From Halorutilales archaeon Cl-col2-1 (GTDB taxonomy: Archaea > Halobacteriota > Halobacteria > Halobacteriales > Afararchaeaceae), in NCBI GenBank assembly GCA_041891055.1, contig CP169074.1:736001-800000 (forward strand): a stretch of 64,000 bases of DNA, read 5' to 3'. The position numbers were made by a program, and so were the translations under genes. Within the stretch, counting starts at the first letter, position 1. Every line of letters begins with the position of its first letter. Below are positions 1 to 64,000 of the stretch, piece after piece. Under the pieces are notes generated by a model. That model was not told the DNA's origin. It saw nothing but the letters and a program-made list of their open reading frames with translations, and made no database searches.

Positions 1-567
1 GCCGACTATGGGGTCGAGTACGGGAAACCCTGCCCATATCCCGGCGACTCCGACGAGAACGACGCCCGAGGTATATATGTCGTTGAGACAGTCCTTCGCG
101 AGGGCATCGAGACTCGGCGATCCGATCCTCTCGGCAATACGTCTCGTGTACCAGAAGACGAATCCCATGTTGATTAGGGAGAAGATGAGACCCGCGATGA
201 GAAAGGGGCTGAAGGAAGCATCGACGCCGCCGAGTATCTTGTGGACGTTGTCGTAGAGGAGCAAGCCGCCGAGTGCGACTATCACACCGCCGACGAAGAG
301 TGCGGTGAGAGGCTCTACACGTTCGTGACCGTGGGGATGGCTCTCGTCTGGCTCCACGAATGAGAGACGTCCCCAGACTAAGACGACGAGGCTTGCGACG
401 AGGTCGGCGACCGAGTGGGCGGCGTCGGCTACGAGTGCCATACTCCCGAAGAGGAGTCCGACGCTACCTTCGACGAGTATCTTGACGAGGTTACCTCCCA
501 CGTTGAGATACGACGCCCTCATGAAATCCGACTCGTCGCTCCGGGCGTCGCCGTCGGTCTGGCTCAT
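1..567 (-). CDS. Cation diffusion facilitator (CDF) transporter, runs off the window edge
   Basis: Not in the ORF track; manual translation from ATG at 567 gives MSQTDGDARS...SMALVADAAHSVADL...PDESHPHGHERVEPL...DCLND, matching CDF TM2 HxxxD and the HPxGH loop. Confidence 0.9.
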   Translation of the reverse strand, partial: MSQTDGDARSDESDFMRASYLNVGGNLVKILVEGSVGLLFGSMALVADAAHSVADLVASLVVLVWGRLSFVEPDESHPHGHERVEPLTALFVGGVIVALGGLLLYDNVHKILGGVDASFSPFLIAGLIFSLINMGFVFWYTRRIAERIGSPSLDALAKDCLNDIYTSGVVLVGVAGIWAGFPVLDPIVG

Positions 568-610
568 AATGAGAAAGTAGAGTCTCTTGTGTAATCCGTC
601 TTGCGTTAGG

Positions 611-958
611 CTACTCGACCCTGCGCCCCGATCTCTTCCATCCCTTTATGCCACCTTTGAGACTCACGGCGTCGTATCCCTTCTTCGACAGACTCCTCGC
701 CGTGCCCGCGCTTCTCATTCCCGACCTGCAGTATAATATGACACCCTCTTTCCCTTCGTCTCTCAAGCCGTCGGCTACCTCGTCGACTTCTCGCATCGAG
801 ACCGTCTCATCGGTTCCTGGTATCTGTTCGTCGGCGTTTCCGCGGACGTCTACGACGTAGTAGTCGCCCGACTCGATCATCTCCTCCGCGTCGTTGGGAT
901 CTGCGGTCTCGTACCCCTGGAGACCGAGTACCTCCAAGAGCTTAGCTACTAAGACCAT
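611..958 (-). CDS. Rhodanese-like domain protein
   Basis: VVDVR, active-site loop YCRSGMRS, C-terminal LKGGIKGW. Confidence 0.9.
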   Translation of the reverse strand: MVLVAKLLEVLGLQGYETADPNDAEEMIESGDYYVVDVRGNADEQIPGTDETVSMREVDEVADGLRDEGKEGVILYCRSGMRSAGTARSLSKKGYDAVSLKGGIKGWKRSGRRVE

Positions 959-964
959 CCCTCA

Positions 965-1567
965 CTACCCCGACGCCTGTCTGACCTGTTCACGGCAGCC
1001 TTCGAGCTTGTCGTGGCGCGGAGGCGAGTAGAGATTTCCCTTATCTTCGTAGACGTAGTCGGCGAAGTCGCCGACGTCCTCAACGCTGAACCAGTAGTTC
1101 CCCGACGACGCCCTCTCGATATGTCCCGTCTCGAACTCGGGCTCTATAATGTCCTGTATAGTCGTCGTGAGACGGTGGGAAGGCGTCGAGAACGAGACAC
1201 CGAGGCTCTTCGTCGACTTCTTGTAACAGATAGTACCGCACGACTCTAGGAGACCCCTGAGCGACTCCCTCTCGTAACCCTTCTTGACGAAGCTCTTGAG
1301 CCTCTGAATGTCGTCGTGGAACTCGTTGTCTGCCTCCGCCGAGACTTCGTAGACACGTTCCTCACCCTCGACGTCCCTGTGGGCGTTCTCGCGCTCCCTC
1401 GTGACCGGAGCAGTCTCGCCTCCGAGTATCCCGGATAGCTTCTCGGCGGTCTCCTTGTGTTTGACCTCGAACTCAATCCCTCCGTCTTCGACACCGCGGC
1501 TTCCGACGGTGTACGCCCAAGCCCACGCGTACTCCCTCTCGGATACCTCTTCTTTCTGAGTGCTCAT
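965..1567 (-). CDS. Conserved haloarchaeal protein with a degenerate LAGLIDADG/WhiA-like fold
   Basis: Two LAGLIDADG-like helices (YAWAWAYTVGSRG and LRGLLESCGTI), then GVSF strand and SSGNYWF; canonical acidic catalytic residues are altered. Confidence 0.6.
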   Translation of the reverse strand: MSTQKEEVSEREYAWAWAYTVGSRGVEDGGIEFEVKHKETAEKLSGILGGETAPVTRERENAHRDVEGEERVYEVSAEADNEFHDDIQRLKSFVKKGYERESLRGLLESCGTICYKKSTKSLGVSFSTPSHRLTTTIQDIIEPEFETGHIERASSGNYWFSVEDVGDFADYVYEDKGNLYSPPRHDKLEGCREQVRQASG

Positions 1568-1591
1568 ACCTCAGACTGATCCCGAGACGAC

Positions 1592-2509
1592 TTAATATTT
1601 AGTAAGTTCGTCTGCCTCTACGTAGATCCTGTTCGCCTCGGGGACTGTCTCCCGTATTAGTGACTCTATCTCGTCGACTGCGGTCTCTATCTCCGAGGTA
1701 TCCATCGAGTCGCGGAACTCTACCTCGACGGTGACTAGAACGTCGTCAACCCCCATGTACATCGTCCTGAAATCGACGACCCCAACGATGTCATCGTGTG
1801 TCTCTAACTCTCCGAGTATCTCATCCCTCTCGGAAGACGTGATACCTTCGCCAACTATCAGACCTCTGTTCTCCCACGCGAGTACCGCCGCGAATCCCAT
1901 GAGGAGGAGTCCTATCACGATGCTCGAAGCCGCGTCGTAGAAGACGTTCCGTGTCACTTCGGTGAGGTAGACTCCGGCGAGAGCCACGATTAGTCCGAGT
2001 ATTGCGACGGTATCCTCGGTGAGTGCCGTGATGAGTGTCGCGTCCTTAGTCTGTGTATAAGCCTGGAGAGCGGAGTCGTATCCCTTCTCCTTCATCTCCC
2101 GTCTAAATCCCTTGTAGGCGTTCTGGAGTGCGTAAGCCTCGAAGACGAGTGCGAGTCCGAGAACGACGTAGTTGATCAGGACGTCCGCCTCGTGGTAAGA
2201 CTCGCCGAGTCGGTGAATTCCCTCCATTAGTGACGAGTAGCCCGCGACCCCGAAGAGGACAACCGAGACGACGAAGGCATAGAAGTACTGTTCCTTTCCC
2301 CTGCCGAAAGGGTACTCGGGCGACGTCCCCCTCTCACTCATACGTATTCCGAGGAGTAAGAGAACCTGGTTACCCGTGTCGCTCACCGAGTGGTACGCCT
2401 CCGAGAGCATGCTCGAACTTCCCGTAACCGTCCACGCGCCGAACTTCGCAACGGCTATCAGGAAGTTGGCTACGAGAGCGGCGTATACTACTTTCTTTGT
2501 GGATGCCAC
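1592..2509 (-). CDS. Cation diffusion facilitator transporter (ZnT9-like)
   Basis: SEAYHSVSDTGNQ, YPFGRGKEQYF, EDT motif, C-terminal dimerisation domain; GTG start. Confidence 0.92.
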   Translation of the reverse strand: MASTKKVVYAALVANFLIAVAKFGAWTVTGSSSMLSEAYHSVSDTGNQVLLLLGIRMSERGTSPEYPFGRGKEQYFYAFVVSVVLFGVAGYSSLMEGIHRLGESYHEADVLINYVVLGLALVFEAYALQNAYKGFRREMKEKGYDSALQAYTQTKDATLITALTEDTVAILGLIVALAGVYLTEVTRNVFYDAASSIVIGLLLMGFAAVLAWENRGLIVGEGITSSERDEILGELETHDDIVGVVDFRTMYMGVDDVLVTVEVEFRDSMDTSEIETAVDEIESLIRETVPEANRIYVEADELTKY

Positions 2510-2581
2510 GTCCCTGTGTCAACGACCAAACCCAAAACGTTTTCGAGTCCCCGCGTACGCATTAAGGAAACACAGACTACT

Positions 2582-3124
2582 ATGTTCGAGTCGATCCTCC
2601 CGACAGTCGTAACGGCCATCTGGCTGATGCTTCCCGCCTACATACCTAACAACGCTGCCGTAGTCTTCGGGGGAGGACGCCGTATAGACGCAGGGAGAGA
2701 GTGGAAGGGAAGACGCGTACTCGGAGACGGAAAGACGTGGAGAGGGAGTTTGGGCGGCTTTGTCTCGGGCTTCGTTTTGGCTCTCGTTCTTAACTTCGTC
2801 ACTCTCTCACTCCCGGGACTGAGTCTCCCGGGTTTCAGTCACGGAGCGGCTATCTCACTTCCCCTCGGCGCGGTTCTTGGGGATATTGGAGCTAGCTTCG
2901 TCAAGAGACGTCTCGGACGTGAGAGGGGTGAGTCATTTCCCCTCCTCGACCAGCTAGACTTCGTCGTAGGAGCGTGGGGACTAACAGCCGTCATCGACAC
3001 TGACTGGTTCCTGAGGCTCTTCACATCCGAGATCATCATAGCAGTTCTTATAATTACTCCTCTTCTCCATCTTACGGTAAACGTAGTCGGCTACAAAATG
3101 GGTGTCAAGAACGAACCATGGTAA
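2582..3124 (+). CDS. carS: CDP-archaeol synthase
   Basis: [42 protein letters not shown]; start refined to ATG 2582. Confidence 0.93.
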
Positions 3125-3699
3125 GTAATAACACGGAAGACACAGAACCGAAGAAAAGTCTAGTAGACGCACTCCGCGAGTCAGAGGCGGTTCTCTACGG
3201 AGAGTTCGAGCTTTCGAGCGGGAGGACGAGCGACTACTACATAGACAAGTACGTCTTCGAGACAGATCCCGAGGTACTCGACCTCGTCGGCGAGGAGATC
3301 GCACGTAAACTCGGAGAGATGGGGGCGAGCAAGATCGCTGGCGTCGCACTTGGAGCGGTTCCTCTCGCTGCGGTAGCTAGCGTCAAGTCGGGTCTCCCGT
3401 ACGTCATAGCGAGGAAGGAGGCTAAGGAGTACGGCACATCGAACCAGATAGAGGGAGATCTCGAAGACGGCGAGGAAGTCGTCGTAGTCGAGGACATAGT
3501 CACGACTGGTGGGAGTGCTATAGACGCAGTCGAGACTCTCAGAGAGGCGGGTGCCGAGGTCAACGATGTCGTCGTAGTCGTCGACAGACAGGAGGGAGGA
3601 AAGGAAGAGATTGAGTCACACGGTCTGAGACTTCATTCGCTCCTCACCGCCGACGACATACTCGAAGCCGAATCAGAAGGAGACAGAGATGACGAGTAA
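3118..3699 (+). CDS. pyrE: Orotate phosphoribosyltransferase
   Basis: [28 protein letters not shown] motif [11 protein letters not shown]. Confidence 0.95.
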
Positions 3700-4459
3700 G
3701 TTCGAGACTGTACGCAAATTAGTCGAGGACGACGACGAGATAGAGGGCTACCTCGAGGCGCAGAACACGACAGCGGTCAAGCGCCTCGGCTACAACGATC
3801 ACGGCAAGAAACACATAGGAATAGTCCAGGAGAGGACTCTTGATCTAATCCGACTACTCGCGGGGGAAGAGTCAGAGGACGAAGTCGACCTCGGCGTCGA
3901 GGAACACGGGAAGGGTCTGGGGTATGAGGACGCGAAGATCGTTGTATACCTCGCCGCGACACTCCACGACGTTGGACACGTCGTCCACCGTGACAGACAT
4001 CCCTACTACTCCGTGGATCTCGCCGACGGGATAATCGACAGCGTACTCGACGAAGCTGACGTCTACTCGGAGAAGCAGAAGATAGCGGTCAAGGGCGACG
4101 TCCTCCACGCGATACTCTGCCACCACACAGAGGAGTCACCCCTCACAGCTGAGGCGGGTATAGTCAGGGTCGCTGACGCCCTCGACATGGAGATGGGGAG
4201 GTCTCGTCTGCCTTACGAGAAGGGAAGACGAGGTATCGACACCGTGTCGTCACAGGCTGTGAAGGAGGTACGTCTTCTCGACGGAAGAGACGAACACGGC
4301 GTTCCCGTGTTGATAGAGATCGACCTTCGAAACTCTGCGGGGATATACCAGGTCGACTCACTCCTGAGGGCGAAGGTCGAGGACAGCGGGATCAAGAGCC
4401 AGATACGTATAGTAGCCGTGAACGAGGGCGACGACATAGTCGGAAAGATAGAGTTCTAA
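3689..4459 (+). CDS. HD-domain phosphohydrolase
   Basis: NDHGKKH, LHDVGH, HH, ADALD motifs. Confidence 0.88.
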
Positions 4460-4488
4460 GAGAACGACTAACAACAGAGACAAGACAG

Positions 4489-6558
4489 ATGATACTCTCA
4501 GACCGCGACATACGTAAGAGACTCGAAGAAGGCGATCTATCCATAGAGCCGCTCGAAGACCCCGACCTTCAGATACAGCCAGCGAGCGTCGACATGCGCC
4601 TCGGGAACGAGTTCCTCGAGTTCCAGCGCTCGAACATACCGTGTATACATCCCCAGAGCGAGGAGGAGACCGACGCCTATACTCGGAGGAAGGTCGTCGA
4701 AGACGGCGATTCGTACATACTCCATCCGGGTGACTTTGTCCTCGGGACGACCTACGAGAGGGTCGAGATACCCGACGACCTCGTCGCACGTGTCGAGGGT
4801 CGTTCGAGTCTGGGGAGGCTTGCAGTCGTAGTACACGCCTCGCTACCTTACGACGAGGAGGTGTTGATCTGGACACCCGACGACGGGTTCGGATTCCACG
4901 AGATAGGCGAAGTCGTCGAAGACGAGAAAGAAGCACGCGCGGTCTCGTTCGACCCCGAGAATCTGAGGGTCAGTACCCACGAGATCACCGACTACATAAC
5001 CAACCCCAGAAAGGATATATACCGCGTGAGACTTGAATCCGGACGTGAGGTCAGGGTAACAGAGGATCACAACCTCTTCACGCTCGACTCAGAGGGTAAG
5101 GTCGACAGGATAGAAACCGAAGACGCCGAGGGTGAACTCGTGGCAGTCCCTCATAAGCTTCCCGAGCCCGTAGTCGATGAGACCGAAGTCGACCTCGTGG
5201 AGCTTCTCGACGGCTCTGAGGACATAATCGCGTACGCATCCGACGGCAAAGGCAGAGGCAAAGGCAAGAATCAAGGATTTACGGATGTCGACTGGGAGGG
5301 CATCGGACGGTCTACGAGACGCCATTACGAGGGACGTAACAGCGCGCCCCTGAGAAGGGTTAGCCCTGCCGAAGCGCGTGACTCCGACGTAGATCTGTGC
5401 TTCAAACAGAGTGACTTCAAGCTACCCGACACAGTACCCGTGACAGCCGAGTTCGGCTGGGTTCTCGGCTTCTACATAGCTGAGGGGTACGCGAGGAGAA
5501 AACACGTCGTCTTCACCAACAAGAACGAGGAATACCTCGACAGGGTCGAGTCATGGTTCGAGGAGTACGGCACGACTATCTCACGGAACTGTGACGACAG
5601 GGGTGTACGACAGCTTACGGTATCCTCGGCTCTCTGGTCAGAGATCTTCCGACGTCTCGCCGACGAAGGCAGCGACAAGAACATACCAGACGAAGCCTGG
5701 AACTGGTCCGACGATGTACTCGAATCCCTTCTCGAAGGTCTGATTGACGGAGACGGACACAGACGTGAATCGCGGGAGACCTTCTACACCTTTAACGAGG
5801 ATCTCGCGTACAACGTCGTCCACCTCGCGTCACGTCTCGGAAAACTGTCTTCTGTCTACTCAAGAGAGCGCGAGACGGGAACAGAATGGAACGTCGACGT
5901 CTCCGAAGACGCTCACAAGAAGGGGCAGTACGTTCCAAACGTCGACGGACTTCTGAGAGAGTACAGACATGAAGCCGGTATGGGTATGAAAGAGGTAGCC
6001 GAGAAGGTAGGCTGGTCGTCGAAGTCGAGCGTGTCGAACCTCGAAAACTGTGAGTACAGCTCCGTGAAACGTGGGACTCTCCGGAAGCTACGCGAGGTAT
6101 ACGCCGACGAGGATGTCGAGACACGACGTTTAGACAGTATACTCGACGGCGGAGTCAGGTTCGAACGCGTCGAGTCGGTCGAGAAAACCGGCGATCGCGA
6201 GGTTACTTACGACCTCGAAGTACAGCCCAACGGAAGGTGTATCGAGAACTTCATCGGCGGACGCGGAGGTGTCTTCCTGTCGAACACAGCCGGCTTCATA
6301 GATCCGGGTTACGAGGGACAGATCACCCTAGAGCTCTCGAACCTCGGAACCGCGCCTGTCGCTCTACGTCCGAAGGAGATGCGTATCTCACAGGTCGTAT
6401 TCACCGAACTCTCGTCACGTGCGGAGCTTCCGTACGGAGAGGAGAGAGGCTCGAAGTACCAGAACCAGGAGGGTCCGACCGCGAGCCGTATACAGAGCGA
6501 CGCCGAGTGGGAGACGGAGTCGGACGAAGGTACCGAGGTCGACGACGACGAACGATAG
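4489..6558 (+). CDS. dcd: dCTP deaminase containing an intein (about 207 aa mature)
   Basis: [21 protein letters not shown]...HA | [22 protein letters not shown]; interrupted by a 482-aa insert. Confidence 0.95.
4840..6285 (+). mobile_element. Intein in Dcd with LAGLIDADG homing endonuclease and XRE-type HTH
   Basis: Starts SLPYDEEV; block B VTEDHNLF; LGFYIAEG and LEGLIDGDG; block F VTYDLEV; ends FLSN before Thr+1. Removal restores HA-TAG. Confidence 0.92.
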
Positions 6559-6589
6559 TATAATTTGGCTCCGCGTCCTACCCATACAT

Positions 6590-6886
6590 ATGACTGAAGT
6601 TAGGTGGGAAGACGTTCTTGAGCTTCCTGACGAGGTCGACGACGAGACAGCCGAGGAGCTATACGAGGAGGCTGACACGAAGCAGGATATGATGGGGGAG
6701 ACGTGTCCGTATCCTCAGCTTGAGGCGAAGAAGGCTGTCGACGAGATGGAGGAAGGAGAGCTTCTCGTCCAGGAGACCGACCATGTCCCGAGCGCCGAGA
6801 ACGTCCCGAACGCAGTTGAGGACGACGCCGAGGCAAAAGTCTGGAGCGACGGCGGAACCTACAGGATATTCCTCTGGAAGAAGTAA
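6590..6886 (+). CDS. TusA/SirA family sulfurtransferase
   Basis: DMMGETCPYP motif; start refined to ATG 6590. Confidence 0.88.
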   Translation: MTEVRWEDVLELPDEVDDETAEELYEEADTKQDMMGETCPYPQLEAKKAVDEMEEGELLVQETDHVPSAENVPNAVEDDAEAKVWSDGGTYRIFLWKK

Positions 6887-6888
6887 GT

Positions 6889-7209
6889 ATGGTAGAACAG
6901 ATCACCACCGACGAGCTTCACGACAGGATAGAGTCGGGAGAGAAGCCACAGATAATAGACATACGTTCGGAGGAAGAGTACGAAAAGGGACATATCCCCG
7001 ACGCGGAGAACATACCTCTTGACGACCTTCCTCTCAAGATAGGCGAACAGGACTGGGACGACGACGTCGTAGTCGTCTGTAAGATAGGCGAAAGCTCCGT
7101 ACAGGGAGCGCGTCTCATAAAGGCGTACGAAGGGGTTAGTGACGACGCCGAAGTCGCGAGTATGGAGGGCGGAATGGAGGACTGGGAGTACGAGACTGAG
7201 TCTGAGTAG
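6889..7209 (+). CDS. Rhodanese-like domain protein
   Basis: IIDIR...GHIPDA, VCKIGESS, MEGGMEDW. Confidence 0.9.
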   Translation: MVEQITTDELHDRIESGEKPQIIDIRSEEEYEKGHIPDAENIPLDDLPLKIGEQDWDDDVVVVCKIGESSVQGARLIKAYEGVSDDAEVASMEGGMEDWEYETESE

Positions 7210-7277
7210 CCTGTCTTGTCTTGATTTCTGACCCGAAGAACTCAAGTGGAGGACGGCGGTAGAGTATCCAGGAACCA

Positions 7278-7955
7278 ATGGCGCGAAAGGATTACCAAGA
7301 GAGGCTAGACAGTCTTCAGCAGGACGTCCTCTACATGGGGGAAGTTGTCAAGAACCGTCTCGACAAGGGGCTCGACGCTCTTGAGACGAAGGACGACGAC
7401 CTCGCGTGGGAGGTCATAGAGGGTGACAGCGAGGTCAACGATCTCTATCTGGAGATAGAACAGGAGTGTATAGACCTCTTAGCTCTACAACAGCCCGTCG
7501 CGGGTGACCTGCGTTTCATAGTGGCTTCGTTCAAGATAATCACGGATCTCGAACGTATAGGAGACCTCGCCACTAACCTCGGCGACTACGCCCTCGACGC
7601 CGAGAGGTACGTATTCCCCGAGGTCGACATACGTAAGATAGGCGACGACGCCTCGGGGATGGTGAGTCAGGCGATGGAGGCGTACGAGAACGAGGAAACC
7701 GATCTCACCTACGAAATCTCAGAGTACGACGACGGTCTCGACCAGAGGTGTGAAGAAATAAGCAGCGAGATAATACGTAACCTGATCGAGATGGAGACGG
7801 GTGAAGAAGACGAGGAAGACATAGAGAAGACGCTCAACGAGGTCTCACGTCTTCTTCTGACTGTGAGAGACCTCGAACGTGTCGGAGACCACGCCGTCAA
7901 CATAGCCGCGAGGACTCTCTACCTGGTCGAGAACGACGACGAACTCATCTGGTAG
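7278..7955 (+). CDS. phoU: Phosphate signalling protein PhoU
   Basis: QQPVAGDLR, DLERIGDLA and DLERVGDHAVNIA repeats. Confidence 0.95.
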   Translation: MARKDYQERLDSLQQDVLYMGEVVKNRLDKGLDALETKDDDLAWEVIEGDSEVNDLYLEIEQECIDLLALQQPVAGDLRFIVASFKIITDLERIGDLATNLGDYALDAERYVFPEVDIRKIGDDASGMVSQAMEAYENEETDLTYEISEYDDGLDQRCEEISSEIIRNLIEMETGEEDEEDIEKTLNEVSRLLLTVRDLERVGDHAVNIAARTLYLVENDDELIW

Positions 7956-7969
7956 ACATATACATAGAT

Positions 7970-8962
7970 ATGGAGTACGTCGTCCGTGTGCCGAAGGAGG
8001 AGACAGAAAAAGTCATGCGGAAGGCGGAGAAGAAGGGTATCTACGACGACGCGAGAAGCATCAAGAAAGCAGAGACGGAGACGGACGAGGAGGGGAAGAC
8101 CGAGATACCGGTCACCGAGGACGTGAGCGTCGACGGCTACGACGTCGTCGGACAGGACAACCCCGAGTACAGGAAGAAGGATCTCGAAGACCTGACAGAC
8201 GTAGAAGACCCGCCCTCAAGCTGGAAGACCGTAGGCGAGGTGGTTCTCGTGAATCTGGGAGGCTACACGTCAGAGGAAAAGACCGAGATAGGCGAGTCCC
8301 TCCTCGAACTTATGAGCGCGAGGACTGTCCTCGACTACAGGGGTGTGTCGGGTGAGATGAGGGAGCCAGATGTGGGTCTCGTAGCTGGAGACGAAGAGAC
8401 TGAGACTCTCCACCGTGAGAACGGATTCGAGTTCAGGCTCGACCCCTCCGAGGTGATGTTCTCGGTCGGAAACGCCAAGGAGAGGCTGCGTGTACGTGAC
8501 GTAGTCGACGAGGGCGAGACGGTATTCGACATGTTCGCGGGGATCGGCTACTTCTCTGTACCCGCAGCGGTCGGAGGCGCGGAGGTCGTCGCCGCCGAGA
8601 TAAACCCGGTCTCGTGTTCCTACCTCGAAGAAAATGCGCGTCTCAACGGTGTCGAAAGCCGTATCGAGGCTTACAACGAGAACTGTCTCGACGTGACCCC
8701 CGACAGTGACGTCGATAGAGTGCTGATGGGTCATTTCGATGCCGTCTCAGAGGAGTTTATGAGACACGCCCTGTCGTCAGTAGACGGCGAAGGCGTGCTA
8801 CACGTACACGACGCAGTCTACGATCCCGCCGAGACAGAGGAGGAGATACGCAGACTCGTCGAGGCGGAGAGCTACGGTGTCGTCGAGTTCGAGACCACGA
8901 GTATAAAGGGATACTCAGAGGGTGTGTCGCATTACGTCTTCGACGTAGAGGTCGGGATATAG
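7970..8962 (+). CDS. Trm5/Taw2 (Met-10+) family SAM-dependent tRNA-modifying enzyme
   Basis: HRENG, MFSVGNAKER, VFDMFAGIGYF, EINP, DRVLMG. Confidence 0.82.
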   Translation: MEYVVRVPKEETEKVMRKAEKKGIYDDARSIKKAETETDEEGKTEIPVTEDVSVDGYDVVGQDNPEYRKKDLEDLTDVEDPPSSWKTVGEVVLVNLGGYTSEEKTEIGESLLELMSARTVLDYRGVSGEMREPDVGLVAGDEETETLHRENGFEFRLDPSEVMFSVGNAKERLRVRDVVDEGETVFDMFAGIGYFSVPAAVGGAEVVAAEINPVSCSYLEENARLNGVESRIEAYNENCLDVTPDSDVDRVLMGHFDAVSEEFMRHALSSVDGEGVLHVHDAVYDPAETEEEIRRLVEAESYGVVEFETTSIKGYSEGVSHYVFDVEVGI

Positions 8963-9026
8963 GAGCCATCCCACACGGTACCAGCGCCAGTTATAAGGTG
9001 CCGCTCCGTGAATCTCAGTCAGTCCC

Positions 9027-9674
9027 ATGGCTGCTTGGATAGAGGTCATAACGACGGCGTTCTTTCTCCAGTTAATGTCCCTCCCTGGAGAGAAAGGACA
9101 GATAGTCATAGCAGGTCTAGCGACGAAGTACAGCCCGTGGATGGTCGTCGCAGGTGCAAGTACGGCGTTTGGGGGGTGGACAGTTCTCGAAATACTCCTC
9201 GGTAACGCGCTCAAAGGGGCTCTTCCGGAGGTCTACCTCGACGGAGCGACCGCCGCACTCTTCTTCATATTCGCGTTCTGGATACTCTACACGTCGCCGG
9301 GGAGCGGAAAGAGAGAAGTCACCGACGGAGGATCGGATACCAAGGAAGAAAGACAACCGGAACTTCCCGAGGAGGAGAGGTTCTACGGCTTTATCCCATC
9401 ATTCTCGATGATGGCAGTCGGAGAGTTCGGCGATAAGACACAGATAATCACGATAGGTCTCGCGGCTACCTACGGCGCACATCCCGGAATCTGGGTAGGC
9501 GAGATGCTCGCCATAATTCCCGTGAGTGCTGCGAACGCCTACTTCTTCAACAGGGCGTCACACCGTATAAACCAGAGATGGTTCCATCTCATCTCTGCGG
9601 GAATCTTCCTCCTCTTCGCATTCGACACCACAGCGAAGTACGCGATAGGCAGGTCTTTCCTCCCAATCGGCTGA
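9027..9674 (+). CDS. TMEM165/GDT1 (UPF0016) family cation transporter
   Basis: LPGEKGQ and GEFGDKTQ repeats; hydrophobic. Confidence 0.88.
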   Translation: MAAWIEVITTAFFLQLMSLPGEKGQIVIAGLATKYSPWMVVAGASTAFGGWTVLEILLGNALKGALPEVYLDGATAALFFIFAFWILYTSPGSGKREVTDGGSDTKEERQPELPEEERFYGFIPSFSMMAVGEFGDKTQIITIGLAATYGAHPGIWVGEMLAIIPVSAANAYFFNRASHRINQRWFHLISAGIFLLFAFDTTAKYAIGRSFLPIG

Positions 9675-9727
9675 CGCCACGGTACGGTACAGTACATTTA
9701 TCTTGATCTCGATCCCATAATCAGAGT

Positions 9728-10456
9728 ATGACTAGTCTCGAAGGACAGACGGTTCTCGTGACGGGTGCGAGCAAGGGAATGGGTAGAGAGATGGCTCTGC
9801 GTTTTGCCGACGAGGGGGCGAAGGTAGTCCTCGTAGCGAGGGATGGAGACGAACTCGACGACGTCGCGCAGGAGGCGAATGGCGAGACCCTCGTGGCTAC
9901 CGCAGACGTCCGAAACCCGCAGGAGGTCGAGGCGACAGTAGACGTAGCACTCGATGAGTTCGGAAGTATAGACACACTCGTCAACAACGCGGGTGTGGGA
10001 CTCCTCAGCCTCTACGACGAGAGAAAAGACCTCGTCGATGTCTCCGAGGAGGACTGGGACACAGTGATAGAGACCAACCTCAAGGGCGTCTTCCTCTTCA
10101 CCAAGTACGTCCTTCCGAGTATGGAAAGCGGCGGCAACATCATAAACATCTCGTCGGGTCTCGGGAGAAAAGCCGCTGAGGGCTGGTCGCCCTACGTAAC
10201 CTCGAAATGGGGTCTCGAAGGACTCACGAGGACGGTCGCACTCGAAGTCGAGGACGACGGTGTCAACGTAAACGGACTATACCCCGGAGGCAGAGTCGAG
10301 ACGGGATTCTGGAAACATCTCCCCGGGGAAGAACGTGACGAGATACTTCCGCCTGACGTCATGAACGACGCCGCTGTCCTGCTAGCTCAGCAGGACGAAA
10401 ACGGGGTCACAGGAGAGTCTATCTCCGCAGACGACTGGGAGGAGAGGCTCGGATGA
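9728..10456 (+). CDS. Short-chain dehydrogenase/reductase
   Basis: TGASKGMG, NNAG, YVTSK. Confidence 0.93.
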   Translation: MTSLEGQTVLVTGASKGMGREMALRFADEGAKVVLVARDGDELDDVAQEANGETLVATADVRNPQEVEATVDVALDEFGSIDTLVNNAGVGLLSLYDERKDLVDVSEEDWDTVIETNLKGVFLFTKYVLPSMESGGNIINISSGLGRKAAEGWSPYVTSKWGLEGLTRTVALEVEDDGVNVNGLYPGGRVETGFWKHLPGEERDEILPPDVMNDAAVLLAQQDENGVTGESISADDWEERLG

Positions 10457-11628
10457 TCACGGTGGGTCTCGCGGGAAAGCCCAACGCGGGTAAGTCGACC
10501 TTCTTCAAGGCGGCGACGAGTGCGGACGTAGAGGTCGGCAACTACCCTTTCACGACGATAGAGGCGAACAGAGGGGTCACCCACGTCCGTACCGACTGTC
10601 CGTGTCTCGAACTCGACGAGAGATGTGGCAACTGCAGAGACGGAAGACGGTACGTCCCGGTCGAGATAATAGACGTCGCGGGGCTCGTTCCCGAGGCACA
10701 CAAGGGACGCGGTCTCGGAAACCAGTTCCTCGACGAGCTGAGACAGGCTGACGTCATAGTGCACGTCGTCGACGCCGCAGGTGCGACCGACTCGGAGGGC
10801 GAACCCGTGGCTGTCGGTGAACACAGCCCTGTCGAGGACGTCGACTTCCTCGAAGAAGAACTCGACATGTGGACATACGGTATTCTGAGGGACAACTGGG
10901 AAAAGATAGAGAGACGTTCGAGGACGCCTGACTTCGACTTCGAGTCGGAGCTAACCGACGTACTCACGGGTGTCGGAGCGACCGAGAACGAGATACGTCT
11001 CGCTCTGCGGAGGATAGACCAGCCCGAGAGCTTCGGCGACTGGGACGACTCCGACATAAGACTGCTTGCGAGGGAGATAAGACGTATCACGAAGCCGATA
11101 GCCGTCGCCGCGAACAAGGTCGACATAGCCCCAGACGACCTCATCGAGAACATCCTCAGTACTGAGGGCGTCGTCGTCCCGACGAGCGGTGAGTCAGAGC
11201 TAGCTCTCCGAAACGGAGACGAGTCGGGGGTGCTCAGCTACGCACCCGGCGACTCGGAGTTCGGGATTACAGGCGACGGCGTATCCGACTCACAGCTAAA
11301 GGCACTCGGGAAGATCGAGGACTTGATCGACGAGTACGGCGGTACTGGGATACAGAAGGTTCTCAACGACTCAGTCTACGGTCTCCTCGAACGCGTCACT
11401 GTCTACCCCGTCGAGAACGAGTCGGACTGGACCGACGGCTCGGGTAACGTGCTTCCCGACGCCTTCCTCCTCGAACGCGGATCGACTCCTGTCGACCTCG
11501 CCTACTCAGTCCACTCCGATGTCGGCGAGGGATATCTCCACGCCGTAGACGCGAGGACACGCCAGAGGATAGCCAATGACTACGAGGTTGAGGAAGGTGA
11601 CGTCATAAAGATCGTTAGTACTGCTTAA
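10453..11628 (+). CDS. ychF: Archaeal YchF/Obg-family ATPase/GTPase with TGS domain
   Basis: GKPNAGKST, YPFTTI, DVAGLV, NKVD, C-terminal TGS domain. Confidence 0.92.
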   Translation: MITVGLAGKPNAGKSTFFKAATSADVEVGNYPFTTIEANRGVTHVRTDCPCLELDERCGNCRDGRRYVPVEIIDVAGLVPEAHKGRGLGNQFLDELRQADVIVHVVDAAGATDSEGEPVAVGEHSPVEDVDFLEEELDMWTYGILRDNWEKIERRSRTPDFDFESELTDVLTGVGATENEIRLALRRIDQPESFGDWDDSDIRLLAREIRRITKPIAVAANKVDIAPDDLIENILSTEGVVVPTSGESELALRNGDESGVLSYAPGDSEFGITGDGVSDSQLKALGKIEDLIDEYGGTGIQKVLNDSVYGLLERVTVYPVENESDWTDGSGNVLPDAFLLERGSTPVDLAYSVHSDVGEGYLHAVDARTRQRIANDYEVEEGDVIKIVSTA

Positions 11629-11706
11629 CTGTATTGGGCTGTGGTCTCAAGACTGCCCAAGAAGACCATATCTTTATAATTTGTGAACAAGTATCACAGT
11701 ATACGT

Positions 11707-12042
11707 ATGGATCGAACACTTTGGTACCTCGTAGCAGGTACAAGGGGGGGAGAGAACAGGGGAAGGATACTCTGGAAGTTAGTCGACAACCCGATGAACA
11801 CCAACCAGCTCGCAGAGGAGCTCGATCTCAACTACCGGACGGTGTCACATCACCTCGAAGTCCTAGAGGACAACAGCCTCATAGAGAAACACGGTGAGGG
11901 ATACGGCTGTCTCTACTTCCTCACGGAGAACATGGAGTCTAACGTCGACGAACTTGAGAAGATACTCATGAAGTCGGAGTACGACTTCTTCGAGACGTCC
12001 GAGACAGAAGCAGGATCAGAGGCAACGACAACCTCGACGTAG
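11707..12042 (+). CDS. ArsR/winged-helix transcriptional regulator
   Basis: LWYLVAGTRGGENR, NTNQLAEELDLNYRTVSHHL; ATG 11707. Confidence 0.88.
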   Translation: MDRTLWYLVAGTRGGENRGRILWKLVDNPMNTNQLAEELDLNYRTVSHHLEVLEDNSLIEKHGEGYGCLYFLTENMESNVDELEKILMKSEYDFFETSETEAGSEATTTST

Positions 12043-12079
12043 ATCCGAGTCCAAGTCGAAACCGTGGGTAGCCGGGGGA

Positions 12080-12532
12080 CTACTCCACTGACTCGAACTC
12101 TTCGTCGACCCTGTCGAGAACCGTCTCGAAGACCTCGCTTATCTCGTCGGCGAGATGCTGAAGCTCCGAGTTGCCTGTCACGGGTAGAACCTTCTGTGTG
12201 TCGACGCCTCGGACAACTATCTCGTCGGTGTCCTCGTCCTCGTAGACTACCATGTTACACGGCATCATAGCACCCATTCTCTTGTCAGTCGAGAGTGCCT
12301 CGTAAGCGTATTCGAGAGCGCAAGCCCCGAGAATACGGTAGTTGGGGAACTCCTCGTCTATGTTCTGCTGTATACCGTTTCCGGGGTCGAGGTCAGCCTG
12401 TATCCCCATGCCCTCTTCCTCAAGAGCCTCTATCACGAACTCGACGACTTCGTCGAAATCTCCTCTCACACGTGTCTCGACAGTGAACTCCATTCCACCG
12501 ACGGCATACATAGCCTTGTTCATCATCGACAT
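12080..12532 (-). CDS. DUF302 domain protein
   Basis: YRILGAC and MMPCNMVVYE motifs. Confidence 0.85.
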   Translation of the reverse strand: MSMMNKAMYAVGGMEFTVETRVRGDFDEVVEFVIEALEEEGMGIQADLDPGNGIQQNIDEEFPNYRILGACALEYAYEALSTDKRMGAMMPCNMVVYEDEDTDEIVVRGVDTQKVLPVTGNSELQHLADEISEVFETVLDRVDEEFESVE

Positions 12533-12664
12533 CTTATCTGATACTCGTCTTAAGGGAGCATAAATACACCGCGGTCTCCCAGACGGCTGAAAAACCGCAG
12601 AAATACGTCAGAATCAGACGACTTCGGCGTCTGTGTCTGTTAATCTCTGATTAACAGGCTAAGG

Positions 12665-13141
12665 CTAATTAATCGGAGATTGATGAACGTCTTCGACTTC
12701 AAGGAGACGTCTCTTTATACTCGTCTCTCCGGTGTAGTCTCCTATCCCAGACTCCTCGACTACCCTGTGGCACGGCAGGAGTACCGGAACCGGGTTGGAG
12801 ACGAGAGCCTCACGGACATCCTCGTAGTCGTCCTCGTCGGCACCTATCGACTCGGCGAGTTCTTCGTACGTGATAGTCGTTCCGCGGGGTATGTCACGCG
12901 TCCTGAGCAGAGCCGACCTCTCTATACCTCCGACTGTCAGCCCCACGTCGTACTCCGAGAGGTCGACTTCTTCTCCGTCGATGTACTCGAAGATCGAGTC
13001 GAGAACTTCGAGGTCGTCCTGTATGCTGTCTTCGTCGGGCGTCTCGGGAAACGAGACGCTAACGACCTTGTCTCCCGCCGTCCCGACCTGAACATATCTG
13101 TCGAGGTACTCCGAGTATCTATGGAAGATACCCGTCTTCAT
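12665..13141 (-). CDS. MGMT family (O6-alkylguanine-DNA alkyltransferase) protein
   Basis: IPRGTTITYEELA, NPVPVLLPCHRVV; overlaps the tbp stop (ATGA). Confidence 0.9.
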   Translation of the reverse strand: MKTGIFHRYSEYLDRYVQVGTAGDKVVSVSFPETPDEDSIQDDLEVLDSIFEYIDGEEVDLSEYDVGLTVGGIERSALLRTRDIPRGTTITYEELAESIGADEDDYEDVREALVSNPVPVLLPCHRVVEESGIGDYTGETSIKRRLLEVEDVHQSPIN

Positions 13142-13698
13142 CCTAAGAGATCGAGGTTCTCCAGTTCGTTGAGTATCCTGTCTACCGCTCTGTCGGCGTC
13201 CTCGGGCTTCTCTCCTCCTGTGACGACTAGCTTTCCGCTTCCGAAGAGGAGTACGACAACCTCGGGGTCGTCGAGACGGTAGACGAGACCCGGGAACTGC
13301 TCGGGCTCGTACTCTATGTTCTCGAGTCCGAGACCTATGGCTATTGCGTTGAGGTTGAGGTCGTGTCCGAGATCAGCGCTCGCGACTATGTTCTGTACTG
13401 TGATCTCGGGACTCTCCTCGACGTCTATGCCGAGTCCACGGAGCTTCTCGAAGACTATCTTGAGACCCTCGTCGACGTCGTCTATGCTCTTCGCTCCCGT
13501 ACAGACGATCTTACCCGACCTGAATATGAGTGCCGCAGTCTTGGGCTCCGCCGTACGGTAGACGAGACCCGGGAACTGGTCGGGATCATAATCCGCTCCT
13601 TCCATGTCCATAGTGACCTGCTGGAGATCGAGCTCCTGTCCGATTGAGGTTGATGCAACTACGTTCTCTATCTCGATTGTGTCCTTTGGATCAACCAT
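13138..13698 (-). CDS. tbp: TATA-box binding protein
   Basis: Two repeats, ENVVAS/QNIVAS and YDPDQFPGLVYR/YEPEQFPGLVYR; start refined to ATG 13698. Confidence 0.97.
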   Translation of the reverse strand: MVDPKDTIEIENVVASTSIGQELDLQQVTMDMEGADYDPDQFPGLVYRTAEPKTAALIFRSGKIVCTGAKSIDDVDEGLKIVFEKLRGLGIDVEESPEITVQNIVASADLGHDLNLNAIAIGLGLENIEYEPEQFPGLVYRLDDPEVVVLLFGSGKLVVTGGEKPEDADRAVDRILNELENLDLLG

Positions 13699-13833
13699 TT
13701 CGTTTAAACCTCTATTTAAAGTCTTATAAAGGTTGGTGAAAAACATAACGTGATCGGAGAGAGACATAGACGATAATGGGATTCCGATACCCGACCGAGG
13801 GAGTTATTACAGACGCCCTCACGTCTTTAGCCT

Positions 13834-14817
13834 GTGTACCTCCTCGAACTCAAGAGCTCGAACCACGAACTCGCTCTCGCGGAGGCACGCTCCGTCGGAG
13901 ATGTCTACGAGACAGCTAGAGGAGTCGCCGTCTGTAAGGCACTCGACCTCGAACGCGCGAAGACACTCGGTATGTCACACCGTGTCCTGAGGTACATGGC
14001 TAAGTCGGACGTCTCACTCGAAGGCGTCCTGAGTGCGGTCGAGACGTGTGAGTACGTCTTCTCGGGGAGCTTCAGCGTACGTGCTCGCGCTGTCGAGGAC
14101 ACAGAGACCCCTGTCGATACTGAGACCCTCGAACGGAAGGTTGGGAGTGTGATACACGAGAGGGGGCACGAAGTCGATCTCGAAGACCCCGACCACGAGT
14201 TCCGTCTCATCTTCACCGACGACAGCTGTTACTTCGGCGAGGTAGTCGTCGACGTCTCGAAGGAGTTCTCAGAACGTCCGACTGACAAGCCCTTCTTCAA
14301 GCCCGGTAGCATGTCGCCCATGCTCGCACGGACACTCGCCAACATCGCGGGTGCGGGAGAGTCGAGACTCGTCCTCGACCCGATGTGTGGCACGGGCGGT
14401 GTACTCGTCGAGGGCGGTCTCGTGGGATCAGAAGTCGTAGGGTTCGACTCCGACAGACAGGTTCTGAGAGGGGCGGAGACCAACCTGCGTGAGTATCTCG
14501 AAAGCGACGGATGGCACCTCGGAGCCGCAGACGCGTCACGTCTTCCACTCAGGGAGTCGTCGGTCGACTGTGCTGTGACGGACTTCCCGTACGGCAGAGC
14601 CTCGTCGGTCGACGCCGAGTCGGTGAGGTCACTCGCCGAAAACGTCTTAGACGAGCTTTCGAGAGTAGTAAGAGAAGAAGGGAGATGCGTCGTAGTCTGT
14701 GACAGATGGCTCGTAGACGAGGCGGAGGCGGCGGGCTTCGAGGTCGTCGAGAGGGTCGAGGACAGGGTACACAAGTCACTGACAAGACGGATTCTGGCTC
14801 TTGAGTCGAAGAAATGA
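13834..14817 (+). CDS. THUMP-domain tRNA m2G10/m2,2G10 methyltransferase (Trm11/TrmG10 family)
   Basis: THUMP-like N-terminus, KPFFKPGSMSP, LDPMCGTGG, TDFPYG, VHKSLTR; GTG start. Confidence 0.88.
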   Translation: MYLLELKSSNHELALAEARSVGDVYETARGVAVCKALDLERAKTLGMSHRVLRYMAKSDVSLEGVLSAVETCEYVFSGSFSVRARAVEDTETPVDTETLERKVGSVIHERGHEVDLEDPDHEFRLIFTDDSCYFGEVVVDVSKEFSERPTDKPFFKPGSMSPMLARTLANIAGAGESRLVLDPMCGTGGVLVEGGLVGSEVVGFDSDRQVLRGAETNLREYLESDGWHLGAADASRLPLRESSVDCAVTDFPYGRASSVDAESVRSLAENVLDELSRVVREEGRCVVVCDRWLVDEAEAAGFEVVERVEDRVHKSLTRRILALESKK

Positions 14818-15076
14818 GTCAAGTCTGACTCCATGTTCTAAGTCGTCTACAGAGAAAGCAGGCAGAGTGCCTTGGGGTCTTCAAAAAGCAGAGCTTTTTG
14901 GGATACGGAAAATCCTTTATTTTCCTTGACTTGACCCCGAGCGATTCACAATTGACGAGACCACACGAAGTAATAGTTGATGTTGTACACCGTGTTATTT
15001 GACCGTGTTTCGCCCATATCGGCTAGAGCCATGCTAAAAACTTAAGTATAATCGTGTCTAAGTATATACTGTAGAG

Positions 15077-15211
15077 ATGACTAAACGCCTCACCGTAGAC
15101 TTCGAGGACGATTTGTACAAGGAGTTCTCGAAGAAATGCATCGACGCTGAACGTCCAAAGTCAGAAGTCGTGCGTGAACTTGTCCAAGACTGGGTAAACG
15201 ACCAAGAATGA
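15077..15211 (+). CDS. Small ribbon-helix-helix (CopG/ParG-like) protein, 44 aa
   Basis: Below the ORF-track cutoff: MTKRLTVDFEDDLYKEFSKKCIDAERPKSEVVRELVQDWVNDQE; ATGA overlap with tnpB. Confidence 0.8.
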   Translation: MTKRLTVDFEDDLYKEFSKKCIDAERPKSEVVRELVQDWVNDQE

Positions 15212-16524
15212 CGCAGACACAGGCTCTCACCAAGACACTCGTGTTTCCGTTGGACGTACAGAGTGGCAACGAGAGCCTGCTTCACGACGCCCGCTTGGAG
15301 TGTCGCCGCGTATTCAACGAGGTGCTACGCCTCAACTACGACGGGTGGGACTGGGACAAGATTGAGGATGTTGTCGAACAGAACGCAGACCTCGTACAAA
15401 ACACCGCACAGCGTATCATCGACAAAGCCTTCGACGCACTCGACAACTACTACGACAACGACGACTGGGGACGCCCGTGGTACAAACACGAGACGTTCCC
15501 GCTGCGGATGAACTACGGCGAAGGCTACAACCTCTTTCTCGAAGACGAAACGGTACGGTTCCGCATCAGTGCGAAGCCGTACAACCACGTCAAAGGCGAG
15601 CTTCGGGGCTCAAAAGACCAGTTCGACCTGCTTACGCAGGCGATGGAAGCTGATGACTGGCACGTTGGCACTGCCGAAGCACTCTGCCGAAACGGGCGTG
15701 AAGAACTGCACGTCACCGTCACGAACGAAACTGCCGAAGTCGAAACGAAAACAGCCGCAGAAACCGTCGTCGGCGTCGATATTAACGAAGACTGTGTTGC
15801 ACTGGCAGCACTAACCGAACGCGGTATCGAGGATTCAATCGTTATCGACTATCCGGAAATCAAGGAAGAACGACACCGCTATTTCACGATACGGAAACGG
15901 ATGCAAGAAGCTGGACAGACCGCGTTCAACGACGTGTTCCGCGACAAGGAGCAGCGGTTCGTTCACGACCAGCTACACACGGTGTCACGGCGCGTGGTCG
16001 AGTGGATTCAACGGTTCGACAGTCCCGTAATTGTCTTTGAAGACCTCAAAGACATGCGAGACGACATTGAGTACGGGACTCGCATGAACCGGCGACTCCA
16101 TTCACTACCGTTCGCCAAACTCCGGGACTTCATCACGTACAAAGCCGCGTGGCACGGGATTCCGTCAGATGATGTTGACCCGGAGTACACCAGCCAACAG
16201 TGTCCGGTCTGTGGACACACAGAGCGGACGAACCGTAACGGAAAGCGGTTCAAGTGCTGTGACTGCGAACATCAAGACCACGCTGACCGTGGCGCTGGTA
16301 TCAGTGTCGCACAGAAATGGCTGAGAACACAAGAGGACAGAAATGTGCCTGCTCTCAACACACTCCCGCAAGTGCGGAAATGGGAGTTGCGACGGCAGGC
16401 ATCGGGGCCTGTGGACGGCCCGACCGTGACCCACCACACCGTTGAAGGCTACCATGCCGATGGTGTGTCGGGTGTGTCCGACCAATCCACGGGAAGAAGC
16501 TCCGGGGTCGTACGGAGGACGTAG
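15208..16524 (+). CDS. tnpB: RNA-guided endonuclease TnpB
   Basis: RuvC-I VGVDIN, RuvC-II VFEDL, YTSQQCPVCG...FKCCDC zinc finger, RuvC-III HADRG. Confidence 0.95.
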   Translation: MTQTQALTKTLVFPLDVQSGNESLLHDARLECRRVFNEVLRLNYDGWDWDKIEDVVEQNADLVQNTAQRIIDKAFDALDNYYDNDDWGRPWYKHETFPLRMNYGEGYNLFLEDETVRFRISAKPYNHVKGELRGSKDQFDLLTQAMEADDWHVGTAEALCRNGREELHVTVTNETAEVETKTAAETVVGVDINEDCVALAALTERGIEDSIVIDYPEIKEERHRYFTIRKRMQEAGQTAFNDVFRDKEQRFVHDQLHTVSRRVVEWIQRFDSPVIVFEDLKDMRDDIEYGTRMNRRLHSLPFAKLRDFITYKAAWHGIPSDDVDPEYTSQQCPVCGHTERTNRNGKRFKCCDCEHQDHADRGAGISVAQKWLRTQEDRNVPALNTLPQVRKWELRRQASGPVDGPTVTHHTVEGYHADGVSGVSDQSTGRSSGVVRRT

Positions 16525-16600
16525 TCTTCCGTGATGACGAGAGACTTCGTCTCTCGAACCACTTGACCTCGGAGCAGTTCACCAAACGGTTTAATGTGTG
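16380..16600 (+). ncRNA. Predicted omegaRNA (reRNA/sotRNA) of TnpB; scaffold ends at 16582, guide from the flank
   Basis: Structured right end overlapping the tnpB 3' end, as established for IS200/IS605; 5' boundary is a guess. Confidence 0.6.
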
Positions 16601-16618
16601 TATTACGTACGTAGTAGT

Positions 16619-16876
16619 ATGCAGAAGGACGAAGTTATACATATCCATGCTCTCCTCCATGAGACCATGGAGTTCCTGGAGAAGAACGACCTCGCTTCCT
16701 TCGACGACTCTTCTCTCGACGTACGACCTACCGACGTACACAAGCCAAAGGAAGAACACGAGAAGGCTGTCTTCGCACTCGGAAACCAGCTCGCAGACGC
16801 TATGGCAGAAGACGAGTTCTCGGACATCGGGAGGGTGAGACAGAGAATGAAGGAACTCATAGAGGAGCGTAACTGA
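16619..16876 (+). CDS. UPF0058 family protein
   Basis: MQKDEVIHIHALL...VRPTDVHKPKEEHEKAVFALG; ATG 16619. Confidence 0.85.
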   Translation: MQKDEVIHIHALLHETMEFLEKNDLASFDDSSLDVRPTDVHKPKEEHEKAVFALGNQLADAMAEDEFSDIGRVRQRMKELIEERN

Positions 16877-16885
16877 TCTTCTACA

Positions 16886-17131
16886 TTGTCCTCGCACTAC
16901 GTCTACGTCGTCGAGTGTTCCGACGGAAGCCTCTATACAGGCTACACCACAGACGTTGAGAGACGCCTTGAGGAGCACAACTCGGGCGACGGTGCTAAGT
17001 ACACACGTGGGAGGACACCGGTCAAGTTGGTACACGAGGAGGAGTACGGATCACGTTCTGAGGCTATGCGACGTGAACACGAGATAAAACAGATGTCACG
17101 TGACGAGAAACTCGACTTAGTCACTGGTTAG
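16886..17131 (+). CDS. GIY-YIG nuclease family protein (UPF0213)
   Basis: [33 protein letters not shown]; TTG start. Confidence 0.92.
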
Positions 17132-17564
17132 CTATCTGCCACGTCCATCTCGCGTCTAAGACGTACCTGTATACCCCGGATATTAGTATGCCTACGCCGT
17201 TCGCAACTATGTATCCGAGGTCACCCCATGATCCGAGACCTCCCCACGTCACGAGTGCGTAGAGTATACCTACCTGTATTGGAATCGCCGACCCCCTCAC
17301 CGCGTTCGTCCTCACGAGACCACGTATGTACTCGCCCCTGTCGGTGTGACGCACGACCTTGAATGTCCACGCGTTGTTGATTACGTACTGGAGTACGATG
17401 GTGATCTCTATAGCGACGACCGCGGCGGCGACATAGTACAGCCCGAGTGCCTCGACGAAGCCCCAGAGTAAGAGAGTCTGGACTCCCGCTGCGAAGACTC
17501 CTACCACGAAGAACTTGAGAACGCGTCCCCGCGGCGGTGCGAGGATATCCGTGACTCTCGACAC
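17121..17564 (-). CDS. GtrA family membrane protein
   Basis: KFFVVG, INNAWTF, four hydrophobic segments; GTG start. Confidence 0.85.
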
Positions 17565-17567
17565 CTC

Positions 17568-19004
17568 TTATCTATATCCGAGTGCTTCGAGACGTTTGGA
17601 AACCTCGTCAGACATCTCTTCCTCTTCGTGACTCTCGTTCGAGAGAACTTCCTCGGCACGTTCATGAACCCTACGCCGGAAGGACTCTATAATCTCGGTG
17701 TCTTCGAACTCGGTATTCGACTCGGAGTATAGGTCGTTCTTCTCGAACTCGTCCTCGGCCGTGTTGTAAAGCTCCTTCTCACCGGTTTCGGCGTTCTGTA
17801 TGTAGGTCCAGTCGGAGGTACGTGCGCTCACGAGGAGGTCGCCCTCATCGGGAGTCTTCGGAATCGGCTGCTGTGTCACGGAGTCGCCCCTGACCGTCAC
17901 CGAGACTACGGGCTCGTCGTCTGGGCCGTCTCGGAGGAGGCTTTCTCCCTCCCAGCCCTCGGGAGGAGTCACACCCATGACGTCACATACCGTCGGTGGC
18001 ACCGAGTTGAGTCCGACGGGCTCCGAGACCGAGTCGGCTTCTAAGCCGTCTTTGGGGAGGTCTACCATCAGAGGCACGTTTATTAGCTCGTTGTAGAGCT
18101 TTGGGTAATGTGCGAGATGTCCGTGTTCCTGGAACTCCTCGCCGTGGTCACCCGCTACGACTACACACGTCTCGTCCCTGATACCCTCATCGGAGAGTAG
18201 ACTCAGGAGACGTCCTATGCTCTCGTCGACCTGTCGGACGGTCGCGTCGTAGAGAGTCCGGAGACGTGAGAGCATCTTTTCGTCGACGTCCCAGCCGAGT
18301 CCCGTGTAGAGATGTGCTCTTAGCATCCCGACGGTTCCCATGTGGCTCGAAGAGACCTCACGGACGTGGCGGGGCGCGGGGACATACGGCGTGTGAGTGT
18401 CCATGTAATGTATCCAGACGAAGAAGGACTCGTCCGACCTCTCACGTATGAACTCCTCCGCACGGTTCTCCAACTCGATCATACGTGATGTGTCGGCGAA
18501 ATGTGTGTCGTCGCCCTCGCGTTTGACAGCACTTGCGAGACGCTTAAAAGGCGACGTGCCTAGCTGTATCCAGCCCTGGACGGTGGGATGTGCCATGAGG
18601 TACTTCGAGTAGACAGTGTCGTTCGCCTCTATGAAGTCCTCGAACTCGTCGAATCCTCTGTCGTACTCCCAGTGGTGAGTCAGGAAACCGTTGGAGGCGT
18701 TGAAGCCGCCCGTTGAGATCCCCTCACGTGACAGAGCCTCGGCAAGTGTCGGCGTCTCAGGTGCTCCTATGTTACGGCTGTCGGAGAAGACGGATCTCGA
18801 AGCTAGGATGCTCGGAAACGAGAAGGGAGTCCAGTTGCCGTGCGCAAAGGCGTTCTCGAAGACTGTCGACGTAGATCGGCTCGAAAGTTCGCCTAAGACT
18901 GGTGTCACCTCGCTCTCGGGATCGTGTTCGACGGCGTCAGCCCGGAGCGAGTCGACGGTCACGAGTACCGTCTTCGTGGCTTCTGTAACCGGCTCGGCGC
19001 TCAT
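17568..19004 (-). CDS. Sulfatase-like alkaline phosphatase superfamily protein
   Basis: VTVDSLRAD, HYMDTHTPY, GDHGE, VPL, ELYN, C-terminal RLEALGY. Confidence 0.88.
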   Translation of the reverse strand: MSAEPVTEATKTVLVTVDSLRADAVEHDPESEVTPVLGELSSRSTSTVFENAFAHGNWTPFSFPSILASRSVFSDSRNIGAPETPTLAEALSREGISTGGFNASNGFLTHHWEYDRGFDEFEDFIEANDTVYSKYLMAHPTVQGWIQLGTSPFKRLASAVKREGDDTHFADTSRMIELENRAEEFIRERSDESFFVWIHYMDTHTPYVPAPRHVREVSSSHMGTVGMLRAHLYTGLGWDVDEKMLSRLRTLYDATVRQVDESIGRLLSLLSDEGIRDETCVVVAGDHGEEFQEHGHLAHYPKLYNELINVPLMVDLPKDGLEADSVSEPVGLNSVPPTVCDVMGVTPPEGWEGESLLRDGPDDEPVVSVTVRGDSVTQQPIPKTPDEGDLLVSARTSDWTYIQNAETGEKELYNTAEDEFEKNDLYSESNTEFEDTEIIESFRRRVHERAEEVLSNESHEEEEMSDEVSKRLEALGYR

Positions 19005-19104
19005 ACTTTGTCTTACAAGACATATGACTTTATACTGTCGGAGCGAGGCGACGGAGACCGAAACCGGGAAAAGTGCTTTAAATTAGAGATACGTGGCACG
19101 GTGT

Positions 19105-20109
19105 ATGAGAAGGGAGACGGCGCTCGGACTCGGGGTCGCGGGAGTTCTTGTTTTCGTCCTGGGCTTAGCGGTCGTAGTTCCGGGTGCCGTCGAGAAGCCC
19201 GACGACCAGGTCAGACGTAGCTTCATAACAGTCGAAGAGGTGAGTATAAAGCCCGTCTCAGTCACGGGTTCGAACGTCAGTCTGAGGATCGAGACACGTT
19301 TCGATCACTCCGGGGGCGTCTCCGAGAACACGACTGTCGCTGTCAGAGCCACGAGTACCGAGACGGGTCTCCTCGAAACTACACGGACGAAAGATGTCGG
19401 AGACGTGACCGACGAAAGAGAGGTAAGTGTGACACATAACGTCACCGTTGAGAGGTCGGGCGGTTACAGGGTAGACTCTGTCGTCTACACCGACGGTAGA
19501 CGTGTCTCGTCGGCGTCGAAGTCTGTCAGGAGGGTTGGGAGCCTGAAGCCCGAGTACGCACGTAGTCCACTCGGCTTCGAGAGCTTCGGTTCACAGCCGA
19601 GCATAGAGTACTCGGTAGACGAGGTAGACAGATCGACTGTGGCTCTCAACGTGACTGCGTACGTAACCAACACCGGAGGGAGACAGACTGAGGACACCTA
19701 CGTCGTTCTCAAGGCTCGCCAGTCGGAGTCTGGTATAGTAACCGACGAGAGACGCGTCGGTGTCGGCGAGATAGACGAGGGCGAGACACGTGAGGTGAAC
19801 ACACGCCTCGAAGTCCCTGACGGATACAACTACTACCTCGACGCTGTCCTGTGGAAGGACGACGTGGTCTTGGGTACCACGAGAAGCGGAGCGAGTCTCA
19901 ACCCTAGTAAGAGTATACCGACGAATGTGACCCAGGAGGAGGTGGGGATAAGAGTCGAGGACTTCGAGAGAGACGACGAGCCACAGTCCCGGAGCGACGA
20001 GTTGGAGTCGGAAGTTCCGGAGGACGGACAGGGACAGCCGGGTCTCGGAGTCGTCGCGGCTGTCTTGGCAGTCTCCGCCGTCGGAGTTAGAAGGTGGTAC
20101 TATGACTGA
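19105..20109 (+). CDS. Cell-surface protein with a PGF-CTERM-like sorting signal
   Basis: N-terminal hydrophobic anchor, two beta-rich repeats, C-terminal GQPGLG-hydrophobic-RR. Confidence 0.75.
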   Translation: MRRETALGLGVAGVLVFVLGLAVVVPGAVEKPDDQVRRSFITVEEVSIKPVSVTGSNVSLRIETRFDHSGGVSENTTVAVRATSTETGLLETTRTKDVGDVTDEREVSVTHNVTVERSGGYRVDSVVYTDGRRVSSASKSVRRVGSLKPEYARSPLGFESFGSQPSIEYSVDEVDRSTVALNVTAYVTNTGGRQTEDTYVVLKARQSESGIVTDERRVGVGEIDEGETREVNTRLEVPDGYNYYLDAVLWKDDVVLGTTRSGASLNPSKSIPTNVTQEEVGIRVEDFERDDEPQSRSDELESEVPEDGQGQPGLGVVAAVLAVSAVGVRRWYYD

Positions 20110-20422
20110 GACTGAAACTGAAACTGAGACTGAGACCCAGACCCGGACTGAGGCTGAGACCGAGAAAACAGACGACGGGACAGGTAACGAGACAGACACG
20201 GGAGACGGGAGAGACGCGAGGTACTACGTCGAGAGGGGAGTCCTCGGTATACTCCTCGTGATAGGCTTCGTCGCGTCTCTGAGGTTCTACCTGAGCGCGA
20301 CCGCTGCGATAGACTACTGGGTCACTGACGCCTACGTAGACGTCTTCCAGGCGGCGTTCAACCTGATAGTCCTACTCCTTGTCGGAATCGGGATCACGAG
20401 ACAGATAAGAAAGATCTCGTGA
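20102..20422 (+). CDS. Small two-TM membrane protein with an N-terminal TE repeat
   Basis: Overlaps the upstream stop; two hydrophobic helices. Confidence 0.7.
   Translation: MTETETETETETQTRTEAETEKTDDGTGNETDTGDGRDARYYVERGVLGILLVIGFVASLRFYLSATAAIDYWVTDAYVDVFQAAFNLIVLLLVGIGITRQIRKIS
20105..20164 (+). repeat. Imperfect hexamer tandem repeat (ACTGAR)n encoding TETETE
   Basis: actgagactgaaactgaaactgagactgagacccagacccggactgaggctgagaccgag. Confidence 0.85.
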
Positions 20423-20466
20423 TCCGAAAAGCTTGAAGGCGACCATGTTCATCTATCACATACAAC

Positions 20467-21330
20467 ATGGTCTCCCAGAAGGAGATAGAGACGTTAAGGC
20501 AGGAAGCTCAGACGATATTCACACGTATAGACGAGGTTAACGGCGCGCTCGAAGACGCGAGGAAGAAAGAGGGAGATCACTGGGACGACGGAAGCCTCGA
20601 TCTCAGTCTCAAAACGCCGTCGGGAGACGAGATAGAAGTAGAACTCGACCTCGATAAGGACGCCGCCGAAAACGCACAGGAGAGGTACGAGGAGGCGAAG
20701 GAGATGGAGGAAGTCTTAGAGGAAAAGAAAGAGGTAGAGGGCGAGCTCGCGGGCGCGCCGTCAGACCCCCTCGCGTACCTCATACTCTACCATCTCAAGA
20801 AGGTCAAGGGCGATTATCCGCGTTCTATGGCGATGAACCTCGACGCCGAGAGGAAAGACGTAGTTGACCTGTGTGATCAGCTAGAGAGCGCGGGTCTGAT
20901 AGAACGCATAGAGTCGGGGATGCTCAAGAGACGTAAGGTCAAGCTCAAACGGTCTCTCGAGACACACCAGCACCACACCTACTACCGTCTGTCGCGCGAG
21001 GGAGACCATCTACTACGTTTCTTGGAGGAAGACGACGGCAAGGAGAGCTTTCTACGTAAGGTCGACAACGCCCTCACGGTGGCTCGGCGTATATCGGAGG
21101 GTGGACCCGACTACCCACGTATGACCTCGGAGGATCTCGACCTCGACCTCGGCCACGTCCGGAAGCTCTACAAGGCGATGGTTCTCGCGGGAGTCGCCGA
21201 GACCTACGACGGAAGCATAATAAAAGGGAAGGAGAGGAAGCTCAAGCCCAAGGACGAGACCCACAGGAAACACACCTACTACGTCACGACGCGCGACGTA
21301 GACCTCATACTCAGAGACTGGGAAGACTGA
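20467..21330 (+). CDS. DUF2250 tandem winged-helix protein with an N-terminal coiled/NFACT-like segment
   Basis: Two repeats, DYPRSMA...HHTYYRL and DYPRMTS...KHTYYV; N-terminal LDLDKDAAENAQERYEEAK. Confidence 0.7.
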   Translation: MVSQKEIETLRQEAQTIFTRIDEVNGALEDARKKEGDHWDDGSLDLSLKTPSGDEIEVELDLDKDAAENAQERYEEAKEMEEVLEEKKEVEGELAGAPSDPLAYLILYHLKKVKGDYPRSMAMNLDAERKDVVDLCDQLESAGLIERIESGMLKRRKVKLKRSLETHQHHTYYRLSREGDHLLRFLEEDDGKESFLRKVDNALTVARRISEGGPDYPRMTSEDLDLDLGHVRKLYKAMVLAGVAETYDGSIIKGKERKLKPKDETHRKHTYYVTTRDVDLILRDWED

Positions 21331-21370
21331 GACGGGATACTGTCTTATGCCGTGAAGACCCATATAGGAT

Positions 21371-21817
21371 ATGCTCGAAGTCGGAGACACAGCCCCCGAG
21401 TTGAGTGCAGAGACGACACAGGGGAGATTCGACCTGTCGGAAGCGGACGAGGAGGGTGCCGTAGTACTGTTCTTCTTCCCGAAGGCGGGAAGCCGAGTAT
21501 GTACGAAGGAGGCTTGTTCGTTCCGTGACTCGACAGCCGAGTTCAACGATGTCGATGCGACCGTCGTAGGGGTCTCGTCGAACGACTCACTCGAACGTCT
21601 CGAAGAGTTCGCGGAGAAAAACAGTCTCGACTTCCCTCTCGTGAGCGACACCGACGGAGAGATATCCAAGAAGTACGGCGCGAAGGGTGTACTCGGACTT
21701 TACTCGAAACGTGTGACCTACGTGATCGAGGACGGCGAGGTCGTCGGACGCGTCAAGGGAATGCTGAGTGCCGACAGACATGTCGAGGGTTCTATTGAAG
21801 CTCTGCGCCAGATCTGA
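21371..21817 (+). CDS. Peroxiredoxin (BCP/PrxQ)
   Basis: FFPKAGSRVCTKEACSFRD, FPLVSD, KRVTYVI. Confidence 0.9.
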   Translation: MLEVGDTAPELSAETTQGRFDLSEADEEGAVVLFFFPKAGSRVCTKEACSFRDSTAEFNDVDATVVGVSSNDSLERLEEFAEKNSLDFPLVSDTDGEISKKYGAKGVLGLYSKRVTYVIEDGEVVGRVKGMLSADRHVEGSIEALRQI

Positions 21818-21872
21818 CCTGCTGAACGACGGCGTTATTAGGCAAGCGACAGAAGACACACACGGTACATAG

Positions 21873-24800
21873 ATGTCGGACGAGATGGATCGACCGAGTC
21901 AGAGCCAGAGCCAGAACCAGAGACGTGACGACTACCTACAAGAGCTCGAAGACCGTCTCTGGAACGCGATGGAGATAGCGAACGAGGCACGTTCGAGAGG
22001 CGGAGACCCGAGTCCGGAGGTCGAGATACCCGTCGCGAAGGATCTCGCCGAGAGGGTCGAGAACCTCATAGGAATCGAAGGTATCTCCGAGAGGATACGT
22101 GAGTTAGAGGACGAGATGAGCCGTGAGAACGTCGCTCTCAAGCTCGCCGAGGAGTTCGCAGTCGGTGAGATAGGAGACTCTGACTCGAAGGCAGGGAAGG
22201 CGGAGGACGCCATAAGAACCGCCGTAGCACTCCTCACCGAGGGAGTAGTCGCCGCGCCCCTCGAAGGCATCGACGCCGTAGAGGTCAGACAGAACGACGA
22301 CGGCACCGAGTACCTCTCGGTCGAGTACGCGGGTCCGATACGGAGCGCGGGGGGTACGGCACAGGCTCTGAGCGTCTTAGTCGCTGACTACGTCCGTACA
22401 GAGGTCGGGATAGACGAGTACAAGCCGAGGGACGACGAGGTCGAGAGATACGTCGAGGAAATCGACCTCTACGCCTCGGAGACGGGTCTCCAGTACACTC
22501 CGAAGGACAAGGAGGTACGTAAGATAGTCGAGAACTGTCCAATCTTCTTAGACGGTGAGCCCACGAGCGAGCGCGAGGTCTCGGGTTACAGGGATCTCGA
22601 ACGGATAGAGACCAACAGGGCGCGCGGAGGCATGTGTCTCGTCGCCGCCGAGGGAATCGCCCTCAAGGCTCCGAAGATAAAGAAACACGTCACTAGCCTA
22701 GGACTCGACGGCTGGGGCTGGCTCGACTTCTTCATACACGACTCGTCCGACGACGACGCGGAGTCAGAGGAAGGCGAAGACGAAACAGAGGAAGACGGGG
22801 ACGACACCGACGGTAGTCAGCGTCCCCGTGTCGACCCCAACGACAAGTTCCTACAGGATCTCATAGCCGGAAGACCCGTCTTCTCACATCCCTCGGCGAA
22901 GGGCGGCTTCCGTCTACGTTACGCGAGGGCACGGAACACGGGATACGCCGCCTCGGGGATCAGTCCCGCGACGATGGTTCTCGTCGACAACTTCCTCGCG
23001 CCCGGGACACAGCTGAAGACCGAGAGACCGGGTAAGGCGGCGGGGGTCGCTCCAGTCGACTCGTTGGAAGGACCTACGGTGAGGCTCCACAACGGCGAGG
23101 TGAGACGTATAGACGACGCCGACGAGGCGAAGAGGATCAGAAACGGAGTCGAGAAGATCATCGACATGGGCGAGATCGGGGTCAACTACGGCGACTTCCT
23201 CGAAAACAATCACCCTCTTGCTCCGGCGTCTTACGTCTACGACTGGTGGATACAGGATCTCGGAGAGACCGAGGCTGACGTCGAAGAGCTATCGGAGGCG
23301 TTCGACCTCGAAGAGATTGCCCCGAGACAGGCTCTCAGGCTGAGCGACAAGTACGGGGTTCCTCTCCATCCCAACTTTACGTATCTTTGGCACGACATAA
23401 GCCTCGACGAGTACTCACGTCTTCTCGATGCTGTGATGGAGAAGAAAGAAGGCAAGCTTCTCCTCGACGGCGACGTCTCCGATCTACTCGAAAAGCTCCT
23501 CGTCCCACATATACAGAACGACGACACCGTACGGGTCGGAGACGGAGACTCCGTGGTACTCGAAAGGTACCTCGACGCCGACTCTCCGCCGGACGACGCC
23601 GAGACTGTCTTAGACGCCGTAGAGGAGGTCTCGGGAATAGAGACGAGAGAGCGCGCGCCGACGAGGGTGGGCGCACGTATGGGACGTCCCGAGAAGTCGA
23701 AGAGACGTGACATGAACCCTCGTGTCCACTGTCTCTTCCCGATAGGCGAAGCGGGAGGCTCACAGAGGGACATAGACGAGGCGACTTCGTACTCTGAAAC
23801 TATGCGTGAGAGCACGGGACGTATAGACGTCGAGGTCGGCGTGAGACGGTGTCCCGACTGCGGAGAGACGACCTACGAGACTGTCTGTGACTGCGGCGAG
23901 AGGACAGAGCCCGTCGAGAAATGCCCGAGATGTGGTGTCGAGGTCGACGACAGAGACGAATGTCCGAGATGTGGCGGCGAGACTTCGTCGGTCGAGGAGA
24001 CGACTATCGACATAAAGTCGGAGTACAGGGAAGCACTCGACGAACTCGGCGAACGCGACAGCTACGACATACTCAAATGTGTCAAAGGTCTCTCGTCGGA
24101 GGACAAGACACCCGAGCCCCTCGAAAAGGGTGTGCTGAGGGCGAAACACGACGTCTCGGCTTTCAAGGACGGAACCTCGCGGTACGACCTCACCGACCTG
24201 CCTCTAACGGCGTTCAAACCCGCTGAGTTAGACGTCTCAGTAGAGAAGGTGCGCGAACTCGGATACGAGACCGACATAGACGGCGAGCCTCTCAGAGACC
24301 CCGAACAGGTCGTCGAACTCAAGCCACAGGACGTGGTTCTGAGCGACGACGCCGCCGAGTACATGGTATCAGTCGCCGACTACGTTGACGATCTCCTCGA
24401 AGAGTACTACGGTACCGAGCCCTACTACGGGATAGACGACAGGGACGACCTCGTCGGAGAGCTCGTGATGGGACTCGCGCCACACACGAGCGCGGGAGTC
24501 CTCGGAAGGGTCGTCGGATTCACGTCGGCTTCTGTGGGATACGCACATCCATTCTTCCACGCAGCTAAGAGACGGAACTGCTTCCATCCTGAGACTAAAG
24601 TATGGGTGAAAGACGAGGATGGCTGGAGATACGAACGTATAGAGGAGTTGGTCGAGGGGAATCTCGAAGACCCGAGACGTGACGACTTCGGTAATCTGAT
24701 ACAGGAAATAGAAGACGACAGAGACCTCTATGTTCCCTCAGTCGACTCTGACGGCGAGACAGTCGTTAAGAGGATAGACGCACTTTCGAAACATCCTTCA

Positions 24801-26852
24801 CCCGAACATTTAATCGAGATAGAGACACGCAGCGGACGAAGCCTGTCCTTGACACCTGACCACGAGTTACAGGCCTATGACAGGTCTTCGGGAGAGATCC
24901 ATACTAAAAAGGCAGTTGAGATGTCCGAGGACGACCACCTCATAACACCACGTGACCTCCCGGTCGACTCTGACTCCACAGACCTCCGCTTCGACCTGCT
25001 TGAGGAGTTCCTACGAATCCCGGAAATCGAAAACGACCGTCTGATGGTTAAGGGCTGGGAGAAAGACGAGATATACGAGCTTTTCGAGGAGAGTCTCGAA
25101 ACTGAGTGGGTCGGGGAGTTCTACCCATTAAAAAGCACGGCGGAGTATCTCGGCATGACTAAGAAGTCTCTCAGCAACTACATCTACCGTGGGAGTCTTC
25201 CGGCGAGTATACTACTCGAACTACTTGGGTCAGCCGAGAACGTCGTCAGCTCAACACCTGACGACCTAAAGCTCGGAATTAAACGCGACTCGGTGGAGAT
25301 AGACCGGTTCATCGATGTCAACGAGAACGTCGCAACCCTTCTCGGCTACTACGCCGCTGAGGGATTTGTACGCGAACAGGAGACTTCGAAGGGAAGTATA
25401 CACCAGACAACCTTCTGTGGAGCCGAGGAAGATGTTCGTGACTTCTACCTCCGTACACTCGAGGAAGAGTTCGGCGTGAGTCCATACGTCGAAAATGAGT
25501 TCAAGATTACTGTTTCAGGACGTTTACTACGAGTCTTGTTAGATTCAGTTCTACAAGCCGGAGTCTATTCACACACGAAACGTGTTCCCGACTTTGTCTT
25601 CGATGCTCCCCCGAGTATAGCCGCGGCATACCTCAAGGGATACTTCAGCGGTGACGGACACGTCTCCTCCGACGTGCTTGAGGTACACGCGACGACCGTA
25701 AGCGACGAGCTGAAAGAGGATCTCCTCGCAGTACTCACACGTCTGGGTATAAAAGCGAAGGTGAGAGAGAAAGAGCCAGTTCGCCTCCACGAGAAGTTCC
25801 CTGACTACTACGACGCCGGCACCGAGAAGACTTCTCTTCCGACTTACAGGCTGTCTATTTCCTCGAAAGACGCAGCCACGTTCGGTCAGAAAGTCGGATT
25901 CCATCTCCCGAGGAAACAGTCAGTGCTCTCCCAACATCTCAGTCAGAAAACAACTGCTAAGAGAATAGTCTTCGACGGTAGCTCAGACGAAGAGGAGATA
26001 CTCATCGAGTCGGTGGAAGAAGTTGAGTACACCAAGAGTGACACCGACTTCGTGTACTGTCTTACGGTAAATGACACACATTCGTTAGTAGCCAACGACT
26101 TAGGTGCTAAGCAGTGCGACGGTGATGAAGACTGTGTGATGCTTCTGATGGACGGTCTTCTCAACTTCTCGAAGTCGTATCTCCCCGACAAGAGAGGCGG
26201 ACAGATGGACGCGCCTCTCGTGATGACGACACGTATCGACCCCGAGGAGATAGACGACGAGTCCCACAACGTCGACACCGTAGACCGTTACCCCCTCGAC
26301 TTCTACGAGGCTACTCGTGAGATCGCCGACTCGAAGTCCGTAGACGTACCGATAGCTGAGGACGGTCTCAACGATCCCGACCTGAGATTCGACCACACAG
26401 TCGAGACCTCCGAGATAGCCGGAGGACCCGACAACTCGTCATACAAGACACTCGGGTCGATGCTCGACAAGACAGAGAACCAGCTGGAGCTCGCACGGAA
26501 GATACGCGCGGTGAAGGAGGACGACGTCGCCGAGAGGATAATTGAGTCACATTTCCTCCCCGATCTGATAGGCAACCTGCGTGCCTTCGGTCAGCAGGAG
26601 GTTCGGTGTACCAACTGTAACTCGAAGTACAGACGTCCGCCTCTCTCGGGTAGATGTGAATGTGGAAGCGAACTCACTCTCACGGTTCACGAGGGGAGCG
26701 TGAGGAAGTACCTCGACGTCTCGCTACGTGTCGGAGAGGAGTACGGTGCGTCGAACTACACCCTCCAGCGTCTCGAACAGCTTGAGAGGTCGATAGACAG
26801 CATATTCGAGGACGACAAGTCGAGACAGTCGGGAATAGCCGACTTCATGTGA
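21873..26852 (+). CDS. polC: DNA polymerase D large subunit (DP2) containing an intein
   Basis: YAGPIRSAGGTAQ, RMGRPEK, FKDGT, HAAKRRN | CDGDED, C-terminal zinc finger. Confidence 0.97.
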   Translation: MSDEMDRPSQSQSQNQRRDDYLQELEDRLWNAMEIANEARSRGGDPSPEVEIPVAKDLAERVENLIGIEGISERIRELEDEMSRENVALKLAEEFAVGEIGDSDSKAGKAEDAIRTAVALLTEGVVAAPLEGIDAVEVRQNDDGTEYLSVEYAGPIRSAGGTAQALSVLVADYVRTEVGIDEYKPRDDEVERYVEEIDLYASETGLQYTPKDKEVRKIVENCPIFLDGEPTSEREVSGYRDLERIETNRARGGMCLVAAEGIALKAPKIKKHVTSLGLDGWGWLDFFIHDSSDDDAESEEGEDETEEDGDDTDGSQRPRVDPNDKFLQDLIAGRPVFSHPSAKGGFRLRYARARNTGYAASGISPATMVLVDNFLAPGTQLKTERPGKAAGVAPVDSLEGPTVRLHNGEVRRIDDADEAKRIRNGVEKIIDMGEIGVNYGDFLENNHPLAPASYVYDWWIQDLGETEADVEELSEAFDLEEIAPRQALRLSDKYGVPLHPNFTYLWHDISLDEYSRLLDAVMEKKEGKLLLDGDVSDLLEKLLVPHIQNDDTVRVGDGDSVVLERYLDADSPPDDAETVLDAVEEVSGIETRERAPTRVGARMGRPEKSKRRDMNPRVHCLFPIGEAGGSQRDIDEATSYSETMRESTGRIDVEVGVRRCPDCGETTYETVCDCGERTEPVEKCPRCGVEVDDRDECPRCGGETSSVEETTIDIKSEYREALDELGERDSYDILKCVKGLSSEDKTPEPLEKGVLRAKHDVSAFKDGTSRYDLTDLPLTAFKPAELDVSVEKVRELGYETDIDGEPLRDPEQVVELKPQDVVLSDDAAEYMVSVADYVDDLLEEYYGTEPYYGIDDRDDLVGELVMGLAPHTSAGVLGRVVGFTSASVGYAHPFFHAAKRRNCFHPETKVWVKDEDGWRYERIEELVEGNLEDPRRDDFGNLIQEIEDDRDLYVPSVDSDGETVVKRIDALSKHPSPEHLIEIETRSGRSLSLTPDHELQAYDRSSGEIHTKKAVEMSEDDHLITPRDLPVDSDSTDLRFDLLEEFLRIPEIENDRLMVKGWEKDEIYELFEESLETEWVGEFYPLKSTAEYLGMTKKSLSNYIYRGSLPASILLELLGSAENVVSSTPDDLKLGIKRDSVEIDRFIDVNENVATLLGYYAAEGFVREQETSKGSIHQTTFCGAEEDVRDFYLRTLEEEFGVSPYVENEFKITVSGRLLRVLLDSVLQAGVYSHTKRVPDFVFDAPPSIAAAYLKGYFSGDGHVSSDVLEVHATTVSDELKEDLLAVLTRLGIKAKVREKEPVRLHEKFPDYYDAGTEKTSLPTYRLSISSKDAATFGQKVGFHLPRKQSVLSQHLSQKTTAKRIVFDGSSDEEEILIESVEEVEYTKSDTDFVYCLTVNDTHSLVANDLGAKQCDGDEDCVMLLMDGLLNFSKSYLPDKRGGQMDAPLVMTTRIDPEEIDDESHNVDTVDRYPLDFYEATREIADSKSVDVPIAEDGLNDPDLRFDHTVETSEIAGGPDNSSYKTLGSMLDKTENQLELARKIRAVKEDDVAERIIESHFLPDLIGNLRAFGQQEVRCTNCNSKYRRPPLSGRCECGSELTLTVHEGSVRKYLDVSLRVGEEYGASNYTLQRLEQLERSIDSIFEDDKSRQSGIADFM
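24579..26114 (+). mobile_element. PolD intein with LAGLIDADG endonuclease, 512 aa, C-terminal Gln
   Basis: Starts CFHPETKV; block B LTPDH; LLGYYAAEG and YLKGYFSGDG; VYCLTV; ends GAKQ before Cys+1. Confidence 0.93.
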
Positions 26853-26934
26853 CGTGACTTCGACTGTGACTATCTAACCCCGAGTGCCGCCGAGGACTCG
26901 GAACTGTTTAAACCCTAGCATACAATCTTCGAAC

Positions 26935-29553
26935 ATGGAAGTTCCGAAGTCGTACGACTCCTCCGAGGTCGAGGAGAGATGGCGCGACGAATGGGATGAC
27001 TCTCTCTACGCGCACGATCCCGACAGCGACGCTCCCGACTACAGGATAGACACACCTCCGCCGTATCCGACGGGCAACCTCCACATAGGAAACGCCCTAG
27101 GCTGGTGTTACATGGACTTCGTGGCGCGGTACAAGAGACTCCAGGGCTACAACGTCCTCTTCCCACAGGGATGGGACTGCCACGGACTCCCGACTGAGGT
27201 CAAGGTCGAGGAGGAACAGAGCGTCCACAGATCGGAGGTTCCGAGGGACGAGTTCCGCCAGATGTGTATCGACCACACCTACGGACAGATCGACGAGATG
27301 CGTGACACGATGGACGTACTCGGCTTCTCACAGGACTGGTCACACGAGTACATCACGATGGAGCCCGAGTACTGGGGGAAGACACAGAGGTCTTTCCTCG
27401 AAATGGCAGACGACGGCTACGCTTACCAGGGAAAGCATCCCGTCAACTGGTGTCCGAGATGTGAGACCGCAATAGCCGACGCCGAGGTCGAGAGAGAAGA
27501 GGAAGAGGGCGTCCTCGTCTATCTCGAGTTCCCCGTCGTAGGAGACGACGACGTGATCGAGATCGCGACGACACGTCCCGAGCTTTTGCCTGCGTGTGGT
27601 GCTGTCGCTGTCGACCCCGACGACGAACGTTTCGAGGAGTACGTCGGAGAGGAGGTCGAGGTTCCTATATTCGGACACACCGCCGAGGTCATACAGGACG
27701 AGGAGGTCGACCCCGAGTTCGGTACGGGAGCCGTCATGATCTGTACATTCGGTGACAAACAGGACGTCGAGTGGTGGCAGGAGTACGACATAGATCTCAG
27801 AGAGGCGTTCACTAAGACGGGAGAGCTCACAGAGATAGCGGGAGAGTACGAGGGGATGGAGATAGACGAGGCGAAGGAAGCGATCATAGAAGACCTCGAG
27901 GACGAGGGATACCTCTACGACAAGGAGCCTCTCGAACAGAACGTCGGAAAGTGCTGGAGATGTGACACTCCGATAGAGATACTCTCGAAGGAACAGTGGT
28001 TCATAGAGGTCAGACAGGACGAGATACTCGAAAAGGCGGAGGAGGTCGACTGGATACCCGACCACATGCACAGCCGCCTTGTCGACTGGACCGAGGGAAT
28101 GGAGTGGGACTGGGTCATATCGCGCCAGCGCGTATTCGCTACGCCGTTCCCCGTCTGGTACTGTGACGACTGTGGCAGTGTCAAGTTCGCCTCGGTCGAT
28201 GAGGTTCCGGTCGATCCCACTGAGGAAGACCCCGAGACGCCTTGTGAGGACTGCGGTGGAACCTCGTTCACCCCCGAGGAAGACGTCATGGACACGTGGA
28301 TGGACTCCTCGATCAGCGCGATGCACGTCGCTGGCTGGCCCGAAGAGGGATTCGAGCCCACACAGCTCAGGGAACAGGGTCACGACATAATACGGACGTG
28401 GGCGTTCTACACGATTCTCCGTACTGCCGCACTCGAAGACGAGATACCGTGGGAGGAGGCTCTCATAAACGGAATGGTCTTCGGAGACGACGGACACAAG
28501 ATGTCGAAGTCACGCGGCAACTTCGTCCAGCCTGAGGAGGCTGTCGACGAGTACTCCGCCGACGCATTCAGACAGTCTCTCGCATCGGGTGGACGTCCCG
28601 GAAGCGACATACAGTTCCGGTGGAAGGAGGTCAAACGCGCCTCGAAGTTCATGACTAAGCTCTGGAACATCTACCGTTTCTCGGCGTCGCATATCACGAA
28701 GGACGTCTACGACTACGAAGACGAGGCTCCCGATCTGCGCCTCGCCGACAGATGGATACTCTCGAAGCTCTCCGAGACAGCCGACGAGGTCGAGGAAGCG
28801 ATGGACGAACACCGTTTCGACCTCGCACTCAAGGAGCTAAGGGAGTTCGTCTGGGACGACGTCGCCGACGACTACGTCGAGATGGTCAAGGGGCGTCTCT
28901 ACGAGGAGGACGGCGACGGCTACGAGGCTGTGAGATGGACTCTACGTACGCTCATAGAGTCAGTCGTCGTGATGTTCTCGCCCGTAGCACCCTTCTTCTC
29001 AGAGGAGGTCTACTCGGGTCTCAGAGACGAGAGCGTCAACAACGCCGACTGGCCCCGGGTCGAGGTCTACGACGCCGACGCCCTCGACGCCGGAGAGCTC
29101 CAGGCTGAGATCGCTTCGTCTGTGAGGAGATGGAAGAGCGAGGAGGGGATCGCCCTCAACGCAGAGCTCGACAGGGTCGAGGTCTATGCAGAGTCGGAGT
29201 CTGTCGGCGAGAGACTCGACGTCGATGACCTCTCGGACACCCTGTCGTCGGACGTGAACGTCGAGACCGGAGAGCCCGACCTCGAAGAGGTGCCCGTCGG
29301 TGTCGACCCCGACATGAGCGTGATAGGACCCGAGTACAGGGACACCGCGGGAGAGATAGTCTCGGCTCTCGAGTCGTCCGATCCTTCGGAGGTCAGAGAA
29401 GAGAAGGAGACCGGAGCCGTCGAGGTCGAGGTCGGCGACGGGGTTATAGAGCTCGACTCCGACGCCGTCGGTATAGAAAACGAGCTACGTAGCGGCGGAA
29501 GAGAGGTCGAGGTCATAGAGACTGACGGCGCGACGGTCTTAGTCTTCGAGTAA
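26935..29553 (+). CDS. valS: Valine--tRNA ligase
   Basis: DTPPPYPTGNLHIGN, WVISRQR, KMSKS; start refined to ATG 26935. Confidence 0.97.
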   Translation: MEVPKSYDSSEVEERWRDEWDDSLYAHDPDSDAPDYRIDTPPPYPTGNLHIGNALGWCYMDFVARYKRLQGYNVLFPQGWDCHGLPTEVKVEEEQSVHRSEVPRDEFRQMCIDHTYGQIDEMRDTMDVLGFSQDWSHEYITMEPEYWGKTQRSFLEMADDGYAYQGKHPVNWCPRCETAIADAEVEREEEEGVLVYLEFPVVGDDDVIEIATTRPELLPACGAVAVDPDDERFEEYVGEEVEVPIFGHTAEVIQDEEVDPEFGTGAVMICTFGDKQDVEWWQEYDIDLREAFTKTGELTEIAGEYEGMEIDEAKEAIIEDLEDEGYLYDKEPLEQNVGKCWRCDTPIEILSKEQWFIEVRQDEILEKAEEVDWIPDHMHSRLVDWTEGMEWDWVISRQRVFATPFPVWYCDDCGSVKFASVDEVPVDPTEEDPETPCEDCGGTSFTPEEDVMDTWMDSSISAMHVAGWPEEGFEPTQLREQGHDIIRTWAFYTILRTAALEDEIPWEEALINGMVFGDDGHKMSKSRGNFVQPEEAVDEYSADAFRQSLASGGRPGSDIQFRWKEVKRASKFMTKLWNIYRFSASHITKDVYDYEDEAPDLRLADRWILSKLSETADEVEEAMDEHRFDLALKELREFVWDDVADDYVEMVKGRLYEEDGDGYEAVRWTLRTLIESVVVMFSPVAPFFSEEVYSGLRDESVNNADWPRVEVYDADALDAGELQAEIASSVRRWKSEEGIALNAELDRVEVYAESESVGERLDVDDLSDTLSSDVNVETGEPDLEEVPVGVDPDMSVIGPEYRDTAGEIVSALESSDPSEVREEKETGAVEVEVGDGVIELDSDAVGIENELRSGGREVEVIETDGATVLVFE

Positions 29554-29611
29554 GGCGGCGACGCGACAGTATAAGCAACACCTTTCAAAGGATCGAGTTC
29601 GTACTCCTTCT

Positions 29612-30265
29612 ATGGAGATACGTGGCGACAGGAGATGTCTCGAATGCGGATACGAGTGGAGCTACTTCGAGACCAACCGGATAAGATGTCCCGACTGCGG
29701 CAGCATGAGAAGCGAGAGCACCTCATCGGGACAGTTCGACACACAGGGAAGCGCGAACTCGGGGATAGGGTTCAACGAGCTTGTCTCAAAGACTGCGAGC
29801 TTCGAGGAGACTCTGTCGGAGGCTGAGGAGTCATGCCGTAAGTTCGTCTCGAACTACGGATTTATAGACGCGGGAGAGCTTCAGCCACCCTCTCCCGAGT
29901 ACGTCATGGCTGCGGAGGTCACCGAGATCGCAAACGGTCTTCTGACCTCCCGGGGAGACGTCGACGACGAAGAGAGGGAGTACGTCATAGACCTCCTCAG
30001 AGGCATAGAGTCGGGCGAGCCTCCCGCACCCGAGGAGCGTCCGTCGTCACTCGACAGCTACCACGCCCTCGCAGTCGCGCGTCTCGTCGACGAGTACTCG
30101 AAGGAGATACGGCGGTATGCGCGGATGAACGAGACTGACGTCCCGTCGGAGATAGAGACAGCGCGCGACAAGGCGAAGAGGACACAGGCAACCAGCGGCG
30201 AGAGACACGACGCAGTCGACGGTCTCAGAGATCTCAGGGAAGCATACGAAGAAGTTACTTCTTGA
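29612..30265 (+). CDS. Conserved haloarchaeal zinc-ribbon protein
   Basis: N-terminal CLEC...CPDC. Confidence 0.7.
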   Translation: MEIRGDRRCLECGYEWSYFETNRIRCPDCGSMRSESTSSGQFDTQGSANSGIGFNELVSKTASFEETLSEAEESCRKFVSNYGFIDAGELQPPSPEYVMAAEVTEIANGLLTSRGDVDDEEREYVIDLLRGIESGEPPAPEERPSSLDSYHALAVARLVDEYSKEIRRYARMNETDVPSEIETARDKAKRTQATSGERHDAVDGLRDLREAYEEVTS

Positions 30266-30275
30266 TCGTTTATCT

Positions 30276-31118
30276 CTACTCAGAAAGCTTAGCCGCCTCG
30301 ACCGTGTTACGGAGGAGCATCGCACGTGTCATGGGACCCACGCCGCCGGGAACGGGTGTCATCGCAGCCGCCTTCTCGCTGACCCCCTCGTAGTCGACGT
30401 CTCCGACGAGTTCACCGTCGACCTCGTTTATTCCAACGTCTATAACGACTGTTTCCTCCGAGACCATCTCGGGAGTCACGAACTCGGGTACTCCGACAGC
30501 GGCTACGATTATGTCGGCGCGTCGGGTGTGTTCCTCGACGTTCTGAGTCCCCGAGTGGCAGACTGTCACAGTCGCGTTCGCACCGTCTGACTTCTGGACT
30601 AAGAGGTTGGCAAGAGGCTTCCCGACTATGTCGGACCTACCGAGTATAACGACGTCTTTCCCATCGGGCGAGTTGCCGGTCGCCGTCAGGAGCTTCTGGA
30701 CACCCATCGGAGTTGCGGGGACGAACCTCGGACGTCCCTCCATCAGAAGACCCTTGTTCTCGGGATGGAAGCCGTCGACGTCCTTCTCGGGTGAGACCGC
30801 TTCGAGTGCCTTCGTCTCGTCTACGTGGTCGGGAAGAGGAAGCTGGACTATGAAGCCGTCGACCGAGTCGTCGTGGTTGAGGTCGTCTATCACCGACATC
30901 AGCTTCTCCTCGGGCTCCGAGGGATCTATACGTACGACCTCCGACTCTATGCCGACCTCGCCGCAGTCCTTCTCCTTCATCGAGACGTATGTCTCGCTCG
31001 CGGGGTCGTCGCTCATGAGAACTGCAACCAGCTTAGGAGGTGTCTCCATCTCCTCGACCTCCTCGCTTACAGAGTCCCTTACTTCCTCAGCCACGGATTC
31101 GCCGTCGATTACTTCCAT
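30276..31118 (-). CDS. folD: Methylenetetrahydrofolate dehydrogenase/cyclohydrolase
   Basis: YVSMK, VQLPLP, KDVDG, GRSDIVGKP, TPVPGGVGPMT. Confidence 0.96.
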   Translation of the reverse strand: MEVIDGESVAEEVRDSVSEEVEEMETPPKLVAVLMSDDPASETYVSMKEKDCGEVGIESEVVRIDPSEPEEKLMSVIDDLNHDDSVDGFIVQLPLPDHVDETKALEAVSPEKDVDGFHPENKGLLMEGRPRFVPATPMGVQKLLTATGNSPDGKDVVILGRSDIVGKPLANLLVQKSDGANATVTVCHSGTQNVEEHTRRADIIVAAVGVPEFVTPEMVSEETVVIDVGINEVDGELVGDVDYEGVSEKAAAMTPVPGGVGPMTRAMLLRNTVEAAKLSE

Positions 31119-31203
31119 GTCTCGAAATCGACCCGGAGGCGATTCAAGTTAACGGAACCGCGCCACCGCTAGTTTTTTACTCCCGTTTCCATAAGTAACT
31201 ACC

Positions 31204-31794
31204 ATGAGTGTCGAATCCAACAACATTATTAACGTCACATCAGAAGCCGCAACAAAGGCAAACGAACTCATGGAAGACAGGGGTCTCGACGGCTACGGCA
31301 TACGTATCTCCGTCGACTACAAGGGAGGAGACGCCGACTACTCTCTGGAGTTCTCACAGAAGCCGATGGACTCCGACAGGATCGTCGAGACTGACGGTCT
31401 GACACTCTTTATCGACTCCGAGTCGGAAGCCGCGGTTGAGGGGAGCACACTCGACTACGTAGTCGAGAACGGAAGGGGAGGCTTCACGGTGAAGTCAGCT
31501 GGGGGGAAAGAAGAGGCGGAGTTCGACGAGTCGACACCTGAGGGTCAGGTACGTTCGTTCCTCGTGCGTAACTTCCCACAGATACAGGGACACGGCGGTG
31601 AGGCAATCATAGAGGAACTCGACGAAGAAGAGGGATACGTCAAGCTCAGCTTAGAGGGGGCGTGTTCGGGCTGTGGCATATCCGACGCGACCGCCGAGGC
31701 GATAATGAGGAAACTGCCCAAGACGGTCGAGGGGATATCTAGGGTCGAGGTCGACGCGGGATCGGGCGGTGCAGGTGCCGACGTACCGTTCTAG
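31204..31794 (+). CDS. NfuA-like Fe-S protein: Cys-less IscA/HesB domain plus NifU C-terminal domain
   Basis: INVTSEAA...VEGSTLDYV...GFTV, then PQIQGHGG and LEGACSGC. Confidence 0.85.
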   Translation: MSVESNNIINVTSEAATKANELMEDRGLDGYGIRISVDYKGGDADYSLEFSQKPMDSDRIVETDGLTLFIDSESEAAVEGSTLDYVVENGRGGFTVKSAGGKEEAEFDESTPEGQVRSFLVRNFPQIQGHGGEAIIEELDEEEGYVKLSLEGACSGCGISDATAEAIMRKLPKTVEGISRVEVDAGSGGAGADVPF

Positions 31795-31848
31795 AGAACT
31801 GAGCCAAAAAGACTTACTTGGTTCCCCTCGTTGCTACTCTCATTCTAT

Positions 31849-33063
31849 ATGAACCCGGGAGAGTATGAGAAAAGACGTCGGGAGATCTCGGGGTCTGAGC
31901 TAGCTGAGGCGATAGGTCTCGACAACGACGAGATTCACGAGAGGAAGGAGTACGTCGGCTTCGACGGCGACGACATACAGACTCTTGAGGAGATGATGTC
32001 GGTCTTCGAGGATCTCGAGGACGAAATCGCCGAGGACTTCTATGACCACACTATGTCTTTCGAGGGGACGCGAGAGGTCATAGACAGATCCGACGTAACT
32101 GCTGACTACCTCAAGAAGGTTCACGGACCCTATCTCACACGTATGGGAATGGGAGACTACGGCAGGGAGTACTTCGAGGACAGGACACGTATAGGAAAGC
32201 TCCACGAGATGGTCGACATGCCCGTCAAGTACTACGTCGGCACCTACATGCTCTACTACGACAGGGTTATCTCTGAGATCTTCGACGGTCTCAAGTCGGA
32301 GAAGACAGACGACGCCGATATAGACGAGGCTAACGACAGGGTTATCTCGTTCCTGCGTGCTACCAACCTCGACCTTCAGGTCGCCATGGACACCTACATA
32401 GACTCGTACACTAAGGAGGTCGAGAGGAAGAACGACCGTCTCGAGGAGTTCGCGGAGGTAGTCTCACACGATCTCAGGAACCCTCTCAACGTCGCGCAGG
32501 GTCATCTCGAGATAGCAGCCTCACAGACGACCGACGAAACGGTTGAGAACAGCCTTAGAGAGGTCGATGAGGCTCTCGGCAGGATGGAGGAGCTGATACA
32601 GGACGTCCTCGAACTCGCGCGCCACGGGAGGTCGATAGAGAACGTATCCGCAGTCAGTCTCTCCGACGCCGTGGAGGAGGCTTGGGACAACGTCGACACC
32701 AGAGACGCTGAGATAGAAGTTGAGGTGGATGACGGAAACGACTCGGTCTGTTCGGATCACGACCGTCTGATCCAGCTTCTCGAAAACCTATTCAGGAACT
32801 CGATGGATCACGGCGGTGACGTCTCGGAGGTACGTGTGGGAAGGCTCGAAGACGGCTTCTACGTTGAGGATGACGGAGTCGGGATACCCGAAGGGGAGAG
32901 AGACGATATCTTCGAGTCGGGCTTCACGACATCCGACGAGGGCACGGGTCTAGGTCTCTCGATAGTCAAGGAGATCGCGGAGGCTCACGGCTGGAGAATC
33001 GAGGTCACCGAGGGCGATGACGGTGGCGCGAGGTTCGAAATAAGGGGAGTCGAGTCGGCTTAA
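31849..33063 (+). CDS. Globin-coupled sensor histidine kinase
   Basis: HemAT/protoglobin-like N-terminus (DFYDH...RIGKLH...YYVGTY), SHDLRNPL, HATPase N/G1/F/G2 boxes; ATG 31849. Confidence 0.87.
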   Translation: MNPGEYEKRRREISGSELAEAIGLDNDEIHERKEYVGFDGDDIQTLEEMMSVFEDLEDEIAEDFYDHTMSFEGTREVIDRSDVTADYLKKVHGPYLTRMGMGDYGREYFEDRTRIGKLHEMVDMPVKYYVGTYMLYYDRVISEIFDGLKSEKTDDADIDEANDRVISFLRATNLDLQVAMDTYIDSYTKEVERKNDRLEEFAEVVSHDLRNPLNVAQGHLEIAASQTTDETVENSLREVDEALGRMEELIQDVLELARHGRSIENVSAVSLSDAVEEAWDNVDTRDAEIEVEVDDGNDSVCSDHDRLIQLLENLFRNSMDHGGDVSEVRVGRLEDGFYVEDDGVGIPEGERDDIFESGFTTSDEGTGLGLSIVKEIAEAHGWRIEVTEGDDGGARFEIRGVESA

Positions 33064-33126
33064 CAGACCGACAGAGAAGGTAGAGTAACGCATTTTGGCG
33101 TGTGAAATCTACGTAGAGACGAGAAC

Positions 33127-33310
33127 ATGCAGGCTCAAGAGTCGGAGTCCTCGGACACGGAAGCACAGACTGAGGTTCTCATCACAGGTCTGAGAGACGA
33201 GGAGCCTGGAGACGTAGTAGGAGCCTTCACGAACGAGGCAGGTATCCGACCCTCACTGTCTGAAATATGTGTGTCGGCGATGACGCCAGTACGCTCCATG
33301 TAGTAACAGA
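33127..33310 (+). pseudogene. Degenerate DbpA-type RNA-binding domain fragment
   Basis: 58-aa ORF containing EPGDVVGAFTNEAGI; a shifted frame continues V*NMCVGDDASTLHV. Confidence 0.45.
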
Positions 33311-33389
33311 TACTTCCCAGATGCTGAAGCTTTCCGAATATCGGGACAGACAGAAGGTGTTAATATCCTGTGTCTAGGAGATATAACAA

Positions 33390-35447
33390 ATGACGACGAT
33401 GTCGGAAATATTGGAGAGCGACGTCGAGGAAGACTCTGTTACGTCAACACGTATAATTTCGTCCCTCTTCGTAACATTTCTCGGCGTCATCTTCATGACT
33501 ATTCATCTTCTGCATCTCATAGACGAAGACGGTCTGATTCCCCTCCTCACAGGTGTAGTATTCCCTTCCGCCTTTGCTGTCTTTCTCATATACGCGGGAT
33601 ACAGACTCTTCAAGTCGAACCTGACTGACTCAGAGAGGTTGGGTGTCGTATCTTGGACTGTGGTAGGAGGAGTGGGTATAGGGAGTTTCTTCATTGCGGC
33701 AGTTGTCTACAATATGTACGAGGGCGGTAGTATGCGTCACCCGGTTTTTCTCCTCATCAACTCCCTAAACGTAGGAGCCGCAGTGGGCTTCACAGTGGGA
33801 TGGTACTACTCTAAGGAGAGCCATCAGATAAGTCTGCTACAGAACGAGAGACTAGAGCTATCAAAGCAGAGACGTAAACTCGAAGAAGCACAGGAGATGG
33901 CTCATGTAGGACACTGGGAATGGAATCCCGACACAGGGGAGATGGAATGGTCAGATGAGATGTTCCGTATACTCGGACTGACTCCCGACGAGATAGAGCC
34001 AAAATACGACGACTTCGTAGAGTTCGTTTACCCCGACGACACGAAGAAGGTAAAGACGGCTATGGAGAAATCAGTCGAGAGTCATACCTTCGACATTGAC
34101 TACCGTGTAATCCGTTCGGACGGCGACATACGTGTAGTTCACCAGAAAGTCGACGTGTACGACTACGGTTACGGAGACGAGGAGGACAGCGTCAGTGGTG
34201 GTGATTATGACGGTAGGGAGAACTCTCCACGCGTCTTCGGAACAGTCAACGACGTGACACATGAGAGGAAGATAGACCATCTTCTCAACTCGATCAGAAG
34301 CATAAGCCAGATAGTAATCGAAGCCGAGAGAGAGGAGGAAGTATTCAACTCCTCCTTAGAGATACTCTCCGCAAGAAGTGATCAAGGATACGGGTTTGGA
34401 TGTGCTTCAATAGCTACATTCAAGTCCAAGGATACCGGTACAGAAGTTGACAGTATATATACAGCTAACCGGATAGGTGAGACCGAGAAGGAGAGTGAAG
34501 AGAGATGGCGCGAAGTATACACCGAGGAGTACATAGACGAGGTTCTCGATGAGGGGACTCTAACCATAGACGACGTAACCCAGCCGCCGTACGAACACCA
34601 CGATGAAGACAGTCTAAGCCACGGAGCCATCGGAGTTAGTCTGAGACACCGAGATAACTTTTACGGAGTGATGACTCTCCATATCCCCTCTCCCTCACAG
34701 ATCTCAGAGGAGGAGAGACATCTCATAGACGAGATCGCGAGTAACATCTCACGTGGCATATACGCTCTACGAGCCGAGGAAAGGATAGAGAACGAGAGGG
34801 ACGAGTTAGCTCTACTCAACCGTATCGTCCGCCACGACATACGTAACGACATGAATCTCGTCTTAGGCTGGGGAGACATGCTGAGAGACCACGTCGACGA
34901 CGAGGGTGAGGAGTACCTCGAAACCGTCCTGAGTACGAGTGAACACGTAGTTGACCTCACGAAGACAGCGCGCGACTTCGTCGACGCAATAGAAAAGGAA
35001 GAGGAGATCGATCTCAGACCCGTCTCCCTGACCTCCGTACTGAAAGAAACCGTTGAGAGTAGAAGGCAGACCTACGATGAAGCCGAGTTCGAGTCCGGGG
35101 AGATACCGAAAGTCGAGGTACGTGCAAACGATCTTCTTTCGACTGTCTTCAGGAACCTCCTCAACAACGCCGTACAGCACAACGACAAGGAGACGCCGAG
35201 GGTCGAGGTATCAGCCGAGGAGAAAGACGTGGAAGTAGTCGTCTCTGTCGCAGACAACGGTCTCGGGGTTCCAGATACACAGAAGGAGAGTATCTTCGGA
35301 AGAGGCGAGAAAGGTCTCGAAAGCGAGGGAACAGGGATAGGTCTGTATCTCGTCGATACACTCGTCGACGAGTACGGCGGCGATGTCTGGGTCGAGGATA
35401 ACGAACCGGAGGGAAGCGTGTTTAAGATAAAGCTACCTAAGTGGTGA
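33390..35447 (+). CDS. Membrane PAS-GAF sensor histidine kinase
   Basis: Four TM segments, PAS (GHWEWN...WSDE), GAF, RHDIRND, NAVQHND, GTGIGL. Confidence 0.9.
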   Translation: MTTMSEILESDVEEDSVTSTRIISSLFVTFLGVIFMTIHLLHLIDEDGLIPLLTGVVFPSAFAVFLIYAGYRLFKSNLTDSERLGVVSWTVVGGVGIGSFFIAAVVYNMYEGGSMRHPVFLLINSLNVGAAVGFTVGWYYSKESHQISLLQNERLELSKQRRKLEEAQEMAHVGHWEWNPDTGEMEWSDEMFRILGLTPDEIEPKYDDFVEFVYPDDTKKVKTAMEKSVESHTFDIDYRVIRSDGDIRVVHQKVDVYDYGYGDEEDSVSGGDYDGRENSPRVFGTVNDVTHERKIDHLLNSIRSISQIVIEAEREEEVFNSSLEILSARSDQGYGFGCASIATFKSKDTGTEVDSIYTANRIGETEKESEERWREVYTEEYIDEVLDEGTLTIDDVTQPPYEHHDEDSLSHGAIGVSLRHRDNFYGVMTLHIPSPSQISEEERHLIDEIASNISRGIYALRAEERIENERDELALLNRIVRHDIRNDMNLVLGWGDMLRDHVDDEGEEYLETVLSTSEHVVDLTKTARDFVDAIEKEEEIDLRPVSLTSVLKETVESRRQTYDEAEFESGEIPKVEVRANDLLSTVFRNLLNNAVQHNDKETPRVEVSAEEKDVEVVVSVADNGLGVPDTQKESIFGRGEKGLESEGTGIGLYLVDTLVDEYGGDVWVEDNEPEGSVFKIKLPKW

Positions 35448-35451
35448 CCAC

Positions 35452-36510
35452 ATGGGACGACTCTACGGAGCTGTGTCGGATCTCGGGGTTGAGGTTGAGG
35501 GATACAGCCTAAGACTCAACCGGAAGGAAGTCTCGAAGGGATTCGAGAGGGTAACTACTGAGATAACTGTCCACGGCGACTCAGAGAAAGGAAGAGGCGA
35601 GGACGTAACCTACGACGCCGAGAGCCACCGGAACTGGGTCGATCTGGAGAGTAAGACTAACCTAACCGGAAGCTTCAGCCTCGACGGCTTCTCAAACCGT
35701 CTCGACGGGATAGACCTGTTCCCCGGTGATCCTCCTCGTCCTTACTACCGTAACTACAGAAGATGGGGTCTCGAAAGCGCAGTCCTCGATCTGGCTCTTA
35801 AACAGGCAGAAACTAACCTCGGCGGTATCCTCGGACGCGACTACTCCGACGTTAGATTCGTCGTCAGCCGTGACCTGGGTGACCCGCCGAGCGTCGAAAA
35901 GCTCCACGATGTGGTCGATATCTACCCCGAAGCCGAGTTCAAGCTCGACGCGACCACCGAATGGGACTCGGAACTCGTCTCCGAAATTCCCGAAGAGAAG
36001 GTAATGATACTGGACATGAAAGGAATGTACGACGAGGATCTCGACGTGTCACAGCCTCCTGATCCGAGCCTGTATTCGCTTGTAAGTGACAGCTTCCCCG
36101 ATGCTATTATAGAAGATCCCAAGCTGACTGACGAGACGCGTGGGATACTCTCGGACTACGGCGGACGTATATCGTGGGACAAGCCGGTTGAGAGCCTCGC
36201 CGATGTGAAGTCAGTTGAGTCCGAGACCGGAGAGACATGTATCAATATCAAGCCGTCGAGGTTCGGAACCGTCGAGAGTCTTTTCGATTCTATCGACTAC
36301 TGCGAAAATAACGGGATAATGATGTACGGAGGAGGTCAGTTCGAGCTCGGGGTAGGTCGTGAACAGATACAGTGTCTCGCGTCTCTGTTCTACCCCGACT
36401 CGCCAAACGACGTAGCACCGCGGTCGTATAACTCACCGCCTTTCGAGGGAGCTCCTCGAAGTCCGCTTGAGACACCGCCAAACACAAACAGGGATGGATT
36501 CGGTCTCTAA
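35452..36510 (+). CDS. Enolase-superfamily-like protein of unknown substrate
   Basis: GRGE capping domain, ESAVLDLAL, FKLD, IEDP, SWD, NIKPSR. Confidence 0.65.
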   Translation: MGRLYGAVSDLGVEVEGYSLRLNRKEVSKGFERVTTEITVHGDSEKGRGEDVTYDAESHRNWVDLESKTNLTGSFSLDGFSNRLDGIDLFPGDPPRPYYRNYRRWGLESAVLDLALKQAETNLGGILGRDYSDVRFVVSRDLGDPPSVEKLHDVVDIYPEAEFKLDATTEWDSELVSEIPEEKVMILDMKGMYDEDLDVSQPPDPSLYSLVSDSFPDAIIEDPKLTDETRGILSDYGGRISWDKPVESLADVKSVESETGETCINIKPSRFGTVESLFDSIDYCENNGIMMYGGGQFELGVGREQIQCLASLFYPDSPNDVAPRSYNSPPFEGAPRSPLETPPNTNRDGFGL

Positions 36511-36529
36511 TTCATTCATTCGAGTTCAT

Positions 36530-38260
36530 TCATCTCCGTCTCCACCACCAGACTACGAAGACTAGAGCCGCTGTACCTATGAGAGCGACTGCGGGTAGAT
36601 CCGCCTCGGTGGTCTCGTCTCTCAGAGTTACCTGAAACGTATGTGTCTCAGTCCTTCTGTGACCCTCGGAGTCGTCGTATCCGAGACGTACCGTGACGTA
36701 CTTGTCTCCCGCGACGGCGTCGTCAGAGACGTCGAGGTGGTAACGGAGACTCGACTTATCGCCGGGGTCGAGAGCCGCGACATACGAGTTGGAGTCGTCG
36801 GTGGAGAACGGCTCTTCGACAGTCAGCGACGCCGTGACATCCGTGAAGGTCGAGTTACGGAGGTTCGTGATACTCGCGTTCACCGAGGTCTCCTCGCCGA
36901 CTTCGACGGTCGTGTCTTCGGACTCTATGACGAAGTCGTCGGTGTCGGGTAGAACCTCCGCCGAAGCCTCGTGGCTGTCACTCGTCTCGACATTACCCAG
37001 TCTGTCGGTGTACTCGACGCCGATCCTGAAACGGTGTCTCCCCGGGGCTGCATACTCGGGTACGTCGAGACGGAACCGGAAGCTCTGAGACGTGTTAGGT
37101 CGGAGGTCGCCGAGTGGATACTGGGTCACTGAGGCTGTGGGAGTGGAAGACAGAGACACATCTCGGTGTGACGCGTAAGCCTCCGAAGAGGTCGAGTTAT
37201 AACCCACGAGAGGAACTGACGTATGTCTCAGAACCACGACGGCGTCGCGTGCGACTCTTTCCCCCGTGTTTTCGACAGTCGCCTCTAAGAAGCCTTCCTC
37301 GCCGACCCTGAGGCTCGGAGTCACGTCGGAGACCTTAAAGGCTGTCTCTCGGAGAGGCTGTAGACCGAGTTCGAGTCTGTCGGAGGTGGAGTTCTCACCG
37401 TCGGAGTCGGTGTATCTCACAACGGCGTCGAGGGAGTAGTTGGTGGCGTCGACGTCGTCGGCTACCGAGACCGTCTGTCTCAGGCTTCTCGTCTCACCCG
37501 GCTCCCAGTCGCCGGTGAACTTCGTCGTCGAAGTCGGAGCCGGGGTCGAAGTCGAAGCTGAGATCGAGGTCGAGGTAGAAGACATGTCGCCGACTGTAAC
37601 CTCGGTGTTACGGGACGTCAGTCTAACCGTGGAGGCGTTCGCCGTCTCGGATCCGACGTTCTCGATCCCGACCGTGAGACTCCCGGCTCCGCCGACCTCG
37701 ACGTCCGACTCGACCCAAGTCACCTCGAACTCCGCCGACGGCTCTACCACGAGAGTCACGTACTTAGTCAGGTCACGCGAGAAGTCAGTGTAATCGGGCG
37801 ATGTTACGTCGCTGTACTCGACCGCACGCGTGAACCTGTACTCGACTTCTACGGGAAGACGGTATCTCCCGGGCTCTGCGTCGTCGTCTACGACGACCTC
37901 GAAGCTGTAAGGTCCGTGTGACCCCTCCGAAACCGATCCGACAGGGGTCTTAGAAGTCTTGACCTCGACGGGTGCGTTTCGCGCCCTGGGTTCGACTGTT
38001 ACTCCTCTCGCAGTCGTCACACGGCTCTCGTACTCCGCGGGTCCTCCCTGGACGATATTCCCCTCGTTGTTGAGATGTAGACCGAGAGTCGTAGTCTCAC
38101 CCGCCGAGACGGTGTTATGGGGAGCCAGAACCTCGATATCGGGACCACCGACGACAGTGTCGGCTGCCGACGCCGTAGACACAGACACGGGGGTTGTGAC
38201 TCCGGCTACGACCGCCAGGGCTATCCAAAGGCTTCGGGATGCCGACATCGACACCGACAT
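36530..38260 (-). CDS. COG1361 S-layer-like surface protein
   Basis: Signal peptide, repeated Ig/CARDB-like units (ENVGSETA, GDLRP, GRYRLPVEVEY), C-terminal TM plus RRR. Confidence 0.8.
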   Translation of the reverse strand: MSVSMSASRSLWIALAVVAGVTTPVSVSTASAADTVVGGPDIEVLAPHNTVSAGETTTLGLHLNNEGNIVQGGPAEYESRVTTARGVTVEPRARNAPVEVKTSKTPVGSVSEGSHGPYSFEVVVDDDAEPGRYRLPVEVEYRFTRAVEYSDVTSPDYTDFSRDLTKYVTLVVEPSAEFEVTWVESDVEVGGAGSLTVGIENVGSETANASTVRLTSRNTEVTVGDMSSTSTSISASTSTPAPTSTTKFTGDWEPGETRSLRQTVSVADDVDATNYSLDAVVRYTDSDGENSTSDRLELGLQPLRETAFKVSDVTPSLRVGEEGFLEATVENTGERVARDAVVVLRHTSVPLVGYNSTSSEAYASHRDVSLSSTPTASVTQYPLGDLRPNTSQSFRFRLDVPEYAAPGRHRFRIGVEYTDRLGNVETSDSHEASAEVLPDTDDFVIESEDTTVEVGEETSVNASITNLRNSTFTDVTASLTVEEPFSTDDSNSYVAALDPGDKSSLRYHLDVSDDAVAGDKYVTVRLGYDDSEGHRRTETHTFQVTLRDETTEADLPAVALIGTAALVFVVWWWRRR

Positions 38261-38343
38261 ATCGACTCAGTTTACTTCGTCACGCTTCGTATAAGTAGTT
38301 TAGGCGTACATATTTATAAAGAAGAGAGAGGTATACAGCCCCA

Positions 38344-39363
38344 GTGGCTCGGACCGACAGAGACCGAAAAGCCGAGGGCAACACGGCTGAGACTCCTCCG
38401 ATACGTGTTGAGGGTCTCACGAAGTACTACGGCGACGTCAAGGGCGTCGAGAGTCTGAGCTTCGAGGTCAGGAAAGGCGAGATATTCGGCTTCCTGGGTC
38501 CAAACGGCGCGGGAAAGTCGACTGCGATAAGGACGTTACTCGGCTTTCTGAAGCCGACTTCGGGAGAGGCGAGCCTCCTCGGTCACGACGCATTCGACAG
38601 ACGCGAACTCAGGGAGGCGAAGAAGAGTATCGGACACGTTCCGGGGAGTCTCGGCTTCTACGAGAAGCTCACAGGGCGCGATCTCCTCGACTACTACGGG
38701 GATCTCAAGGGCGACGACCGACGTGGTGAGATCCTCGACCTCTTCAGTTTCCCGCTCGACAGGAGGATTAAGGAGTACTCGCGCGGCAACAGACAGAAGC
38801 TCGCGCTCGTACAGGCGTTTATGCACGATCCCGACCTCGTGGTGATGGACGAGCCGACCGCGGGTCTCGACCCTCTAATGCAGAACAGCCTCTACGACTT
38901 CCTTGAGAGCGAGGTCGAAGACGGTCTGTCTGTCTTCTTCTCGTCACACATACTCAGCGAGGTGAGACGTATCTGTGACCGAGTAGCTATAATAAGAAAA
39001 GGGGAGGTAGTGGCTCTCGAAGAGATAGAGACACTCCTGCGTAAGAGCGGTAAGGTGGTCAGGCTGAGGCTGAGAGACAGTGCGACGCCCGAGGAGGTCG
39101 TCTCGGGACTACAAGGAGCCACGAACCCCTCAGTCGACGACGAGGGCTACACCGAGTTCGTTCTGACGGGAGAGTACGACAGTCTCGTAGACCGCCTCTC
39201 GGAGTACGAGATCGACGATATCGAGATAAGGGAGGCGTCACTCGACGACGTCTTCATGCATTTCTACACAGACACAGAAGACGACACCGATACCGACATA
39301 GACAGCCGCACACAAGCCGACAAAAACGAGGGGACAACTTCAGGAGGTGAAGACGGTGTTTGA
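38344..39363 (+). CDS. ABC exporter ATP-binding subunit
   Basis: GPNGAGKST, YSRGN, MDEPT, SSH. Confidence 0.94.
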   Translation: MARTDRDRKAEGNTAETPPIRVEGLTKYYGDVKGVESLSFEVRKGEIFGFLGPNGAGKSTAIRTLLGFLKPTSGEASLLGHDAFDRRELREAKKSIGHVPGSLGFYEKLTGRDLLDYYGDLKGDDRRGEILDLFSFPLDRRIKEYSRGNRQKLALVQAFMHDPDLVVMDEPTAGLDPLMQNSLYDFLESEVEDGLSVFFSSHILSEVRRICDRVAIIRKGEVVALEEIETLLRKSGKVVRLRLRDSATPEEVVSGLQGATNPSVDDEGYTEFVLTGEYDSLVDRLSEYEIDDIEIREASLDDVFMHFYTDTEDDTDTDIDSRTQADKNEGTTSGGEDGV

Positions 39364-40144
39364 GATAACAAAGTTCGAGACACGGAGACGTCTCCGAGGT
39401 ACCCTGACGTTTACGGCTTTCATGGGATTTTACATAGCCCTCGTTGTGGCTATATTTCCGTCGCTCGAAGAGGCGGGTCTGTCAGAGATATACGGGAGCC
39501 TACCCGAGGATCTCACGACTTCATTCATAGGCGACTTCTCGATAACCGACATAGAGGGTTACCTCGTCGTTGAGCTATACCAGGTTGGATGGCTCCTACT
39601 CCTGGGTGTCTACTTCGCGTACTCTGCGGCGTCGTCGGTAGCCGGGGAGGTCGAGAAAGGGTCTGTCGACCTACTCCTGTCACATCCCGTCTCACGGTCA
39701 CGTGTCGTGGTAGGCAAGTTCGTCTCGGTGGTTCCGTCGATAGCCACGGTGTCTTTCCTGACGTATATCGGAGTCTATCTCGGTGTCAGAGCCATAGACG
39801 AGACCGTCGACGCGGCTGATCTTTTTGTCCTCCACTCAGTCTCTGTCTTCTACCTCTCGGCGTGTGCGTCGCTGGGACTTCTCTTCTCGGTCGTCTTCGA
39901 CGAGGCGAGGAAGGCACAGATGGCTGCTATCGGCGGCGTATTTGGGATGTTCCTCGTCGAGACACTGACGGTAAACACCGACTACGACTGGATAGGCGAC
40001 CTCACCTTCGCACGGTACTTCGACCCGGGGGAGATACTCATCGCGGAGGAGATAAGCACCTCCGACATAGGGGTTCTGGTGGCTTCGACTGTGGCTCTAG
40101 TGGTAGTCAGCGCCGAGATATTCGAGAGAAAGGACGTGACCTAG
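39347..40144 (+). CDS. ABC-2 type permease
   Basis: Six TM segments, AGEVEKGSVDLLLSHPVSR, FERKDV. Confidence 0.9.
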   Translation: MKTVFEITKFETRRRLRGTLTFTAFMGFYIALVVAIFPSLEEAGLSEIYGSLPEDLTTSFIGDFSITDIEGYLVVELYQVGWLLLLGVYFAYSAASSVAGEVEKGSVDLLLSHPVSRSRVVVGKFVSVVPSIATVSFLTYIGVYLGVRAIDETVDAADLFVLHSVSVFYLSACASLGLLFSVVFDEARKAQMAAIGGVFGMFLVETLTVNTDYDWIGDLTFARYFDPGEILIAEEISTSDIGVLVASTVALVVVSAEIFERKDVT

Positions 40145-40215
40145 CCGTCGGTGGGAATCGAACCCACGGCCTAGTGCTTACGAAGCACTCGCTCTGCCGA
40201 CTGAGCTACGACGGC
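40143..40215 (-). tRNA. tRNA-Thr(CGT)
   Basis: Reverse complement folds as a cloverleaf: acceptor GCCGTCG/CGACGGC, anticodon arm AGTGC-TTCGTAA-GCACT, T-loop GTTCGATTC; no encoded CCA. Confidence 0.96.
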
Positions 40216-40326
40216 GCGTAGTCTTGGATAGACTGTTTTGTTTATTAATCCTTCCGGTTGAAGACCCGAAGCGACGCCCGTGTACGAGTATTACAGATTT
40301 ATTACGGTGGGCGAGAAGATAGACGT

Positions 40327-41247
40327 ATGGGTACGAGTATGAGAGACAGCGCGAGAACTGCAGTCGAGGACTGCCTCGACGTCAGAGAGGGGGAGACCGT
40401 CTTAGTAGTCACAGACTCAGAGAGGAGAGAGATAGGAAGAGCGATACACGACGTCGCCTCGGATATTACCGAGACAGTCTACGCCGAGATCGGGGTCGAC
40501 GAGAGACACGGAGAGGAGCCTCTCGCGCCCGTTACTGCGGCTATGAGGGAAAGCGACGTCGTTTTCGTCCCCACGACGAGGAGCCTGACACATACGGAGG
40601 CACGGAAGGAGGCGTGCGAGTCGGGTGCACGTGTCGCGACGCTTCCGAGTATCACGCGTGAGGTGATGGAAGGTGCTATGAGAGCCGACTACTACGGGAT
40701 ACAGGAGAGAGCCGAGGATCTACTTGGTAGGCTCGAAGGCTCCGAGACAGTCCGTATAGAGTCCGACCTCGGAACCGACCTCAGACTCGAATTAGGCGAG
40801 AGGGACTGGCATCCTGACACGGGGATATGTCACGACTCGGGCTGCGTGACCAACCTCCCCGCGGGAGAGGTCTACATAGCCCCCGTATCGGGAGACGGCA
40901 GGCTCGTAGTCGACGGCTCTATGTCGAGCGTCGGCGTCGTCGACGAGCCGATAGAGATAGAGTTCGAGGACGGAAGAGCCGTGGGTATATCCGACGACGA
41001 CCTGAGGGAGACAGTCGACGAAGCCGGAGACTGCGGTCGCCATCTCGCCGAACTAGGAATCGGTCTCAACCCCGAGGCAGAACTCATAGGAAACGTACTA
41101 CAGGACGAGAAGGCTCTCGGTACTATACACGTCGCAGTCGGGGACGACACCGGCTTTGGCGGCGACAACGACTGCGGTCTCCATCTCGACGGCGTCGTGA
41201 CACAGCCACGTGTCGAGGTAGACGGCAAGACGCTCGAACTCGAATAG
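40327..41247 (+). CDS. Aminopeptidase (peptidase M29/AmpS-like)
   Basis: NLPAGEV, AELGIG, DEK, HVAVG, HLD; ATG 40327. Confidence 0.88.
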
Positions 41248-41297
41248 CCGTACTGTGCTTCGGTTTCTTAATAAGTCCCGCGCTCTTACTCAGACAT

Positions 41298-41588
41298 ATG
41301 TCAGACGGAAACGGAGGCAGTAACCTGAGACTTCCCGACGACGACGAGGTTCTCTGTGTAGTAGAGTCGATGCTAGGGGACAACCGTGTCAAGGTCAGAT
41401 GTACTGACGGGAAGAAACGGACGGCACGTATTCCGGGAAGGATGAGAAAACGCGTATGGATACGTGAGGGCGATGTCGTGATAGTTGAGCCCTGGGACTG
41501 GCAGGACGAGAAGGGCGACGTCGAGTGGCGGTACAACGAGCAGCAGGCAGATGAACTCCGCGAGAGAGGCTATCTCGAAGGGACTTAG
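41298..41588 (+). CDS. eif1a: Translation initiation factor 1A
   Basis: [32 protein letters not shown]; true start is ATG 41298 within a longer track ORF. Confidence 0.95.
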
Positions 41589-41600
41589 TCGACGGACAGG

Positions 41601-42587
41601 ATGACAACGTCCGAGATACGAAGCCTCGAAGAAACCTTCGAGTACGACAGAGCACTCGTCTTCGGAATCGGAGGAGGGGGAGACGTAGTCGGCACGGTTC
41701 CGACGGCACGCCTCCTCGAACTCCACGGCGTCGAGACGGTGATAGGAGGTCTAGCGTGGGAACGTGTTCCCCACGACCCGAAGCCGGGTCCAAGGAGCTT
41801 CGACGAGATTGAGGGGATCGATAGGGTTAGCTCGACAGTCGGACTCGTGACACCTGAGACACGCACCGACGACAAACACGGTGTCGAGTTCACAGAGACC
41901 CGCCTCGCGAAGTTCTACTCGTCGGAGTCAGATGAATACAGAGACAGTGACAGAGACTGCTTCGACGTCGCTCTGATAGACATTACAGAGGGGGTCGATG
42001 CGGTAACCAAGGGGATAGACGAGTTCTGTGACTCCCTCGGCGTAGACCTCGTGGTCGGAACCGACTCGGGCGGTGACGCTCTCGCAGTCGGAGACGAGGA
42101 AGGTCTCAAGAGTCCGATAGCCGACAGCTTCAGCACTCTATCTCTCGTCGAATCAGAGGTCGACTCCCTCTTAGGAGTCTTCGGATACGGAAGTGACGGC
42201 GAGCTGAGTCTCGACGAGCTAGACGCGGGCGTCGAAAGGGCGGCTGAGAGAGACGGTCTCGTCGGATCCTGGGGACTGAGTCGAAACACAGTCGACGAGA
42301 TGGACAGAGTCCTCGAATACGTCAACACCGAAGCGAGCCGTCTCCCGGTCGAGGCGGCGAAAGGTAACCTCGGAACGAGGGAGATACGCCGGGGTACTCG
42401 GGAAGTCGAGATGACACCCGCGAGCACTGTGACATTCTACTTCCGTCCGTCTTCGGTCGCCACGACCTCGGGAGGTGTCTCAGCAGTGAGGTCGACGTCG
42501 AGTTTCGACGAAGCAGTCGAATCGCTCAGGCGGGAGGGATTCACGACAGAGATCGACTTGGAGAAAGAGAAGGCGAGACGTCTCTGA
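41601..42587 (+). CDS. DUF1152 domain protein
   Basis: GIGGGGD, DSGGD, SPIAD, GYGSDGEL. Confidence 0.82.
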   Translation: MTTSEIRSLEETFEYDRALVFGIGGGGDVVGTVPTARLLELHGVETVIGGLAWERVPHDPKPGPRSFDEIEGIDRVSSTVGLVTPETRTDDKHGVEFTETRLAKFYSSESDEYRDSDRDCFDVALIDITEGVDAVTKGIDEFCDSLGVDLVVGTDSGGDALAVGDEEGLKSPIADSFSTLSLVESEVDSLLGVFGYGSDGELSLDELDAGVERAAERDGLVGSWGLSRNTVDEMDRVLEYVNTEASRLPVEAAKGNLGTREIRRGTREVEMTPASTVTFYFRPSSVATTSGGVSAVRSTSSFDEAVESLRREGFTTEIDLEKEKARRL

Positions 42588-42649
42588 TCCTGAGTTATCA
42601 GCGATAGATTCAAGTTGATCGAATATATCCTATTAATGAGGGTTTAAGC

Positions 42650-43057
42650 TTGAGTCTCGAAATATCTGGCAAGCTCCTGTCTCTATTCAGTTCGCGCGTC
42701 GAGGAAAAGGACGGCTCTTACGTCGTTGAGATACCCGAGTCCGAGATAGACGAAGGGACTATCTCGGAGGAGGGCGTCTACCGTATAGGAGTCATCGCCT
42801 CCGAGGAAGACAAAGAGGAGACGACACACGGGGAAGAAGAGGAGAGCCGTCTGCAGCCTCCCGTAGAGGAGGGTGAGATTCGGTTCGTCGAGATAGAGGA
42901 CATAGGGAAACAGGGGGACGGCATAGCAAGAGTTGAGAGGGGATACGTAATAATAGTTCCCGAGACCGACGTCGGAGACCGTGTCAAGGTCGAGATAGAG
43001 GAAGTCAAGGAGAACTTCGCAGTCGCCGAGGTTCTCGAAGAGGAGAGCTTCGAGTAA
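42650..43057 (+). CDS. TRAM domain protein
   Basis: PPVEEG...IEDIGKQGDGIARVERGYVIIVP; TTG start. Confidence 0.9.
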   Translation: MSLEISGKLLSLFSSRVEEKDGSYVVEIPESEIDEGTISEEGVYRIGVIASEEDKEETTHGEEEESRLQPPVEEGEIRFVEIEDIGKQGDGIARVERGYVIIVPETDVGDRVKVEIEEVKENFAVAEVLEEESFE

Positions 43058-43153
43058 GACAGCGCCACCGGCGTCTACCTAACCTAAGACGTCTGCGGGT
43101 TCGGGTCAAAGAACAACTATTATAACCCTTCTGCGACTCAGTTGTAGATGTAA

Positions 43154-43237
43154 GCCGGGGTAGTCTAGTCTGGTAAGGCGCCGGCCTCGAGAGCCGGTGG
43201 GTGCAAGCCCACGGGGGTTCAAATCCCTCCCCCGGCG
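43154..43237 (+). tRNA. tRNA-Ser(CGA)
   Basis: Acceptor GCCGGGG/CCCCGGC, anticodon arm CCGGC-CTCGAGA-GCCGG, long variable arm, GTTCAAATC; upstream TTATAA box. Confidence 0.96.
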
Positions 43238-43254
43238 TTTCCTTCTAAAATTAC

Positions 43255-43518
43255 ATGACCGAGCTAAAGATAGGAGACAGGATTACCTACTACGACGGCG
43301 ACGGTGAGCCCCACGAAGCCCTCGTGACGCAGATACACGACACCGTCCCGAGCAAGCCTCCTATGGTGGACTGTGTGCGTCAGAAGGAAGGCGAGTTCTC
43401 CGACTCCTCGTACGGTCAGAGTCTGATACACGAGAAGACCGTAGAACACGTCTCTGTTCCAAAGGCTCGACATCCTCCGAGAGCCCACTCGTACGACATA
43501 GGCTGGGACGCCAAGTAG
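43255..43518 (+). CDS. Hypothetical protein, SH3-like beta fold suspected
   Basis: 87-aa ORF with host-like codon usage; LKIGDRITYYDGDG...EALVTQI. Confidence 0.6.
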   Translation: MTELKIGDRITYYDGDGEPHEALVTQIHDTVPSKPPMVDCVRQKEGEFSDSSYGQSLIHEKTVEHVSVPKARHPPRAHSYDIGWDAK

Positions 43519-43521
43519 AAT

Positions 43522-44136
43522 CTAAGAGCTTCCCGACTCGTTTATGTACTTGTTGTTGCGCCAGTTCTTCTCCCCACCCGATTCCTCGGAACCCGACTCT
43601 CCGACGACCTTAACGGATGCGGGTCTCTCTTCGCCGTCTACGACACGTACGGGCGTAAGCTCCCCATCTACGACCGTGACAGCCGTCAGTTTTCCCTCAG
43701 TGTCATCCAAGAGAGCAAGGTTTCTCAGCATGAGGAACATCTCATACTCAAGTGAAGTGTTCTGAAGGACGGTTCCGATGCCTCCACGGAAACGTACGAA
43801 CTCGACGGGCTCGGGCTCCTCCTCGTCCTCGTCTTCTTCTGTCTGAGGCTTCTTTCCCCATCTCCTACCCTCGTCCTCGTCGTCGTCGGAGACTATCCTC
43901 TCAACGACTGACGCCTTGATCTGAGCCGTGGGTGTGTACTTGCTTATCTCGTCGTCGTCGGAGACTCCCTGTATTATGAGCTTGGTGTTCCGACGTTCGA
44001 GGTCGACATCGTCTATCCCATCGGGGAGATAAGGGTCTTCGAAGTACTCCTCGACGTCTTCAAGACGGATCTCGAAGTTCGAGTCTATCTGAAAGACACG
44101 TCCCTGTGGGTCGTCGGGGTCTGAAGACTTAGTCAC
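43522..44136 (-). CDS. Conserved haloarchaeal hypothetical protein
   Basis: GRVF...SKYTPTAQIKASV...VLQNT; likely GTG start at 44136. Confidence 0.7.
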   Translation of the reverse strand: MTKSSDPDDPQGRVFQIDSNFEIRLEDVEEYFEDPYLPDGIDDVDLERRNTKLIIQGVSDDDEISKYTPTAQIKASVVERIVSDDDEDEGRRWGKKPQTEEDEDEEEPEPVEFVRFRGGIGTVLQNTSLEYEMFLMLRNLALLDDTEGKLTAVTVVDGELTPVRVVDGEERPASVKVVGESGSEESGGEKNWRNNKYINESGSS

Positions 44137-44398
44137 ACATAAGATAAGAGCCGCTTTCTTATAAGGATTACAGGATAAGTCGCGTCTTAGTCTGTGTCGC
44201 GGTGTGAGTGGTTTCAGAACCCCCAACTTAAGAAGTCCTCAATACGAAGGTGTTTGTCGATACGAGTCAGAATACCAAAACCGTTCAGTATATTTATATA
44301 TGTGGCGACAGTCCTGTTACGTTATGTGCGGAGGTCACACGGAACAACGCCTCACGGAACGCCAAAAAGACGTATGACTAACTAATCTACTGAAGACT

Positions 44399-45532
44399 AT
44401 GGGACGGAGAAAGATAGACGACTACAACGAGTTCTTCCGGAAGGTTCTCGAAAACATCGGCGTCGGTGTGGGTGTCTACTCCGAGAACGGGTACATAGAG
44501 TACGCCAACCGCCATTACGCCGAGATGTTGGGTCTCGAAAGGAACGAGATACTCGACAAGCCGATCTGGGAGATAAACCCCGAAGTAGACCCCGAGAAGA
44601 TAGACGAGTACTGGGGGTCGTTCGAGGAAGGAGAGACACGTGTGAGACAGACGGTTCACGAGAAGAAAGACGGCTCAGTCTTCCCTGTCGAGGTCAACAC
44701 GAAATGTATAAGGATAGGTGAGAATGTCTACCACGCCGGGACTATAAAGGACATAACCCAGCGCGTCAAGAACGAGGAGAGATCCGAGATACTCAGCCGC
44801 GTCCTGAGACACGACCTCAAGAACCGTCTCACTGTAATAGAAGGCTATGTCGACCTCGTGAGATCTAGTGTCGACGAGGAAGAGGTGGCTCCCGAGATAG
44901 AAGAGTACCTGAAGAAGTCGAAGGAGGAGATAGCGAGGCTCGACAACAAGTCGAGATCCACACGTAGATTACAGGAGGTCGTCAAGGAAGATGACACGAG
45001 GTACTCGGTCGACCTCGGGAGTCTCCTCGAAAAAGCCGCCGAGAAAGCCAGGGATAGGTTCGAGGACGCCGAGTCGAGTCCCGAGATACGTCTGAGTCTC
45101 CCAGCTTCCGAAGACGAGGGCGAGGACGAGGAAGACGACGGAGTAAGTTCAGAAGACACGTCGGAGACAGCCGAGAACTCCGACAAAGACGGAGTACACG
45201 TAGTCACGAACGGCTACCTCGGGCAAGCCGTCTCCCAGATACTCGACAATGCCGTGATACACAACGACACCGAGAACCCCGTCGTCGAGGTGGCTGTCGA
45301 GGACGACGACTCGTACGCCACTGTCAGGATAGACGACAACGGACCCGGGATTCCCTACGAAGAGAGGGATCTTATCTTCGGACGTGAGGAGAAAGACGAC
45401 CTACACCACGGTGAGGGAATGGGTCTCTTCTTCGTAGACGAGGTCGTCGGCAGTCTCAACGGAGATGTCTGGGTCGAGGACAGCAGTCTCGGAGGCTCGT
45501 CATTCAAGATTCGGATTCCGAAACACGTCTAA
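44399..45532 (+). CDS. Cytoplasmic PAS sensor histidine kinase
   Basis: PAS (YANRH...KKDGSVFPVEV), RHDLKN, NAVIHND, DNGPGI, GMGL. Confidence 0.9.
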   Translation: MGRRKIDDYNEFFRKVLENIGVGVGVYSENGYIEYANRHYAEMLGLERNEILDKPIWEINPEVDPEKIDEYWGSFEEGETRVRQTVHEKKDGSVFPVEVNTKCIRIGENVYHAGTIKDITQRVKNEERSEILSRVLRHDLKNRLTVIEGYVDLVRSSVDEEEVAPEIEEYLKKSKEEIARLDNKSRSTRRLQEVVKEDDTRYSVDLGSLLEKAAEKARDRFEDAESSPEIRLSLPASEDEGEDEEDDGVSSEDTSETAENSDKDGVHVVTNGYLGQAVSQILDNAVIHNDTENPVVEVAVEDDDSYATVRIDDNGPGIPYEERDLIFGREEKDDLHHGEGMGLFFVDEVVGSLNGDVWVEDSSLGGSSFKIRIPKHV

Positions 45533-46940
45533 GACCCACGTCGAACTCGAACCTCGCGCCGCCGTCTTCGCTCTCGGATATACTGACTTCCCAGCCGTGG
45601 GCGTCGGCTATACGTTTGACGACTGAGAGTCCGAGTCCCGTACCTGTCTCCGAGGTCGTGTATCCCGACTCAAGCACCTCGTCACGTTCGTCCTCGGGAA
45701 TCCCCTCACCGTCGTCCTCGACGTAGAAGCCGCCGTCGGTGGCTCCGACGCGGACAGTAACGTCGTCTCCTCCGTGTTCGACCGAGTTCCTAAATAGGTT
45801 CTCCAGAAGACGTATCAGCCTGTCCCTGTCGGCGTCTATCTCGACCGAGTCTACGACTTCGATCTGGGCGTCCTCGTCGGAGAACTCTATGTGTTCCCAC
45901 GCAGTCCGGGCGTCGTCGCCGAGGCTCCGTGTCGCGGTTACGTCTATCTCACCGTCCTGTCTCGCCATACGCAGGACGTCCTCGATTATGCCCTCCATCC
46001 TGTCGAGCGAGTCCTGGACGTTTTCGAGGCAGTCCTCCCTGTCGTCGCCGTTGCCACACAGAACGACTTCGAGGTATCCCTCGGCTACGTTGAGAGGGTT
46101 TCTGAGGTCGTGTGAGACTACCTCCGCGAACTCCTCGAGACGCTCGTTCTGGCGTTCGAGCTCCCTCTCCATCTCCTTACGCTCGGTTATGTCGTTGTTT
46201 ATTGCTACGAGACGTTCTATCTCCCCTTCGTCATTGAGTATAGGAGCTATCGTCTGTTCTATGTGGTAGGTCTCACCGTCCTTCCTCTGGTTGACTATCT
46301 CGCCCTCCCAGACCTCGCCCGACAGCACCGTATTCCAGAGGTCGTTGTAGAAGTCGTCGTCGTGTCTCCCCGACTTGAGTATGCTCGGTCTCTCTCCCAG
46401 AACCTCGTCTTCCGAGTACCCTGTGAGGCTCTCGAACTCGGGGTTGACGTACTCTATTACGCCGTCGGTGTCTGTTATGAGTATCGCGTGTCCCGCGTTC
46501 TCGACGGCACTCTTGAAACTACGTAGCTCTTCCCGGTCTCGTCTGAGACGTGAGTCGTAGAGTCCTATCACGCCGCCGCCTATCGCGCCCGCCTGGCTGA
46601 GGAGAACCATGTCGTTGTACGAGTGGACGGGAGACAAGCCATGTATCATCTGCTGCCAGATGATCACGAGAGCCGAGACAAAGCCGAAGACTCCTCCGAG
46701 TAATATCCATCCCGCGAGACGTACTCGGCAGCTAAATCCCCAGTCCCGAACGAGGTAAGCCGCGAGGGGAAAGCCGATGAGACCCGCTGCCATCGGAAGA
46801 GCGTCTATGACGATAACTGTCAGGAGTCCGGTGTAAGACATCTGGAGAAAATGGTAGAGGTTGACGAAGAAGACCGTGAGTCCTAATCCCGTTATCGTCG
46901 CCTCGGGAAGCCTATGGATAACGCCTCGTCTCTCCGACAT
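45504..46940 (-). CDS. Membrane PAS sensor histidine kinase
   Basis: Four TM segments, PAS (YVNPEF...RKDGETY), SHDLRNPL, HATPase; ATG 46940. Confidence 0.9.
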   Translation of the reverse strand: MSERRGVIHRLPEATITGLGLTVFFVNLYHFLQMSYTGLLTVIVIDALPMAAGLIGFPLAAYLVRDWGFSCRVRLAGWILLGGVFGFVSALVIIWQQMIHGLSPVHSYNDMVLLSQAGAIGGGVIGLYDSRLRRDREELRSFKSAVENAGHAILITDTDGVIEYVNPEFESLTGYSEDEVLGERPSILKSGRHDDDFYNDLWNTVLSGEVWEGEIVNQRKDGETYHIEQTIAPILNDEGEIERLVAINNDITERKEMERELERQNERLEEFAEVVSHDLRNPLNVAEGYLEVVLCGNGDDREDCLENVQDSLDRMEGIIEDVLRMARQDGEIDVTATRSLGDDARTAWEHIEFSDEDAQIEVVDSVEIDADRDRLIRLLENLFRNSVEHGGDDVTVRVGATDGGFYVEDDGEGIPEDERDEVLESGYTTSETGTGLGLSVVKRIADAHGWEVSISESEDGGARFEFDVGLRRVSESES

Positions 46941-47009
46941 TCTTATAACGTAACAATGTTTGGAATCATACATAAAACATTACCTCCAAACGGGACAGAC
47001 GAACAAGAC

Positions 47010-47645
47010 ATGTCAGAGGACACATTAAAAGGGTCAGAAGACCCCAGGAAAGGGACGGAGAACGGTACAGAGAAAGAGACGCGAGACACACGTCTAAAGC
47101 CGGGGGATATAGTCATCGACTCTGAGGGAGGGGACGACGAGGCGGTGGTTCTACATACACCCGGGATGACAGTCGACGAATGGGAGGTCACCGACTCCGA
47201 GACGGTAGCCGACCACAACCCCGACTACTCGGAGAACGAGGACGTCGTGATCACCGCCTTCATAGAGGGCGACGGTGTCACCGGAATGGAAGCATGGGAA
47301 GGCTGGAGGGAAGCCGACGCTTACAGTCTCTTCGACGGCGCTATCGAGAAGGGGGTGAAGTTCTACGCCTTCCCCGAGTCACGTCTCGAAGCAGTCGGGG
47401 AGAACGCCCTCGAAGACGGAGACACGACGGAAGCCGACGGTAACGTAGACGAGACGGGGAGTACTTTGGAGGAGATACATTCAGGGCTCGTAGAACAGGG
47501 CTGGAACACCGCCGAGATAGACGACGAGAGACAAGTCGTCGTGGTCGAGAAGTTCGGTGAGTACGTGATCCATCCCGACGGAACCGTAGACGGTGACGGC
47601 ACCCTCCGTGAGAAGCTCGAACTCGCGGTTGATGGGATACTCTGA
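47010..47645 (+). CDS. Conserved haloarchaeal hypothetical protein
   Basis: PGDIVID...TVADHNPDY...YAFPESRL; ATG 47010. Confidence 0.7.
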   Translation: MSEDTLKGSEDPRKGTENGTEKETRDTRLKPGDIVIDSEGGDDEAVVLHTPGMTVDEWEVTDSETVADHNPDYSENEDVVITAFIEGDGVTGMEAWEGWREADAYSLFDGAIEKGVKFYAFPESRLEAVGENALEDGDTTEADGNVDETGSTLEEIHSGLVEQGWNTAEIDDERQVVVVEKFGEYVIHPDGTVDGDGTLREKLELAVDGIL

Positions 47646-47681
47646 CCATACTCTTTTCGGGAAGGCGGTAGAAATCCCATT

Positions 47682-48812
47682 ATGGAAACCCCCGAGAAAG
47701 CAGACTCCTACGCCGAGAAGCTGAACCTCTCGGAGTCGGAGTTCGAGGAGGTCGTCGACAGCTTCAGTCAGAGGAGCCACAGCGGAAAGGACTACTACTA
47801 CCACCCCGACTACACGACGAAGATAGAACGCGGAACAGTCCTCATAGACGGAGAAGTCGTGAGAGGCTTCCCGAAGATACCACGGACTCTAGTACTCGAA
47901 GAGGGAGTCCCGAGATACTTCGATGACACCGTACTGGTCGAGGAGAAGATGAATGGATACAACACACGCGTCGTGAGGCTTGAAGACCTGGGTGTCATGG
48001 CTTTCACCCGTGGCGGCATCATCTGTCCGTTTACGACACACAAGGTCGAGAAATGGCTCGACCTCGGCTCCTTCTTCGACGACCATCCCGACAAGATGTT
48101 GTGCGGAGAGATGGCGGGGAAGGAAAACCCCTACACAGCACACGACTACTCGGACATAGAGTCGTTGGAGTTCCTCGCATTCGACGTCCGTGACCGGGAG
48201 TCAGGAGAGTCGCTCGAAGTCGACGAGAGACGAGAACTGTGTGAGAGCTACGGCTTCCCCCAGGTGTCTTTCAAGGGCGAGTTCGACGCCGACGAGACCG
48301 ACGCGATAAAGGAGGTGATAGACAGACTCGACTCAGAAGGCAGGGAGGGGGTAGTTATGAAGTCGAGGGACGTCACCAACCAGCTCAAGTACACGACCTC
48401 AGCCGCGAATCAAGGCGACCTATCTTACGCTTTCTCCCTCCCGTTCGACTACGGACAGGACTTCATGTTCAGACGTATAGTACGTGAGGCATTCCAGGCG
48501 GTCGAGTGGGACGAGGACGGCGAAGAGGTCGAGGAGAGAGCCGACAGGCTCGGCGAAGCCGTCCTCGGATCGATGGTAGACGCAGTACACGAGGTCGAGG
48601 CGGACGAGAACATAGGCGAGCGCCACACCGTGAGAGGCGAGCCCGACGTAATCGAGGATCTACTCGACCACATACGTGACATGGGTGTCCATCTGATCAC
48701 CGAGAGGGACGAGGAGAACGACGGTGAACGCGTCGTGACATTCGTGAAGAAGATGCAGTCGACTAAGGACAAGACGGAGTCGTACCTCGAGGGTCAGATA
48801 GTCAGGGAGTGA
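47682..48812 (+). CDS. ATP-dependent RNA ligase (Pab1020/Rnl3 family)
   Basis: RGFPKIPR, motif I EEKMNGYN, FTRGG, CGE, FDV, EGVVMK, KY. Confidence 0.93.
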   Translation: METPEKADSYAEKLNLSESEFEEVVDSFSQRSHSGKDYYYHPDYTTKIERGTVLIDGEVVRGFPKIPRTLVLEEGVPRYFDDTVLVEEKMNGYNTRVVRLEDLGVMAFTRGGIICPFTTHKVEKWLDLGSFFDDHPDKMLCGEMAGKENPYTAHDYSDIESLEFLAFDVRDRESGESLEVDERRELCESYGFPQVSFKGEFDADETDAIKEVIDRLDSEGREGVVMKSRDVTNQLKYTTSAANQGDLSYAFSLPFDYGQDFMFRRIVREAFQAVEWDEDGEEVEERADRLGEAVLGSMVDAVHEVEADENIGERHTVRGEPDVIEDLLDHIRDMGVHLITERDEENDGERVVTFVKKMQSTKDKTESYLEGQIVRE

Positions 48813-48816
48813 TCAG

Positions 48817-49824
48817 TCAGTCGTAGAGGGGGAGACGTATACTGAACTTCGCACCACCGTACAGATCCGAATTGCCCGCCTCGACCTCGCCTCCGTACGA
48901 CTCGACCACACGTCTGACGAGGTAGAGTCCGATTCCCGTCGAACCCGTCTCGTCGTCCTTGACCCCTCTCTCGAAGAGATGTCTCTTAACCTCGTCGGGT
49001 ATTCCCTCGCCGTTGTCCTCGACAGTAAGGAGAGCCTCGTCGTCGCACTCACACGTCTCGACAGTGACACCTACTCGGAGTTCGTCGGATTCGAGACGCG
49101 AGTGTTCAACCGAGTTCTTGAGGAGGTTGTCGAGAACCGAGACGAGCATATCGTTCGCTCTCACGTAGACTGTCTCGTCGGGGAGACGTGTCTCGACATC
49201 GACGTCGTGTCCGAAGCTCTCGACCGACTCCCGAACTAGACGGTTGAGATCGGTCTTCTCAGTCTCGGTTCCCTGGGAGAGGTGTGCGAGGTTTCTGACC
49301 TCCTCCAGGAGCTCCTCACTCCTCACGGCACTCTCGTATGCTCTCCTCACCGACTCAGACTCCTCCCCGACATCTTCTTCGAGACGGATCGTCTGTGTCC
49401 CCTTGATGACGCTGAGGTAGTTGCGGAGGTCGTGTGTGAGCATGTCTATGAGGAAGCTGTAATCGCCTGCTATACGTACCATTCCGCTCAGACAAGATCC
49501 GAATGTCGTGAGGAGCTCGACGTCGGTCTCATCGAGCCTCTCCGACTCGGCGACCTCAATTACGAGAACCTTCCTGACCTCTCTGTCGATCTCAAGAGGG
49601 ACAGCCACGTTTGTGTTGTCGTCCCCGACTGTGACATCACATCTCTCTACCGAGTCGACTGCGAGACTCTCGGGGGGAGAGTCGGCGTCTCGGTAGCCTC
49701 TCACGACTGAGAGTTCGAGACGGTTATCCTCGACCTCGACAACGTCGAATACAGCCATCCGTTCGTAGCCAAGACAGTCGTAGATCGTGTCAAAGACGGG
49801 TGAGACGCCTTTTTGTGATGACAT
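48817..49824 (-). CDS. GAF-like sensor histidine kinase
   Basis: THDLRN, NLLKNSVEH, DNGEGI, STGIGL; ATG 49824. Confidence 0.85.
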   Translation of the reverse strand: MSSQKGVSPVFDTIYDCLGYERMAVFDVVEVEDNRLELSVVRGYRDADSPPESLAVDSVERCDVTVGDDNTNVAVPLEIDREVRKVLVIEVAESERLDETDVELLTTFGSCLSGMVRIAGDYSFLIDMLTHDLRNYLSVIKGTQTIRLEEDVGEESESVRRAYESAVRSEELLEEVRNLAHLSQGTETEKTDLNRLVRESVESFGHDVDVETRLPDETVYVRANDMLVSVLDNLLKNSVEHSRLESDELRVGVTVETCECDDEALLTVEDNGEGIPDEVKRHLFERGVKDDETGSTGIGLYLVRRVVESYGGEVEAGNSDLYGGAKFSIRLPLYD

Positions 49825-49891
49825 ACAGAGTATAAACTTATGTTCCATCCGTGTATATAGTTATTTGGCTCTAGGTTTACAAGGACGTAAC

Positions 49892-50329
49892 ATGACAGAC
49901 GTATATAACGCGACGGTCGAGGTCACTGTCCCCGTCTATCCGACCGAGGTCGAGGAGAAGGTCAGAGACTGTGTCCTGAATCTGTTCCCCGATGCCGATA
50001 GCCGGACTGTCGAGACGGATGAGGGAGACGCCCCGAGTGAGATAAGAGCGACGACACACTCGGTTGAGGGTCTGAGGCAAGCCGTTGAGGAGAAGTACAT
50101 AAACGACGCCGTCAACTCCGCCCTCTCCGACAGTGTCAAAGGGAGGAAGATAGAGTTCGACCTGAGCAAGCAGGCGGCGTGTGTCGGACGTCTCAACATA
50201 GAGGTCGGCGGACACGAGCTAGGCTCCTTACACGTCGAGATTACGTCGAAGACGCCGTACGACGTCGTAGATTACATCGCTCCACGAGAGGAAGAAGACG
50301 AAAAAGACGGTCACGACACGACCGAGTAG
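49892..50329 (+). CDS. UPF0201 RNA-binding domain protein
   Basis: VYPTEVEEKV...NLFP, LSKQAA, LGSLHV; ATG 49892. Confidence 0.82.
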   Translation: MTDVYNATVEVTVPVYPTEVEEKVRDCVLNLFPDADSRTVETDEGDAPSEIRATTHSVEGLRQAVEEKYINDAVNSALSDSVKGRKIEFDLSKQAACVGRLNIEVGGHELGSLHVEITSKTPYDVVDYIAPREEEDEKDGHDTTE

Positions 50330-51819
50330 ACAACAGGGGTAACGAAGGACTCGACTGCCGACGCAAGGACGAAGACGACGAGGAGTCCGACGAGTATCGA
50401 GTAGGCAGTCGTGATCTCGTCGGCTAATTCCTCGATAGACGCTCTTCCTCGAAGGGTTCTCCAGACCTCACGTCCGAGTCGGAGTCCGAGCCCTCCCGTG
50501 ACACCGAGGGCAGGTATCTCTAAGACTCCGTGGGGAGCCAGAAGGGCTACGAGCGAGGTAAACCCAAGGGGAGCCGTCGACCCGAGCCTGACACCGAGTA
50601 TTCCTCCGATCACCGCTCCGTTGTACCACAGACTCACGAGAGTTGGGACGCCGACAGCGAGACCCGAGAAAGTCTGTGAGAAGCCGACTAGCCAGTTGTT
50701 GGCACTTATCTCGAAGAAGGTTCCGACTGGATTCCGGAACACGCGTGACGACTCCTCAGGTGGCTCCATAACGACCTCGATTCCGGCTGTCGCGTCTAAG
50801 CCGTTGACGACTCCGACGCCGAAGACACCGAGACTCACGGATACGAGTAGGGGATACGACCTTACGAAGACCGCCGTCTCGGAGAGACCGTCCCTCACCG
50901 AGTCGAGGAGACGTGTCGAGGCTGATCTCTCGACACCGACGACGGATGTCTCGCGGCTGTACGTCTCACCCGAGTAGAGGCTCGTCTTGGTGATGTCGAG
51001 GAAGGGAACTGCACCGAGCATCACTACGAGAGTAGCAACCGTAGTCGCCGAGACGAGGCTCAGAAGAGCCGATAAGCCGAAAACGACCGAGTAGACCACC
51101 ACGGCTACGATGAGATAGACAGCCGTCTCGACGGGCGCTGAGGTGACGAAGCCGAGGTTCTTCCGGAGAGCACCGACGGCATCCGCCGAGTCTACTACCA
51201 CTGCCTGTGGGGCGAATACGAAGAGGAGATGGACTCCGAGAGACGAGACGAGCCAGACGGGGACGATAAGTAACGCGGCTGGGGTGGGGAGAAGAGACAC
51301 CAAGCCTCCGAAGACAAACACGAGAAGTAGTTCTAAGCCGGCTTCGAGACAGAAGAGGAAAAAGAGACTGAGATAGTCTGAGGCTCCACCCCTGAGACCG
51401 TCCTCGACGGGCGACTCCGAGGACGTGAGAACGCCGTAAGCCGCGTTTATCTTCGCCGCCGAGACAACTGAGTTGACGAAAGCGAAGAGTACGACGCCGG
51501 CGACTAGGCTGAGTCCCAGAACAGCCGCAGACTCGGGTGTAACGAGAACAGAGAAGGTCTGGGTGAGAGAGTCAGCAGCTGTCTGGTTTAGCTCTCCGTC
51601 GGAGACTAACGTAGAGGTGTCGAATCCCTCGATTTCCGACTCGAACTCGTCTATACGTCCCTGTGACGACAGAATCAGGTATGACGCCACGATGCCTATG
51701 ACGGGAACTACACGCGCCACGACACCCGACGCCGCTGTCATCATGTAGAACGGGAGTATGTCGGATGTCGACCCCGAGAGAGCCGAGTAAGCCGACCTGA
51801 GAGAGACAGTCACTCGCAT
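50311..51819 (-). CDS. SpoIIM-domain membrane protein
   Basis: C-terminal ANNW, YNG, PHGVLEIPA, SAVESFVT; multi-TM N-terminus. Confidence 0.85.
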   Translation of the reverse strand: MRVTVSLRSAYSALSGSTSDILPFYMMTAASGVVARVVPVIGIVASYLILSSQGRIDEFESEIEGFDTSTLVSDGELNQTAADSLTQTFSVLVTPESAAVLGLSLVAGVVLFAFVNSVVSAAKINAAYGVLTSSESPVEDGLRGGASDYLSLFFLFCLEAGLELLLVFVFGGLVSLLPTPAALLIVPVWLVSSLGVHLLFVFAPQAVVVDSADAVGALRKNLGFVTSAPVETAVYLIVAVVVYSVVFGLSALLSLVSATTVATLVVMLGAVPFLDITKTSLYSGETYSRETSVVGVERSASTRLLDSVRDGLSETAVFVRSYPLLVSVSLGVFGVGVVNGLDATAGIEVVMEPPEESSRVFRNPVGTFFEISANNWLVGFSQTFSGLAVGVPTLVSLWYNGAVIGGILGVRLGSTAPLGFTSLVALLAPHGVLEIPALGVTGGLGLRLGREVWRTLRGRASIEELADEITTAYSILVGLLVVFVLASAVESFVTPVVYSVVS

Positions 51820-51876
51820 ACTACAATAACTGGAGGTTCGTCACATTAACTTAAGCATAAGCTGTCTCTAACGGGT

Positions 51877-52314
51877 ATGGGAACCGATGACCTGAGATGT
51901 CTCTCAGTCGACGGTGTCGTGGTATTCGACGGCGACCGTGTGGCTCTCATGAAGAGGAACCATCCGCCGCACGAGGGCGACTGGGTTCTCCCCGGCGGCA
52001 TGGTCGAGAGAGACGAGACGGCACGGGAGGCTTGTGAGAGGGAGGTCGAGGAGGAGATAGATATCGAGGTCGAGTCTGAGAAGTTCGTGGGACTCTACGA
52101 CGACCCCGAAAGAGACGAGAGAGGGAACGTCTCTGCGGCGTACGTCTGCCGTCCACTCGACAGGGACGCAGAGCCTAGACCCAAGGAGGAAGCGACAGAG
52201 GTCAAGACGGTCGAAGTAGAAGAGGCTTCGAGTCTCTCTCTCGGATTCGACCACGCCGAGATACTCTCGGACGCCTCTGAGATTGTCTCGGAGACGGAGA
52301 CAGACCCGAGATAG
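51877..52314 (+). CDS. NUDIX hydrolase
   Basis: WVLPGGMVERDETAREACEREVEEE, DPERDER, FDH. Confidence 0.92.
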   Translation: MGTDDLRCLSVDGVVVFDGDRVALMKRNHPPHEGDWVLPGGMVERDETAREACEREVEEEIDIEVESEKFVGLYDDPERDERGNVSAAYVCRPLDRDAEPRPKEEATEVKTVEVEEASSLSLGFDHAEILSDASEIVSETETDPR

Positions 52315-52361
52315 TTAGGGATATATGTCCAACCCCGATAGGGACATACGAGAAAAACAAA

Positions 52362-53936
52362 ATGGACGCTGGCTGGGAGACCTTCTTCGAGAGCGTGCCC
52401 GACGCTATGGTGCTCATAGATGAGGACGGTGTAATACGTGAGATCAACTCGTCAGCCGAGGAGATGTTCGGGTACGGGACGGACGAGTTAGTGGGGGAGA
52501 AAGTGGAGAGGCTGGTTCCCGAGTCGCAGAGGGAGGAACACGTCGGTCTGAGAGACGAGTACATAGAAGAGCCACAGACACGTCCCATGGGTACGGGTCT
52601 GAGTATCTTCGGTGTCACGAAACACGGAGACGAGATACCCATAGATATCGCTCTCAGCCCTGTCGAGACAGACGACGACTTCCGTGTTATGGCGGCGATA
52701 AGGGACAGGAGCCGTATCAAACGCCTGGAAGACGAGGTGAGGAAGAACGAGAGAAGTCTCAGGTCTCTACACGCGTACGCCTCCGACTTCGACCTCAGCC
52801 TCGACGACAAGATACACGAGGTTCTACGTATAGGTTCGGAGAGACTCGGCATGTCTGAGGCGTATCTCACGTCCGTCGAGATCGAAGGAAGAACAGTCGG
52901 AAAGTCGTCCTCCGACGGCGACCACGACGCGCTACTGTGTGAGGGACTCCGCGACGGCGTCGAGGTCGTAGCACACGAAGGTGACAGCGATGAAATATAC
53001 GAGGGACGTCGTCTTCCGCTCTCAGGAACATACTGTAAGAGGCTACTGGAGACAGACGACGACTTCCTCGGTGTGGAAGATATTCCCGAGGAGTGGGGCG
53101 AGGACAGCATGGCTTACTCAAAGCTGGGTCTCAGGAGTTACATAGGCACGGAGGTCAAGGTCAGAGACCGTCTCTACGGGACTCTGTGTTTCGGAGACCC
53201 GGAACCGGGAGACGAGATAAACGACTCCGAGAGATCCTTCGTGCGTCTGCTTTCGAGATGGCTTGGCTACGAGATAGAGAGGAACGAGCGCGAGAAACAG
53301 ATCAAGATATTCGACAGGGTTCTGAGACACAATCTCCGGAACAAGATGAACGTCATACTTGGATACGCCGATGTCATCGAACAGAAAGCCCCGGAGGAAG
53401 TCGAGGACGAGGTTCACGAGATTATCAGAACCGGTGAGAGTATTCTATCGACGAGCGAGAAGGCAAGGGAGCTAAGTGAGACCATACTCGGGGAAGAGTC
53501 AGCGACCCAGACCGTAGATGTCTCCGGAACAGTCGAGAGTGCGGTCGAGGAAACTGACGAGAGGTACGACGCCGAGATAAAGACCGAGATACAGCCCGAC
53601 GTGACCGCAGTCGCCGATCCCGACATAGACAAGGCTGTCTCGGAGGTGATACAGAACGCCGTGGTGCACAACGACGGTGATCCCGAGGTCGAAGTCAGAG
53701 TCGATACCTACGGTGAGACAGCCGAAATAGAGATCTCGGACAACGGCGAGGGAATACCCGACGACGAGGTTGAGGTTCTAACGGGTGAGAGGGAGATACA
53801 GTCGCTCTACCACGGAAGCGGTCTCGGGCTCTGGCTCGTCCACTGGATAGTCAGGAAGTCACGCGGTGAGATAGAGTTCAACACAGACGACGGAACCACG
53901 ATACGTATGAGGCTAGAGGCGAAGTCGGAGACCTAG
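52362..53936 (+). CDS. PAS-GAF sensor histidine kinase
   Basis: PAS with RPMG (FixL-like), GAF (TYC...SYIG...YGTLCF), RHNLRN, HGSGLGL. Confidence 0.9.
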   Translation: MDAGWETFFESVPDAMVLIDEDGVIREINSSAEEMFGYGTDELVGEKVERLVPESQREEHVGLRDEYIEEPQTRPMGTGLSIFGVTKHGDEIPIDIALSPVETDDDFRVMAAIRDRSRIKRLEDEVRKNERSLRSLHAYASDFDLSLDDKIHEVLRIGSERLGMSEAYLTSVEIEGRTVGKSSSDGDHDALLCEGLRDGVEVVAHEGDSDEIYEGRRLPLSGTYCKRLLETDDDFLGVEDIPEEWGEDSMAYSKLGLRSYIGTEVKVRDRLYGTLCFGDPEPGDEINDSERSFVRLLSRWLGYEIERNEREKQIKIFDRVLRHNLRNKMNVILGYADVIEQKAPEEVEDEVHEIIRTGESILSTSEKARELSETILGEESATQTVDVSGTVESAVEETDERYDAEIKTEIQPDVTAVADPDIDKAVSEVIQNAVVHNDGDPEVEVRVDTYGETAEIEISDNGEGIPDDEVEVLTGEREIQSLYHGSGLGLWLVHWIVRKSRGEIEFNTDDGTTIRMRLEAKSET

Positions 53937-55543
53937 AGATACCTGCCGCGCTCCTCTATCTCGTCGACCTGTCGGTGTACCTTGTCGGAGTCGTCCCACG
54001 TATTCGAGTACCCCGACCAGAAGGCGTCCATGATTTCGTCTGAGTCTGAGACGGTGCCTTCGAGAGTACGTCTCAGGACGTGGACGTCCATGCCGAAGTC
54101 CTCGGTGTCGCGTGTCGCGTACGACAGTCCAAAGTCTATGAGATAGATACGTCCGTCGGAGGACCTCACCATGTTACGTGTCGTGGGATCGCCGTGTGCG
54201 ATTCCCGACGAGTGGAGACACGCGAGATGACGCCCTATTTCCTCGGCGTCTTCGGGGTCTATCTCGGAGTCAGAGAGGTCAGATGCGTCGGTTCCTATCC
54301 GCTCGGAACGGAGTTCGAAGCCGTGACTGTCGACATCTAAGACCGCGGGTGTCGGAACCCCCGCCTTCCGTGCCTCCGAGGTGAGACGTGCCTCCGAGAC
54401 AGTCCTCTTTCTCCTTAGTTCGGCGTCGAGACTCGGGCTTCTGTAGGACTTCGGGAGTCTCGTCTTGGTGACCTCAGACTCGTCGAACTTGACGACCGCC
54501 TCGGCACCGTGTATCATGCTGTCATCTCGTCTGGCCTCCTTGACTCCGTCCCTCCAGACGACATCGACCTCGTCGGGTCTCCAGTCGGGCTTGACGTGGC
54601 TATCCTTTACATCGACCGTCTCGCCCGCTTGGTACATCATATATCCGAGTACTGCGATCATACCCGCGTTGTCGGAGAGATACTCGGGTTCGGGCGACTG
54701 GAACTCCGCGCCTCTCTCGTCACACATCTCTTCGAGCATCTCCCTGAGACGTGAGTTACGCGAGACGCCTCCTCCGACCACAAGCGTATCCTTCCCCGTG
54801 AGAGCGAGAGCGCGTTCACAGACCTCTGTGAGCATGCCGAAGACGTTCTCCTGTACCGAGTAGGCGAGCCTCTCGACTTCGACTCCGTCGTCGTACTTCT
54901 TCTGTGCAGCATTTATTATCCCCGAGAAAGAGAAGTCCATTCCCTTGACTGTGTAGGGGAGCTCAACGTACTCCGAGTCGTCAACCGACGACGCGAGTTC
55001 CTCTATCTTGGGTCCTCCGGGATGGGAGAGACCGACGTGGCGACCGAACTTGTCGAGCGAGTTGCCGACGCCGGTGTCCATAGTCTCTCCGAGTATACGG
55101 TAACGTCCGTTTCTGTAGGTCGTCACCATAGTGTTCGCGCCCGCGGCGTCGAGTGCCACGGGGTCTTCGAAGCCCGACGAGAACCTTCCCATCTCTATAT
55201 GTGCGACTGTGTGGTTGACTCCTACGAGAGGAACGTCAAGTCTGAGCGAGAGTGCGCGTGCGGCGGTCGCCGTGACTCTGAGGCAGGGTCCCAAGCCTGG
55301 ACCACGTGAGAAGGCGACGGCGTCTATACTGTCCTCGGAGACGTCTTCGAGTGCCTCGTCTATCACGCCGGGGATAGCCGACGAGATGTGTTCGCTCGCC
55401 TCTCTCGGATGTATGCCTCCCTCATCGGGGACATACGGGTCGGTCACGAGGCTGAGTACGTCTCCGTCCCCGTCCCCAGCCTCGGAGTCGAAGACCGCCG
55501 CACTCGCGTTCCACGCCGTACCCTCTATGCCTACGATCCTCAT
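53933..55543 (-). CDS. kae1: Bifunctional Kae1-Bud32 (KEOPS, t6A synthesis)
   Basis: GIEGTA, GGIHPRE, VNHTVAH, DNAGMIA; Bud32 GAEA, HGDPTTRN, IDFGL. Confidence 0.96.
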   Translation of the reverse strand: MRIVGIEGTAWNASAAVFDSEAGDGDGDVLSLVTDPYVPDEGGIHPREASEHISSAIPGVIDEALEDVSEDSIDAVAFSRGPGLGPCLRVTATAARALSLRLDVPLVGVNHTVAHIEMGRFSSGFEDPVALDAAGANTMVTTYRNGRYRILGETMDTGVGNSLDKFGRHVGLSHPGGPKIEELASSVDDSEYVELPYTVKGMDFSFSGIINAAQKKYDDGVEVERLAYSVQENVFGMLTEVCERALALTGKDTLVVGGGVSRNSRLREMLEEMCDERGAEFQSPEPEYLSDNAGMIAVLGYMMYQAGETVDVKDSHVKPDWRPDEVDVVWRDGVKEARRDDSMIHGAEAVVKFDESEVTKTRLPKSYRSPSLDAELRRKRTVSEARLTSEARKAGVPTPAVLDVDSHGFELRSERIGTDASDLSDSEIDPEDAEEIGRHLACLHSSGIAHGDPTTRNMVRSSDGRIYLIDFGLSYATRDTEDFGMDVHVLRRTLEGTVSDSDEIMDAFWSGYSNTWDDSDKVHRQVDEIEERGRYL

Positions 55544-55570
55544 TAATTAGAATAGAAGTACAGAGACTGT

Positions 55571-55717
55571 CTACTCGAACTCGGTGTATCCGCATCTGCC
55601 ACAGTGTTTCCTGTCGCCGTGGTCGGCAAGGAAGGTGTCGCCGCATCTCGGGCAGTTCTCCTTCGTCTCCTCGACGCCGTCGTCTGTGACGTCGTAGTAG
55701 TCGTGTCTCTGTGTCAT
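55571..55717 (-). CDS. rps27ae: 30S ribosomal protein S27ae
   Basis: Below the track cutoff: MTQRHDYY...[27 protein letters not shown]. Confidence 0.95.
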
Positions 55718-55718
55718 A

Positions 55719-56027
55719 CTACGCTTCCGCCTCCTCCTCGCCTTCCTCGGCTCCTATCTTGTTACGTTCGAGCATGTACTCCTCCTCGACCTCGCGCGCC
55801 GCCTCGGCGGAGTCATAGACCTTGGCGTAGCCGACAGTCTCGTTGATGCCTCTCTTCGTCTTCATGCTGTGGACGACGACCTCATCACTCGACTTTCCGA
55901 GCTTCGCCGTGAGAGAGTCACGTACTGCGAGCCTCGAAGGCGTCTCCTCGTCGTGTACTATGCTGAACTCTATCTCCTTCCTGTCAAGGAGACTGTTTTC
56001 CTCCTCGTCGGTGATATCTATCTGCAT
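55719..56027 (-). CDS. rps24e: 30S ribosomal protein S24e
   Basis: [23 protein letters not shown]. Confidence 0.95.
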
Positions 56028-56109
56028 ATTTAGTTAAAAGTGAGTACGTCGCTTAAGAATTACGAAGGACGCAGGGAATGAGAGATTCCCATTGGAGAAG
56101 CCATATCAA

Positions 56110-56388
56110 TCAGTCAGCGGTATACGCCCCGCCGCGGCGCTTAATCCGAGCGACGACTAAGCGGGATTCGTCCTGCTGAAAAGACACAGACAGCCGGTAC
56201 TGACCGACTCGTATCTTCTTGTGAGGGCTATTCTGGAGAGGCTCGCCGTAGTCCGGAGGATCACGCCACGGTGAGTCTACTATCTCGTCGAGTTTGTCGA
56301 GGATCTGGTCTTGGTCTTTAGCTTCGAGATCCCCGAGGTCGTCTTGGGCTTTCTTAGAGAGCTCCCACGTCCAACCGCTGTCACTCAT
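56110..56388 (-). CDS. RelE/ParE family toxin
   Basis: WELSKKAQDDL...PL...KIRVGQYR...IKRR; ATG 56388 overlaps the antitoxin stop. Confidence 0.88.
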   Translation of the reverse strand: MSDSGWTWELSKKAQDDLGDLEAKDQDQILDKLDEIVDSPWRDPPDYGEPLQNSPHKKIRVGQYRLSVSFQQDESRLVVARIKRRGGAYTAD

Positions 56389-56671
56389 CCTCGTCTTGTG
56401 AGTCTGTGTCTGTACCGAAGTTCTGACGTGCTTCATCGGATCCCATAGTCTCTCCCTCACGTACGTCTTCCTCGGCTTGTAGAAGGGCTATAAGCTCGTC
56501 CCTGTCGAAAGTCGGATTTTCGACTGCATCTCTAAGTGTGTACCGTATGAACTCACTACGGCTGTTGAAGCCCCGTCCCTGCCATGCTTCGTCTACCTCG
56601 TCGAGAAACGACTGAGTAGTCTTGAAGTTGACAGTGACTATCTCATCATCTTCCGTAGTTGCTTTAGACAT
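56381..56671 (-). CDS. Ribbon-helix-helix (CopG) antitoxin
   Basis: VTVNFK...GFNSRSEFIRYTLRDAV, acidic C-terminus. Confidence 0.88.
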   Translation of the reverse strand: MSKATTEDDEIVTVNFKTTQSFLDEVDEAWQGRGFNSRSEFIRYTLRDAVENPTFDRDELIALLQAEEDVREGETMGSDEARQNFGTDTDSQDEDE

Positions 56672-56781
56672 ATTATAGTAATACGTGCGTCTTACTGATA
56701 GTAAAACCTGTTCCCTGTCCTAGAAATCTCGGCTACTACTGATTAAGTCAGCCGCCTGCGGAGAAGGACAATGACAAGACC

Positions 56782-57333
56782 TCAGGCGAGTTCGAGGAGT
56801 GACTCCATCTCGTCTGTGTCCTCGATATCCATACGTCTCATGAGAGAGACAGCCTCGTCTTTCTTCTCCTCGGTGACATCGACGAATACCATGCCCTCTC
56901 CGGGCTGTCCGTAGACTACGGTGTCTCCGATGTCTGCCTTGGCTATCACCGGGAGCGTGGCGAGATCCTCCTCGCCGTCGACGTCGACACGGATAGCGCC
57001 GTCGGATTCGAGTCCCTCACACAGACCGTTTAGGAGATCGCGCGTGACGGTTCCCGCGGGGTTCTCGACTTCTAACGAGTTGGGGATTTCGAGCCACTTC
57101 TCGACGATCTCTTCGTCGACCTCGTGTCTCTCGGTCATTCCGTCGACTACAGAGACGTCGGGGAGTATCCCCTCGACTAAGAAGTGGTAGGTGACTATGT
57201 CGCCGACAGTTATGAACCTCGGGTCTCGGTCTCCGTCTCTACCCTCGACAGCCTCGTCTATCCCCGTGTAGACAGGACCGAGGGGCTCTTTTAGCTCAGA
57301 TCTCAGATCCTTCGGAAGCTCTATGAGTGGCAT
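56782..57333 (-). CDS. GTP-dependent dephospho-CoA kinase (DUF359)
   Basis: LKEPLG, TVGD, VDG, NPAG, GEEDL, YGQPGEG. Confidence 0.92.
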   Translation of the reverse strand: MPLIELPKDLRSELKEPLGPVYTGIDEAVEGRDGDRDPRFITVGDIVTYHFLVEGILPDVSVVDGMTERHEVDEEIVEKWLEIPNSLEVENPAGTVTRDLLNGLCEGLESDGAIRVDVDGEEDLATLPVIAKADIGDTVVYGQPGEGMVFVDVTEEKKDEAVSLMRRMDIEDTDEMESLLELA

Positions 57334-57334
57334 C

Positions 57335-57523
57335 TTAACGAACCTTAAGGGCGAACTTCCCCTTCATGTCTACGTCCATCTTGTCGGCTATCTCGCTCTT
57401 CTCGGGGTCTGTGATTACGACGTATCCCGACCAGTCCTCGCTCAGGTTGGTCGACATACAGACGGGGCACTCGTCTCCCTCTACGACCCTGTGACACTCA
57501 CGGCAGACCATTACTTCCGACAT
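57335..57523 (-). CDS. spt4: Transcription elongation factor Spt4 (RpoE2)
   Basis: CRECH...CPVC...SEDWSG...FALKVR. Confidence 0.95.
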   Translation of the reverse strand: MSEVMVCRECHRVVEGDECPVCMSTNLSEDWSGYVVITDPEKSEIADKMDVDMKGKFALKVR

Positions 57524-58107
57524 TACTGATCAGGAGTCTGTGTCTCGGCATCTGTCTCGGAGGCGTCCCTCTCTGCGTGGAGCCATCCGTGTTTTCCGAG
57601 AGCGACCTGTCGCGCTGTGAGTCCTATCTTCGACTCACGCGGGTTTCTCTCGTCTATCGATACTGCGACTATACGTACACGTATAGGGTCGTCGACTCCG
57701 AGCGCCTGGTTCGACTCGTTCGAGACGAGCCTCTGGTTCGACTCGTCGTACGAGTAGTAGTCCTCGCTTATCTGAGAGACGTGGAGGAGACCGTCTATGG
57801 GCCCTATGCCGACGAAGGCACCGAAGCTGACGACTTCTGTGACCTTTCCGTCGACGACCTCCTGCATCGTGGGATCGAAAACGAGAGCATCGAATGTCGC
57901 CTCGTAGAAGACCCCGGCTTCGTTGTAGAGTATATGCCCCTCTCCGACGTCCTCGACTTCCGTGACTGCAACTATCGAACCAAGATCCTCGTCCATCCTT
58001 CCTTCGAGCTTGTCCTGAAGAAGCTCAAGTATGAGCTCCGTGTCTACGTCTCCGAGCCTCTCAGGAGGCACTCTTACCGTGTCAACGAGTCTGACGCGTT
58101 TGTACAT
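57523..58107 (-). CDS. rpoE1: RNA polymerase subunit E' (Rpo7)
   Basis: DTVRVPP, FGAFVGIGPIDGLLHVSQI, KIGLT. Confidence 0.96.
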   Translation of the reverse strand: MYKRVRLVDTVRVPPERLGDVDTELILELLQDKLEGRMDEDLGSIVAVTEVEDVGEGHILYNEAGVFYEATFDALVFDPTMQEVVDGKVTEVVSFGAFVGIGPIDGLLHVSQISEDYYSYDESNQRLVSNESNQALGVDDPIRVRIVAVSIDERNPRESKIGLTARQVALGKHGWLHAERDASETDAETQTPDQ

Positions 58108-58113
58108 TGTTTC

Positions 58114-58554
58114 TTATGGATACCTTATCTGAAGATGACTCCCCTGTCTGAGACGTACCACGCGAACACCCACATCGAGGAGCCTGTCTATAAGCTCTCT
58201 GTCGTTCGTAACTACCGCCGATACCTCGTCGGAGTTCTCCGCTATCTCGACTATGACGTCATCAGTCTTACGTCCCTCGGTCTCGTGTTCTACGACCTCA
58301 CATCTCTCGTTGGCGATTTCGAGACCCATCTCGGCGTCTGTGTCTGAGGTCGCGAGACTCTTGAGTTCGTTCACGACGCCTCTCGGCACCACCGCGACGT
58401 AGCCCCCGACGAGCCTCTCGACCTCGTCGAAGACATCGACTCCGAACTGTGATGGTACCATCAATGCGTTCGTGTCAAAAATCACTTTCTGTCTCCCGGT
58501 GTCCTCATCCTTGTCTTTGTCCCGATCCTCGTCTTGGTCAGAGACGCTTCCCAT
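58114..58554 (-). CDS. PIN domain protein (Fcf1/Utp24-like)
   Basis: FDTNALM, VNEL, TDD, VTND. Confidence 0.9.
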   Translation of the reverse strand: MGSVSDQDEDRDKDKDEDTGRQKVIFDTNALMVPSQFGVDVFDEVERLVGGYVAVVPRGVVNELKSLATSDTDAEMGLEIANERCEVVEHETEGRKTDDVIVEIAENSDEVSAVVTNDRELIDRLLDVGVRVVRLRQGSHLQIRYP

Positions 58555-58563
58555 TCGATCACT

Positions 58564-59769
58564 TTACTTTAGGACTCCGACACCTATGAGACGCCATCTC
58601 GTCCCCATGCGTCGGTTTATCGCCATACGGCTTCCCTGCTTCGCACAGACGGGACGTTTGAGCTTGACCTCAGCCTCGTCGCCCCTCGCGCTCGTGACTG
58701 TCCCGACTGTCGTCGCCGTCCCGACCGAGATCATGAGAGGCTCTCCCGTGTTGATGGGTTCGACCTTCTTGCCCTCGTCCATTCCGACGACACGGTCGAG
58801 GAGGTCAACCTCCATCGTGAACTCGTCGACGACAGGAGGTAACTCGTCGGGGTCTCCCGCTATCTGACCCGCGAGTGAGTCACCCTTAGTGAGCGAGGGG
58901 TCGAGTCCCGTGCCGACACCTATGAGACCTCCGGGTGTTACCTTCTCGACGGGCTCCTCTCCCGCCATTAACGAACGTATCTCGGTCTGTATCGGCTGCC
59001 AGTCTCCGTCACGTTCGACACCGGGACGTACCTCTATCTCGTCTCCCTCCTCGAAGACTCCGCTCGCGAGTGAACCTCCTATGACACCACCTCTGAGACT
59101 GTCGGGCGGCGTTCCGGGTCTGTTGACGTCGAACGAACGCGCGACGAGCATATGAGGTGGGGCGTCGGGGTCACGGTCGGGAGTCGGAATCTCTTCCTGA
59201 ATCGCCTCTATGAGAAGGTCTATGTTGACGTTCTGTTCGGCGCTCACCGGGACGATAGGAGCGTCCTCCGCGACGGTTCCCTCGACGAACTCCTTTATCT
59301 CGTCGTGGCTCTCGACCGCCTCGTCACGTGAGACGAGGTCTATCTTGTTCTGTGCTATGACGATGTTTTCTATACCGATGATGTCGAGAGCCATCAGATG
59401 CTCCTTCGTCTGTGGCTGTGGACATTCATCGTTTGCGCTTATGACGAGAACGGCTCCGTCCATCAGCGATGCGCCCGCGAGCATCGTCGCCATGAGTGTC
59501 TCGTGCCCCGGGGAGTCGACAAACGAGACCTCTCTGAGAACCTCGCTCTCACTCCCATCGGGACATGTCTCCTCTACCGTGTACGACTCGGGAGGATCGA
59601 GATCAGGACAGTTGCGGAAGGTGGCATCAGCGTATCCTAGACGGATAGAGATGCCTCTCTCCATCTCCTCTGAGTGTTCGTCCGTCCATTTACCGCTCAG
59701 AGCCTGGACGAGAGTAGTCTTGCCGTGGTCGACGTGTCCGACGAGTCCTATATTTACTTCTGGTTGCAA
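58564..59769 (-). CDS. eif2g: Translation initiation factor 2 subunit gamma
   Basis: [41 protein letters not shown]; TTG start. Confidence 0.97.
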
Positions 59770-59850
59770 CTGTTTTATCCTCCGGAAAGGAATCCGTACT
59801 TATATACTTGGAGACGGTTATTAAAGCTTCTCAAAACAGATATTAGGGTG

Positions 59851-62265
59851 TCACCGAGTATCAAGCGCGTCGGCGACCTCGACCGCCCTCACGGTCTCCT
59901 TCACGTCGTGTACTCGGAGTATGTCGGCTCCCCTGAGGGACGCGACGACGTTCGCGGCTAAGCTGGCTTCGAGACGTTCCTCCTTCGGGAGGTCGGTGAC
60001 TCCACGCAAGAACGACTTCCTCGAACAGCCGATCAGAACCGGATAGCCGAGTGACGCGAACTCGTCGGTGCGCGCGAGAACCTCGGCGTCGCCTTCCTTT
60101 CCTTTCCCGAATCCTATACCCGGATCGAGTATTATCTGTTCGTCGTCTATCCCCGAACGCCGTGCCTGTATGACCTTCTCCGAGAGACGGTCTATGACGT
60201 CGTAGACGACGTCGTCGTACTCCGGCTTTGTCCCGGGATCTACGGGTACGTTGACCGAGTCCATCACGACGACTCGGCAGCCTGTCTCGGCTACGACCTG
60301 CCTCATCCCGGGGTCGTCGAGCCCGGTGACATCGTTTACTATCTCGGCTCCCGCCTCGACAGCGCGCCGAGCGACCTCGGGATGTCTCGTGTCTACTGAT
60401 ATCGGAACGTCGACGTCTATCTCGTCGATCACGGGGACGACACGGTCAGCCTCCTCCTCGGGTGGCACGGGTTCGGCTCCGGGACGTGTCGACTCACCCC
60501 CTACGTCGATTATGTCGGCCCCTTCCTTGACTATCTCGTAAGCCCTCTCGACTGCGTCTTCCCTTGCGGCGTACCTTCCTCCGTCGTAGAACGAGTCGGG
60601 CGTGACGTTTAGTATTCCCATGACCTTCGTCTCCGAGTCGTCCTCACCTCTGTCTTCGAGAGCCGGGCTCAGTCTGTGACGGAGATATCCCAGGGTTCGG
60701 TCGTCTTGGGTTATCTTGTCGTACTCTGAGACCGAGGCGGTTAGACGTAGGTCGGTATAGGTCTGAGACCGTGTCTGTGCCCCGGAAGACGGTGACGAGA
60801 CGGAGGAGTGAGACGGCGACACCTCGGCGTCGGAGTCGGAGGCAGTCTGTCTGAGAGCCCTTTCCTCGTTAGGCGTTGTCTCTCTGAGTAAGACGGACGG
60901 ATGTACTGCGTCTCTCGCCTCGGAGATGTCTCGGATGACTCCGTCTGCGTCCTCGACCGAGTCGAAGACCCTCGAAGCCGTATTCGTCTTCCAGAGAGTC
61001 CTCGCCTCGCCGACTGTGAAGATAGATCCCGTCACGAGTACAGCGTCGTCGTCGCCGGCTGAGTCGACGGCTTGCCTGACAGCCTCACGTACGTCTCGGT
61101 GGACTTGTGACTCGACCCCGGCTTCGTCGAATACCTCGGCTACGACTGAGGCGTCCTCTGAACGAGAGGTCGACGGCTCACACGCATAGACACGCCGAGG
61201 CTCGGCTTCGGCTATCTCCGACACGGTTCGGCGTAAGTCCTTGTCCGACATAACACCGAAGACGACGTCGAGGCTCTCGTACTCCAGTGTCTCTTTCGCC
61301 TCTTCGAGTGTCTCGACTGCTGCCTCCGCACCCGCGGGGTTGTGTGCGGACTCAAGTACAACGACGGGGTCGTACTCTACCGCCTCGAAACGTCCGGGCC
61401 AGTCGGCGCGTTCGAGTCCCTGCCTGACCGCGTCGTCGGAGACACCGAGACGGTCGAGGAGACCTAAAGCGACCGCGGCATTCCTCGACTGGTGTTCGCC
61501 CGCTAAGGGTAGACTGACGTCTTCGAGCCGTCTGCGCGAGGATTCGAGACTCAAGGTCTGACGCAGACGTCTGTCGATCTCTCCCGGCTCATATCCGAGA
61601 TCCTTGTCGACGACGCTCAGGCTCGCGTCTCTGTCGTCAGCCATCTCACGTATGACACCGAGCGGATCACCCCGCGCTCCCGTCGAACAGAAGCCGTCCT
61701 CGGGTATTATGTGTCCTATCTCCCACGCTATCTCTTGGGTGTCGTCTCCGAGAACGTCTGTGTGTTCGAGAGACACGGAGGTTACAGCCGCGGCGTCGGC
61801 GTTACACAGGCTCGTGATGTCGTATCTCCCGCCGAGACCCACCTCTAAGACTGCGTAGTCGAGGTCTCTCCTTGCGAACTCGTAGAAAGCCATCACTGTC
61901 GTAGTCTCGAAGAATGTCGGAGCGTCGCCGTCTGCGACCATCTCGTCTACGAGTGGTCTGATCTCCTCGACGAACTCCGCCATAGCCGACTGTGTCATCT
62001 TCGTGCCGTTGATACGTATCCTCTCGCCGAGGTCGACCATATGTGGAGAGGTATAGAGACCGACGTCGTAGCCGTCACGCCGGAGACACGACTCGACCAT
62101 ACGTGCCGTACTTCCTTTCCCGTTCGTTCCCCCGATCTGTATACCGTCGACCTCCTCGTGGGGATCTCCAAGAGCTTCGAGGAGACGTTCCGCCCTCTCG
62201 AAGCCCTCCTTCATCCCGAACCTCCTGAGCCTGAATAGATACTCGATCGCCGCGTCGGGTTCCAT
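59851..62265 (-). CDS. folP: FolC-linker-FolP fusion (folylpolyglutamate synthase / dihydropteroate synthase)
   Basis: FolC GTNGKGS, YTSPH, EVGLGGRYD, WPGRFE; FolP MGILNVTPDSFYDGG, GGESTRPG, DPGIGFGK, SRKS, RVHDV. Confidence 0.94.
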   Translation of the reverse strand: MEPDAAIEYLFRLRRFGMKEGFERAERLLEALGDPHEEVDGIQIGGTNGKGSTARMVESCLRRDGYDVGLYTSPHMVDLGERIRINGTKMTQSAMAEFVEEIRPLVDEMVADGDAPTFFETTTVMAFYEFARRDLDYAVLEVGLGGRYDITSLCNADAAAVTSVSLEHTDVLGDDTQEIAWEIGHIIPEDGFCSTGARGDPLGVIREMADDRDASLSVVDKDLGYEPGEIDRRLRQTLSLESSRRRLEDVSLPLAGEHQSRNAAVALGLLDRLGVSDDAVRQGLERADWPGRFEAVEYDPVVVLESAHNPAGAEAAVETLEEAKETLEYESLDVVFGVMSDKDLRRTVSEIAEAEPRRVYACEPSTSRSEDASVVAEVFDEAGVESQVHRDVREAVRQAVDSAGDDDAVLVTGSIFTVGEARTLWKTNTASRVFDSVEDADGVIRDISEARDAVHPSVLLRETTPNEERALRQTASDSDAEVSPSHSSVSSPSSGAQTRSQTYTDLRLTASVSEYDKITQDDRTLGYLRHRLSPALEDRGEDDSETKVMGILNVTPDSFYDGGRYAAREDAVERAYEIVKEGADIIDVGGESTRPGAEPVPPEEEADRVVPVIDEIDVDVPISVDTRHPEVARRAVEAGAEIVNDVTGLDDPGMRQVVAETGCRVVVMDSVNVPVDPGTKPEYDDVVYDVIDRLSEKVIQARRSGIDDEQIILDPGIGFGKGKEGDAEVLARTDEFASLGYPVLIGCSRKSFLRGVTDLPKEERLEASLAANVVASLRGADILRVHDVKETVRAVEVADALDTR

Positions 62266-62383
62266 ACTCAGAAGAGGGTAGTCGTTGCTAAGGCAGTTAC
62301 GGTGTCGGTGTCAGTCTGAGTGTCGTCGTAGTCTCACGGATATACTACAACTGTATGATAAAATACAAAAATTATCGATCATA

Positions 62384-62514
62384 ACAGTAATTCGAGGCGG
62401 CCGGCATCGGCAGGCTATGGACGAGGTGATACCTCGACTCCTTGAGGGCTTCTCCAACCTGCCCACGAAAGGCCAAATTGCCGCCTCCGGGATCTCTGAC
62501 GATCCCTGTACTGT
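62384..62514. ncRNA. Candidate structured RNA in the folCP/purD divergent intergenic region
   Basis: Five to six complementary segment pairs, mostly nested (see findings); strand uncertain. Confidence 0.5.
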
Positions 62515-62637
62515 GTTGGAGACGTAGTCCCAAAAAGATGGGGATTAAGTTTCAGGATAGCATCATTTTAAATTATTAGGTATCGATACGTCTGCGTACA
62601 ACCACCAGATTGATTTAGGCGACAACGTATCTCGCGT

Positions 62638-63918
62638 ATGGACATACTCGTAGTCGGATCGGGCGGACGCGAGCACGCGATCACACGTGCAGTGTCGGAG
62701 TCCGAGAAGGACGTCAGTATCTACGCTGCTGTGACTAACAGGAATCCCGGGATAGAAGAACTCGCCGACGGCATAAGGGAGATCGAGACGGAAGATCCCG
62801 AGGCTGTCGCCGACTACGCCGAGGAGGTCGGTGCCGAGATCGCTGTCGTGGGACCCGAGTCACCGCTTCAGGCGGGAGTCGTCGACGCTCTTGAGGAGAG
62901 AGGTATCTACGGCTTCGGTCCCAGAAAGGAGGAAGCGCGCATAGAGACCGACAAGGCGTGGGCGCGTGAGTTCATGCGCCAAAACGGTATATCCGGCACA
63001 CCCGACTTCGCCGTCTTCTCAGACGTCGACGAGGCGTGTGACTACGTCGACGAGTACGACGGAGACCTGGCTGTGAAGCCTCGTGGACTCACCGGAGGAA
63101 AAGGTGTGAGGGTCACAGGAGACCAGATCACCAAGGAAGAGGCGAAGGAGTACATACGTGACTCGGGCTACGACGAGTTCGTCTTAGAGGAACGTCTCGT
63201 CGGAGAGGAGTTCACTCTCCAGGCTTTCGTAGCCGACGGCGAGGTACGTCCGACACCCGCCGTCCAGGATCACAAACGCGCCTACGAGGGCGACGAAGGA
63301 CCCAACACTGGTGGAATGGGAAGCTACAACGACGCGGGGTATCTCCTGCCTTTCATGACTCAGGAGGAGTACGACGACGCACTCTCTATAATAGAGGAGA
63401 CCGTCGACGCCCTCCCCGAGTATAAGGGGATACTCTACGGACAGTTCATGCTCACCTCGGAGGGTCCTAAGGTCGTCGAGTTCAACGCACGTTTCGGCGA
63501 CCCCGAGGCTATGAACGTACTCCCTATACTCGAAACCGACTTCGTCGATGTACTCGAAGGCGCGCGAGACGGTGACCTGCCTGAGGTCGAGTTCGAGAAG
63601 AAGGCGACTGTCTGTAAGTACGCCGTACCAGAGGGTTATCCCACGAACCCCGAGAGCGGCGCGCGTATAGAGATAGACGAGGGCGACACCGATGCACTCG
63701 TCTACTACGCGAGCGTCGACAAGAGGGACGACACACTCTACACCACGACCTCTAGGTCTCTCGGGGTCGTTGGCGTCGACGGGACGATAGAAGGAGCCGA
63801 GGAGATAGCCGAGGACGCCCTCTCGATACTCGGAGACGGACTCCGTGTGAGACACGACATAGGCAACTCCGAACTGATACAGAGACGTATCGACCACATG
63901 GAGAGTCTGAGACAGTAG
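62638..63918 (+). CDS. purD: Phosphoribosylamine--glycine ligase
   Basis: GSGGREHA, VGPE, GGKGV, QDHKRAYEGDEGPNTGGMG, EFNARFGDPE. Confidence 0.97.
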   Translation: MDILVVGSGGREHAITRAVSESEKDVSIYAAVTNRNPGIEELADGIREIETEDPEAVADYAEEVGAEIAVVGPESPLQAGVVDALEERGIYGFGPRKEEARIETDKAWAREFMRQNGISGTPDFAVFSDVDEACDYVDEYDGDLAVKPRGLTGGKGVRVTGDQITKEEAKEYIRDSGYDEFVLEERLVGEEFTLQAFVADGEVRPTPAVQDHKRAYEGDEGPNTGGMGSYNDAGYLLPFMTQEEYDDALSIIEETVDALPEYKGILYGQFMLTSEGPKVVEFNARFGDPEAMNVLPILETDFVDVLEGARDGDLPEVEFEKKATVCKYAVPEGYPTNPESGARIEIDEGDTDALVYYASVDKRDDTLYTTTSRSLGVVGVDGTIEGAEEIAEDALSILGDGLRVRHDIGNSELIQRRIDHMESLRQ

Positions 63919-63926
63919 AGAGAGTA

Positions 63927-64000
63927 ATGAGACGCACTCGGAGGTTCGAGACCCAGTACAACTCGCTGAGGTACTGGACGGAGGCACGACACCCCGTCAG
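63927..64000 (+). CDS. 5' fragment of a probable haloarchaeal hexapeptide-repeat acyltransferase
   Basis: MRRTRRFETQYNSLRYWTEARHP...; NSLxxWxxAxHP-like N-terminus, truncated by the window. Confidence 0.4.
   Translation, partial: MRRTRRFETQYNSLRYWTEARHPV

Follow-up and report, generated by a model that had tools for sequence, protein, structure and literature searches.

What is the GC-rich, strongly folding island that lies between a folate gene and a purine gene of Halorutilales archaeon Cl-col2-1? The window analyzed here, the whole 64,000-nt stretch of contig CP169074.1 (assembly GCA_041891055.1, forward-strand positions 736,001 to 800,000), holds a 372-nt gap (62266–62637) between two divergent genes: folCP (59851–62265, minus strand), which encodes an 804-aa protein with Mur-ligase domains and Pterin_bind, and purD (62638–63918, plus strand). 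A first-pass annotation had given the same gap length and gene identities, which we confirmed by coordinates and domain checks. It had also proposed a nested and possibly switchable RNA at 62384–62514, acting either as a one-carbon cis-regulatory RNA or attenuator or as an independent sRNA of ~150 nt. In our judgment it is reasonably probable that the island is a stand-alone gene for a structured sRNA, encoded on the plus strand as one member of a family that is absent from Rfam 15 and patchy in Halobacteriales. The family itself exists: its helices covary, its loop nucleotides are invariant, and its neighbors vary by locus.

The island had been described as GC-rich between AT-rich flanks, and the difference in composition is real (GC of 0.61 for 62400–62499 and 0.40–0.41 for the flanks). 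What needs correction is which part stands out. This genome has a size of 2.06 Mb, a GC content of 55%, and a coding average of ~0.61, so it is the flanks that are unusual rather than the island.

Every pairing listed in the first-pass annotation is present where it was placed. Folding of 62375–62525 gave −63.5 kcal/mol on the plus strand (z −4.35) and −63.2 kcal/mol on the minus strand (z −3.66), and on each strand 0/200 dinucleotide shuffles reached that stability. The outermost helix, P1, pairs ACAGTA (62384–62389) with TACTGT (62509–62514) at a probability of 0.93; P2 pairs GAGGCGGC (62394–62401) with GCCGCCTC (62480–62487); P3 pairs GGCAGG (62409–62414) with 62458–62463; and a side hairpin, GGGATC-TCTGAC-GATCCC (62489–62506), forms at a probability of 1.00. 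All four reach pair probabilities of at least 0.92 on both strands. In single-sequence ensembles the fold differs between the strands in the center only, where the hairpin at 62422–62436 has a probability of 0.00 on the plus strand and 0.95 on the minus strand. These ensembles are well defined and show no sign of a bistable or two-state switch, which leaves the suggestion of a switchable structure unsupported.

As a genome background, 4423 intergenic windows of 151 nt were folded, with the MFE adjusted for GC. The island's best window ranks 183 of 4423, and 75/625 intergenic loci hold a window at least as stable. Two dispersed hairpin-repeat families (27 + 15 members) make up 42 of the 78 most stable intergenic loci; the island was a singleton in an all-against-all BLAST of the most stable loci. 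The fold of the island is real and beyond shuffle expectation, yet it is not exceptional for this genome.

Known RNA families did not account for the element. A cmscan search against Rfam 15, a check that had been proposed along with the RNA, was run at E up to 10 with 2-kb and 271-nt queries and matched no family; the scores were at chance level only (Pinc at 13–16 bits and SNORD50 at 17.6 bits in the AT block). Eleven loci with relatives gave no hits at all, and no member of the family was matched by Rfam. At Rfam gathering thresholds, the window contains nothing beyond two tRNAs.

By BLAST, the element is single-copy in its own genome and has a copy outside it in one sister species only, identical over 62343–62578 except for T62512C. 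Divergence between the two species is 12% at third positions genome-wide and 7.7% in intergenic DNA, and 16% of 111 intergenic 131-nt windows differ by at most one nucleotide. The locus falls within a low-divergence tract, so its near-identity in the sister species carries little information. The folCP–purD region (~60766–64100) is 97–100% identical in the sister species, against the genome-wide third-codon-position figure given above, and the tract may be the trace of a recent exchange. The sister species also carries one additional unit of a CGGTGT hexamer repeat upstream of folCP (62288–62311; 6-nt indel at 62299). A weak promoter-like site for folCP at the leaderless position (62311–62296, 4.1 bits) coincides with this repeat or is immediately downstream of it.

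More distant relatives were approached with a series of covariance models. BLAST of the gap DNA against 40 relatives returned chance GC-rich matches only. The first model, R1, was built from two near-identical sequences (the window and sister copies) and found just two weak matches in 150 genomes; in the nearest family it found nothing (0/9 genomes), and with filters off all scores at 18 loci were ≤11 bits. A 17-mer allowed up to one mismatch hit unrelated sites, apart from one relative already found. The better R1 match, in genome G141 (22 bits), is not significant by itself: blastn gives E values of 0.24–0.54 at 450 Mb, its own fold has a z of −0.7, none of 18 genomes from its own family contains a match, and it has no synteny with the window locus. 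It has in common with the window a 19-mer, a 10-mer, and an upstream AT-rich block, and nhmmer with the island plus the AT block as query assigns it an E value of 0.0057 at 450 Mb. Model R2, which includes G141, led to a 31-bit match in a third family (genome G063, E of 5e-5 per genome). BLAST from that match retrieved a copy in a congener with 80% identity and a second copy in the same genome with 75% identity.

The strict pattern TCGGYANGCYNTGR-N35-65-CCACGAAAG occurs at 7 sites in 6/401 genomes of the order, one of them belonging to a fourth family, and the reversed control occurs at 0. Model R3 was built from A5, a plain MAFFT alignment of 7 copies (6 distinct rows) made with no structural guidance, and was run on 151 genomes. 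It detected two copies in one genome of a further family and one each in two others (27.7–36.6 bits), as well as a second copy in the source genome (G000:C1:1922533–1922658, minus strand, 30 bits) that is also present in the sister species. Two R3 matches at 22 bits, inside an 843-aa ORF, were false, and a working cutoff of ~27 bits was adopted because of them. In Haladaptatus, members occur on four plasmids at 5 places; R3 matches 3/3 of the retrieved plasmid loci at 27.7, 23.0, and 17.2 bits, the latter two under the cutoff. Model E-values are rough, and the distant members (27–37 bits) depend on model-fitted alignments. Under strict filters, R3 found nothing in 132 genomes of the phylum's other families. 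Phage, viral-contig, and plasmid collections searched with the window copy returned nothing, nor did a plasmid search with a second-family copy as query. A lack of conservation in relatives had been named as grounds for abandoning the proposal; copies are in fact present in other Halobacteriales families.

The relatives allowed covariation to be measured, as had also been suggested. Five helices were mapped onto A5 (P2, a 2-bp extension, P3, P4, and an apical hairpin), and 95.1% of 162 cells form standard pairs, compared with 37–49% when the partner is slid by 1–3 columns; this paired percentage is inflated because the structure was derived from the same sequences. Compensatory counts set against shuffles are not inflated in this way. 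In A5, 16/27 pairs changed on both sides, where shuffles give 7.1 ± 1.8 (0/500 reach 16) and slid controls give 2–4. An independent RNAalifold run on A5 recovered P2, P3, P4, and the hairpin, with 17/30 predicted pairs compensatory. A6, an alignment of 13 rows fitted to the model, has 92.3% of its cells paired and 20/27 pairs compensatory (0/500 shuffles). Both alignments are small. The helices P2, P3, TGGA/TCCA, and 62422–62436 of the earlier proposal are thus backed by covariation in relatives.

Compensatory changes are distributed over the helices. P2 has 7/9 such pairs in A5 and 9/9 in A6. P3 occurs as GGCACG/CGUGUC, GGUAUG/CAUACC, and GGUGGG/CCCACC, and P4 occurs in relatives as UGGG/CCCA and UGAG/CUCA. 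The apical hairpin, with 5/6 pairs compensatory in A5, is in the RNAalifold consensus and absent from the plus-strand single-sequence MFE. It reads CGAGGU-GAU-ACCUCG in the window's copy and ACCGAG-UGAUG-CUCGGU, UGCGGGU-GAC-ACCCGCA, and GUGGAU-GAC-AUCCAC elsewhere.

The core is a long irregular hairpin. It begins with P2, the family's closing helix, followed by an asymmetric internal loop (CGGNN on the 5′ side, GAAAG plus 6–8 nt on the 3′ side); past the loop come two pairs, a 3-nt CAC bulge, P3, P4, and an apical hairpin of the GUGAY type with a variable insert. In the window's copy, J1 (62402–62408) reads CGGCA and then UC and contains the invariant CGG. P4 pairs TGGA (62418–62421) with TCCA (62453–62456) and encloses the apical hairpin (62422–62436) and the variable region (62437–62452), which is 16 nt long here and 29–34 nt long in relatives. 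The element CCACGAAAG (62463–62471) comprises the last P3 base, the CAC bulge, and GAAAG; it and the CGG are identical in 13/13 aligned members. P1 is a copy-specific outer helix that is not kept in relatives, and the side hairpin is likewise copy-specific and absent from relatives. The invariant internal loop and CAC bulge probably constitute a binding site for a protein or small ligand, and the RNA would be expected to act in trans or within an RNP.

Gene neighborhoods bear on whether the element belongs to an adjacent gene. In G063, the first copy is flanked by an SDR gene and a convergent thermosome gene, and the second by an AAA_5 gene and a convergent Lrp gene. The G088 copy lies between a DUF4382 gene and a co-directional Usp gene, the G283 copy between a tetrapyrrole methylase gene and a convergent archaeosortase-like gene, and the G141 copy among LamG-domain genes, while plasmid regulator genes flank the Haladaptatus plasmid copies. 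The neighbors are different at every locus, and a stand-alone gene is therefore favored. The copies do not recur in the 5′ leaders of genes with related functions, and at least three face a convergent gene. The divergent folCP|purD junction is itself confined to the source genus: folCP was found near purD at 0/80 loci of named haloarchaeal genomes (within 3 kb) and 0/80 metagenome loci (within 2 kb). Given the absence of an Rfam match, this count of 0/160, and relatives beside unrelated genes, the one-carbon cis-regulatory element or attenuator that had been suggested lacks support. The alternative offered with it, an independent sRNA of ~150 nt, is supported by a covarying family with unrelated neighbors. 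A functional tie of the RNA to folCP or purD would then not be expected.

The plus-strand transcript could instead serve as a cis-acting leader or attenuator of purD, reading through weak T-runs while the loop senses a ligand or protein, although we regard this as unlikely. The element is co-directional with purD, and T3 and T4 are the sole T-runs between them, but purD has its own promoter-like site (62599–62616; 8.1 bits with a tRNA-derived matrix, 5.3 bits with a protein-gene matrix) at a distance to the start typical of leaderless genes in this genome. Genome-wide, as in Haloferax volcanii, start codons show a leaderless signature, with AT content peaking at −34 to −25. An H. volcanii study gives 72% of transcripts as leaderless, calls long structured leaders untypical, and also reports some genes with both a leaderless and a long-leader transcript (PMC4983044), which a purD leader would resemble. 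For two other copies, a gene of the same orientation (Usp, LamG) is found ~100 nt to 1 kb away; the downstream genes, however, are functionally unrelated, at least three copies face a convergent gene, and in two copies a T5 or T6 comes right after P2′, which leaves no space for an expression platform. Furthermore, the gap upstream of purD has a median of ~105 nt at 75 other loci, and R1 and R2 found nothing at the 133/160 purD loci searched (80/80 genome and 53/80 metagenome loci). More speculatively, and with little probability in our estimation, the CGG/CAC-GAAAG loop could be the aptamer-like pocket of an orphan ligand- or protein-sensing RNA that moves among haloarchaeal chromosomes and plasmids and that, in the source genus, was captured upstream of purD, where read-through would couple purine synthesis to the signal.

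Returning to the stand-alone sRNA, its promoter-like sites and putative ends point to the plus strand, which is probably the strand read. The best promoter-matrix sites of the gap are both on this strand, at 62360–62375 (9.5 bits, tRNA-derived matrix) and 62361–62372 (7.7 bits, protein-gene matrix). They fall in an AT-rich promoter-like block, GATAAAATACAAAAATTATCGA (62357–62378), ~16–37 nt upstream of P2. Matrix sites of 7.7–9.8 bits precede both copies in this genome, and an AT-rich block lies 30–45 nt upstream of P2 on the model strand, equivalent to the window's plus strand, in 7/7 core copies; the opposite side is GC-rich in at least 3 of the 7. At the other end, three copies are followed by T-runs, in agreement with T-stretch termination as measured in H. 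volcanii (PMC7237163): T5 immediately after P2′ in one, T6 in the second copy of the source genome, and T4 in a third. On the plus strand the window copy has only T3 and T4, 27–52 nt downstream, which are weaker than the T5 and T6 seen elsewhere. Together with a terminator-like hairpin (62528–62543), T3 (62541–62543) and T4 (62566–62569) mark a possible 3′ end at 62528–62569. Transcription would thus be driven from the AT-rich block on the plus strand, start near 62385–62400, and finish within 62530–62570, yielding an RNA of roughly 140–185 nt. The promoter matrices predict a start site at 62395–62405, at or inside P2, which speaks against this reading. Just upstream of the window copy (62381–62387), and of one other member, is the sequence ATAACAG.

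The first-pass annotation had placed the RNA on the minus strand, as an sRNA ending at the T5/T4 of 62360–62371 or as a folCP attenuator or riboswitch. Several features are compatible with that orientation. T5 and T4 lie just past the structure on the minus strand, 62520–62366 folded as minus strand has a z of −4.37, and the central hairpin is part of the minus-strand MFE. T62512C would make an A·C mismatch in P1 on the plus strand but keeps a G·U pair on the minus strand, which favors the minus strand for P1, and wobble counts barely separate the strands (8 G·U versus 3 A·C in A5, 17 versus 14 in A6). The minus-strand motif GAAACTTAAT (62544–62553) and the A/T tract (62360–62371) are present as described; as a promoter, however, GAAACTTAAT is outside the top sites of both matrices and reaches ~3 bits by hand sum with the protein-gene matrix. 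The best minus-strand site (62578–62567, 7.5 bits) is followed by T5 within ~10 nt. On that side, an AT-rich block is absent from at least three relatives, and in one relative the upstream block is A6 when read on the opposite strand and hence cannot be a terminator there. For a folCP attenuator in particular, the gap upstream of folCP is ≤190 nt in 22/28 other haloarchaea and 42–52 nt in the nearest family, and no Rfam riboswitch matched. With promoter-like blocks upstream on the plus strand in all members, the RNA is probably encoded on the strand opposite to the one first proposed, and we consider the minus-strand readings improbable.

A further possibility, to which we give a low probability, is that the family marks, as RNA or DNA, a small mobile or accessory element whose structure is kept for mobility or maintenance. 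The window copy would then have been carried in as a passenger at the time the folCP|purD junction arose. The distribution is patchy (6/401 genomes by the strict pattern), copies are non-syntenic even within one genus, three genomes have two copies, several copies are on Haladaptatus plasmids, and the junction is unique to the source genus. Such spread may be compatible with a mobile or accessory origin. Yet terminal repeats, target duplications, and a transposase were not seen, and a tnpB fragment lies within 1 kb at 1/8 loci only, on the other strand. Phage and viral collections gave no match, and plasmids gave none for the window copy; moreover, genomes have few copies each, and these retain the promoter-like block. 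A match to a MITE family had been named as an outcome that would dispose of the RNA, but similar copies are few and the genome's 49-nt repeat profile did not match.

The window copy also stands outside the genome's hairpin-repeat family. These small repeats (ATC-NNN-GAT core) resemble the island in being intergenic, hairpin-rich, and top-folding, and the side hairpin GGGATC-TCTGAC-GATCCC has a similar core. A profile of the 49-nt repeat unit, however, matches 65 genome sites (nhmmer), none of them in the gap, even when the gap is searched alone at E 100. The repeats form arrays with a ~49-nt super-unit, for example at G000:C1:259753–259943, 914893–915403, and 1826786–1827297. Perfect 7-bp hairpins number 325 in intergenic DNA, which makes up ~12% of the genome, versus 438 in coding DNA.

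HgcC and TnpB-associated RNAs are alike in being structured archaeal RNAs of ~130 nt that are patchy and multi-copy. The element itself is unmatched by HgcC, is on the other strand from tnpB, and has no tnpB at 7/8 loci. In another family's genome, a tnpB fragment has a sub-threshold HgcC match (33 bits; gathering threshold 50) at its 3′ end (L291:501–621). This match resembles a TnpB-associated RNA and is separated by ~1 kb from a member of the present family, which is encoded on the opposite strand.

A small protein gene is very unlikely. The candidate, an acidic ORF of 36 codons inside the RNA (62417–62527, plus strand) transcribed as a leaderless message, has GC by codon position of 0.58/0.44/0.69 (genome, 0.61/0.40/0.66) and, at the leaderless distance, a promoter-like site whose 5.8 bits are equaled or exceeded at 21.5% of true starts versus 3.1% of decoy ATGs; T62512C is synonymous in its frame. 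Against this, its ATG is CTG in the 5 other core copies, core length differences of 16, 19, 15, 18, and 15 nt break the frame, and covariation occurs without frame conservation. Searches for related peptides were negative in 199 other genomes, where the top candidate was antisense inside a 330-aa ORF, and among proteins of 44–140 aa in a set of 5.8 billion. In coding score the ORF ranks at the 7th percentile of real genes, and the protein atlas recognition of 1348 is under the 2300 typical of most real families. The ORF is thus probably no conserved protein gene.

Other candidates were rejected. A gene remnant was set aside after tblastx of the gap against 188 loci and the own genome gave nothing below E 0.01, and a replication origin, a K-turn, and a Shine-Dalgarno mimic were discarded because their defining motifs were absent by eye. 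H/ACA guide RNAs carry an ANA box directly 3′ of the lower stem; here, ACA follows P2′ in 1/7 core copies, no C/D pair occurs at guide spacing (by eye), and no Rfam guide family matched.

The stand-alone sRNA gene can be compared with several known systems. Intergenic sRNA genes of H. volcanii, as presented in PMC4983044, are alike in occupying an intergenic gap and in having a promoter-like block, T-stretch ends, and no tie to neighbors. The present RNAs differ in keeping both a covarying secondary structure and their loop nucleotides in several families. No correspondence to any named haloarchaeal sRNA could be made, and a limited set of haloarchaeal riboswitch, sRNA, 9-mer-motif, and structured-RNA literature yielded no description of the family. 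ZTP (pfl), THF, and other Rfam riboswitches are similar in their folate and purine neighbors, for the source genus only, and in an aptamer-like invariant internal loop. The element has, however, no covariance-model match to ZTP, THF, THF-II, PRPP, or purine riboswitches at E up to 10, its relatives are not beside folate or purine genes, and several copies have no downstream gene or end in T5/T6. In PMC8241225, the fluoride riboswitch of Thermococcus kodakarensis is described as the sole natural riboswitch of archaea to have been determined experimentally. It is likewise an archaeal structured RNA with conserved unpaired nucleotides; unlike the element, which lacks a consistent downstream gene, it is the 5′ leader of fluoride-export genes and is in Rfam.

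Few archaeal RNA families rest on conserved structure rather than on a transcript from one species. Strict loop conservation, covariation, two copies in a 2-Mb genome, and plasmid copies make this family a target for a new RNA–protein or RNA–ligand pair in haloarchaea. The locus also illustrates how gene neighborhood in a single genome can mislead on function, as the apparent folate and purine link does here.

Variants of the family add some detail. The second copy in the source genome (L310:1501–1626) is diverged and lies outside the window, ~270 nt from a tRNA-Gln gene. Its P2 is AGGGGAGC/GCUCCUC(A), its P3 is GGUGGG/CCCACC, and it contains the invariant CCACGAAAG; upstream is a promoter-matrix site of 9.8 bits, and a T6 run is located 15 nt past P2′. 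The source and sister versions of this copy are distinguished by a compensatory G-C to A-U replacement in the apical hairpin and, in P2, by a C-to-U substitution that still allows a G·U pair. In members from the third family (L301–L303 and L311), a further hairpin, GCGCC...GGGCGC, is conserved on the 5′ side, and the motif ATAACAAAG is present upstream; the RNA in that family may therefore be ~190 nt long.
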